DNA of 64,000 nt from contig OZ024741.1 in the NCBI GenBank assembly GCA_964016885.1, positions 184,264,001 through 184,328,000 of the forward strand. Direction: 5' to 3'. A program made the position numbers and the translations under genes. Below the pieces are notes generated by a model, which searched no databases, was not told the DNA's origin, and worked only from the letters and a program-made list of their open reading frames with translations. This stretch comes from Eledone cirrhosa. Lineage: Eukaryota. Of this stretch, positions 1 to 64,000 are shown one piece after another; positions within the stretch are counted from its first letter, which is position 1; each line of letters starts with the position of its first letter.

Positions 1-1439
1 TATGAATGCAAATATCAGTAGAAACACGATTGAAAGGGGTGCAAAGGATAGGTTTATGAAGGATTTGTTGAAGAGAAGGAAAACAAAAAAAGGTAGGAAG
101 AAAAGAAAGAGAAAAAGAAAGAAGAAAAGGAAGGGTATAAAGGCTTTTAGTAGAGGTTTCTTCGGAGATATGATTTTTCCTTTCATCTTCATAAACCCAT
201 CCTTTGTCCCCACCCCAATGTAGAGAGAAACTGCGTTGAAGTTCTTTTGTATATATATATATACATATATATGTGTGTGTGTGCGTTTCTTCGCAGATGT
301 CTAAAACTGGGAAACCGATTCCTGCTTAGCGTCAGAAATGCACTGGACCAGCCGTTTGCCTGTTGAAAGTCTGTAACCACCAATGCTAATGTTTATGAGA
401 TGTCATATAGAATAACAGAAGAAGAAACAAAGAAAAAGGATAAGTTCGGAATATTTTCTGGTTAGATACGTAATTATCTGAAAAGAACAGATGTGAATAT
501 TTTGTTCAAGAACACAAATGAAGTATTTAGCATCTGTCAAGCTTTCGTTCCTCAGCCACGTATTCATATATAATTCTTCACAGCTTCGCATGGCAGCCGC
601 TAGATGTCGTGTCATTCACAGCAAGTAATCATTTGCGATAACATAATATTTTTAATCAGTATTTTTGCATTTGTTTCCATGTCAGTTTGGGTGTAGGTGT
701 AAAGTGTTTTATTGGACTAATTGCCTTTCCTTATATCAATTTTACAGTTGGATGATTTGTCTACGTTCCATGATTTAACTCTGAATTAGTAGTGTGAAAT
801 TTGAAGGAGATTTTGCTGCCATAACTTGAATGGCTACGTTGCTGCGACAGCCGCAGCGATCCCAGCAATAACAACAGCAACAACAGCAAGAACATAACTG
901 TGAATTCGTGGGTGCGTCTACGGGATTGCTGGATCCAATAAAAATAGCCACCAAATTTTCTTCAAATTACACCCCATTGTTTTTAACAAAAGAACACATG
1001 GGATAATACTAGGCCAGAGGAAAAATAAATGACATGTTAGTCAGAAAAGTAACACATTTAATTGTAGGCCTATCAGATCTGTGACCTAATCTGGACAAAA
1101 TGACCACTGCAAGTTAACGTCACTGTGAGCCACTGATGAAAGTTTTACGTAGTCTCTCGACCTGCTAGAAATAACAGCCAAATTTCTCTCAGATATCGAT
1201 CACTTGTTCTTAATACGGAAAGTGCACACAATTTCTAGCATTGATTGAAGGTGAAATATTGTGGAGCGAGAAGTAACAATTAATTAAATCGACCTCATTA
1301 CTTCACAAGTCCTTATTTTGACGACCAACGGAAGAGGACGTTAAAGTTGATCAGGATAGGATTTTAACTCCAAAGAACGTAAAGGGCCGTAACTGAATGA
1401 TCTCTTATCGATCCAGGAAATATTTGAACAAAAAACGAA

Positions 1440-1580
1440 TAATCAATCTTTAATCATTCCCATGCTGCGCCGCATATCCGTTTGTCCACGCCCTCCATAT
1501 CTGTCCTAAAATATTCTGCGTGATGTTTCGTCCATACATGGCATGTCTTCCTCTGGACTGCTTGGGTTTTCCTTTGTTTT
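1440..1580 (-). mobile_element. Degenerate RTE-like LINE 3' end
   Basis: Reverse strand reads ...GKPKQSRGR..., then WRAWTNGYAAQHGND-stop followed by a short GATT-type tail, resembling RTE C-termini; heavily decayed. Confidence 0.3.
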
Positions 1581-2194
1581 TTTCAAACGGTTTCTGTAGC
1601 AAGAGTATTTCTTATGGGGAAATCCTGTCAGCCTCTAGTTCGACTCAAGGGCTTAGGACCACCTGACATTCACATTTAAATGACAATAACAAGACTGGAG
1701 ATCGACAGATTTAGAGAGAAGGGGTGCACGGGGTGGAAAAGGCAGAGGTAGTCGTAAATTGACCCCAGAACCTGATTTTATCGGCATTGGAAGAATGAAA
1801 TGCGAAGTAGAATTGGAATCAGGAACAAAAACCTTATGGAATTCGTCCAAGCGCTAACCCACATGCTGATCCGGATGTCTAAAATATGTACAAAGCTTCA
1901 AATCTATGCGAAGATGTATAGATATAGGTACTTTATGTATATATATATAGGTACTTTATTTTATCGACCCCGTTAAAACGAAATGCAAAGTTGATTTCAG
2001 AAGTATAAGAACGTAATGGCTCTTAATAAGTTAATACTGTAATATATATTTTTTTCAACACTGTACTGATTCTACCAACGAATAACTTTCATTGTAACAA
2101 GGGCGACCTATTGAAGACCTCATATGGACAAATTACACAACGAGAGATATTGTTCTATTTTAACATCGAAAGTGCTATTGAAACAATAAATAAA

Positions 2195-2375
2195 TAATTG
2201 TTTCTACCTTTGGCACAAGGCCAGCAATTATCCAGTGTATTACTGGTACTTTATTTTATCCACCTCATAAGGATGAAAGGCAAAGTTAACCTCGGCGGGA
2301 TTTGAACTCAGAATGGCAAGGGCCGTAACTCTATGCGTCAAAGCATGGCGTCCGACCCTCTACCGATACTGCCAA
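2195..2375 (-). mobile_element. tRNA-derived SINE, family A
   Basis: Reverse complement has A-box TGGCAGTATCGGTAG, B-box GAGTTCAAATCCC, central GCCTTTCATCC..GATAAAATAAAGTACCAG and 3' GCTGGCCTTGTGCC; same family recurs many times in the window. Confidence 0.85.
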
Positions 2376-2419
2376 ATATAATATAAATATAACATAATCA
2401 ATGTCAACGATGTGTGCTT

Positions 2420-2715
2420 CAGTGTTTCAGTTAAAGGGAACAGCCTACTCATTAAATTAACGTACAATTGATTGAGTATTCCACAGGTACGTGTACCTTT
2501 AAAGTAATTCTCAGTGATATTAAGCGTGATACAGCGTTACAAGATGATCTTTTTAATTACAGGTGCAGTCCATCCGACGGGCTTCCTAACAGATTCTGTC
2601 TACAAATTTCTACACTCAAATCTTAGACTGACAAAAGCTATGATAAAAGACACACTTACCTAAGATGACATGCAATTGCCTCGAATTCGAATCATCGTGT
2701 CTGTGAATTGTCCAC
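2420..2715 (-). mobile_element. Degenerate SINE, family B
   Basis: Shares GGAAC.GCCT.CT..T.AAATTAACGT.CAA.TGA.TGA..ATT.CACA..ACGTGTA block with 55840-56070. Confidence 0.55.
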
Positions 2716-3649
2716 GTATAAATTAAGTGATATAAAATATCCAAAACCACCATCACCCTCCACCATCACGACCCTCCTCCTCCAAGATCACGACCCTCAT
2801 CCACCACCTTCATAATACCCCACCACCAACACCACCAATAACAAAAATATTGTTCTCTTTTTATTAAGTACGAACGCACTATATTTTCTTTAATTACCAC
2901 TGAATGGGAGGAAATTGGTCTCATAGCCATGTCTGTGGTCAAGAGGCCCCAGCATTGTTAAATCATATGGACGTTGTGTTATTGTGTCTCCTGTATTGCA
3001 GCAATGATTGTTAAAAAGGGGAAAGAAAAGCTTCGCATAAACAAACATAAAAAAGAACACCAATAATAATAGCAACAAGAAATGCTATAAAATGCAAAAA
3101 TGAAATAAAAGGTAATTTGTTTTATTGTATGAGAATTATCATTCTTATTATCATTGGATGCAATTATTTTATGGAAGCTTAAAGTTTTCGCTAATTCTTT
3201 GGCAGACCAAGCATACACTACAATTATTACAGAAATTTTTGCATCGAATTTTTCTTGCTGTCGATGTTGTTGATATTGTCTTTTTTTTTTTTTATTTTTT
3301 TGGTAGTAGTTGTTGGTGTTGGTGTTGGTGTTGGTGTAGCAGTGCTGTTGTTTTGATAATGGAGGTTTGGCGTTGTTGTTGTAATGTGTGGCGGGGTTGG
3401 TGTTGCTTTTTTAGGTGGGAGAGGGGGGGACCCTTTTTCTGTCCTATTGCACCCGAAGGGAAAGAAGAAGTAAGTGGCTTGTTTATCATAATGGAAAGGA
3501 AAGGAAGCGAGAGGGAGAGAACGTTGACTTGGTTTGTTTTGAAGAGAGTGGGAATGAGCTGGTGTGTGTTTGAGAAAAAGAAAGAGATGGAGAGAGAAGG
3601 AGAGGTAGAAATAGCTTGGTAGATAGAGAGAATGTATTACACAGAATAC

Positions 3650-4298
<649 letters not shown>

Positions 4299-4776
4299 TG
4301 GATGAGATATATATGAAGAACAAGATAGAAGGATAGATAGGATAGATAATTAGAGATGGTAGATAGTGAGCGAGAACGAAAAAGAATGAAGGAGAGAGAA
4401 AAAGATACAGAGAAAAGGGAAATGATAAAGAGGGAGGGATGATAGAAATTACATCTAAATAGGTTGACATTTAGTATAAATTGCCGCAGGTCATAAAACG
4501 TTGAAGGATACAATCAAATATGGCGTGTAGAAATCTTAGATTCATTTGACATTACAAAGTTTATCATAGAGAAGTGTGTGTGTACGTGAGTGTGGGTTTT
4601 AAGCCAGATGTGTGTTTGGTTATGAGTGTACATCAACACGAGTGTTTGAGGTGTGGATTTGTAATAGTTTGCTGTTGTTGTTTTTTGTATGCATGTAAAT
4701 ATATATGTATGTACCCATGTATGTATATTTGTAAACTCTCTCTATCATTATCACACACACACTATATATACTATAT

Positions 4777-4823
<47 letters not shown>

Positions 4824-4876
4824 ATATACATATATATATATATATATATAAATATATATACACACACATATATATA

Positions 4877-4907
<31 letters not shown>

Positions 4908-4979
4908 GCATGTATATATATATATATAAGCGTATGTACGAATATATGTTTATATGAATCTATCTATCTATCTCTATAT

Positions 4980-5075
<96 letters not shown>

Positions 5076-5224
5076 ATGTATGTGTGTGTGTGTGTATGTG
5101 TGTGTGTGAGTAAAATAGCATATTGCATATACGTGAAATATAGGTTACACACACACATAATCACACAATTATATATAAATATGTATGTGTAAATATATTT
5201 GTTTGTCTACATGCATCTGTCTGT

Positions 5225-6095
5225 TTGTCTATATATGTGTATGCAGTATGCGTGTGTGTTTGTGATTGTGTGTATATATGTGTGTGTGTGTATGTATGGA
5301 TGTATGTACGCATACATGTATGTATGTACGCATGTATGTATGCATGCATGCATGTATGTGTGTATGTATGTACGCATGTATGTATGTATGTGTGTGTGTG
5401 TGTACGCATGTATGTAGGTATGTGTGCGTGTATGTATATAAGTGTGTATGTATGTACGCATGTATGTTTGCATGCATGCATGTATGTGTGTATGTATGTA
5501 CGCATGTATGTATGTATGTGTGTATGTGTATGTACGCATGTACGTATGTATGTGTGTGTGTATGTATATATGTGTGTATGTATGTATGTACGCATGTATG
5601 TATGCATGCATGTATGTGTGTATGTATGTACGCATGTATGTATGTATGTGTGTATGTGTGTGTGTGTATGCACGCATGTATGTATGTATGTGTGTGTGTA
5701 TGTATATATGTGTGTATGTATGTATGTACGCATGTATGTATGCATGCATGCATGTATGTGTGTATGTATGTACGCATGTATGTATGTATGTGTGTGTGTA
5801 TGTATGTATGTATGTATGTATGTATGTATGTATGTATGTATGTATGTATGTATGTATGTGTGTATGTATGTGTGCATGTATGTATGTATGTATGTATGTA
5901 TGTGTGTGTGTATGTATGTACGCATGTATGTATGTATGTGTGCGTGTATGTATGTATGTATGTATGTATGTATGTATGTATGTATGTATGTGTGTATGTA
6001 TGTATGTATGTATGTATGTATGTATGTATGTATGTGTGTATGTATGTACGCATGTATGTATCTATGTGTGCGTGTATGTATGTATGTATGTATGT
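5225..6095. repeat. (TATG)n compound satellite with recurring TACGCATG variant units
   Basis: Directly visible; generates the spurious HTYI/MYVC ORFs. Confidence 0.95.
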
Positions 6096-6462
6096 TAGGA
6101 ACGAATAATTCTTTTGGAAACACAAATGTTAAGAGGATTAAGGTTAAAGGTTTCTGCAAGTTTCAAACCGGGGTTGTTCTATTAAAATGGCTGCATTCAT
6201 TGAAGACCTTAAATACGTGAGTGAGAGAGTAATTGAGTGAATGAATGAGTTAGCAATTGAGGGAATGATTGAGAGATAGAATGAAGTAGATATGGAGGCT
6301 GGAAGATGGGTATGAAATGTACATCTGTTATGCACCAGATGTAAAGATATATTAAAGATATCCAATGCAGTGAGACACAGGATTCTTTTTGCTGCAGGAT
6401 ATGGAACGGAAACTAAGGGAAACGACAGTTTGGACTCTGGGGGTCTCTTTTTTCTTGATGTT

Positions 6463-6745
6463 GTTGGCGGTGGTTGTGGTGACGGTGGAGATGATATCGA
6501 TGTTGATGTTGTTGTTGTTGGTGTTGGTGGTAGTAGTGGCGATGTGGTTGTTGTTGTTGGTGGTGGTGGTGTTGATGTTTGTAGTAGTGATGTTGTTGTT
6601 GTTGGCGGTGGTTGTGGTGACGGTGGCGATGATATCGATGTTGATGTTGTTGTTGTTGGTGTTGGTGGTAGTAGTGGCGATGTGGTTGTTGTTGTTGTTG
6701 GTGGTGTTGATGTTTGTAGTAGTGATGGTGTTGTTGGTGTTGGTG
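6463..6745. repeat. Two-copy ~138-bp tandem duplication of GTT/GGT-rich sequence
   Basis: GTTGGCGGTGGTTGTGGTGACGGTGG.GATGATATCGATG at 6463 and 6601. Confidence 0.85.
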
Positions 6746-6854
6746 TTCACTTACACAATTACTCTCTCGTGTACTTAAGCCTCTTTAATGATAGCAGCCA
6801 ATGTAATATCTGCATTTGGTATTTAGTGAAGAAGACAAAGAAAATATGAATGAA

Positions 6855-6999
<145 letters not shown>

Positions 7000-7516
7000 A
7001 GGTGGTGGTGGGGATATAGTGGTTAAAGTGAACGAAAGTGTGGACAATAAATAGAAAGAAAAGGTGAGAGCGATGAGAGACAAAAATATACAGAGAATGC
7101 ATGAGACAGGCTTGAGTAAGTGAAAGACACAGAGTTTGAGAATTAGACTCACTTCCCCTTGACAAGACACCAAGTTTGCTTGCAGTTCGTGGATAGAGAA
7201 AGAGAAAGAGAAAGAGAGAGAGAAAGGAAGAGAAGGAAGGAAAGTATGAGAGGGAGAGCGAGAGGGGAAGAGTGAGGGAGGGAGGGAGGGAGATCGAGAG
7301 ATGGCCTTAACGTATATATTAACGTAGGCTGAGTAAATCTTTATAGGGATGGAATAGTTTGCGGGGTGACTATGTTCGGATTAAAGTTAATGGAGTTTTA
7401 ATTTTTTTGTATTTCTTGAAAATTTCGTCATTTTTAAATTGAGGAAAAAAAAAATATAATTTGTGTGAAATTAAAGGTACTTAATTTTTTTTTCAAACTG
7501 TGAATTGATGATGATA

Positions 7517-7562
<46 letters not shown>

Positions 7563-8707
7563 GGATGATAAAAAAAAGTGAATCTGTATCATTTCCATTC
7601 TTTAGATATGTAAGGAGGAGGATCTTAGGAATCAACGAATGTCTGAAATCGCTTCAGGTTACGTGTCAAGAACGAACTATTTATCGCCATATGGAAGGAG
7701 AAAGTAGAAGTGTTCATAAATACAGGGGTAGAAAGGGTAGGAATGTTCATGGATGCAGACATAAGGATAGAAGCGTAGTTTGGGAAGAAGCAAAGAAATG
7801 AGTTATAAGGAGAAGGTTATGTTTCCTAAACAGTAACAACAGTAACAACAACACCAGTAATAATAACAACATTAGCGACATTACCAGCAACATAGACTAC
7901 AGCATCAAGTGTGCAAAGAATTTGTGCCAGACGGAAGGACTAAACAGCTCCTAAGTTACCGATGCGTATGGAGGGATTAATACACAACAGAAATAATTCA
8001 ATAATCAAACATAAAACAAAATTAATAACTATAAATCTAATAAAAATATATTATATTCTCTTGTACACATCTTCTCAATCTCATCACACATATAACATGA
8101 TTGAAATTAATGTATAACTCCCTTCAGATTAATGAAAATATGTACACAAAACGAAGTTTTTGTAAATGAACATGTTTTTCTTATTTATTTCTCCGCGGAC
8201 TGAAAAAGCTTGAACGATCTAACTAGAGTGTCGAATCAAGTTGAACTAACCATCAGAGATCATCTACACTTTTCTCTGTCTATGTAGAAATATGCAAATA
8301 ATTGAATTATAAGCCCACCAAATAGGGTTTTATCAGCGAGCTGGGAATTCCAATTTGCATAATACTAGTGCAGACGCTGGTAGCTAATTTCATTAGATAT
8401 TAAATTATGTACCAAGCAACTGAAGTAAACAACATATACATATCAATATAAAAGCAATATGCACCTTTAAATACACGGTTAAACCTTGCACCTTAACACC
8501 TTTAGAGTGTAGGTGGAAATGTTAAAATGTTTCCATATCTATAATTGAAGATAATATTCTGAACTCTTTATATATGTATATATTTCGCCGAAAAGAAGTG
8601 ACATAGTCACTATTTTAAAACTGACAGCGCATAGTCTTCTAAATGTTTTGAATTAAACATACGGTATATTGCCAAGTATACTATACATTCATATATATAT
8701 ACATACA

Positions 8708-8817
<110 letters not shown>

Positions 8818-8864
8818 TATATATAACAATAATGTGAATAAAATCGAAGTTGCAGCATCGGCTA

Positions 8865-9110
8865 GCATCTCACGAATGAACAATATTCGGAAGCTTTGCA
8901 CGAAACACTCAATAAGATAATATCGATAAATCGATAAATTAAATCTCAGAGTAATAAACATACCTTAAAGGTGTACAAACTGAAAAATGTGGTTAAGCAG
9001 AAAATGCCACAGAAGCCACCACAACGACGAACATACAAGCAGATTGATACAGACCTGGGCCTAATCGTTAGTTATTATACAATATCTTCGATTGGTTTCT
9101 GAGAATCCTA
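8865..9110 (+). pseudogene. Mutator-like (MULE) transposase C-terminal remnant
   Basis: With one frameshift reads RMNNI(S)EALHETLNK, similar to the MULE RTNNxxExWHxxLN motif, followed by QKPPQRRTYKQIDTDLGLIVSYY. Confidence 0.45.
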
Positions 9111-9334
9111 AAACAAAAATCGAACACTGCGCAAATTGCAAATCTGTACTGTATGAAGATCGAACGTGGACTCACGTTATCAACGGGTGTTTCGTTCTGT
9201 GCGCCGTCAACACGGCGTGAAGATAGCGAGGCGAATGACTGTAGTATCAGCCAACACGGCGTGTTCACATGTTCTTTCTCAACAATCGGCACAGTATATG
9301 GAAGAAATACATTAGTTTGACACTTGAAATAGAA

Positions 9335-9372
9335 GTCTTAACGTTTCGGACGATATTCCTTCATCAGAAAAT
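9335..9372 (-). ncRNA. Minimal hammerhead ribozyme motif (PLE type)
   Basis: Reverse strand CTGATGA-A-GGA-atatcg-TCC-GAAA-CGT-TA: intact core, 3-bp stem II, palindromic ACGT in place of stem III. Confidence 0.7.
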
Positions 9373-9485
9373 AGAGTTAGAAATAGAAGATAAATAGAAA
9401 GGAAAGAGTGATAAGGGGAAGGAATGGGGAAAAATGAGGGGAAACAATGGGGGAGAAAAAAACATACGTGTGCTTCGTAGAATCG

Positions 9486-9582
9486 AGACGTATCTGACGA
9501 CCTTGCGATTGCAGTGTCAGGTTCGATCATTACATCGATCGTGCCTCGAGCTGGTCGCCAGAGAAACGATTGTAATATGTCT
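9486..9582 (+). ncRNA. Hammerhead ribozyme motif with long stem II
   Basis: AGACGTAT-CTGACGA-C-CTTGCGA...TCGCCAG-A-GAAA-CGATTG-TA-ATATGTCT: 8-bp stem I, intact core, GUA cleavage triplet; followed ~45 nt later by (TA)n. Confidence 0.7.
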
Positions 9583-10063
9583 AATACATTTTATTCATCG
9601 CAACACTGATTCTCCGTTTCTTATGTGATATATATATATAGATACGAGACATCACTGTCTTTTGTGTCGTTCTTTATATAAGACGGCAGATTTCAATGCT
9701 GTTAATTCTAGCAAGTCGAAAAACCATGTAGAGGCCTCTTTGTGTAGGCAGTAAGCATTACAAAGAGAACGTCCACATTCACGCTCATACGTTCACAAAC
9801 ATAAACTAAAGTCAGCCATTTTGAGGATGCTACTAGAAAACAATAATGATATTTTTCTGCCCCCAAAACGCTCTACTCGAACCATTAAAATATAACTCGG
9901 CTGCTGACAAAGGCAAAGCTAATTTGGCGAGATTTAATAGAATTCAGAACGTAGAAAATCGTAACTAAAAACAGCAAAGCATATTATCCAACAGTATATT
10001 TATTTGTTTAACTATTTATTTATTTACTTATTTATTTATTCAATTTAAACGTCCGCATTGAGC

Positions 10064-10163
10064 TGGTAATCCATGACACACTAGAGGAAGTACGAGTACT
10101 CCTTACAGTTGGTAATCCATGACACACTAGAGGAAGTACGAGTACTCCTTACAGTTGGTAATC
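10064..10163. repeat. 46-bp exact tandem duplication (2.2 copies)
   Basis: TGGTAATCCATGACACACTAGAGGAAGTACGAGTACTCCTTACAGT at 10064 and 10110, partial at 10156. Confidence 0.95.
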
Positions 10164-10707
10164 AAATGGAGCTAGTGAGACAAGTAATAAAAAAAACTAA
10201 AATATGAAAAAAGAAAAAGGGAAACAAATAGAATAACTAAAATAAAATTTCGCAATTCTTTTGTGCAGTATTTTTTACTGCTGGATATATTGTATTGTAA
10301 TAAATTGTATTTGTTAAACTTACTATAAAAATATGCATGATGTTCATTTGATATATGTTATTCTGAAGTATAATGTTTAATTCATATATTCAAATATATT
10401 CTAAAAACATCCTACTTTCCTTTTTGGAGGACATAATACTTTATTAAGTTAATCATTCCGGTACTTAACTGGTACTTACTTATTTTATCGTTCTCAAATG
10501 AACGAAAGGCAACAGTTGAACGCAACTTGTTTCAAACACAGAATGAAAAGGGATATAAGTCACCAATCACTGCAAGTAATTTTCTCCAGTATCATTCCCT
10601 TCTGACATATCACCGTCTTCTTATTTGTTTAATAATTCATTGGCTATGTAAAATGATTTTCTCTCTCCTCCCTCTCCCTCTCTCTCTCTCTCACGCACAT
10701 GCATGCA

Positions 10708-10836
<129 letters not shown>

Positions 10837-11084
10837 ATAATAAAATGTGGAGAGTTAGGACACGAGTTAGGATATATATATATATATATGAAAACAGGGA
10901 GAAAGAGACGATTATTAGGAAGAAAAAATATTGTTTTCCTTTTTTGTTTCTCTCTCTCTTTTTTCTGGGTTAGAAAATGATTAAAACGAAATGTTTTACT
11001 TTGTGTGAAGTGTTAAGGTATTAGTTGATTTATTTATTATTTAACAATGACATTTATTTATCTATTTATATATTTAATGATTGT

Positions 11085-11127
11085 CTATTACCGGTTTCAG
11101 CATTTTTATGCATTATCAAATGATAGT
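11085..11127 (-). ncRNA. Variant-core hammerhead motif in the PLE arm (mirror copy at ~12551-12592 +)
   Basis: TTGATAA-T-GCAT-aaaa-ATGC-T-GAAA-CCGG-TA; the mirror copy has GAAA changed to GAAG. Confidence 0.5.
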
Positions 11128-11568
11128 GAAATGTATTAGTGTGGTGTCGCACATGTTAAACAGAAGGTGCAGAAAGAATAATGTTATATACAAACAAGAT
11201 TTAAGAAGTGAAAAGAAAAAAGAAAAAGGAAAAAAAACGTGCATTATGTGGAACGTAAAAAGTCAATGTGGAAGAAAAAATAATGTTATTTACAAGCAAA
11301 GTCATTGAAGTTAAGCAGATCAAAATGTATTAATATAGCAAGAGTGCTTAGTTAATCCATGATTCCGTGATGGAGGCAAATGGTGGACTGAGGTTTGATA
11401 TGATTTCCCTTTTTAGAGAGTTACTATGCAGGGAGAAGCAATTCTTGCTGAGTGATATTTAATTTATTTAAGAAAAAGGATTAGGTAGGGTGTGAGTGAG
11501 GTAACACTTGTTAATGTTTGATTGTTTGTTGCAGTTTTAGATTGGTCCGATATTTAGAGCATTAAGTC

Positions 11569-12150
11569 TCCACACACAACCCCCTCAACAATGAGGCATT
11601 CGACACCATCCTCCAGAACATTCGTTTACTAAAATGAGATCCAAGAATGAACAATATCCTCCAAACACACAACATCATAAAGAGCAAAAGACAACCCAAA
11701 TCCATAAAAAATATCCTCACACAAGCCAAAATCCAAGAAACCCTCACAATGAACCCTACAGTAACAAAATGCGGAAGGCCCAACTGTGGAATATGCATAA
11801 ATCTAGGACAACGTTTCACAGTTAAACACAACTTTACATGTGTATCTGAAAACCTTATCTATGTTTTGACCTGCTCAGGTTGTCAAGATCACTACATAGG
11901 ACAAACAAAAAACAGCCTCCGTCAACGTATGACCGTCCATAAATCACAAATTAAAATACAGGAATACAGAAAGATTGCATTTAGTGAACATATCGCCATT
12001 TGTGCTCTCAACCAACATCCAAAATTTAAAAATTACCCCACTTACAAATTCATAGACAACTCTATTTTCATCCAACGTACCAATAAGGAAACACATTTCA
12101 TTAATAAATTTCAACCCTTACTTAAGGCTCTAAAAATCGGACCAATCTAA
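11569..12150 (+). pseudogene. PLE C-terminal GIY-YIG endonuclease (Neptune/Nematis-like), RT missing
   Basis: CGRPNCGIC linker, NLIYVLTCSGC..YIGQT..LRQRMTVH..EH (GIY-YIG with CCHH), KETHFINKFQP; in-frame TGA at 11635 upstream of track ORF 11647-12150. Confidence 0.9.
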
Positions 12151-12784
12151 AACTGCAACAAACAATCAAACATTTACAAGAGTTACCTAACTAATCCTTT
12201 TTCTTAAATAAATTAAATATCACCCATCAATAATTGCTTCCCCCTGCATATTAACTCTCTAAAAAGAGAAATCATATCAAATCTCAGTCCACCATTTGCC
12301 TCCATCACGGAATCATGGATCAACTAAGCACCCTTGCTATATTAACACATTTTGATCAGCTTAACTTCAATGAGTTTGCTTGTAAATAACATTATTTTTT
12401 CTTCCACATTGACTTTTCACGTTCCACATTATGCACAGTTTTTTTCCTTTTTCTTTTTTTTTTTTTCACTTCATAAACCTTGTTTGTAAATAACATTATT
12501 CTTTCTGCACCTTATGTTTAACATATGCGACACCACACTAATACATTTCACTATCATTTGATAATGCATAACAATGCTGAAGCCAGTAATAGACAATAAT
12601 TAAATATATAAATAGATAAATAAATGCCAATGTTAAATAATAAATAAATCAACTAATACCTTAACACTTCACACAAAGTAAAACATTTCGTTTTAATCAT
12701 TTTCTAACCCAGAAAAAAGAGAGAGAGAAACAAAAAAGGAAAACAATATATTTTTCTTCCTAATAATCGTCTCTTTCTCCCTGT

Positions 12785-12849
<65 letters not shown>

Positions 12850-12865
12850 GGTATATATCTATCTA

Positions 12866-15800
12866 GCCCGTAGGTGGGGGTTGGGTTGTCGTTCTGCTGA
12901 AAAAACATCTGGGTCTCGCAACACAGACGGTACATTTGGACCCGGAGGGTCGACTAGTGGTTCTGGAACTTGGCAGTGGTGAAGGCGGAGCGTTTAGGTT
13001 GGTAGCCTTCTACGGCCCTTTCGGCTCAATGCGGCCGGACTTCTTCCATCGTCTGGAGACGTTTCTAGGCTCCTTGCTACTAGTGGGGGACTGGAATGGT
13101 ATCCTAGATGCACGTTGGGACTACGTAGGGGCCTGTCCCGATAGAGAGGGGTGTAATAGTCTCAAAGGGTTAATCAGTCGATTTGACCTGGCCGATAGAT
13201 ATCGACTAGATTTTCCGACTGCGCCAACCTGGACTTGGGCAAACCGCAGCGGATCATCTAGGTTGTACAAAGATAGGTTCTTAGTTAGAATTAAGGATAA
13301 GTACTTTTTAAGTTGTCCAAAAATGCGCATGGTTGGCTATTCAGACCACAAGTTAGTGACATGCATGGTCAACCTTGACAGAATGCATATACAGGGACCC
13401 GGTTACTGGAAGCTCAACTTGTCCTTACCGGCAAGTAAGGCTTACAGGGACCGGATTAGCACTTTAGTTAAGGAGCGGTTGACAAGCGCCATCGTCAATA
13501 GCAGGTGGTGGGGATCTCTCAAAAGAGAGATTAGAGTAGTCTCTATAGAATTTAGTAAGGAGTTAGCCTCAAATAGAAATAGGAAGGAAAGGGAGTTGAT
13601 AGATAGTGTAGAAAAGGCAATTAGAAGCGGCGACGTGGCCAGAGTGTTAGCGTCGAGAACGGCCCTGGGCCAGTTCTTCGACGCGAAATACGAAGGCTGC
13701 ATCGTCCGAAGCAAAATACGTGCTCTGGGAAACGAGGGGACCAAAGCTGTTAGCTGGGCCCGCGTGACAGAAGCCAAAAGAGGGAGTAGATCCACTATCC
13801 GGTCTTTGCGAGACCAGGATGGACGGGTGATCCTTGAAGATAAGCAGATGTGCGAGGCTTTCAAAAGCACTCTGCCAGATTGTTCGGAAGGGGCGGGGAG
13901 CCGGTTGGGGAAGTGGACTTCGGTCCATACCTTGACGGCCTGCCGCGTCTCTCGGACAGAGAGGCGAAGTCCTACGAGGAGCCGATTTCAGCCGCTGAGA
14001 TAGAGGACGTGCTGAGCCAATGCGGCAAACGCAAATCCGCGGATCTCGATGGTCTTCCATACGAACTGTATCTAGCTATGCCGGACTTGTTCCCGATCTC
14101 CTCGAGGCGCTCTACTGCAACTGGCAACAGAACGGGAGAATTCCCTGTGCTGTGACCAAGGGCGTAGTCACGCTAGTGAGGAAGGACGAGAACAAGGGGG
14201 ACGATATAATAATTTCAGGCCCATAACTCTGCTAAATACAGAGTTAAAAATTTTGGCCAAGGTGCTAGCAAAGAGGTTGGCGCTTGTCGTGGGCAACCTC
14301 GTAGGAGATGCGCAGACATGTGCTATCCCGTCCAGGTCCATCCACGACAACCTCCACCTCATGCGATACATCATAGAGAGGGTTGGGAACGAACCCGGCT
14401 TTGGTGGGGCCCTGATCAACTTGGATCAATCTAAGGCGTTCGATAGGGTCGACCATGGTTCCTTGGATGCGGTGCTAGCGGCGGCAGGCTTCGGACCCGT
14501 TTTCAGGGGCTGGATCAATGCCATGCAGAGCAGCCGCATCTGCTCTAAGGTCAAGATGAACGGCTACCGCTGGGAGCCGTTCGAAATCGCGCGGTCCATC
14601 CGACAAGGGTGCCCTCTCTCCTCCCTTCTGTATGTAATGACTCTAGAGCCACTGCTGCGGAAGTTGGAGTTGTTGCAGGGCATCCAGTTGGAACCGGGAT
14701 TGTGGAAAGCGGTGTCGGTCTACGCTGATGACGGAACAGTAATAGTGTCGACGGCCTCGGAAATCGGGGCGATCGGCACCTTACTGGAGGAGTACGACAG
14801 GTTTACAGGGGCTAAGCTGAACCGGGACAAGTCGATCGGTCTGCAACTCGGCACGTGGAGGGGAAGGTCGATGCCCTCCGATGGCGTCGTCGGGCGCTGG
14901 GCGGAGGGCCCGGTGAAGTTGCTCGGGGTCTGGTTCGGACCAGACATCCAGGTGGAGAAGAACCGGGGTGAGGTAACGAACAGGGTGTTTGCACTAACCC
15001 AGAAGTGGGCCGAGTGCAAACTGTCCCTGAAAGGTCGGGCGGAGGTGGCGAACACTTATATAGCGTCCGTCATCTACTACCGCCTGACCGTTGTGCCTTG
15101 CCCAAGGGAAACGCTCGCCAAAATGGAGCGCGCACTCTTCCAATTCCTTTGGAAGAAGCGGGCTCCTATGGTGAGGAGATCCATCTGCTGTCAACACCCT
15201 TCGAAAGGAGGGCTGAGGATGCCGTGGCTAATGATACGTAAACACGCATGAAGGCTACGGCACCTCCAGGTATTCGTCACCGGTCAACCGGTGTGGGCCC
15301 CGTTTGTGAGGCAAGCCTTTCCCAGACTCGTCTCACTCACCGAGCTGCAATCCTGGGTCAAGCAAAGACCGAGAAAACTGGGCGCGTGGCACACCGAGTG
15401 TGCCCAGGCGCTCACGGCTCTCTGGCAGGCGGACCCGGCTGTCAGTGGAGAATCCACCTCGTCATTCTATAGAGGGCTGGTGGTTAGCAGGTGCGACGAC
15501 GCCCTCGGAGTAGCCCTAGCCATGGAGGAAGACGAACTGGCCAACCTGTTCGGTAGGACATTCAGCCCGGGCCCCATGGATAACTTCCAGAGGTCCCTGG
15601 CCTGGCAGTGCTACAGAAGGGCTCTGCCCGTTCGAGAAAGGCTCTACAGACACGGGCGCCCGGGTAGGGACCCCTCGAAAAAGATCTGTCCCAGATGCGT
15701 GTGCGACGAGGAAACCGTTGAACACACATTGGTACACTGCTCGGGCATTGCCGATCTGTGGGGCTATGTCGAACAACTGCTGTCAAGGGTGGGACCGATC

Positions 15801-16366
15801 CGGTTGACCACCGAGTCTATTGTAACGATCAAGCCGCCTCCCCTCTTCAAAAACGAAGGAGAGGCGGTGTTTCTGTGCGTAATAGCCATGGCGAAAGAGG
15901 TTGTATGGTGGACGCGTCTGAAAGGACTGAGGTCAGACACCTTTCTCTCTGGCCAACAACTGGTCCGTTTCTTCCCATATCATTTCGGAAGAAGGATCAG
16001 GATGGAGAGAGAGGTGCTGCACCCCAGCCGTTTTTATGAAAGATGGGTGAAAGCGGCGAGAATGGCCCGTGTGAATGGGACTTCACTCTACATCAGACTA
16101 TAGATGAGGAAGATGAAAGACCAAGGGAACACCCCCTCTCTGTGCTCCTGAGGAGAAGGGTTGCACACTTTTTTTCGGGGGTGTGTGCGACCCCACAAGG
16201 CGCCTCCTCTCTATTGAGGATTTAGTTATAAATTTTATTTTGTTATATTTTATTTTATTTTAATATTTTTTTATTGCCTCCTCCTTATTGAGGACGCCTT
16301 GTTATGTAAACTCCCCCATTGTACTTGTCCCACTTTTTGATGCCCTGGTGGCAAATAAAAAGAAAA
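12866..16366 (+). mobile_element. Tx1/L1-clade LINE, 5'-truncated within the APE domain, frameshifted ORF2
   Basis: APE motifs FRLVAFYGP, GDWN, DRFLV, SDH (12936-14003); RT motifs DQSKAFDRVDH, RQGCPLS, YADD (14253-15251); zinc knuckle CPRC..EETVEHTLVHC (15291-16103); 3' AAATAAAAAGAAAA; TATCTATCTA on both sides. Confidence 0.93.
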
Positions 16367-16367
16367 T

Positions 16368-16474
16368 TATCTATCTATCTATCTACCTATCTATCTATCT
16401 ATCTATCTACCTATCTATCTATCTATCTATCTATCCATCTATCTATCTATCTATCTATCTACCTATCTATCTAC

Positions 16475-16541
<67 letters not shown>

Positions 16542-16590
16542 CCTACCTACGTATCTATGTCTCTATCTATCTATCCATCTATCTATTTAT
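16368..16590. repeat. (TCTA)n microsatellite at the LINE 3' end
   Basis: Directly visible. Confidence 0.95.
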
Positions 16591-17879
16591 CTCTTTGTGA
16601 AGTATAATCAATCAGCCAAGTAACAAACACTTGGATCATCCTACAAAACGATCAGCTTAGTTTCCAAACCAATCAATCATGAAATCGTTCAGCCAGCCAG
16701 TCAGCCAGTCAGCCAGTCAGCCAGTCAGCCAGTCAGCCAGTCAACCAGGCAGACTGACAGACGGACAGACAACCAGTCAACTTCATTTCGTTTGTTGATT
16801 AACCAACCAAATAATCGTGTCAATAGTTTTAGCCTCTCAACAGATTAACAATACGTTTTTTCACATCACACTTTCTATTAGGTATTTATCGGGAAGCACT
16901 GCTTTCCCGTATTGTTGTTTACTAATCTTCTTCATTTATTATTACTATAGTCGTCAGTCATTCACAAATGAACGATGTTTGACTTGTCCATTTCAACCGT
17001 CCATTTCAATTGTCCGTTTCACTTGTTGTTTGATTTGTGCTTACGAATATTCGTATTCGTTATGGTATATTTTATTATATTTCTTTTTTGCCGTAAAAAC
17101 TTTTGAAGAAGATTGTTATCAATTAATTCAACAGATTTCCTTTGTGTGTATGCCAGGGCATTCCTTTCTACACCATCATAGTATGTCTTTTTCCAGCTCT
17201 TGATAGTGTTTAGTCCGAGTTTGGCCCTGCTTAGCATACCAGTTATCAAACACCTGCCTACTAGGATCATTCAATCATATATTTCCTAATTCTAGATCAT
17301 GGATCCCAAATATATTTTGTCAAGGAACCCTTATACGGTTTTCCAAAAATCATGGAATCCATACTTATATACTTACGGAAAACTGCTAATATAATTTTAA
17401 TGAGGCATTAAATGAACATATTTTAGAGAGAGAATTTATTCATATTTAAAAAGTCAAAAACAAAACAAAACCGTAACAATTCTTAAAATACAATTTTATT
17501 TATTGACCTCTTATCTTGTGATAGTCTAGAATCTGCTTCTGACATACTGCGTGAATCTGTTCAACATTTTCCAATATGTCAAGAGAACAGCGTGTAGTTT
17601 GAGGTAGATTTCGTTGCTGTTGGAGGGAAGGGAGACTACCTCGTTGAGGCCCCCTCCTTGGATCCAAGTTGCTGACCCATGTACGATTTATACACAGAAA
17701 AAAAAACATTCCATATAATTGATCCGATAAAATCAAGCGCTTTGAAAAGTAGTTTGAAAACATCTAAATAGTTCAGCAGTCAACAACAACAGCAGCCGTA
17801 GAGGCAATAACAATAACAAAAGCAAAAGCAAAACATCATCAATAACAATAACAAAAACGATAATGATAATAATAATGAT

Positions 17880-18355
17880 GATTCCTTTATTCACCACACA
17901 TGGCTTACATTAAAGGGACAACAAAGACGGTACAGGAGGGTACAGTGTGTTTTTTGTGTAAAAGAAAGGTTTATAATAAAGACTAAAAAATAATCAAACA
18001 TAATTAATTCCCCAAAAGTGGGAATACCTTCGAGGGTCACTCGTGGAGAAATCCCACAAAAAGCTGCGGTAACCGTGACCATTTGGGGAAGTGCCTTCTC
18101 TCAGATGTCCTCCTCCAATTTATAGACGCATTCTCAGAACGAGGCACATTCAATTGGACCACGCCTGCCTCTCTCACTCACGCTGATTTTTCGCTTCAGA
18201 TGAAACCCGAAAAAGTGAATCGGGGTTCGCTGAAAAGGCAATGCTTGTCTTCAAACCTTTCAAACGCATCCACGACACGATCTCTTTCACCATGGCCACC
18301 AGGCAGATAAAAGCTTAAAGGAAGACAGTGGGGTGATCTTCACAATGGACTCAGT
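17880..18355 (-). mobile_element. Tx1/L1 LINE 3' fragment
   Basis: Reverse strand encodes ICLVAMVKEIVSWMRLKGLKT, matching the C-terminus of the long copies; the 3' UTR resembles 35717-35950 and ends at ATC/ATT repeats. Confidence 0.8.
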
Positions 18356-19215
18356 TGATACACCGCCAAATCAAGTGCAACAACAATATCTTAATCGATT
18401 TCTTAAACGAAAGGTTTTGTGGCATTCATATGAACATACATGTGTCTTGCATTAATTACAATACAAAGCTCCATCTTATGAAACTTACATGAATCACAGA
18501 ATAACACGTATAAATCCGGACATAATCTTCAATGACAATAAGGAACAGTGTTTTAATAATTGACATAGCTATACCGAATGATTATTAATGTTTTACAGAA
18601 GTGAGGAGCTGAAATGAACTGAGCTGAGATGATATTCATAGAATTTATAGTGACTTAAAATATTAAATAAAACAATATTTGATGTAATTAATGTGTCCAT
18701 CATCTCATTTTTAATTTGGTACAGCTAGAATGACAGACACGCATGCACATACAGGTACGCGCGCACACACACACACACACACACACGTCGACGGCATCGA
18801 CAGGTAACCTGATAAAGCAGGCACGTTCCAGAAAGTTACACTATAAAGATTAGAGATGTGTAAATGTTGCTAGAGAACTTCCCCACTCTCGCGTTTTGTT
18901 AACCTCTGAAGAAAATTTATATGCATGTCTTGCAAAATATACCTAATTGTTTCTGATGTAAGGAAAGCATAAAACCATGATGTATCTCTTAAACTGGCGA
19001 ACAACAAGAGAGAAAAACAACAACATGAATAACATAATATTGATAATGATAAGAACACCAAAAAGGAAAACAACAATGATGATAATAAGAAAAGTGTGTG
19101 TTTGGAATAATAGTGGGATTGATAAAAAGGAAAGAAATAATGAAGATACAATTTCAAGCGAAGTAACAACACACGAATATGATTTGAAGAAAAATATACG
19201 CAAATAGAACGATAA

Positions 19216-19279
<64 letters not shown>

Positions 19280-19445
19280 TTATCGTTCTATTTGTGTATA
19301 TTTTTCTTCAAATCATATATGTATATATATATATATGTAAATGTATATGTATATGTATGTTTATATATATATTATTATATATATATATATATATAAACAT
19401 ACATATACATGTACATTTATATATATATATACATGTGTGTGTGTG

Positions 19446-19482
<37 letters not shown>

Positions 19483-19500
19483 GCGCGCACACACATACAC

Positions 19501-19550
<50 letters not shown>

Positions 19551-19785
19551 AAGTTTCTTCTGAATATGTATGGATGTACAGTGTAGAAGGTGTATGTATG
19601 TGTTTTAACTTCATGCATATACATATGCTTCTGTGTATACCCACATAGCATTCACTCATTTATACGGGTACATTTTACAAAAGTATTCTCAAACTACTTG
19701 TGTGTGCATGCATGTATATATGCATACAATTATGTGTGTAGGCATATATATATATATATGTGTGTGTGAATGTATGTATGTACGT

Positions 19786-19834
<49 letters not shown>

Positions 19835-21154
19835 AACACGTACATACACACATTCGTATACACATATACGATGCTATGTGCCATGTTCGTAGTATATAGA
19901 CGTATGGATATGTAAAAAATGTATATATATATATATAACTATATATATGTTCATATACATACACATATAATTGTGTGCATATGTGGTACTGTATGCGTAA
20001 TATGGTTGAAAACCGGCGTATAAGCTTATAATATTCCAACAAATTGACGGTCATACTTATCTCTCTGACAATCTCTGAATACACACACCCATGCACACAC
20101 ATTCACACTTAGATGCACACACATAACCACACAGACGTCACAGAATGCAAAAACTAAAAATAAAAATAAAGATAAAACTCCGGAATACTCTGTATATATA
20201 ATATTGTAGAAAGCAGACGACAGATCTCCAGTACCGCCTTATCCCCCCTCCTCTTTCCCTCAAAAAGCTCGTACGTAAAGAACAAATTTGCCACGTAGCA
20301 ACCATTTTTAAGTGCATCGCTTGCCTGTCACTTCTTATCTCTTTTATGTAAATCTCTTAAGCTTTGGAAGAGTAAATTCGAACTTCTGTCAAATTATCCA
20401 AGGATTTTATCAATCATTGCTTTGGACATTTCTCTTCTTTTTTCTTCTTTTATTTTTGTCGGGCCCTCTACGGTATGGTTTAGTTTCGCATTAATTCAGT
20501 TTCATATTGTTTCGTCTCCATTTTTCTTTCTTCTCAACCTTTCCCATTCGTATTCTTATTAAATCAATCCTTATTATTTTTATTATTACTATAGTTTTTT
20601 TTATTGTTGTAGCTCCTCTCGTTGTTGTTGTTAATGTTGTTGATGCTATTGACTCATATTTATTCTTGTTTTTGTTTTGCCTTGTTCATTGATGGTTAGA
20701 TTTGTGTGATTTATGTGTGTATGGTGTGTGTATGTGTGCACGTGTGTTGATGAGAATGTATGTCTTTGCCTTTGTACGCAAGCATGTGTCTTTGTGTGTA
20801 TGTTTATATGTGTGTCTGTGTTTCTCTGTGTGTATGTGTGTGTCAGTGTCATTACTGATGTTGTTTTTATGCCATGTTTTTTACTGCCTTATTGTTAATT
20901 TTTGTCTTCATTTCGCTCTATTTTTATTTTGTTCTGAACTTTGCTATGAAATAAAATGGTTTACAAAAATAAAAGTAATAGTAATAAATATAGATAAATA
21001 AATATATAAAACCTCTACTTTGCTTCAATAATGTCCTATTTCGTTTCTGTGTATTTTTCTTTTATATTGTTTGTAAATATTTGTTATGTGTTTTGGGCGA
21101 AAAACCAACACACACTCACACGCATATGCTGTATATATATATATATATATATAT

Positions 21155-21175
21155 AAAAACGTATATGATTTACGA

Positions 21176-21209
<34 letters not shown>

Positions 21210-21232
21210 TTTCGTAAATCATATACGTTTTT
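21155..21232. repeat. 23-bp perfect inverted repeat around (TA)n
   Basis: AAAAACGTATATGATTTACGAAA (21155-21177) and TTTCGTAAATCATATACGTTTTT (21210-21232). Confidence 0.95.
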
Positions 21233-22094
21233 TTTTACATAGCAATAAATTCGTAAGCACTTCCACTAATGAGGAATGTCAGTATACCCTAAAAAAAAAA
21301 AAAAAAAATCACCATTTATTTATAACATTAAAATACACTCCGGAGCACAAACATATTTTAAAGTCCGTACATTATGTGCATGTTTGTGTTTTCGTGTCTG
21401 TGCGAATGTGCGTATGTTTACGTCTCTGTGCGATTGTCTGTGTAAGAGAGTACATGTGTTTTAAAACAGTGCTGTCATCTATTTAAATCAAATTTATAAT
21501 ACATGGATCTAGTTAGAGAAATTTCCCCACTGCATCACATTGCAACAAAACCTCATAATTATGTCATAGTTTAATTTCCTGCCAGAAGACAGATGGATAT
21601 CTAAGTGGAAAAATAGAGGATACTGGGTAAAATCACTCAGTCGTGAGCGATTTGTACTCATCTACCCGTGTTTGATGTAAATGTAGCTTATCATCTTATA
21701 TATTGTAGATTTAATCAGTAAATCTCTGAGCAATATTTCGGCAAGTACGATTAACGGAGAGCTTCATTGTGAAGATCAGATTAATAACTATGTCCATCTG
21801 GAGTTATCTCCCGTCATTTTATTTGTATTCATTGACTAATACATTTTTTCTCTCGCCCCATATTTATTTCCAGTCAGATTTTTTTAATGTTCCATAATAA
21901 ATCATTTATTTATTTTTAACGTTCCACAATATATAATTTATTTAGCTATTTTATCAATTAATTAATTAATTGACGAATTAATTATCATAGATAAAATCGC
22001 TCTGAATTATTCAATTTCTAAACAATTCAACTTTCTTGGGGCAATAAATGCACATGTAAGTTTAGTTAGTGATTTTTTCATCACAGGACACAAT

Positions 22095-22340
22095 ATGACG
22101 GAGTAATTTAGAAGTTTGATTTGCAATCATGAGGCTCCAGGTACAATCCCACTGCGTGCTTTTTGAAATAAGTATCATTTACTATAACCTCAGGTAGATT
22201 CATGACACGTGAGTTAAATAAGACAATTCAAATGGATAACCTTGTCATAAATTGTGTTGCGCTGCATTTATCCGAGGAATACATTAAGTGTACATCTATC
22301 TGTGAAATGATCAGTCACTTGCACGATAATTTAACAAATA
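22095..22340 (+). mobile_element. Degenerate SINE, family B
   Basis: Decayed tRNA-like head (GGTACAATCCCACTGCGTG) and CAGTCACTTGCACGATAATTT block complementary to the 55840 copy. Confidence 0.45.
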
Positions 22341-22858
22341 TACCTGTAGCGAAATCTATCCAAACCATAACTCTTGGGTTACCTCTTTTTTGGCGAAATA
22401 CACAAAAAATTAAAATACACAACGAATCCCCCAATTTTACATATCAATGTTAGCTTGGCGCAAGTAATTGGAATTGAAAAGTTATACATACAGTCATTAA
22501 ATTAAAACATTCTAACCACCCTAAAACTAAAAACCCCAGCTGAGGGCACAAATAAATTGCTACGTCGCTGGTAGGGCTCCCCACTGCAGGAGGGCCAGGA
22601 GAAATTGATTCCTTTGCATCCCCCCCCCATTAAATCCGGCCCTAACACCACTACTATCACTACTATCCCTAACACCACCACCATCAGCTGCAGCAGCACC
22701 CACGTCACCGTCGTTGTCATCTTACTCCTATCTTCTACCCACTTCCTCGTTGATGTTCTCTTTATCATGATCATCATGATCCTCCCCCCTCCTCCTCCTC
22801 ATGATCATCATGATCATCATCATTGTCATCATCATCCTCAGTAGCAGCAACAGAAATG

Positions 22859-23035
22859 TTTTCTGATTTAGGCACAAGGCCAGCAACTCAGTGCATTACT
22901 GATACTTTATTTTATTGACCTCGTAAGGATGAAATACAAAACTAACCTCAGCGGAATTTGAACTCAGAACGTAAAGGGCCGCAACTCTATGTCACTAAGC
23001 TTATTGTCCGACGCTCTACCGATACTGCCAATCCA
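22859..23035 (-). mobile_element. tRNA-derived SINE, family A
   Basis: Collinear with 2195-2375; A- and B-boxes on the reverse strand. Confidence 0.85.
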
Positions 23036-23294
23036 AGGAAGACCAGCAGCAGGCACTCACAGCCAATAAACCGGAGAGGAGTAGTAACTGGTGGAATATC
23101 AGAAGTCTGAGTTGATGGAATATATAATAGAAAAGAGACTAAATTCTCTCTAAGGTGATAGCTGCCGACATATCTCTAGAGAGGTACAGGACTAACAAAA
23201 TCATTGGGAATCTCAAAGTGAAAACAGCCAATTCAAACATATTGAAATTGTGTGGTCCGTAACTCTGCAGATACCAGGAAATTAGGCATTGGTC

Positions 23295-23670
23295 AAGATA
23301 TTCAAAAAGGGGTTAGCGATTGTAGTGGGTAGTGTGGTCAGAGAGTGTTTTTTCGTGTGATTCTTGGTTGACCTGTCCACCCCAACTTCCTCCTCGTGAA
23401 ATGTATGGTAAAACGTTTGGTCAATAAACCCGGCATTAAGGAGGCTTTGATCAACTTTGAAGAATCAAAGGCTATTAATAGAGCTAACCACTAGTACATA
23501 ATGGTTGTGACCCTTTAGCCGGTTTCTGTCCCGATTTTAGAAGATGGATCATTTCAGCCCCCGTTGATAATTATACTATTCGAATTCATTCGAACCACAT
23601 TCCTTGTACATCAAGGGAGTTCGTTCTAATCACTTGTATATGTTTTAACATTTTAGCAATTTATGTGAAA
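23295..23670 (+). pseudogene. Old Tx1/L1 RT fragment
   Basis: Reads KGLAIVVGSVV... and NKPGIKEALINFEESKAINRANH, homologous to KRLALVVGNLV...NEPGFGGALINLDQSKAFDRVDH. Confidence 0.65.
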
Positions 23671-25576
23671 GACCCACACAGCCTCTCCAGCCCTTTTGTG
23701 TGCTGTTCCGTGCTTGAAAGTAGATAATCTTCTGGCGATTGTTCTTATGTCAGACTGGGCAAGTAAATGCTTACGTCCCACTGTTGGTTGACATGTAACA
23801 CATCGTAAATATTAATGAGGACTTTATTACTAACTGTCATTAATTAGGTTTTATGGCATTATGAAAGGCTGTGAGCTACAAATCAAACAGAAAAATGAAT
23901 TTCCCCCTCTTCACACGAGAGGGGCTCCTCTTCACAGGACACAGACTCCGCTTCATATGTTTTGATTGTTTCGATCTGCTGGTATTCTTCAGTGTTCATC
24001 TGATCTCCATCCCCACAAATGGATTGGATAGTACTGCAGTGATGGGCGGGGAGCTTCGTTGTTAGGTATTTCTCTTTTTTTGCTGCTATCTTGGGCTACT
24101 CTCTTCTTGCATCTGTTCTCTAATGGTTGTGCTTAGGAAAGCAGCATCCCCCCATGATATTCTACTACTCTTTCAAAAAAATTTGGAACGTTGAATGAAT
24201 TTTACTGCCACATGTGTAGCAGCTCAACTTTCTACCATGACGTATCATTCTTAAAGCGTTCACTTTACTACTGTATGATTGATTTGTGGTCTTGTATGCC
24301 AATGCTGTTCTCATCGGACAACATGTTACATCAGCCCTGATCACCAGCTCACACTACGCTACGTAAGTGATCACATGTCAGTGGTGGATGACGTCCCCCG
24401 ATGTGCTTGATAGTGATTCTGACATTCCTCCGTCCTAAATAATGTAGAATCATTTTATGGGCAGGTGTGTCTTGTAATATTTGAACTTGTTGGTTCTTCC
24501 CGTCTTCAAATTTAAAACAACGTTTATCAGGTCATGTTCCCTCCTTCTTACGAACAAATTTCATTTCAGGTTTTTACAAAAGCTGCCAAGTTCTGTTATG
24601 TCATATTCTTGATTTATTTTTATATCGCAGAGTGTAGTGTTTTTAGTGGCAGAAACCCAGCACTAGAGCAATACCGGTAGACCATCTGGTGGTATATACT
24701 TATGTACCTTTATGTTCTGAGTTTAAATGATGCCAACGTCTGCTTTACCTTTCATCATTCTTGGGTCTATAAAATAATGTATCGGTTGAATAATCGACCA
24801 TCACTCTTCTCTAAATTATGATTCCTCACCTTGCCAGAACTCTTTCTCAGATCAAACCCTGCTTTCTTAAATTAAGAAAGAACGAGTCACTGAAAAGACT
24901 CCACATGGTTGCTTGAGTTGTGAGAAGGCACAGTTAATCTCCCCCAAATTACACCACTACTGCCTTGGAAAAGGACACGTTGCATAATGGAATTCTGGGT
25001 TTCTTGTACATAAAGAAAAAATGGGATGATCATGTCTGGAATGCCTTTGATAATAGCTCTGTTTCATCAAAGCTGACCAAGGTTACAAGCCCAGCAGTAA
25101 CAATTAGTATCTTCTTTAAACATTGCTCATCTTATAGTTCCATATTGAGCAAAGAAATTTCACTTTTATTTACTTTTTTAAAAACTTTTCTTCCTATATT
25201 TGATAATTTTATATTAACTATTTGAGAATGAGTATCAAGACTGTTTTTTTTTCCGCCAGATTTGGTAAATTGGTTTTGGTGATGTTCACCGTAGGGTTTA
25301 ATTTAGTCGTGAATAGGTTTTTACAACCCTTAAGTACTATGGTTCTGGTTCATTTATTTCCCACATGTTTCGAGTTATTCTTGTTTCACTTAGCAGCCAC
25401 ATTGGGAGTTTCTGCCTCGTTAGAATTTTATTTCTATCGTGTTAACTCTCATTGCCGTGTTGTTTCTGTGTTCAACATTTTTGATTATATAGATTCAGGG
25501 GAATATCTTTCTTTAATTTGTTTTAAATATCACAGCAAAGACATGCTGTAACATCGCCAGTAGGTATAGAGAATTT

Positions 25577-25852
25577 ATATTAATTCTATTAATTGTTCCG
25601 AGAGCCTTAAAATGTTCAGAATTTTTCAAGCTGACTAAATTTTCAAGAAATATTTCTTTCATATCTAAAGAAAACATCATGATGACAATGAAGGATCGTG
25701 GAGTGAACCAAACAGTAAATATTAATTCTATTAATTATTCCTAGAGCCTCAGAATATTTCAACGTGATTAATTTTTTGAGAGACTATTCCGTTCATACAT
25801 GAAGGAGACATTATGATAGCGACAAATGAACATGCAGTGGACAAACTGTAAA
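25577..25852. repeat. Diverged two-copy ~140-bp tandem duplication
   Basis: ATATTAATTCTATTAATT.TTCC.AGAGCCT at ~25577 and ~25719; both units end AAAC.GTAAAT. Confidence 0.75.
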
Positions 25853-27116
25853 TTGTAACAAAACTTTAACTTCCGCAATTGATATTTACCTCAAGCACAA
25901 CATTTCAAATATTAATTTTCATTAAATAATACTAGCGGAAATATTTCCGCTATTTAAAAATATTCCTCTGTAGCACGTGATAAGGATACATCAACCTTGT
26001 GGTATTTGGTGACGTCATTTTACAATCTGAGATCAAATCCAGCCAAAGCTGTCGTTGACTTTGGCTTTCATTGATACAGAGTCAATAAAAAGTACCAGTT
26101 GTCTATATTATGTTGCTTCTTAAAATACATGGCATTGTATGTGCCTATTTCAAATCATTATTGTTGTTATTTTGCCACAGGTAAGACCTGATAGAAGATT
26201 AAATATATCCCAACTGAGGCAATCACATGTTTTACGTACGTGTAGAGAATACAGGACAACAATATACAACGTATATTGACAACAATATACAACGATATGG
26301 CGGAGATTTGACTGTTATTTCTAGCAGGTCGAGCGAGAATATTTATCTCAAAATGAAAATATCTGAATGAAAATATTATAGTTGTTTTTTTTTTCTTCTT
26401 AAATCCACACATGTACAGATCCATGGATTAGAGGTGACACACTATCACCGGAAGCAGACGTCAATCTATTCGGTTCCTCTATTCGGTTCTATAAAAAGAA
26501 AGAATCATGATACACAATTCCTCCCACCGCACACCCGTACACACACATATTCACACACACATACATCCATACACATACACACCATACACACAAACATATT
26601 ACTTTGTCTCAGTGAAGTTTCCGTCCGTTTATTTAATCTTTCCTCCTCACCATTCCCAACCAACACACACAGTACTCAACCGCCCCCGCAAAATTTAACC
26701 GACTTTCACTTTCTCCTTCTCTTACTTTCGGAAGTCCTCATCTTTCAATCTTTCTTCCGGAGGCAAATGATCTTTCGAATCGGAACCCGAAAAAGACAAA
26801 CAAAAGTCACACAGTAGCAGACAGAAGAGACTATCAGAGTCGCAGACTAGCAGATAAGCAGATAACAGCTAATGAGTTTAGTATGACACTTTAAAAGAAC
26901 CAAAACGCCGCTCATCCCCTGTCCCCAATCTCCCTGAAATATATTGTAAATTAGACCTTAATGAATAGGACATTAACAACTGTGATGCAGGCTGGAAGCT
27001 ATGTAAGGTAAGGGAGTTATGGCACAAGAGAAGCTTGTACAGAAAGATAATTGAAAAAAAAAAAAAGGAATTGGGAAGTGAGTAATGAAGCGAGAGTAAG
27101 GAAGCAAAGATGTGTG

Positions 27117-27460
27117 CAATATTTTGTGCGCAGATCTGTGTGTGTTTGAGTGCGTTTTGTGAAGACCGAGCGATAAGAAGTAAAATATACGTCATAAGAT
27201 TATATAAACCACGGCCATAACCATAACAACAACAACAGCTAAGACATGTAATGTGGCAGATATTAATGATAGTTTCAGTTATAATTATGACTAATAAACT
27301 GGAACTATCATTAATATCTGCCACATTACATGTCTTAGCTGTTGTTGTTGTTATGGTTATGGCGGTGGTTTATATAATCTTATGACGTATATCTTACTTC
27401 TTATTGCTCGGTCTTCACAAAACGCACTCAAACACACACAGATCTGCACACAAAATATTG
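27117..27460. repeat. Long fold-back palindrome, 164-bp arms with 16-nt spacer
   Basis: 27117-27280 is the reverse complement of 27297-27460 with only a handful of mismatches. Confidence 0.95.
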
Positions 27461-27977
27461 AATTTTAGAAATTTAACACATTTATAAAATTTATAAAATT
27501 TATAAAATTAATACAAATAACCATCAACTTTTAAAACCAAAAATTTTGAATCGTTACCCTAAAATAACAAAAATTAAATATTTTGAAATTTAACTACCAA
27601 GGCTATACTACCAATTTAACTACCAAGGCTATACATGTTTATATGTGTCTGAAGAAAATTTGTGCATAAATTACTCCCCTTTAACTCTCCCTCTCTTTAA
27701 TTATCTATCAGTTGCATTCTCAACCTAAAAACTAAAAAAATTATAACTCCAGATACGTCTTTCTCTATAGTCCTACTGTAGTATTCCAGACTTTATAAAC
27801 TCTATAACTGTTACATTAAAGCAATGTTTTTCTTACTCACACCTTCTCTATTGATTCTATTACATTTACACATGTTCTCATTATTAGGGTATAAACATTG
27901 AGTTTTCTCATAAGTTAATCACTACCTTGATTAAATCTTAACCATCTAACATGTCAGGGTATGTCATGTATCATTTT

Positions 27978-28040
27978 ATTTTATCTGATGAGGACGTACT
28001 GTTGAACTTGATTCAAGTACCTCTGAAATATGTATAATAA
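27978..28040 (+). ncRNA. Hammerhead motif in a probable PLE 3' tail ending at (TA)n ~28186
   Basis: CTGATGA-GGACGTAC-tgTTGAA-cttga-TTCAA-GTACCTCT-GAAA-TATG-TA; stem I imperfect. Confidence 0.6.
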
Positions 28041-28181
28041 CATTTAATTGATCACCAGAATATCTATTTTGTTAATATTTGAATTTAATATTAATAACTC
28101 TGGAAAATATTTTACTGTAGATTGCTTCCAATCTACTGTAAAACTCATTCTTTGATGTACTCATTGAATCTTGTTTAACTC

Positions 28182-28277
<96 letters not shown>

Positions 28278-28284
28278 TATATAT

Positions 28285-28516
28285 AACGAAGGAAGTGTGG
28301 TAAGGAACCAGGGGGATCATAACGCACCAAGTACTCAACACTTTGGGTAGTAGAGTGGGTAATAGGAAAATGTTCAGTCCAGAAATAGCCGTCGAAATGG
28401 CTTGAGCTATGCCGTCGGGGTCTTGAACATTTTTCTATTACCCACTCTACTAGCCAAAGTTTTGAGTACTCTGGTGCGTTATGGTCCACCTGGTTCCTTA
28501 CCACACTTCCTTCGTT
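28285..28516 (+). mobile_element. Short (TA)n-inserted fold-back element, copy 1 (~90-bp terminal inverted arms)
   Basis: AACGAAGGAAGTGTGGTAAGGAACCAGG...GAAAATGTTCA is mirrored at ~28423-28516; centre GTCCAGAAATAGCCGTCGAAATGGCTTGAGCTATGCCGTCGGGG. Confidence 0.85.
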
Positions 28517-28527
28517 ATATATATATA

Positions 28528-28584
<57 letters not shown>

Positions 28585-28586
<2 letters not shown>

Positions 28587-28636
28587 CGAAGGAAAAGTGG
28601 TAAGGAACCAGGTGGACCATAACGCACCAAAGTACT

Positions 28637-28640
<4 letters not shown>
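28585..28640 (-). mobile_element. Inverted solo tail of the same family between two (TA)n tracts
   Basis: GCGAAGGAAAAGTGGTAAGGAACCAGGTGGACCATAACGCACCAAAGTACTCAAT is the reverse complement of the tail at ~28461-28516. Confidence 0.85.
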
Positions 28641-28669
<29 letters not shown>

Positions 28670-29392
28670 CAATATCGGAGAAAGCTTTTTAGCGATACTC
28701 CGGCCAAATTCCAACTCACTCAACAAACATTAGGAAATAAGTGATTATATTCCCAATTATGCGTTCGGGGTGCTAACTAAAAGTATTGCGTGGAAAATTG
28801 GCTGTATTATTTCATATGAGACATATCTAATATATCTCTTCCCTGACGGACGTCTCGTTTCATTATAGGATTCCTACAATTTGGGTGAAATTATACCAAT
28901 TTATGTAGGAGCTTGTATACCATCAATAGATATATATTCAAGTGGGCTCCTATAATTCATCAGTGGGTGCCCCAATAATACTAATATTGATAATCTAACC
29001 AACATCAGTATTTAGCGATAATTATCATCCTCTATGCCTGAGGTATCTGTCAGGTTGTCAGTCCAGCTGTTCTAAAGAAGTGCTCAAACTGATTCAAAAA
29101 ATAAGGAAGTAAATTATCGCCACAAAACAATACATGCGCATGACAATGAACTCTGAAAGAAATTCAGGCCACGTGATAAGAACTCAATTGGAAAATGAAA
29201 AAATATCTATGTGTGTACAACATTTGATGACACACACAGATATTTTCTCGGGCAAAATAACAGAATGAGATATAAGGAACAATCAATATTCATATATAAA
29301 AAATAAACAAAGAAATGCTAAACTTATACCGGGAATTTTTTCGAATCTGTTGCGCCAAGAGTAAATAAATAAATACAATATCGGAGATAATG

Positions 29393-29439
<47 letters not shown>

Positions 29440-29611
29440 TATATATAAACCATTACATATTATATATTTTATATAATATATAATGTATAATATATAATAT
29501 ATACTGGAAATATAAACCTCCACCATAACAACAACAACTAAGTCATGTAATATGGCTGATATTAATGATAGTTTCAGTTAATTAGTCATAATTATATATA
29601 TATATATATAA

Positions 29612-30245
29612 ACGAGGTGTGTCAGAAAAGTTCCAGGTCTGATGTCACAAAAGATTTATTTCAAACCGAAACTTCACACTAAGAATTTTCTCCTTCAAAG
29701 TAATCCCCCTGGAGTCTAATGCACTTTTCCATCCTTTTCTGCCACGCCTGAATGCACTCCTGGAAGGATTCTTCCGGGATCCTCCGCAGTTCCGTCGTCA
29801 CGGCCTTTTTGATGTAGTCCACGTCTTCAAAACGGGTCCCCTCCGGGTCGTACTCGAAGATCCATGACCTATCACTGGTGATGACTATCCCTAGCAAATC
29901 TGGTTCGGTTTCAAGACGCTCGAGGATGTCCTGGCACATTTGCATGCGTCAATCCTTTGGTCATCGTTCACCAATTTTGGCACCATCTTTGCGCAGACTA
30001 TCCGCATGTCCAAATCTTCAGTGAGAATCTTCCAGACGCTGTCCCGATTCAGGCCCAGCTCATTTGCCATCAGTCGAACAGTCAGCCGACGATCGCTACG
30101 CACTATCTGCCTGACGCGCTCAACGTTGACCTGGGGTCATCTTGCACCACTCAAAAACACGTGAGCGTGACATCGTCTTATCTCCATACACTTGCTGTAG
30201 CAATCCCAGTGGTTCTGGCGGAGTTTTCCCCAACCGTCTCTAATT
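29612..30245 (-). mobile_element. Mariner transposon, internally deleted; only one TIR seen
   Basis: HTH QQVYGDKTMSRSRVFEWCK; DRRLTVRLMANELGL..CAKMVPKL; ITSDRSWIFEYDPE joined to GTRFED..CIRLQGDYFEG; terminus ACGAGGTGTGTCAGAAAAGTTCC next to (TA)n. Confidence 0.88.
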
Positions 30246-30503
30246 TTCTCCTAATGCAGTTTATATATAACGTCGTCTTTTTTTTAACATATCATGGATT
30301 ACTGATTACAGAAGACAGTGTAACATAGGCTTTGTTCAATTTCTGTGTATATTGTCAATTACGATTTTATTTGATGTATCATATTTACATGCATATATAT
30401 TTGTGTATAATATCAATATACACACTACACATGCTAGCAGAAAACCACCCATATGGTTTTATAAATATGGTTTCCATTTATTAATATCATTGATATATAT
30501 ATA

Positions 30504-30579
<76 letters not shown>

Positions 30580-31276
30580 TACATTATTCTGTTGTGCCAG
30601 TTAAAGCCAGCGAAAGTTGTCTTCACTGAGTGTCACATGTTCTGTTTTTCTGTGTTCCTTCGTCTCCAGGTCTAAATGGTCATTTTCAATACCTATCGTA
30701 CGACTTAAGTGTGGTAAATTTAATTCTATACACGAAAGTTTTGTTTTATTTTGTTTAAAATACATATACGTTTTCTTATATAATGATAATTATGCAGCAA
30801 CCATCTTTGAATCCTGGTTACATGGATAAAGCTTGCACCTAACATAAATATTGTGTGGATTAAGTCATACATGTTTGAATTCATATTTGAAAAATTAATA
30901 TTTCAAAAAAATATTTTCATTTTAACCTTTAATCATTATACATTTGATACCATATACTCTAAACTTGTTATCCATTATAAAAAGGCTTTTAAAGATAATT
31001 ATCTTTAGAAGCCTCTTTTTCAAAATCTTTTGAGTGATTTGTCAAGATATTTTGTTCATTGTTTATAGATTTAATAAACTCTGATGATCCTACGGTTTGT
31101 ATTGACTAACAGCAGATTTTTAAATAATATAATTTGCTGTTAAATGTGCATTTTTATAGGAAGAAACAATAGTCAGTAATTAAATGTATGTAGGTATGTA
31201 TATATATATGTGTGTGTGTAAGTGTGTGTATGTGTATATATATATATATGTGTGTGTGTGTTTGTGTGTGTGTGTG

Positions 31277-31317
<41 letters not shown>

Positions 31318-32124
31318 TTTTTATGTCTATTTATTTTTATTTATTTTGTAAAACACACACGCGTGCGCAGGAGCGCGCACACACACACACATAAATACAG
31401 TTATCTTGGACCGAACATCTTAAATCTATTCCTTTTCAGACCGAGCCAGCCTAGAGTTCTGTATGCAAATGAACCTCATCAGCCCATATACATAAACGTT
31501 AAAAGTATGTTTGCACGTATTTTGTGTTCCAGTAGGATGAATAGATAAATAGATATGTTTCAATAGATAGATATATCGATAGATACATAGATTAGATTAG
31601 ATATATTGATAGATATCTTTCTTTAGGCCGATAGACAGATAGATAACTACACAAGCAGTCAGGTAGACGGATGCATATGTTGTTGATAGACAAATAATTA
31701 GATATATAGGTAGATAAGTAGCTAGATGTAGTATTTATTGTCCGAAGATAGATACATAGATAGTTAGCTATAGATTGTAGACGTTTGATTAATTACCATG
31801 TTAACACTGTTGTGTGTGTGTAGTGTGTGTGTGTGTGAGAGAGAGAGGGGGGTATATTAAGTTATTTTATCCGAAACAAATCTAGCACGAAGTGGTTTTG
31901 ACTGGCATTTGTGTTTTATTATAAGCAATATATATATAGAAAGATAGATTGATACACACGCACACACACACGCACATACACACACGCACACACATACACA
32001 CACATACACACTCATATATATATATATGAGAGAAGGAGAATCCTAAACACAAGTAGCAAACTATGGAGTATTAATGAGCTTAAGAAAGGAGAAAGGAAGA
32101 GAGAGGGAGAGAAAAACTGGTCGC

Positions 32125-32144
32125 GTGCTGCCCCCTGGTGAGCA
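32125..32144 (-). promoter_or_regulatory. Candidate CTCF binding site
   Basis: Reverse strand TGCTCACCAGGGGGCAGCAC closely matches the CTCF core CCACCAGGGGGC(A/G)C; motif match only. Confidence 0.4.
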
Positions 32145-32208
32145 AACTGGCTAGCTTAACGACTACGGAAAATTATAAGGATGGAAGATGATAATGAAAG
32201 AAAGATAA

Positions 32209-32299
32209 CAGAAGAAGAAGAAGAAGAAGAAGAAGAAGAAGAAGAAGAAGAAGAAGAAGAAGAAGAAGAAGAAGAAGAAGAAGAAGAAGAAGAAGAAGA
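32209..32299. repeat. (GAA)n microsatellite
   Basis: Directly visible. Confidence 0.95.
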
Positions 32300-32596
32300 T
32301 CCAGATCAACGTGATATTGTCAAGAGCAAATAGCGGGCAATTACGTGATGAGATGGCAGTGAATATGAGGGTATTGTGGCAGGTATGGGTGGTGTGAAAT
32401 TTAGAGGATAAATAGATAGCGTGGCATGTTTTTGATGACGGGGTGGTTGTGGGGCTGATGAGGATTGTAGTGGTAGTAGTGATGCTTTTAGTGCTGTATC
32501 AGCCTATGTAGTGGTATTGACCGTAACATTACTGGTGGTGGTGTTGATGCTAGCAGTGTTGGCATCAACCTATATAATGATAACTGTGGTAGTTGT

Positions 32597-32870
32597 AGTG
32601 GTGGTGATAGTGGTGATACTTGTAGTATTGGCATCAACCGATGTGCTGTTAGTGGTGGTGATAGTGGTGATACTTGTAGTATTGGCATCAACCGATGTGC
32701 TGTTAGTGGTGGTGATAGTGGTGATACTTGTAGTATTGGCATCAACCGATGTGCTGTTAGTGGTGGTGATAGTGGTGATACTTGTAGTATTGGCATCAAC
32801 CGATGTGCTGTTAGTGGTGGTGATAGTGGTGATACTTGTAGTATTGGCATCAACCGATGTGCTGTTAGTG
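32597..32870. repeat. 54-bp minisatellite, 5 identical copies
   Basis: Unit AGTGGTGGTGATAGTGGTGATACTTGTAGTATTGGCATCAACCGATGTGCTGTT; GGCATCAACCG recurs at 32630, 32684, 32738, 32792, 32846. Confidence 0.95.
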
Positions 32871-34102
32871 GTTGTAGCATTGTTAGTGCTGGTCGTGATG
32901 ATGGAATTGCTGGTATCAGTCGATGTAGGTGATGGTCGTGGAAGTGATTGCCATGGTTGTGGTTGTGTTGGTGGTAGTATTGAGTTGGTGCATATTTTGG
33001 AGCACAAGCATTGGTCGATGTAGAAGTTGTGGTTGTGATTGTGATTGTATTTATGATGGTGATTTTAGCCACAAATAACTCAGACCACCGGATTTGTAGT
33101 AGGTAACACAGAGAATAGTCCAGGCCATTCAACTCTAAGTAGGTGGTTGGGGAAAGAGGACGAAAATCCTTATTAAAATCATTTCTCTTCATTCTCAACT
33201 TGACAAGTACTTTGTTAACATTGAATACTATGTTTAAGTACGCATGCAGTATAATAATTCTCCATCATCCCCATCATTATGATCATCATTAACTCAGGAT
33301 CAATAATAGTGACTACCAGTCAAGTCCTGCGGTTGATATAATCGACTTTACCCTACTTTAAAATTGCAGGCCTTGTAAATAAAAGGGTATTTGAAAAAAA
33401 AAAAAATAAATAAAATTAGAACGCCCCCAACAAGAAAACTAAAACATTGAAGAAGCAGGCATTTGCAACAAAATAAATGAAAAATAAACAAAAACTTTTT
33501 TGTTTTAAATCACGAATCTTGAAAAAAGACTTTATTAGAAGTACTCGCAACATACAATAAAAAGAAAAAAAAATACACAGAGAAAGCAATTGTTTCGTTC
33601 TGCCAGAGTTCACCTTATCCGTCACCGCGTTAGTCACCATCAGTATTTACAAGTGTAAAGTAGGCCGGCTAGTATATAGTGTGCAATAATGTCGAAAGTT
33701 CCACACTGCCATACGAAACTCCTTACCTTAAGTACACGCTTACAACAGTGATATCAAGAAGGTCTTTAGTGCGACTCTAGTCGGTATTTGCCATACCAGC
33801 TGCCAAGTAAACATACTGTTAACGGCCGTAACAATAACAAGGAGTCGATACAGAGAAAAATGGAAAATTGCCAAGAAGAAAAGGAGGAAGAGAAACTAAC
33901 AGAGAAAGAAGGGCGAGGCCAATTGAAAGACATAAAATGAAACCACGTGGCGACAATAAAGAAACCGGCATGAAATTCAGTCATTCGAGACCCCCATAAC
34001 GATGATGTGGTTCGAATGATTCCAATTGAATAAAATGCGGGGGTGTAGAAAACGCATGCAATTATCCTTAATAATCGCTAAATAAAGAACTTATTATTAT
34101 TA

Positions 34103-34292
34103 GGTGAATTGGCAGTATCGGTAGAGGGTCGGACGCCATGCTTTCCAGCATAGTTACGTTCCTGTACGGTCTGAGTTCAAATCCCGTCGACGGTAAGTTT
34201 GCCTTTCATCCTTACGGGGTCGATAAAATAAAGTACCAGTTATGCACTGGACAATTGCTGGCCTTGTGCCAAAAGTAAAAATAATAATTATT
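34103..34292 (+). mobile_element. tRNA-derived SINE, family A
   Basis: TGGCAGTATCGGTAG, GAGTTCAAATCCC, GCCTTTCATCCTTACGGGGTCGATAAAATAAAGTACCAG, GCTGGCCTTGTGCC. Confidence 0.9.
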
Positions 34293-34319
34293 GCGGGGCC
34301 TTTATAAGAAACCATTATT

Positions 34320-35397
34320 ATTGCGGGGGCTGCAAAAGCCTCAAGGACCTGATCAGCCAGTTCTTATTGTCTGTCAGGTACCGACTAGATTTCCTTAATA
34401 CGCCAGTATGGACCAGGACAAACCGCATAGGATCATCTACGGTCGTCTTTTCAAATCACAAATTTATAATCTGCATGGTCGACCTATTTATAGGATCTGG
34501 TTACTTGAAGCTCAACCTGGAGCGCGTCACCACTTTAATTAAGTGTAAAATGACAAGAGTGGGGTTGTCAACAACAGGTGGTGAGGGGCTCTCAAGAGAG
34601 AGGTTAGAGTAGATTCAATAGGCTTTAGTAAAGAAGTAGCGATAGAAAATATAGAAATGAGGGGAAGCTGGTAGCTAAATTAGATGAGGCGACTAGAAGT
34701 GGTATTACTACTGACGTGCTAGCGGCGAGAATGGCATTAGACAAATTCTTCAATACGAAACACAAGGGTTGCATTGTCAGAGCGAGGCAACGCAAGCTGT
34801 TCGATGGGCCCGTTAGACGGAGATGAAGCGTGGTAACAAAACCACGATTCGGTCTTTGATTGCCCAAAACAAACGCGTGCTGAACGATTCCAGGCAGATA
34901 TGTGCGGCCTTTCGCCAGTACTTTGCTCCTGAGTCGATGCTGAACACCGTGAAAGGCCGGTTCGGGATGCCTTACAAGCTTTACATAGATATGCTAGACT
35001 TGTTCTCCGACCTCCTCGAAGCAGTCTACTGCAAATGACAGCAGAACGCGAGAATTCCCAGTTCTGTGAGCCGGGGCGTAGTAACGGTGATGAGGAAATG
35101 AGAACAAGTAATGCGTTAGACAATTTAAGGCCTATAACTGTGCTAAACACAGAGTTTAAAATTTTGGCCAAGCTGTTAGCGAAGAGGTTGGCGCTTGTCG
35201 TCGAGATTTTGGTAGGGGAGGTGCAAACCTGTGCAATCCCTACCAGGTTCATACACGAAAACCTCCTCCTCATGCGATACATCAATGGGGGGGAAGGGTG
35301 TAAACCTGGCTTCTGTGGGGCTCAGATTAATTTAGATCGATCGAACGAAATCAATATAGTTGACCATGGGTATCTGGAGGTCATCCTCAAGACATAG
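34320..35397 (+). pseudogene. Decayed Tx1/L1 ORF2 fragment (late APE to early RT) with internal deletions
   Basis: YRLDFLNTPVWTRTNRIGSS, GSGYLKLN, KRGNKTTIRSL, DNLRPITVLNTEFKILAKLLAKRL, collinear with 13150-14490. Confidence 0.85.
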
Positions 35398-35704
35398 ATT
35401 CTGTTCTTGCTGTACATCCTTATTCAAAATTATTCTAGTAGTCTTGATTTGATCTACAGACCCAGTGCACTGTTTCGCCTTGCCTAGAATCAGTGAGGAA
35501 ATAATGCACATTATGCACAACAATAAATATTGATAATCATGCTGTTGCTGCTGCTGCTGTTGATGATGATGATAATGATGATGATGATGATGATGATGAT
35601 GTTGATAATGATGATACCGATGATGATGAATATAATGACGAAGATGATAATTACGATGATGATGGCAATGATGACGATGCTTAATAATAATAATAATAAT
35701 AATA

Positions 35705-38700
35705 TTGATTTCTCTATTGGCCACAAGGGCTGACATCAAGAAAATCATTACAGACGGCACAGGGCGGTACAGGACGGTACGATGTGGGTTTTGTGCGTGT
35801 AAAGATTTTTATTATTTATATGAGAAAAGAAAAAAAAGGACATAGAAACATATATATATATATATAAACAATAAAAATGAAAATTGAAACAATGAAAAAT
35901 TCCCCAATAGCGGGGTAACATCCGAGGGTTACTCGTGGCGAAAACCACACAAAAGACCACAGCCACCCTGACCACCAGGGTAAGCGCCCTCTCTCAATTT
36001 TTCCATTTCTCAAACTCCAGGCGTATATTCAGACCATTCTTGCTACATTCACCCACCTTTCAACAAACTTGCTAGAAGGCACCACTTGCCTCTCCATCCT
36101 GATTTTCCTCTTCAAGTGAAACTTGAAAAAGTTAATTAGGGATTTGCTGAAGAAGAAAGTGTCTGTCTTTAACCCTTTTAACCTTGTCCACCACTCAATC
36201 TCTTTCGCCATGGCCACCAGGCAGAGGAAAACCGCCTGACTTTCCTCCTCGAAGGAAGACGGCGAGACCATCTGCACAAGTCGACAACCGGATCAGTCCC
36301 ACACGCGACAGCAACTGTTCGACATAGCTACACATGTCAGCAATGCTCGGGCCCTGGACGAGTGCGTGCACGACGGTTTCGTCGCCCTGCGCGCATCTCG
36401 GACAGGCTCAGCTGACGGCACTTCCGTGCCTGTAGAGCTTATCTCGAACCGGCAGCGCTCCCCGATAGCACTGCCAGGCCAGGGATTTTTGGAAGTTATC
36501 CATAGGCCTAGGGCTGAAAGTTCTCCGGAAGAGAGCAAACAGCTGATCTTCTTCGACGCCCAGGATCTTTCCGAGAATGTCGTCGCTCTTCCCCTCCACT
36601 AGTCCTCTATAGAATGCCGAGGTTGATGTTCGACCGATACTGGTGCCCAGCTGGTAGAGGGCAGTGAGCGCCTGGAGACATTCCAGTTTCCAAGCGCTAT
36701 CCCTCGGTCTTTTTCTGACCCAGGACTGCAGCTCCGTCAAGGAGACGAGCTGTGGGAAAACGTGCCTGGCGAACGGCGACCACACCTGTTCACCATCAAG
36801 GAAGCACCAGAGATGTCGCAGCCTCAGCGCATGTTTGCGCATCATCAGCCATGGCATGCCTAGTCCTCCACGCAACGGGTGTTGACAGCAGATGGATCGT
36901 CTGAACATGGGAACGCGTCCCTTCCACAAAAAGCGGAAGAGGAGGCGCTCCATTTTGGTGAGAGTTGCACTGGAGCAAGGGACGACGGGGAGGCGGTAGC
37001 AGATGACGGATGCGATGTACGCATTCGCCACCTCCTCCCGGCCTTTCAGGGACAGCTTCCTCTCGGCCCATTTCTGGGTGAGGTATGCCACCCTGCTCGT
37101 CACCTCGTTCCAGTTTTTCTCCATCTGGAGGTCCGGTCCGAACCAGACCCCGAGCAATTTAACCTGTCCGTCCGTCCAACGCCCTACGACGCTGTCGGAC
37201 GGCATGGACTTGCCTCTCCAGGTGCCGAGCTGCAAGCCCACCGACTTTTCCTGGTTTATCTTTGCTCCTGTCACCGTTTCGTATTCCTTGAGAGCGGTGC
37301 CGAGCATCTGGACGTGTCTGGTGCTCGACACCCCAACGGTGACGTCGTCGGCATAAGCCGACTAGGATTTCCCGCATCCTAGTTTGCGTGGGACGCCCCT
37401 CATCACCCCCAGTTTGTGCAGTAACGGCTCAAGAGCCAATACGTGCAAGAGGGACGAGAGGGGACAACCCTGGCGGACTGAGCGCCTGATGCTGAACGGC
37501 TGCGCGGGTGACCGTTCACCCCCACAACTGAGCAGATGTCGCTGTATATTGCTGCGATCCAACCCCTGAAAACGGGCACGAAACCGACTGCCTCGAGGAC
37601 CGCCGCCAGGTACCGATGGTCGACCCTATCGAATGCTTTGGATTGATTCAAGTTGATCAGAGCCACACCGGTGCCAGGTACCTTAACCATCCTCTCTCTG
37701 ATGTATCGCATGAGGTGGAGGTTGTCGTGTATGGATCTGTCCGAAATGGCGCATGTCTGCGCCTCTCCCACCAGACCCTTGACGACAAGCGCCAACCTCG
37801 TTGCTAACACCTTGGCCAAAACCTTGAACTCTGCGTTTAGCAGGGTTATGGGTCTGAAATTATCGATAACATCCCCCTTGTTCGGGTCTTTTCTCAGCAG
37901 CGCCACTGCTCCCCGGCTCACAAAACTGGGAATGCTCCCGCTCTGCTGCCAGTTGAACAAGTCTGGCATAAATACATAAAGCTTGTAGGGCAGGCAATCC
38001 AAACCTTGCGCAGTTAGCCATCGCTTCCCGTATTTCACCGGCTGCTATTGGCTTTTCGCAACACTGTGCTGCGGTCGTCGAGAGCCGAGGCAGTCCGTCG
38101 AGGTATGCACTGAAGTCCATGACCCGATCCGGGCCGCCGCCGCTCCCGAACAGTTCAGCAAAGTGCTGCTGAAAGCTTCACACATCCGCTCGGGTTCGAG
38201 CATCACGCACCAGTTTTGGTCAGACAAAGACCGAATTGTGGCCTTATTGCCACGTCGCGCCTCTGCCACCCGGGCCAATTGTACGGCTTTTGACCCTCGT
38301 GTTTCAGAGCACGCGCTCTAGCTCTGATAACGCAGCCTTCGTGTTTTGCGTTGAAGAATTGGTCAAGTGCCAATCTCGCCGCAAGCACGTCGATGCCTGT
38401 CCTAAACGCCTCTTCTAGCTTTCTGACTAGCTCTCCCTCTACTCTATTTTCCTCTATCACTACTCCTTTGCTAAACCTAATCGACTCTACTTTAATTGCC
38501 CTTTTCAGGGCGAACCACCACCTGTTTTTGACGACCGCTCCCTTCAACGCCCGCTTAACTAATACGCTAATCCGGTCTCTGTAGGCTTTGCGTGCCGGGG
38601 AAGACGCATTCAGCTTCCAGTAACCGCGTCCTTGTCTATGAAGTCTGTCTATGTCGATCTTACAGATCACAAATTTGTGGTCTGTGTAGTCGACTATTTT

Positions 38701-40185
38701 AAATTGTGGACAACTTATACTAGCCTTATCTAGTTTTCTGCAGAATACCCTAACGAGATACGATCTGGATGACCCGATGCGGTTTGTCCATGTCCACATT
38801 GGCACATGCGGGTGATCCAGTCGATACCTGTTAGACAGTTCAAAACGTCTGAGAAGGTTGGTGAGGTTCTTTCACCCTCCTCCCCTATCCACTAGCCCCA
38901 CACAATCCTAGCGTGCATCCAAGATACCGTTCCAGTCGCCCACTAACACTAAAGAGCGGGATGTTCCAAGAAAGGTCTCTAGACGTCTGAAGAAATCTGG
39001 CCGTCCTGCCCCTGTTGGGGCGTAGACGGCTACTAGCCTGAAAGCATTGCCTTCGCTGTTGGTCACGTTCAGCACCACCGACTTACCTTCTGGGTCCAGG
39101 AAGAGATCCAAGCCTCTCCGAAAAAGGACGGCAATCCTTCCCCCCGATCCTGGACGGCTGGGAGATGCGTATACATCGTAGCCACCGAAGATCGGTGCAA
39201 AGCCTTGTGCTTCGGAGATTCTGGTTTCACTGATGGCCACCACATCTATGTTTAGTGACCTGAGGTCGTTGAGCAGGTGACCCTGCTTCCAATATGACCC
39301 CAGGCCACGTGCATTTATACAGCCTATTCTGAGTACGGCCATGCTGGATGAGAAACGGGGCAAGTGAGAAAGGGTCTCTTACCTTGATCGTCTGGTGAAG
39401 GGACAGTAGAACCGTCCCTTTCGCTGGTCATGGGTGTTTCCAAGAGGATGTCAGTGTATATCCTCTTGGTAACCGACCCTCTGAAGTCTCCAACTGCGTT
39501 GGGGAATTTTTGTTTTAAAGGTTTGTACTGTTCTATTGAAATTTCGATGATGCTTATGTTTGTCGGGAGAGTTCTTGGTGTTGGTGGGGTGTAGCAGGTT
39601 TTTTCTGTGATGTCTGTGTGCTGCTTTATATATTGTATGAGTTCTTTTTTGCCATGTTTATGGCTGTGTACTTTTTTGGGGGAGGGGTGATTTTGTTGCT
39701 GTTTTCTTCTTGTTGCTGTTTGCTGTGTGTCTTGTTGTGTTTGCGTTGTTGGTGTTTTTGGTGATGGTGGTGGTGGTGTGGTTGTTGTTGTCAGTGGTGC
39801 TTGTGGTGGTGATGGTGGTGGTGTTGCTGCAAGTTTCCTTGCTGCCTTTACCCCTCTTTGTATGCCTTCGCTTTTGGAGGGTGAATATAAGGGTCTTTTT
39901 CTTATTTGTTTTTTATGCCAGGCCGTTTGCCACTTCACTCCCGCCTCAAACTCCATGTCAGATTATGTGGCGTCTGGGAGGGGTATGTGCTCCACAGCTG
40001 TTGGTGGTGGTAGTGGAGTCCTCTTCGGCAATATTGTTACTGGTGTAGCAACATCAAATGTAGCTATTGGTGTTGCCGCCACTGATGATGCTGCTTTAGG
40101 TGTCCGTGGCCTTGGTACGGGTGCTGCGGACGTTGCCCGCCTACTCACCGTGGAAGGGGCTTCTTCGTTTTTTGCCTGCCCTGGC
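35705..40185 (-). mobile_element. Tx1/L1-clade LINE: 3' part of ORF1, full-extent but broken ORF2, and 3' UTR
   Basis: ORF2 starts MAVLRIGCINARGL (ATG 39342) with APE motifs SETR, YAP, GDWN, TDH; RT motifs FRPITLLN, KAFDRVDH, RQGCPLS, YADD; ends RMV-stop at 36029. Pro/Thr-rich ORF1 tail 39324-40185 has a stop at 39963 and overlaps the ORF2 start. The 3' end abuts (AAT)n at 35683-35703. Confidence 0.92.
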
Positions 40186-42390
40186 CCAGGCCCAGATGGT
40201 GTGCAGGGGTATTGGATTAAAAATATAACATCCCTCCACCCGAAACTGACAACCATGTTCAATGACTGCTTGATGTCAGGTGAGGTACCAGAGTGGTTGA
40301 CAAAAGGTACCACAGTTCTGGTAATGAAGGACCGAATCAAGGGTAATGATGTTACCAACTATAGACCTATGACATGTCTGTCTGAAATGTGGAAACTGTT
40401 GACAAGCATTATGTCTGAGGAAATCTACCATCACCTCCACACAAACAACTTGTTACCGGACGAACAGAAAGGATGCCGAAAGAAGTCCCGTGGTACAAAG
40501 GACCAGTTACTTATTGATAAGATGGTAATGAGGAATTGCAAGAGGAGACACACTGGTCTTGCCATGGGATGGACAGACTACAAAAAGGCATTTGACATAG
40601 TGCCTCATTCTTGGATCACCAAAAGCCTAGAGATCTTCAAGGTGGCAGATAACATCAGACAGTTGTTGGGCAAAAGTATGAAGTCCTGGGAAACAGAGTT
40701 AACATCAGCTGGAGAATCCTTGGGAGGCGTGAAGATCAAGAGAGGTATCTTCCAGGGAGATAGTCTGTCCCCTCTGTTGTTTGTCCTTGCCCTGATGACC
40801 CTGACCATTATACTGCGAGAGGTGAGAGCAGGATACAAGTTGGGAAAGGGAGAGCTTACCATCAATCACCTCCTCTTCATGGACGATCTTAAGCTCTTCG
40901 GGAAGAGCGAGAAGGAGTTGGATGTGCTCGTTGACACTGTCCGTATTTTCAGCAACGATATATGTATGCAATTTGGTATTAGTAAGTGTGGAGTCCTTGT
41001 GATGAAGAGAGGTAAATTGACCAGAAGCAACAGAATCCAGGTACCAACAGGTGAGATGATAAAGGAAATTGACACTGAAGAAGGATACAAGTATTTGGGT
41101 GTTCTGGAGGCTGATGACATGAAGAACAAAAAAATGAAGGAATTGATAAGAACTGAATACATTCGGAGAATAAGGAGCGTATTAAAGTCACATCTGAACA
41201 GTAGGAATGCCATAAGTGCTGTAAATTCCCGAGCTGTGTCTATTATTAGGTACAGTGCGGGAATTCTGGGATGGAATGTTGCTGAACAAAATGAAATGGA
41301 TAGGAAGACTAGGAAATGATTGACTATCTACAATATGTTCCACAAGAGGAGTGATGGCGATAGACTCTACTTAAGGAGATCTGAAGGTGGAAGAGGTATT
41401 ATCAGCATAGAGGACTGTGTTCAGATGGAGAAAAACAACCTACACAAATACGTGACTGATAGTAAGGAGCCAATGCTCAGAACTGTACTGAAGGAGAGGA
41501 CAATAGACCAGGGGATGTCCAGGGATGAAATAACAACAAGGAGAAAGAGCAGCCTTCAGGAAAAATCCCTTCATAGTACCTTCTTTGAAAAAACTGAATT
41601 CAGAGATCCACACACATGGAACTGGTTGAAAAGAGGAGACCTTAAAAAGGCTACAGAAGGAATGTTAATGGCTGCGCAAGAGCAGGCCCTCAAAACGAAG
41701 TGGTTGAAACACCATATTTACAAGGAGGAGGCTAGCCCACTGTGCAGGAACTGTGGAGAGAGAGAGGAGACTGTGGCTCACATTGTATCCGAGTGTAAAC
41801 ACCTAGCCCAGACTCACTATAAGGGCTGGAGACATGATGTGATAGGCAGGGTGATCCACTAGCACCTATGAAAAGTAAACAATTTACCACATTCTGAGAA
41901 GTGGTATGAGCATAAGCCAGAGTCGGTGACAGAAAACGATCAGGTGAAGGTGCTGTGGGATTTTAGGATACAGACAGACAAGAAACTGGAACACAATAGA
42001 CCTGACCTGGTGGTTTTGGACACAGAAAAAAGATCGTGCCTGATTGTGGATGTGGCCTGCCCATTCGACACGAAAGTGCAAGAGAAGGAGAGGGAGAAAA
42101 TTAACCGATACCAGGACTTAAAGTGGGAGGTAAAAAAGATTTGGAACTGCCATGATGTCAAAGTGGTCCCGATTGTCATAGGCGCACTAGGTACGATCTC
42201 AAAAAGTTTCCAGGGATGGTTAAAGAAAATTGGCCCCTTCACGCTTTTTGGAACGCTTCAAAAGTCATGCTTGCTGAGAACAGCAAGAACCCTTCGATGC
42301 GTCCTGAATATCTGAGGCTGCAGGTAGTGGCTTGATATTCATTTCAACAAACTTTCCAGTTAACTAACATCAATGACTGAGACTCAAAGA
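40186..42390 (+). mobile_element. R4/Dong-type non-LTR element, copy 1 (5'-truncated, premature stops)
   Basis: PGPDG, YRPMTCL, IFQGDSLSPLLF, FMDDLK, CRNC..H...EC, RHD, RPDL..VD..KINRY; stops near 41317, 41860 and 41869; (AAT)n tail 42393-42492. Confidence 0.9.
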
Positions 42391-42392
42391 AC

Positions 42393-43562
<1,170 letters not shown>

Positions 43563-43574
43563 AATAACAATAAC

Positions 43575-43604
<30 letters not shown>

Positions 43605-43606
<2 letters not shown>

Positions 43607-45829
43607 GCTAACCAACTGGAAATCACCAGGCCCAGATGGTGTGCAGGGGTATTGGATTAAACATTTAACATCCCTCCACCCGAAGCTGACGGCCATGTTC
43701 AATGACTGCTTGGTGTCGGGTGAGGTGCCAGAGTGGTTGACAAAAGGTACCACAGTTCTGATAATGAAAGACCGAATCAAGGGTAATGATGTTACCAACT
43801 ATAGACCTATCACATGTCTGTCCGTAATGTGGAAACTGTTGACGAGCATTGTGTCTGAGGAAATCTACCATCACCTCCACACAAACAACTTGTTACCGGA
43901 CGAACAGAAAGGATGCCGAAAGAAGTCACGTGGTACAAAGGACCAGTTACTTATTGATAAGATGGTAATGGGGAATTGCAGGAGGAAACACACTGATCTT
44001 GCCATGGGATGGATAGACTACAGAAAGGCATTTGACATGGTGCCTCATTCCTGGATCACCAAAAGCCTGGAGATCTTCAGGGTGGCAGATAACATCAGAC
44101 AGTTGCTAGGCAGGAGTATGGGGTCCTGGGAGACAGAGTTGACATCAATTGGAGTATCCTTGGGAAGCGTGAAGATCAAGAGAGGTATCTTCCAGGGAGA
44201 TAGCCTGTCCCCTCTGTTGTTTGTCCTTGCCCTGATGCCCTTGACCATTATGCTGCGAAAAGTGAGAGCAGGATACAATTTGGGAAGGGGAGAGCTTACC
44301 ATCAATCACCTCCTCTTCATGGACGATCTTAAGCTCTTCGGGAAAAGTGAGAAGGAGTTGGATGTGCTTGTTGACACTGTCCGTATTTTCAGCAGTGATA
44401 TATGTATGCAGTTTGGTATTGGTAAATGTGGAGTCATTGTGATGAAGAGGGGTAGGTTGAGCAGAAGTAACGGGATCCAGATACCAACAGGTGAGATGAT
44501 AAAGGAAATTGACTCTGAGGAAGGATACAAGTATTTGGGCGTTCTGGAGGCTGATGGCATAAAGAACAAAAAAATGAAGGAATTGTTAAGAACTGAATAC
44601 ATTCGGAGAGTAAGGAGCGTATTGAAGTCACATCTGAACAGCAGAAATGCCATAAGCGCAGTAAATTCCCGAGCTGTGTCTATTATTAGGTACAGTGCGG
44701 GAATTCTGAGATGGAATGTTGCTGAACAAAAAGAAATGGATAGGAAGACTAGGAAGCTATTGACTATCTACAACATGTTCCACAAGAGGAGTGATGTCGA
44801 TAGACTCTACCTAAGGAGATCTGAGGGTGGAAGAGGTCTTATCAGCATAGAGGACTGTGTTCAGATGGAGAAAAACAACCTATACAAATACGTGACCTAT
44901 AGTAAGGAGCCAATGCTCAGAACTGTACTGAAGGAGGGAACAGTAGGCCAGGGGATGTCCAAGGAAGAAATAACATCAAGGAGGAAGAGCAGCCTTAAGG
45001 GAAAATCCCTTCATAGTACCTTCTTTGAGAAAACTGAATTTAGAGATCCACAGACATGGAACTGGTTGAGAAGAGGAGACCTCAAAAAGGCTACAGAAGG
45101 AATGCTAATGGCTGCGCAGGAGCAGGCCCTCAAAACGAAGTGGTTGAAGCACCATATCTACAAGGAGGAGGCTAGCCCACTGTGCAGGATATGTGGAGAG
45201 AGAGAGGAGACTGTGGCTCACATTGTGTCCGAGTGTAAACACCTAGCCCAGACCCACTATAAGGGCTGGAGACACGATGTGATGGGCAGGGTGATCCACT
45301 GGCACCTGTGCAAAGTAAACAATTTACCACATTCTGAGAAATTGTATGAGCATAGGCCAGAGGCGGTGATGGAGAACAATCAGGTGAAGGTGCTGTGGGA
45401 TTTTAGGATACAGACGGACAAAAAACTGGAACACAATAGACCTGACCTGGTGATTTTGGACAAAGAAAAAAGATCGTGTCTGATTGTGGATATGGCCTGC
45501 CCGTTCGACACGAGAGTGCAAGAGAAGGAGAGGGAGAAAATTAACCGATACCAGGACCTAAAGTGGGAGGTGAAAAGGATTTGGAACTGCCATGAAGTCA
45601 AAGTGATCCCGATTGTCATAGGCGCACTGGGGACTATCTCCAAAGGTTTCCAGGGATGGTTAAAGAAAATCGGCCCCTTCACGCTTTTTGGAACGCTTCA
45701 AAAGGCATGCTTGCTTGGAACGGCAAGAACCCTCCGATACGTCCTGAATATCTGAGGCTGCAGGTAGTGGCTTGATATTCAATCCAACGGACTTTCCAGT
45801 TAACCAACATCAATGACTGAGATTCAAGG
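43605..45829 (+). mobile_element. R4/Dong-type element, copy 3 (5'-truncated just before RT)
   Basis: Starts KLTNWKSPGPDG after (AAT)n; same 3' UTR and AATAACAATAAC(AAT)n tail as copy 2. Confidence 0.93.
43641..45755 (+). CDS. Reverse transcriptase - CCHC zinc finger - PD..D restriction-like endonuclease, uninterrupted 704 aa, N-terminus missing
   Basis: YRPITCL, DYRKAFDMVPH, IFQGDSLSPLLF, LFMDDLKLF, YKYLGV, CRICGEREETVAHIVSEC, RHD, HNRPDL..VDMACP..EKINRY. Confidence 0.88.
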   Translation: MQGYWIKHLTSLHPKLTAMFNDCLVSGEVPEWLTKGTTVLIMKDRIKGNDVTNYRPITCLSVMWKLLTSIVSEEIYHHLHTNNLLPDEQKGCRKKSRGTKDQLLIDKMVMGNCRRKHTDLAMGWIDYRKAFDMVPHSWITKSLEIFRVADNIRQLLGRSMGSWETELTSIGVSLGSVKIKRGIFQGDSLSPLLFVLALMPLTIMLRKVRAGYNLGRGELTINHLLFMDDLKLFGKSEKELDVLVDTVRIFSSDICMQFGIGKCGVIVMKRGRLSRSNGIQIPTGEMIKEIDSEEGYKYLGVLEADGIKNKKMKELLRTEYIRRVRSVLKSHLNSRNAISAVNSRAVSIIRYSAGILRWNVAEQKEMDRKTRKLLTIYNMFHKRSDVDRLYLRRSEGGRGLISIEDCVQMEKNNLYKYVTYSKEPMLRTVLKEGTVGQGMSKEEITSRRKSSLKGKSLHSTFFEKTEFRDPQTWNWLRRGDLKKATEGMLMAAQEQALKTKWLKHHIYKEEASPLCRICGEREETVAHIVSECKHLAQTHYKGWRHDVMGRVIHWHLCKVNNLPHSEKLYEHRPEAVMENNQVKVLWDFRIQTDKKLEHNRPDLVILDKEKRSCLIVDMACPFDTRVQEKEREKINRYQDLKWEVKRIWNCHEVKVIPIVIGALGTISKGFQGWLKKIGPFTLFGTLQKACLLGTARTLRYVLNI

Positions 45830-45841
45830 AATAACAATAAC

Positions 45842-45888
<47 letters not shown>

Positions 45889-46394
45889 GAAGAAGAAGAA
45901 GAAGAAAGGATGTGAAGATAAGGATAGAGATGAAGATGGAATGTAATATTCTAGAATAAAGAAAAAGGTAAGGTGGGTCGATAAATAGTGATAGAAATAG
46001 AGATACACGGATTAAGGAACGAACAAAAACAACAATAAAAAAACACTAAAAAACAAAAACAAAAGATAAATAGACAGAAAGAAAAACGAAAAAATATTGG
46101 GATGGTGATGGAGGTGGTGGTGGTACATAAAATACACCATGATGTGTGTATGTAAGGTGGCGTGATTTTTCTTCTTTCAGGAAGTTAAACAGAGCGTGTT
46201 TCAATGAACGCACAATATGATCAGCGGGTGGTTTCTTTTGGCTGACGGTGCAGTAGATATGCCATGATGAAGTGCTGGTGGCTGGCACCGGTAAGGTTGG
46301 AAGTCGATGGATGCTGAGCTGACATTGTTGTCATTTAAAGGAGATAGGTTCATTCTTTCTTCGTTTTTTTTCTTCATTCATTTATTTTTCTATT

Positions 46395-46600
<206 letters not shown>

Positions 46601-46755
46601 TTTACCTCCTGGGTAGTGTTCTTCACTTCGTTGTGTATGTGTGTAAACTCGTAGGAATAATTTATGTGAAGAGTAAAAGAGTAATTTCAAACTTCCATAT
46701 ATTTAATTATACACACACACACATACACACACACACACACACACACAGACACACA

Positions 46756-46840
<85 letters not shown>

Positions 46841-46841
46841 C

Positions 46842-46873
<32 letters not shown>

Positions 46874-46972
46874 GCTTCTTTTTAGAAATATGTATATTAT
46901 ACGCGAACAGATATATGTATAACATATCACATTTACTCCTGCGTTTGTCTGTTTTTTGAGTTCCTTATTCCC

Positions 46973-47117
<145 letters not shown>

Positions 47118-47430
47118 AAGATATGTTTTCTTATCCTGTTTGTTTTTGCTGACTCCTTGTTGGTTTTGTTTCTTTGCTAGAGACAGGTGCATCAAGATAA
47201 TGGTGAGGTTAAGAGATCGGAGTGTAGGCAGGACAGCCAAAGGGTGAGTGGGAGTGTTAGCAATTGAGTGGTGAGTTTGCGGGGAGGGAGATGAATGGAC
47301 GTGTGGTTGTTAGTTTTGTTTTTATAATTTCAATATTGATTTCTCATATTAACACGCGTTGGGAGAGACACAACAGCTGTTACGCACACATTTCCTCACT
47401 TCCCCCTTCTTTCTCCCCGACCTCTTCTAT

Positions 47431-47776
<346 letters not shown>

Positions 47777-47881
47777 TGTTCATAGACGGAACAAAAGCGC
47801 TACCTATGTTTCAAGGTCCAATTATGACCATCTTCCCAGATTGTAATAGATGCGATCAAATGTACAAATATATATATGTGA

Positions 47882-47922
<41 letters not shown>

Positions 47923-47943
47923 ATATATATATATATATATATA

Positions 47944-48183
47944 TAGGAAAAAGTATGACCCGACGGCAGAGCTCAAGCCGTTTCGACGGCTATTTCTGGA
48001 CTAAATTAAAATTTTTAGCCTGGCTAAAAAATTCTAAAAATTCTAATTTAGTCCAGAAATAGCCGTCGAAACGGCTTCAGCTCTGCCGTCGGGTCATACT
48101 TTTTCCTATTTCCCACTCTACTACCCTAAGTATTGAGTACTCTGGTGCGTTATGATCCATCTGGTTCCTTACCACGATTCCTT

Positions 48184-48186
<3 letters not shown>
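47944..48186 (+). mobile_element. Short (TA)n-inserted fold-back element, copy 2
   Basis: TAGGAAAAAGTATGACCCGACGGCAGAGCTCAAGCCGTTTCGACGGCTATTTCTGGACTAAATT mirrored at ~48045-48108, then the family tail ...GGTGCGTTATGATCCATCTGGTTCCTTACCAC. Confidence 0.88.
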
Positions 48187-48221
<35 letters not shown>

Positions 48222-48353
48222 GTGTGGTTTTTTTTTACAAAATGAAAAATAACCGAGGGGTCCTACACGAGTGAAAGTATAAAGAAAAAGAGATGAAATC
48301 GAAAATGCAACTGAAGTCTTATTTTTAAAAAAAATATATATATTTATTTGGTT

Positions 48354-48391
48354 CCTTTACCGGTTTCGCAGTTCTTCTGCTGTTCAAAAGG
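48354..48391 (-). ncRNA. Variant/degenerate minimal hammerhead motif
   Basis: CCTT-TTGAACA-GCAG-aagaa-CTGC-GAAA-CCGG-TA-AAGG: stems I and II perfect, core U3/C8. Confidence 0.55.
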
Positions 48392-48698
48392 TGAGTTGAG
48401 ATGGAGGGTCTGTGGTTTTTCTCACATCTGATAACATTTGAGAGAAATGTTATTAGGAAGGAAAAACGTGCAGTTTCGCCGATAACGGCTCGTCAATGTG
48501 TTTGATGGACCGCTATCGGCGAATAACATTCCCAATGTGTTTTTGTATAATAAAACATTTAAACAACTTCAGTATTGAGTCACTTTTTTAGTTATTAGTT
48601 AATGTTTTATTTTTATCAAAAACACTGAGACTTTATATTGTATGTATGTATGTGTATGTATGTATGTATGTATGTATATATGTATATATGTATGTATG

Positions 48699-48831
<133 letters not shown>

Positions 48832-48950
48832 TTACAACAGTGACGTAAACTGGTACATAGGTTTCGGTGGGTACTGGACCCAAACTCATTCAGCCTATCA
48901 TGAAAGATGAAAATTGGTGTGTATATATATGAATATATATATATATATAT

Positions 48951-49660
48951 AACTTAAAATGCAGTGGGAATACGAAGAAAGTAAGAAAGGGGGGAGTTTT
49001 ACTCATCAGTTGTCGACTGGGGGTCCAGGATATTTCTACGCTTTAAAGACAAGATACGACTTCACCCCAGGGAGTCAATAAATGGATAAGTTATTGGGAA
49101 AACGAAGGAGAAACAGTAACAAAACAGCGAAAAAAAACCCCACAAACCGAGCAATGTGCGAGCAACTATAGGTAGGAAATCCAAGACCACTCGATAAAAG
49201 AACTTAAGTTCGAGACCGAGTAATCGAGAGAAACAAGTCACACGTCAGATCACCGCAGTTGTAAGAGAACTGTTAAACGGTCAGACGAGGGGGTGAAAGT
49301 GAGAGGGAGAAAGGGAGAGGAAGAAAGTGAGGTAAGAGTAGATAGGGAGAAAGAGAGGGGAAGAAAGAGGGGTGAGAGTAGAAAGTAGCGAAATAGGTAG
49401 GTAGAAGGGGAGAGAAGAATGGTCACAGCGAAAAACATGAAATATATGGAGAATAGAAATGGCTGTGTAGTTACTATTTAAGGTAACTTAAAATGCAGTG
49501 GGATTACGAAGAAAGCAAGAACAGGGGAAGGGGGGGGGGCAGTTTTCCTCATCAGTTTTCTACTAGGGGTCTAGGATATTTCTACGCTTTAAATACAATA
49601 TACCACTTCACCCCAGGGCGTCAACAACTGGATGAGTTATTGGGAAAACGAAGGAAGGAG
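48951..49660. repeat. ~160-bp diverged direct repeat pair (48951-49110 and 49485-49658), possibly a partial-tandem TE end
   Basis: Both start AACTTAAAATGCAGTGGGA.TACGAAGAAAG and end GTTATTGGGAAAACGAAGGA. Confidence 0.85.
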
Positions 49661-49697
49661 GGAAGGAAACCAAAGGCAAAGAAAAAAAATATATATA

Positions 49698-49896
49698 TAG
49701 GAAAAGAGTCAGAGCCCGACGGCTGAGGTTTCGACTGCTAAATCGGAACTCAGTTTGGATCTAGCTGTCGAAACAGCCGGAGCTCAGCTGTCGGGGTCCT
49801 GACTCATTTCATTTCCTATTACCCAGTGTACCTCCCTAAGTATTGAGTACTCTGGTGCGTTATGGTCCACCTCGTATCTTACCACACCCTCTTTGT

Positions 49897-49898
<2 letters not shown>
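49698..49898 (+). mobile_element. Short (TA)n-inserted fold-back element, copy 3 (more diverged)
   Basis: TAGGAAAAGAGTCAG..CCCGACGGCTGAG..TTTCGAC / GTCGAAACAGCCGGAGCTCAGCTGTCGGGG..CTGACTC..TTCCTA, plus the family tail. Confidence 0.8.
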
Positions 49899-49979
<81 letters not shown>

Positions 49980-50368
49980 TATGTGTTGGTTGGTTATCAA
50001 CACAGCAGTATGCATGGTAGGGCACTCAACGAAATGCAGTTTCTTTACTCCGGAGTAATTTAAAACCCCAAAGCGTAAGTCAACAGGTTAAAATTAACTT
50101 CGTTTATTCATATTCGCTGTAATATTTATTTCGGTGATACACATTATTCATGAGACTGCTAGATTTTCAAGAGAAAAAACAGAAAAATATAATGGTGGAA
50201 CAAAGTTTATCTCCGTTATTTCGGACCTTGGATATGCCTTGACAGGAAGTATGGTGTTGTTTTCTCAAAGAACTGGTGGCATATGATTTAGAATGAACGA
50301 ATTTCAAGCATCAGTAGAATTTTACCTTTCTTCCATTGGTCACATACTGTCTTAAAACTCCAACACCA

Positions 50369-50764
50369 AGTCTATTGAATTTCTTAGATCAGTTGTCCAA
50401 GAATCAGATCAGTTTGTTAGAGTTGTTTTTAACAACCAACTATAATAATTGTATATTCCTAGAAAATACGGGTGTTTTGGTCTAGGTGACCTAGTTGACC
50501 TTAGTGGCAGTGGTGTTAATATTCTCCTACCACTCCTAATTTTGCGGTAATATTGGAGCTGCTCGTGAGAAATTCATATATGTAACCAGATATGGCTTCA
50601 TTCGGGAATGTGCATGCTTATCAATATTAAGACTCCTGATAATAAGAGGTGTTAAAATTATAATTGTAGGTGTTAAATATTATAATCCATATTATAATCA
50701 TATAGTACACACCGGCACATATATCTACATACACAAACACATACACACAAATATATATATATAT

Positions 50765-50800
<36 letters not shown>

Positions 50801-51030
50801 ATATATATACACATATCTTTACACATGTGAATCTTTCATTAACAACTCCAAAACTACTGCAAAATGAGGAGTTAGTAGCATATTAACACTACTGCCATTA
50901 AGGTCAGCTAGGTCACCTAGACCAAAACAGCCCTATTTTCTAGGTATATCGAGTTATAGTTGGTTGTTAAAAACAAACGTAACAAACTGACTTGTTTCTA
51001 GGACAACTGACCTCAGAAATTCAATAGACT
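50369..51030. repeat. Diverged ~220-bp inverted repeat pair (50369-50594 and 50812-51030)
   Basis: GTTTTGGTCTAGGTGACCTAG.TGACCTTA.TGGCAGT and TTTTTAACAACCAACTATAA are mirrored on the right arm. Confidence 0.88.
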
Positions 51031-51162
51031 CTTTATATATATATATATAGAGAGAGAGAGAGAAAATTGAGGTTGGTAATGGCACATGGAATATATAAGA
51101 GACAGAATACTTTTTTGTGAAAAAACATAATTTTATAAGGTAAGGAAATAATAAAGGGTATA

Positions 51163-51211
51163 AAAAATGACCGGTTTCGATGGGTCTGCAAAAGCCATCT
51201 TTTCAAATGTT
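51163..51211 (-). ncRNA. Minimal hammerhead motif with U3:A8 core
   Basis: TTGAAAA-GATGG-cttttgcagac-CCATC-GAAA-CCGG-TC; GUC cleavage triplet. Confidence 0.6.
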
Positions 51212-51569
51212 GATTAATATTAAGAAAAATTAATAATACGAAGAGTTAAAATTTGAGATTTGAAAATTCAAGTATAAAGTTCATTGTGGGATTTCATAGC
51301 AGTTTTCATCTAGGTAGCAACAACAGGTTGACTGCTGTGTCCCTTTCTGGTAGTGAATGAGAAGTTATTTGGGGTGTGGGTTATTTTATAAAGGTCAGAT
51401 TTAGCAATCACCAACTGGCCAGCTGCTGGTCAGTGAGGGGGTGGAAGCAATATACATACACATATCTTCCTGTGGTGGGTAGGAAAGTGGAACGTGATAG
51501 AAAGGGATTTAGTGCACTTACACCTATATATACACACACATACCTTCATCCACACATACATACATATAC

Positions 51570-51608
<39 letters not shown>

Positions 51609-51675
51609 CACACATACATACACACACACATACATATACATACACACATACACACACACACATATATATACACAT

Positions 51676-51842
<167 letters not shown>

Positions 51843-52020
51843 CATACTTACATTTATGTATCAGCTGTGCTAGAGCGAGAAATAAAATTCTATTCTAATT
51901 TTCTCTCTCACTTAATTTGAAAGTCTTAATTATTAGGAATTTTCTTTAATGAAAGATGTTTTAGATGTCCTAAAAAAATTAATATATAAATACTTCATCA
52001 TCGACCCTGCCGATAAATAA

Positions 52021-52240
52021 TTGTTTCTACTTTAGGCACAAGGCTGGCAATTTTTTTACGGGGTGATGAAAGTCGATTAAATCGAGACCAGTACATTACT
52101 GGTGCTTTATTTCATCGACTCCGTAAGGATGAAAGGCAAAGTTAACCTCGGCCGGATTTGAACTCAGACTGTAAAGCGGCGTAACTAAGCTGCAAAGCAT
52201 GGTGTCCGACCCTCTACCGATACTACCAATCCATCGCCCT
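52021..52240 (-). mobile_element. tRNA-derived SINE, family A (long form)
   Basis: A/B boxes, central domain and extra GTCGATTAAATCGA segment. Confidence 0.88.
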
Positions 52241-53202
52241 TCTGCCTCTGAATAATAAAATGCGTATGAGGTATGAACTTACTCATAAGATAAATACAAA
52301 ACCAATCCATGAACTTTTGATTAGTACTTATTATTCTCAAATGACTCTGGACTAAAACCAAGCTCTTTGGGACTTGAACTTATAATGTAAGGGATTATAA
52401 CTAGATACCGCAAAACAGTTCACTTACCGCTCTAGTGATTCTACTATTCACTTAACTAAAAAGATAAATAAAGAAACAATTTGACGATAAATCGCCATTT
52501 TGTTTACTGGTGTGAGATTTATTGCGGTGTGAAGTCAAGTGATATTGAGTCTCGCGAAGTGATTTTCTTATTAATGGCTTCAGGCCTAACTTAGTTCCAC
52601 CAGATATCTAAAACTGTTAGATGCATTAATTGGCTCTAGCATTACATCGTTTATTTCCGGTTTGGAAGAAACTAACTTTCCACTATTTTTTTATGACTTT
52701 TTACACGGAAGATGACCATGTAAACACGTGAACATGGTTTGCGTAACTAAGCAAATCGGTTTAGGCAATCAGGTAGAGAATTATATTTTAAAAACTGTGA
52801 GAAAACAACAACAAAATACCTGTAACATTTGAGAAATGACTTAATGGGGAGAAATTTCAATGAAATGACAAATGAGTATATGAATAAATAATAAAATATA
52901 AATAATTCTTTCTAACATAGGCACAAAGCTAGAAATGTGTGTGAAAGATAATAGCCATTTAAATGAACACTAATAATTGACTGGTACTTTGTTTATCGAC
53001 CTTGGAATGTTGAAAGACAAAGATGATCTCACCAGGACATGAACACCGAATGTAAAGACCCGGAACAATGTCGAAAACTATTGTATACGACGCTGTAGCG
53101 ATTCTGTCAAGCCAATGATAAATATTTTTAACATAGATGCAAAATAACCAATTTTTTGTTCGGTGCTGGTGTCATCAATTCCAGTAATATTTATTTTAAT
53201 GG

Positions 53203-53415
53203 TTTCTGATTTAGGCAGAAGGCCAACAACTTTTGGGGAAAGGGAAAGTCGATTAAATCGACTCCAGTGCATTGCTGGTACTTTATTTTATCGGCCCCGT
53301 AAGTATGAAAGGCAAAGCTAACCTAGGCGGGATTTGAACACATAACGTAAAGGGCCGTAACTTAATGTCACAAATCATGTCCGACGCTCAACCAATACTG
53401 CCAATCCACCACCCT
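53203..53415 (-). mobile_element. SINE family A with 15-bp TSD
   Basis: TATTTATTTTAATGG at 53188-53202 and 53416-53430. Confidence 0.92.
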
Positions 53416-53619
53416 TATTTATTTTAATGGGACTGGGTAGGTATCGAAGTTGAGTATTGCAGTTGTTCTATCAAATGAAGTACCCACACATTGAATTACA
53501 ATGTAACTGGCTGAGTATTCCACAAAAAAGTGAATTCTGTAATGTAATCCTCAGATAAAATTCCCGTGACAATGCATGTGACAATGGTTGACTGTTGATT
53601 TATAGGTGCCTTCTATAAG

Positions 53620-53830
53620 TGCCTAAACAACAGATTTCGATTGAACTAACCGTGTCACTTGAAAGTAGAATAGAAGCACACGTGTTCAAGACCGAAAAAT
53701 ATGGCAGTTTGGCCAACAGCCTGAGGGAAGCTAGCTTTCAGTTTCTGGGAAGAGCAGGACCAAAGCCCTCAAGGGAATATCAAAGGCAACGGAAAGGAAT
53801 TCCAGCTGGATATGGTCGGAGGAACAAAAA
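53620..53830 (+). pseudogene. RLE-type (HERO-like) non-LTR endonuclease fragment
   Basis: IELTVSLESRIEAHVFKTEKYGSL resembles the IELTVP.E..IEEAH..K..KY..L motif. Confidence 0.55.
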
Positions 53831-55237
53831 CGACCTCATACCGTTTGAGGACATTGTGTTTGTATTTTAGCACACGCTAAGGGAAGTAACTCTGAGTGAG
53901 TCATGGTTGTAGTGTTGGTAACGGCGGTGACACTGATCATTTCTCCCCGCTGCCATAATTGACAATGTTACTCGAGCAAGCGTTTAAATATAAGTTTGAA
54001 AACAGAGTTCCAGCTAGCTCTTGCCACTAAATCTTCATACGGCTTAGATACACAAAATAATCTCCTATATCCGAATCGCTAAATGTCAACAGAAGCACAA
54101 CCAGGAGTCATAATCTAGATGCGGCCATGCGTCTTTAAAGTGTAAGACGTTAAGGGCCGAAACACTAGCTTGAGGCGTGTTTCTTCTCTGAAGACCTTCT
54201 GTTGTCCAGCTCTGCTGAGAATTTCTTAGCACTAATTACATGCTACGTTACAGTTTCGAATCACCTTCATGATTGTGAAGCTAACTTCTTTACTCTTTAA
54301 TCATGGCTCCCTCTAGTATTTATTTTATTGACCCCCATGTGTCGAGAGACTCAACAACAATAACATGAATGAAAATTATTATTATTTCTACTTTTGGCAC
54401 AAGGTCAGAAGGTAGGGGAAGTCGATCAAATTGATACCAGTACTTTACTTTGGTACTTAACTTTGTACTTTAACCGGTACATTATTTTAACGAACTCGGA
54501 AGGTAAACTCAGAAAGTAAAGAGAAACAAATTCCGGAAAATATACCACAATCCACTAGAAGATGTTCAATTGGCAGACTCGTTAGGGTTTTGAAAGCTGA
54601 ATGTGAATTAATTCAAATAAATCGGACAAAGCTGTAGGCCTGTGGTTTGGCACTTTCTATTGTTCACTGCTTTTAATATATAAACTAACTTAACCCATAG
54701 AAATCCCATGTTTTATAGATGTTTTTGTTTCTATTTAGATGCATACATTTATAGATCTTTATAAAATTATGTTAAAGTCTTCGGTTTCATTCCATAGTCG
54801 AGGTTTTTTAAAGCGCAACACATCAACACATGACAAGCAGAGTCGCTTTATTAATATTAAGTAGATAAAAAGATAAATGAACTATTTCCATAATTAAAAG
54901 CATAAAATAATGAGGAGAAGAAAATAAAAACAACCAGCATAAGCCATAAATAATTTGTTAATGAGTGAATAAATAGATAAATAAATAAATAAAAAAATGA
55001 ATAAATAAAAAAAAAAATAAATAAATAACGGGACACAATATAATGATATTGTCAAACAAGTACATTTCTGAAAGGTGATAATTTTGAATTTTCAAAGAGC
55101 CATAATATACAATAAATCATTGCTCTAAAGTCACCTTGATCTAGATGGTATGCAATTATGTATGAATTGTGAATTGTTGTGTCTACTTATGTATTACACA
55201 TACATACACAGATAGACACACACACACACACACACAC

Positions 55238-55300
<63 letters not shown>

Positions 55301-55429
55301 AATACGTATAGATATACATAAATACACACACGCACACACACATATATATATATATATATTATATATAGACACATTATATATGTATATATATATAAATGTA
55401 AATATATATATATATACAAATATATATAC

Positions 55430-55512
<83 letters not shown>

Positions 55513-55753
55513 CGCGTGTGTGTGTGTGTGCGTGCGCGTGTGTGTGTGTGTTTGAGTTTGTTTGTGTTTGCTGAGATCGAACCGGAAAACGAAGAAAATG
55601 CATTTCCTGTCAACTGGTATAACGTGCTTGTCATTACACCACATGGTCATTACTCTTCTTTGACACATCTCTCTCTCACTCTCACTCTCACACTCACTCT
55701 TACTTTCACTCTCACAAACACACTTATACTTACACATACAACTACACATGCAC

Positions 55754-55797
<44 letters not shown>

Positions 55798-55839
55798 TGG
55801 ATATCCATCGGTTCCGACGACAAATGTTCCAATTGTTTG

Positions 55840-56070
55840 ATAAACGGAACTGCCTGCTTGTGAAATTAACGTGCAAGTGACTGAACATTTCACAAACACG
55901 TGTATAATGTATTTCGCAGGGAGATTTAGCGTGACACAGGTACAACTTATTTTTGTTAGCTGACTAGACTGACACAACGCGAAATAAAGTATCTTGCTCA
56001 ATGATATAACGCGTTGTGAAAATCGAACTCAAGCCCGTACGATTGCCAGCCGAACACCTTAACTACTATG
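55840..56070 (-). mobile_element. tRNA-derived SINE, family B (further fragments at ~53470-53605 and ~56165-56370)
   Basis: Reverse strand GTGGCATAGTAGTTAAGG (A-box), GAGTTCGATT (B-box), TTGAGCAAGATACTTTATT. Confidence 0.75.
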
Positions 56071-56081
56071 CCACGTACCTA

Positions 56082-56117
<36 letters not shown>

Positions 56118-57883
56118 TATGTTGTTGAATCTTAACCTCTGTCACTTCTTACGACGAGTGTTCCAAACAACAGAGCTGCCTGCCCGTGAAACTACTTTGC
56201 AATTAGCTGAGCATTTCACAGAAACTTCTAACATTAACATAGTTCTCAGGGAGATTCAGTGTGACAAATGTGACAAGTTTGGTCCTTTGAATAATAGTTA
56301 AAACCTCTTTTTGCTCGCTGTGTTGCCTGGAGCAACGTAAAATAAATTGTCTTCCTCATGGAAAGCGACGCTAATCACTATGGCGCCGATATTCACAAAC
56401 ACACACATACATATACACACACGTATATGTGTGTGTGTGTATGTACAAGGACATAAGCGCAAACAAGAAATAGTAAGAGAGTAGTCAATACCTAAGTAGA
56501 ATGAAATTTCAGATTATCAGATTATATTCGAAGCTGAACTTTAGAGATCGTTACTCCTAATTTCGATGCATATTTCCCCCCAAGTCTTTAGTTCCTCCGC
56601 CAATTGTTTTTCTTCATATATCTTCCCTGATTTGATTTTTTAACAGCTTCATGCTTCTTTTTTTTTTTTCTCCACTAGCTTTTATTTATATCTGGCAAAT
56701 TCCTTGTACTACTTGATTTGGCTCTTTGCGTTCAGTGTTCAAATCAAGCGATTTTTTTTTCTTTTTGGAATTCACCCATTTTCAGTGCTACCAGAACTCT
56801 TGGCTTGCAAGGTAAGATACCAAGATGGCGTGGAGTTTTCTATTCTTGTATATAATCGGCCACAGGCTCCGATCAACAGCTCCATCCTATCACCTCGACA
56901 GGTGATGGAGCTTGAAGAATCTGTGAATCGTCTTGAACAATTAAGTATTATTATAGATTTCAATATTCACGAAGTAGCGGGTAAATGCTTTGCGGGATTT
57001 AGTCTCATACCTATGCGTTTTGAGTGAACATCCTGCAGAATTTGCCTGTTATCCTTCTGAGTCGATAAAATAAAATACCTTCAAGATATGGGTAAAAAGA
57101 GTTAATTTAGTTTAGCTCTGTACGACCATCGTATCACGTGTTGCAAAGAATTTAAGCCAGAGAGGTTTGCATAGAATCAAGGAATAATAAATTCCTACAC
57201 CACATCATGCTTGAATTATCTACGGCCCAGAAGGTTCGTCACTTTTCGCTTCCATTTCAACACTTTTTCTTTCTTGCATGGCGTTCTTTCCCGACTGAAG
57301 GCTAAGTAATAAACACCATACACAAACTAAGCATTTGTTAGTTACGCCTCTTTGCATTCTGATTTTCAATGTCGTCGTGTAGTTTTTGTCTTTCACTAAA
57401 CTGACATATATGAATTGTGGTTGGCAGAATCGGCACAGCGCCGAACAATTTATTTATTATTTTTTTTGTTCAGATACTATTGAGGTTTGAGGTCAACTTT
57501 GCCTTTTATCCGTTCTGAAATCGATAAAATAATACACTAATCAAGTACTGAATCGATTCAATCGACTACACCCTACCGTTTAGCCTTATGCCTGTGTAAG
57601 AAAATAATTATAAAATGACTCTAGATGTCAATTATAGTAGGGAACAGCACACCTATTTCTCTAACACATTTTCTCTCTTTCTCATTTTTTCTTACTTTCT
57701 TTGCATCTGTCTTACTCTTTATTATTGTAAAGATATGTAAAGGGTTGATAAAGAATTTTCTCGATTTGCACCATTTCTGGTTTATAGCTAATGCCACGTG
57801 AAAGCGAAATCAAGATGACGGACTGTTACTATAGTTGTAGGTATTGGCATTATATATCCAGTGTTCAATATATACCATGCAGA

Positions 57884-58098
57884 GGGCGGTGGATTGGCAG
57901 TATCGGTAGAGGGCCGGATGCCATGCTTTGCAACATAGAGTTACGGCCCTTTATTATCTAAGTTCAAATCCTCCCGATGTTAACTTTGCCTTTCATACTT
58001 ATGGGGTCGATTAAATAAAGTACCAGTCACGCACTGGGGTCGATTTAATCGACATTCCCTTCCCCCAAAATTGCTGGCCTTGTGCCTATATAAGAAAC
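57884..58098 (+). mobile_element. Full-length SINE family A with 18-bp TSD
   Basis: CAATATATACCATGCAGA at 57866-57883 and 58099-58116. Confidence 0.95.
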
Positions 58099-58116
58099 CA
58101 ATATATACCATGCAGA

Positions 58117-58255
58117 CTTCTTCTTCTTCTTCTTCTTCTTTGCCCGCTTATTCCTGAGAGGGTCGTGGGGGCAGAGTCCTCAAACACTCCTTCCAGCGGG
58201 TCGTGTCAGTAGCAACCGTCTTCAACTGATCCGGCTGGATCCCCAAACAGACTTA
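58117..58255 (-). mobile_element. RTE/RTE-X-like LINE 3' end with (GAA)n tail
   Basis: Reverse strand LGIQPDQLKTVATDTTRWKECLRTLPPRPSQE-stop, then a very short UTR and (GAA)n. Confidence 0.65.
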
Positions 58256-59224
58256 TACTGCGGTACTGTTATTGTTGTTATGCAGACCCAGGTTAGCCCT
58301 GAGGGAACAGACCCATCGTCAAATGAATTCTAACCATAACTATCTGCTCTGTTTCGAATTATGCAGAGCACCCAACACCACATTATACAATGTGTCATTC
58401 TACAAAATGGTAGGTCGATATTTGAGGGAGAATTGGCTGCTATTTGCATCACGTCAGGCGACCAGAAATAAAATCCATCGACGAACGACTTCTGTTATTT
58501 CTGATGTCGTTGGTAATGTTGATGTTGATGTTGATGTAGATGTTGTTTGTTGATGCTGTTGATGCTGTTGATGCTGTTGTTTTATATGTTGTTAGTGTAT
58601 GATTGTTATAAAAGCCGTCGCTGAACGTTGCGGAAAAGGAAAGAATTGAAAGGAAGGATAGAAAGAATAATAGAAAGAACTAAATAACTAAAAGAGAGAC
58701 AGAAGGACAAGAGACATGAATATTAACTATAATAATATTATTATAGCTAACGTTAGCCAGGTTGTTTAATCGACTCTCAGCTTAATCTGAACTGCGTTTC
58801 CACGATAAGGAAGGAATGGAGACAATAGGGAGGGAAAGAGAGAGAGAGAGAGAGGAGGGGGAGGAGTAAGGACGAGAGGAAGGGAGGAGGGAAATGATGG
58901 GGAGGAGGAGGGGAGGGAGATGGCATAGGAAGTTTAAGAGACGTTCAAATCGGAAGTTAGAGCAAGGGGAAGGTTGGAAGATAGAATGTGGGGAAGAAGA
59001 GGGATTATTATTGTTGTTGGTGATATGTATATGGTTGTTGTTGTTGTTGTTGTCGTTGTAGGTTGCGGTGATAGAGGTGATGCTGGCGACGATTAGAAGA
59101 TTGGGAGTAAAAAAAAAAAAAAAGGTGGTTATGGAAGCAAGGTTATGAAAGTGAGGTGACGGTTGTTAGTGGCGCTGTTGGTATTGCTGGGAATGGTGTT
59201 GGTGTGAGTGTTGGTGTTTGTGGT

Positions 59225-60055
59225 GATGGTAGTGCTGGTGGATGTGGTAAATGGTGGTGTTGGTTTTGGTAGTGCTGGCCGTGGTGGAGGTGGTGATGTA
59301 AGTTCTGGAAGATGGCGGCTGTGGTGGAGGTTGTAGTGGTGGTGGTAGATATGGTGGTAGTAGAGGGTGGTTGTAGTGGTGGTGGTAGATATGGTGGAGG
59401 TAGTGATGGTGGATGTGGTAAATGGTGGTTGTGCTGGCCGTGGTGGAGGTGGTGATGTAAGTTCTGGAAGATGGCGGCTGTGGTGGAGGTTGTAGTGGTG
59501 GTGGTGGTAGGTATGGTGGTAGTAGAGGGTGGTTGTAGTGGTGGTGGTAGATATGGTGGGGGTAGTGATGGTGGATGTGGTAAATGGTGGTTGTGCTGGC
59601 CGTGGTGGAGGTGGTGATGTAAGTTCTGGAAGATGGCGGCTGTGGTGGAGGTTGTAGTGGTGGTGGTAGATATGGTGGTAGTAGAGGGTGGTTGTAGTGG
59701 TGGTGGTAGATATGGTGGGGGTAGTGATGGTGGATGTGGTAAATGGTGGTAGTGCTGGCCGTGGTGGAGGTGGTGATGTAAGTTCTGGAAGATGGCGGCT
59801 GTGGTGGTGGTTGTAGTGGTGGTGCTAGATATGGTGGTGGTAGTGATGGTGGATGTGGTAAATGGTGGTTGTGGTGTTGGTTTTGGTAGTGCTGGCCGTG
59901 GTGGAGGTGGTGATGTAAGTTCTGGAAGATGGCGGCTGTGGTGGAGATTGCAGTGGTGGTTGTGGTGGTGGGTGATGGTGGATGTGGTAGATATTGGTTG
60001 TAGTGGTGGTGATAGATATGGTGGTAGTAGAGGGTGGTTGTGGTGGTGGTGGTGG
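59225..60055. repeat. GGT-rich ~159-bp minisatellite, ~5 copies
   Basis: GTGCTGGCCGTGGTGGAGGTGGTGATGTAAGTTCTGGAAGATGGCGGCTGTGG at 59272, 59431, 59593, 59752, 59889. Confidence 0.93.
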
Positions 60056-60775
60056 CATAGGTAAGATGTGTGCGTTAGAGGGAGAGTAAATATGAGGTTA
60101 CAAAAGCAATATTAGGATTAGGTGGAGGCGCTGGTGAAGGTAATGGGGGTGGTAGTGCTGGCGGTGGTAGTAGTTGGTGGTGGTTGATTAAGCCTGGTGG
60201 CAAAATGTGGTAAAGGGGTAGGAAAAGTTGTTGCTTGGTTGAGAGGTTAGTCAAGGTTAGATGGTGGTAATAGTGGTGGTAGATTTGAAGATATATTGGA
60301 GGTAGTGGTGCTGGTAGTAGCATTAATGTTAGTGTGGTAGTGTTGGGGTATGATAGAAAGAGTGGTCATGAGGGAGCCTGGGTGCGTGTGTTGGTGCTAG
60401 GATGGTAGTGATGGTAGTGGTCGTGTAAGTAGTGATGGTGGTGTTAGTGGTAACCTTGTTGCTGTTGTTGTCGGTGGTGGTTATATGAATTCTTGTGTTA
60501 CTGGGTAGGTAGGGTTAGATTGACTGTTTAGTGAAATTTGTGGCACCACAAATAAGAAAGATGGTGGTAGCGGGGATGTTAGTTGGGCTGGTGGTGGTTG
60601 TTGTAAAAGATGGACCAGGTGCTTGAAGTGGTGCAAACTTTATGTGGGCAAAAGGGTTAGGGTTGGGGTTGGTGGTGAATTAAACTAAAGTCATGCTGAT
60701 TAGGAGGGTGATTAAGATGATGATTGTTGCTGTTGTTGTGAACTCAGTGGTAGAAAATGTTACGAGCATGATGAC

Positions 60776-60811
<36 letters not shown>

Positions 60812-60844
60812 GCTGATGATGACTTGCGATGATGCGATTATTGC

Positions 60845-60883
<39 letters not shown>

Positions 60884-61461
60884 TATGGTGGTAGTAGTAG
60901 TTACGGTGGTGGGGGTTGATATGGTAATGAGATAGTGAAGTGTGGTGGAGATTGTAACGGTAGTAGTGGCAGAGTTATTTGAGGTGGTGGTGCAGTGGAG
61001 TCGTACTGCAATGTGTTATGGTGGTGCAGTGGCTGGTTAGTATGAGAGAGGCGGCGATGGTAGTGTTGGTGCAATGCTGGTGGTGGTAGTGTAAGATAGT
61101 GTGGGGCTGGGTTGTAGTGTGGCTGGTAACGTCATTAAATACAGCGGCTATGTGTCTGCTGTTAGGTGGTAGGTTGGAGTGGTGGATAAGTTCGAGTCGA
61201 GATCTGATGGAGAGCAGGAGTGGTGGTGCAGAGGCAGGTTGGGGTTGCACAAGCACCGCGCAAACGAAACCTCAGCGTAGAGTTTTCTGTATCTCGCCCC
61301 AAACCTTAATGTTGCCACCCACCCCAACGCTAACAATTTTTCCCAATAGAAACGCATTCGTCCATGAACGGATGCACTCCCTGCCAGAAGCCCTATACCT
61401 TTTTATATCTTTACGTTCACTTTCCTTCTTTTTCTCTTTCTTCTTTTCTCTTTCCTGTTTT

Positions 61462-61493
<32 letters not shown>

Positions 61494-61804
61494 TCGTTCT
61501 TTCTTTCTTTCTCTCACCTCCCTCCTCTACCTTTTTTTTACCTTCTACTTCGTTTTCGTTCTTTGTTATACGACCGGATGTAGAATCAATCCTCATTCCA
61601 GTTTTAATGGTGCGAGACGTGATATTACGAGGGAACGAACGAATTGTATAATGGTCGAGGGATGGGGTAGATGAGTAGTGAAGGAGGAGGACAGAGAGAT
61701 AGCTGCATTGAGAGAAATAGAGAGTTAGAGGTGGATAGAGAAGTTGGAGAGAGAGAGTGTATAAGTGTGAGCCTGTGAAACAGAGACTGAAGGAAACGAG
61801 TGTT

Positions 61805-61879
<75 letters not shown>

Positions 61880-62542
61880 GAGAGAGAGTGAGAGAGAGAG
61901 AGGGAAGGGGAGAGTGACTGTGTGCTAGGAGATTGAGCTAATGAAATACATAAAGGCATATAATGGAAGATGCATGCATACATACATACATACATGCACA
62001 CACACATATATACATGCACATACACATACATACATACAGACATATATATAGTAATAATAACAAATAAATCATTGACGTTAATTACTCAATTACTCAGAGA
62101 TGCTATTCGTCTGAAAAATAATAGTTATGTTAGTGTTAACATATTTAATCCAACGAGCATCAACATCCAATTGAAAATATTTATGCGGTGAGGAAAAGAC
62201 AACATTAGTTCAATAATTAGCTGTATTTTAATCATGTTGGAAACTTTGAAGACAACTCTGGACATGGTTCGGTCGTATTAGACCTCGTCAATGATGCATA
62301 GTTGTTATTGCATTTACCCTCTTAGCAAATAAAATGTATAGTGGGGGAAAAGCATCACCAATGCACTTGTAGCTGGTAAATTTTGCCCACATACGTCTCC
62401 ATTTTCAAACCCGAATTAAGACATTTAAACTTACTTTATAAATATACCAAAATGATGATGTTAATATAATACACTCATATCTTACTTTAAATGTTGTTAT
62501 ATATTTTTTTTTTTGGGGGGGGGGGGGGTTCATGTTATAATA

Positions 62543-62730
62543 TTGTTTCTACTTTTGGCTCAAGGCCAGCAATTACCCCGGGGCATTACTGGTACTTTAT
62601 TTTATCGATCCCGTAAGAATGAAAGGCAAACTTAACCTCGGCAGGAATTGAACTCAGAACGTAAAGAGCCGTAACTCCATACTGTAAAGCATGATGTCTG
62701 ACGCTCTATCGATATTGCCAATCCACTGCC
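62543..62730 (-). mobile_element. tRNA-derived SINE, family A
   Basis: Collinear with 2195-2375. Confidence 0.85.
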
Positions 62731-62871
62731 AGAAAGATATATATAAATCACACTCACTGTTTGGTTGGGGTTGGTTTTCGCTTCAGTATATTTTATATTT
62801 CTATAATTAAATCAGCAGGCAATCAATGTTTATCAGTGATTGACCAACAGTTAAAAATATAGATATAAATA

Positions 62872-62923
62872 TAGTCTCTCAGAGTTCTTTCGTCACACAC
62901 CTGTGACATCATCAGTGATACTG
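62872..62923 (-). ncRNA. Minimal hammerhead ribozyme motif
   Basis: TCA-CTGATGA-T-GTCACA-ggtg-TGTGAC-GAAA-GAAC-TC-TGA: intact core and 6-bp stem II. Confidence 0.68.
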
Positions 62924-63167
62924 TTATGTTTCCTCCCTATATTGCTGTAATGTTCTCTTATTAGTTTAAATGTTTATATGGAAATCTATAGTGATTCCTG
63001 TTACATCCACGTATTTGCCTACAATAGATAGCGCAATGAATTCCAAACTCGTGTTAGATAACATTGTTAAAATTTCCAAAAGAAAAACAAAACAATACTT
63101 AAACATATTGTATATGACTTTCACATAAAGATTTATTACATACACATCACACCACGCACACATACAC

Positions 63168-63209
<42 letters not shown>

Positions 63210-63213
<4 letters not shown>

Positions 63214-63376
63214 AACGAGTAGGACCCCGACGGCTGAGCTCAAGCCGTTTCGACGGGTAATTCAGTCCAGAATTAACCGTCGAAACGGCTTGAGCTCAGC
63301 CGTCGGGGGTCCTACTCGTATTGAGTTCTTTGGTGCGTTATGGTCCACCTGGTTCCTTACCACATTTCTTTCGTTA
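63210..63376 (+). mobile_element. Short (TA)n-inserted fold-back element, copy 4
   Basis: ACGAGTAGGACCCCGACGGCTGAGCTCAAGCCGTTTCGACGGGTAATTC-agtcca-GAATTAACCGTCGAAACGGCTTGAGCTCAGCCGTCGGGGGTCCTACTCGT, plus the family tail. Confidence 0.88.
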
Positions 63377-63513
63377 TATATGTATATATATATATATAAA
63401 TATATATCCCTTAACGACATCTTCTTATATATATATATATTTATCCTTATTGAGCCTTCTTTGGATTTTAGTCTTCACATTTATTATCATTACTATATAT
63501 ATATATATGATAT

Positions 63514-63555
63514 ATTCTTATTGTCACTTTATATATATAAAGTGACAATAAGAAT
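63514..63555. repeat. Perfect 42-bp palindrome centred on TA repeats
   Basis: ATTCTTATTGTCACTTTATAT | ATATAAAGTGACAATAAGAAT. Confidence 0.95.
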
Positions 63556-64000
63556 TGCAGCTTTTTCTAAACTTTATTACGCATTACAATTTGTTTCCAT
63601 ATCGATCAGTTCGGATTTAATCATGAGATCGGATCCAAACTCTTGTTCAGATATGAGAGTTTACATGGGTGGTCCCATCCAAACTGTTGACATATGTCCA
63701 GTGTTCGTTTATATACATGTTAATGGGTTATAGTGTGTGGGAGATGGAAGTGGGTAGAGAGTGGGTAGTGCTTTTCAATGTGACAGTGGTGGTAAATTGT
63801 AAAGAATTGCAAAGAATTGTAATTGGGAGGGGCATAACATTTTCTTTAGATGAAATTATAAATATCAAAATTGGGAAGAATGAAAGGAAAAATAGAGAAG
63901 CAGCTGTTAGGTGGTTAGCAGGAATTCTAAGGTCGGCTAGTATAATGATAAGAATGACAGGTAGGGCCATATTGTTATGAAGGATAATGGTAAGCATACA

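Follow-up and report, generated by a model that had tools for sequence, protein, structure and literature searches.

The copy at 63210 in the window, the 64,000-nucleotide stretch of the Eledone cirrhosa genome analysed here, sits in a (TA)n microsatellite and turns into an inverted copy of itself close to what looks like one half of a hammerhead ribozyme. It raises the question of what kind of element leaves such palindromes, why they hold only half of a ribozyme, and how their two arms come to be joined.

The copies in the window and their parent element

A sequence-only reading of the window had listed four related copies in (TA)n, and these were recovered at 28286-28515, 47946-48186, 49700-49896 and 63212-63374. 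In agreement with that reading, all four share the 3′ tail and the GAAA, stem III, GUC and stem I 3′ strand of a type I hammerhead, three of the four begin at a common (TA)n-GGAA point, and none carries the hammerhead 5′ half, the core pattern [CT]TGA.[AG]AG being absent from both strands in 4/4 copies. Among the best 150 of 207 matches in an Rfam scan of the window there was no hammerhead family, only hairpin and microsatellite matches, and a repeat scan of the window was dominated by microsatellites. Positions within the element are numbered from the last base of its long 3′ end (0). On this scale the ribozyme core starts at -182 and GAAA at -119, the stem II 3′ strand occupies -131 to -120, the predicted ribozyme cut falls between -97 and -96, and the short 3′ end is at -80. 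The parts of the four copies are as follows.

63170..63211, no strand: (TA)n target microsatellite left of copy 63210; the TA-rich run resumes at 63375
63212..63263, minus strand: copy 63210, inverted arm from the short end (-80) to -131, no tail
63264..63374, plus strand: copy 63210, forward arm from -137 to the long end
63282..63310, plus strand: copy 63210, type I hammerhead 3′ half
63282-85, plus strand: copy 63210, GAAA; stem III at 63286-89/63299-302
63302-04, plus strand: copy 63210, GUC, predicted cut after 63304; stem I 3′ strand at 63305-10
63319..63374, plus strand: copy 63210, rest of the 80-nt tail between the two 3′ ends, on one arm only
47946..48023, minus strand: copy 2 (47944, sister subfamily C), inverted short-ended arm, -80 to -158
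48035..48186, plus strand: copy 2, forward tail-bearing arm, about -152 to the long end
49700..49751, minus strand: copy 3 (49698, older subfamily D), inverted short-ended arm to the -137 equivalent
49752..49896, plus strand: copy 3, forward tail-bearing arm, -137 equivalent to the long end
28286..28375, minus strand: copy 4 (28285), inverted tail-bearing arm, long end to about -89
28376..28515, plus strand: copy 4, forward arm, -137 (or -140, shared TTC) to the long end
28587..28641, minus strand: separate tail-only stub (-55 to 0) of the same family, in the same TA run as copy 4

The inverted arm of copy 63210 contains the stem II 3′ strand, GAAA, stem III, GUC and the stem I 3′ strand, and its forward arm begins at the A of a TTAGTC/TCAGTC motif, the putative transcription start. 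Compared with another genomic copy (L061), the forward arm has a 28-nt internal deletion at 63318/63319 that removes the short-end site. The inverted arm of copy 3 ends in one extra base, 49751, which is the complement of an extra G, and the inverted arm of copy 4, which holds no ribozyme sequence, makes that copy one of the rare long+long pairs. Arm-to-arm variants in copy 63210 were considered as proof of two templates and dropped, since query ascertainment explains them.

The copies had been suspected to be the 3′ ends of Penelope-like elements (PLEs), and this proved correct: long relatives bear an ORF with reverse transcriptase (RT) and GIY-YIG domains, together with the missing ribozyme half. 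Walking upstream through the genome's own copies led from the stubs into a 3′ UTR of about 1.3 kb, then a GIY-YIG domain and then an RT, and tandem arrays provided units of 3,531-3,544 nt with an open 717-aa ORF whose ATG lies 94 nt behind the tail. This single ORF has YRDD at 348 in the RT and VIY..YIG at 591 in a C-terminal GIY-YIG domain, with one Cys between VIY and YIG; it further contains RWR at 37, DKT at 117, a CxCX5C linker at 572, CxxC at 670 and CxH at 698, and no CCHH. Pfam and PDB sequence searches with the 717-aa ORF gave no match. The Hydra clade has been defined by RWK-type, DKT, CxCX5C and CxxC/CxH features (PMC8557442). The (TA)n insertion preference that also marks this clade was found here, and pLTRs are evident from the tandem and partial-tandem layout (317 exact tail-ORF junctions, and L097 and L359-L361 among individual loci). 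Judging from these motifs and from its by-eye likeness to Hydra-1_Obim, the parent is a Hydra-clade EN+ PLE, a new family within a known clade that follows a known insertion layout. Assignment to the Neptune clade was rejected, the CCHH motif and the CX2-5CxxC linker both being absent from the ORF.

The ORF aligns motif by motif, by eye, with that of Hydra-1_Obim (Craig et al. 2021, PMC8557442), and the RWK-like RWR, DKT, (TA)n target and 3′-region hammerhead are all as described for the clade (PMC8557442). The element differs from the clade as portrayed there in its 3.5-kb unit and 3′ UTR of about 1.3 kb, where Hydra elements are given as "generally <3 kb", and in its clear pLTRs and tandem arrays. 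The loci L359, L360 and L361 are near-identical head-to-tail arrays of 3.5-kb units, with open ORFs in L359 and L361 and, in L360, a premature stop common to both visible units.

The element's two 3′ ends are separated by 80 nt, and TA follows each of them. Exact junctions of the main subfamilies number 9,170 for the short end and 21,662 for the long end genome-wide, against 0 matches in a reversed-pattern control for the junction searches, and exact short ends number 4,544 in subfamily C and 636 in subfamily D.

The hammerhead and the ends of the arms

Long relatives contain a whole type I hammerhead, as anticipated from the half seen in the window, although its core is UUGANAA, with a U3-A8 pair, and not the expected CTGANGA. 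Among 4,306 exact matches to the 5′ core region, 3,238 read TTGANAA and only 2 have the CUGANGA that is canonical for type I hammerheads, the remainder being mostly CTGANAA. TTGANAA is also the core in subfamilies C and D, and across four subfamilies 38/43 aligned copies have U3-A8, with G, T, A or C at the free N7. The core was alternatively read as CUGAGA with N7 deleted; this was rejected, given that UUGANAA with a free N7 dominates. The U3-A8 variant is known from Cercyon PLEs (PMC4209133). Both sides of stem II differ between subfamilies A-C and D, that is, they covary. The unconstrained minimum-energy fold of one natural copy (L266) is the hammerhead three-way junction, while in three of the four natural copies folded (L262, L264 and L270) the hammerhead is not the minimum-energy structure. 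Hydra-1_Obim has a ctgaagag core and an 8-nt loop II, in contrast to the U3-A8, 4-bp stem III and 33-nt loop II found here (PMC8557442). About a quarter of core matches in the main subfamilies read CTGANAA, in which C3 and A8 are unpaired; such ribozymes are predicted to be impaired, yet the subfamily with this core is abundant. A CTGAGAA subfamily with C3 and A8 unpaired (L031-L060, L258, L269 and L270) has about 1,000 exact matches, and if it is ribozyme-inactive and amplified anyway it offers a natural test of the need for cleavage.

The hairpin ttc-AGTCCA-gaa, seen in two of the window copies and taken in the sequence-only reading for stem II, is instead the junction of the two arms; the stem II 5′ strand of long copies is found 44 nt upstream, beyond a loop of about 33 nt. 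The further claim that every copy folds back at stem II holds for 63210 (-131/-137) and 49698 (about -137 in both arms) and fails for 47944 (-158/-152) and 28285.

Arm ends were mapped in the first 70 of the 9,170 short-end and the first 70 of the 21,662 long-end places along contig 1, passing over 12 listed long-end places whose insertion was already sampled; dropping one duplicate (L151) left 139 loci. Both these and the loci of subfamily C were drawn from one chromosome, within its first 50 Mb, and every sample consists of exact matches to younger subfamilies. An adjacent inverted arm was present in 97/139 loci, of which 95 paired a short with a long end, 1 short with short and 1 long with long, so that 95 loci have a one-sided tail, of 80 nt as against the usual 30-40 for PLEs. 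The fold-back points do cluster near stem II, as had been supposed: 144 of 236 arms end at -129 to -142, the others ending at -143 to -150 (10), -151 to -390 (3), farther still (9), -99 to -128 (39), -94 to -98 (10) or nearer the 3′ end (21). The same hotspot takes 18/30 arms in subfamily C (plus 3 scored at -144 by chance alignment) and 14/30 in subfamily D, despite their different loop II sequences, and non-inverted copies also stop there (11/42). Junctions in the 95 pairs show 0-6 nt of microhomology in 55 cases and inserts in 40, and 87 of them are distinct, the commonest being seen 3 times. Runs of A or T occur on either or both arms of L119, L130, L194, L199 and L202; in these five loci and in L243 such runs, 7-30 nt long, stand where arms end near -140, and they possibly reflect RT stuttering or tailing at the template end.

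What lies at -137 is suggested by 214 TA-flanked, non-inverted ends at this position. By hand count of the first 100, 55 have a G immediately before A(-137), 32 the templated T, 7 an A and 6 a C, and G also precedes A(-132) in 26/68. Position -132, chosen initially as the control for the extra G, was not neutral and was replaced by -126/-103, where G precedes the A in 1/100 listed of 135, and by C(-134), with 0/16; the excess at -137 is 55/100 versus 1/116 (p 2e-22). Inside inverted pairs, which weakens the case, the signal is faint: the G was seen in 9/71, a figure partly explained by the partner arm. In L1 insertions an extra 5′ G reflects capping (PMC11702581), and the extra G at -137 and -132 is likewise likely to be a cap signature, marking a capped RNA 5′ end. 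A TTAGTY/TCAGTY motif near -137 is kept across subfamilies with differing loops. It resembles an initiator, and PLE pLTRs have been described as containing a promoter with an Inr-like motif (PMC8557442; PMC3846280; PMC2377424). A splice acceptor at the AG of -137/-136 was discarded as an explanation, with many ends reaching -138 to -141 and no common upstream exon.

A smaller class of ends lies at the predicted cut. Counted by hand, 56 TA-flanked ends in -93 to -105, a tally whose gap limit under-counts far positions, comprise 20 at -96, 2 at -97/-98, 10 at -99 to -105, 18 at -93 to -95 and 6 made ambiguous by CpG decay and a G run; in subfamily D, 7/30 arms end at -96 to -98. From the genomic ends at -96 we infer that the U3-A8 hammerhead may cut in vivo, presumably as a minor route, since only 10/236 arms of the main sample end at -94 to -98.

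Origin of the head-to-head arms

The four copies are short head-to-head insertions of the 3.5-kb Hydra-clade PLE, in which both strands of the cut (TA)n target probably primed cDNAs that ran off the 5′ end of the RNA and were then joined. The endonuclease would cut both (TA)n strands, as PAc of Anolis does in vitro, where both strands are cut and extended from two internal RT starts bracketing the tail (PMC11167929). The two target 3′ ends would then pair with TA at the putative RT starts of the RNA, 0 for one and -80 for the other, and both RTs would proceed until the template ended on its 5′ side, in most cases at the capped start in loop II and now and then at a cut end, after which the two cDNA ends would be trimmed or tailed and end-joined with 0-6 nt of microhomology or short inserts. 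Capped transcription would start at -137, with a minor start at -132 and possibly another at -141, all inside hammerhead loop II; ends at -96 would come from RNA cut by the U3-A8 hammerhead; and long copies would stem from a template that continues upstream, by read-through or as circular RNA. A transcript starting inside the ribozyme would explain why the stubs hold only its 3′ half. Two of the four window copies (28285, and 47944, which is joined 15-20 nt upstream of the main hotspot) depart from the common pattern, which counts against the run-off reading.

A second pass through the same sequence separates an RNA end from an obstacle at loop II. Of the 317 exact tail-ORF junctions, 70 were examined, and 45 of these copies extend more than 1.3 kb into the ORF (four of them in one array). 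In 15 of the 45 the copy exceeds the flank retrieved; in the other 30 the 5′ start is defined and lies between -49 and -1452, yet none of these starts at -129 to -142, contrary to the stalling at stem II that had been proposed. By -142, 79/96 sampled arms that reach -129 have stopped, versus 0/27 long copies (p 6e-16), a comparison that may be weakened by enrichment of processive RTs among long copies. Five long copies from a separate search start at about -700, -214, beyond -217, -124 and -88. The other 25 tail-ORF copies are short direct tandems, in which a unit ending at +46 to +842 is followed by another unit; by hand count the next unit starts at -133 to -140 in 13, at -96 in 7 and elsewhere in 5, and these tandems are likely to be template jumps from RNA 5′ ends. 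Direct tandems of this kind are found at L290-L295, L305, L311, L313, L315, L317, L318, L322, L323 and L328 and at L333, L339, L341, L351, L354 and L356, a pLTR stub and the first 46-822 nt of the ORF preceding the second stub.

These results bear most directly on the unlikely alternative that two cDNAs are indeed joined, with the stop at -129 to -142 imposed at loop II by a bound protein or by the structure of the RNA. Folding predicts an extended stem II at about -136 to -157, and in L108-L110 one arm runs for 2.6 kb while the other stops at -131 to -149, as an obstacle would allow. Such a block should nonetheless recur on the second pass, where 0/27 long copies stop, and it accounts poorly for an extra G that is position-specific, for a hotspot that persists in subfamilies with different loops, and for template jumps that begin at the same positions.

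The sequence-only reading had proposed a single cDNA that, having stalled at stem II of the ribozyme, snaps back and is reconnected to the target through TA microhomology. This we now regard as improbable, and as contradicted already unless insertions often suffer large one-sided deletions afterwards. It does predict the pairing of short with long ends (95/97), the clustering of junctions next to stem II, and private variants within a copy. The arms of one copy are closer to each other than to those of other copies, as had been asked of the family (0.9 versus 2.4 differences per 40 nt), and private variants common to both arms were found in L136, L137, L146 and L229; such likeness fits one RNA or one source locus, and snap-back predicts it too. 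Against snap-back, the short-ended, tail-less arm is longer than its supposed template in 46/95 pairs, and in 6/26 long loci mapped (L064, L103, L106, L108, L109 and L110) it is longer by 2-3 kb, the long-ended arm being the longer in L099, L101, L107 and L113. Even the most favourable split leaves a loop of 0-2 nt in 18/95 pairs and of 3 or more in 31/95, and in 7/95 the long arm falls short of the short end. Short ends also occur on uninverted long copies (L035, L037 and L097), A runs stand at the short-ended arm's own 3′ end (L130 and L202), and the stops sit in loop II, past the read-through of stem II, without recurring on a second pass.

Self-priming on an antisense template, proposed for rotifer Penelope, is a published reading of head-to-head PLE palindromes (PMC3846280); we give it very little weight here, as it leaves unexplained the extra G at sense-strand A positions, the sense-strand cut-site ends and the arms without common sequence. 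Amplification of the palindromic unit in its own right, as a non-autonomous element or TIR MITE, has the very high copy number and fixed outer ends in its favour but is extremely unlikely: 87 distinct junctions in 95 pairs exclude an amplifying palindrome, and the ends are asymmetric and those of a PLE, with arms colinear with an RT-bearing element.

The joining of two run-off cDNAs has a more speculative extension that concerns the ribozyme itself and that we consider possible, with the balance against it. In this split-ribozyme model, transcription would start in loop II, stubs would come from the capped RNA, and long copies and arrays from a circle. The 5′ end of the capped RNA would carry the substrate half only, and priming at nearby internal sites would yield strong-stop palindromic stubs, tens of thousands of them. 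The 5′ half in the 3′ pLTR would pair with the substrate half and cut at -96, and ligation of the ends would give a unit-length circle, a second template for long copies and tandem arrays. The circle rests on a two-strand prediction, in which the strand from -137 co-folds with the upstream half into a hammerhead. Since long copies never end at the -137 start, their template likely continues upstream. That copies do not stop there on a second pass speaks for two classes of template and is relevant to the proposal of a circular RNA. If the split-ribozyme model is true, the stubs would preserve in the genome a trace of PLE ribozymes cleaving in vivo, and the split ribozyme would act as a switch between abortive and productive transposition.

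Related systems and neighbouring elements

Inverted PLE insertions with a one-sided tail are already in print (PMC8557442, PMC3846280, PMC4209133). The family shares with the standard PLE insertion its head-to-head arms, tail on one arm and partial tandems, and differs in its 80-nt tail as against 30-40 bp (PMC8557442; PMC3846280; PMC2377424) and in consisting mostly of minimal stubs with both arms ending at one position. As far as their available text goes, PMC8557442, PMC3846280 and PMC2377424 make no link between the junction and a capped end of the RNA, and in the literature searched we found no paper that connects PLE inversion junctions with a capped start or cut site. PAc resembles the family in having a hammerhead just upstream of the RT starts (Frangieh et al. 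2024, PMC11167929), whereas it belongs to the Poseidon clade and has a C3-G8 core (PMC11167929). The RNA-seq reported for PAc has no reads starting or ending at the cut (PMC11167929), while genomic ends lie at the predicted cut here. PLE hammerheads in general (Cervera and de la Pena 2014, PMC4209133) likewise place a type I motif in pLTRs, show U3-A8 covariation and occur as opposite-strand motifs 100-700 bp apart, and a circular template was proposed for them; here, in contrast to that account, stem III has 4 bp and a palindromic loop, a monomer can fold (L266), and the putative transcription start falls in loop II, dividing the motif.

L1 twin priming is alike in that a second target end primes on the RNA and the arms are joined through microhomology or inserts. 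In L1 the poly(A) is primed first and then a variable upstream site, giving non-overlapping inverted segments, whereas two fixed internal starts 80 nt apart would give the overlapping palindromic arms found here. An extra G at capped 5′ ends is a further point of likeness to L1 (PMC11702581).

The origin of inverted and tandem PLE insertions and the cutting of PLE hammerheads in vivo are both named as open questions in PMC8557442, PMC11167929 and PMC4209133. The end statistics reported here make these two questions directly testable, for the family offers positions defined to the base (0 and -80 for the putative RT starts, -137 for the likely capped start and -96 for the predicted cut), and its intact tandem ORFs suit an in vitro system. 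If transcribed, the tens of thousands of short perfect hairpins would be ready double-stranded RNA; octopus is reportedly rich in double-stranded RNA-type structures and A-to-I editing (PMC5625713).

Other elements are present in the window. Another PLE insertion in (TA)n occupies 10890-12790, and its inverted arms, at about 10923-11540 and 12140-12754, enclose a GIY-YIG fragment at 11638-12150 (plus strand). This fragment has a CxxCxxC linker, and two Cys separate IY from YIG, features that point to a different clade, of the Neptune/Naiad type. Two broken non-LTR elements with AP-endonuclease and RT frames, at 12867-16103 (plus strand) and 36408-39378 (minus strand), are about 75% alike, and we take them to be L1/Tx1-like. 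Three adjoining truncated RT elements with a C-terminal restriction-like endonuclease, presumably R4/Dong-like, lie at 40070-45755 (plus strand), separated by (AAT)n runs, and the last has a 733-aa open frame. The flanks at 48216-48350, 63394-63470 and 27930-28185 recur beside family members elsewhere (L003, L009, L011, L018 and L043 among them), which suggests that other repeat families share or supply (TA)n targets. Finally, a small perfect inverted repeat around a TA run, with arms TTCTTATTGTCACTT, lies at 63517-63555, 140 nt downstream of the 63210 copy.
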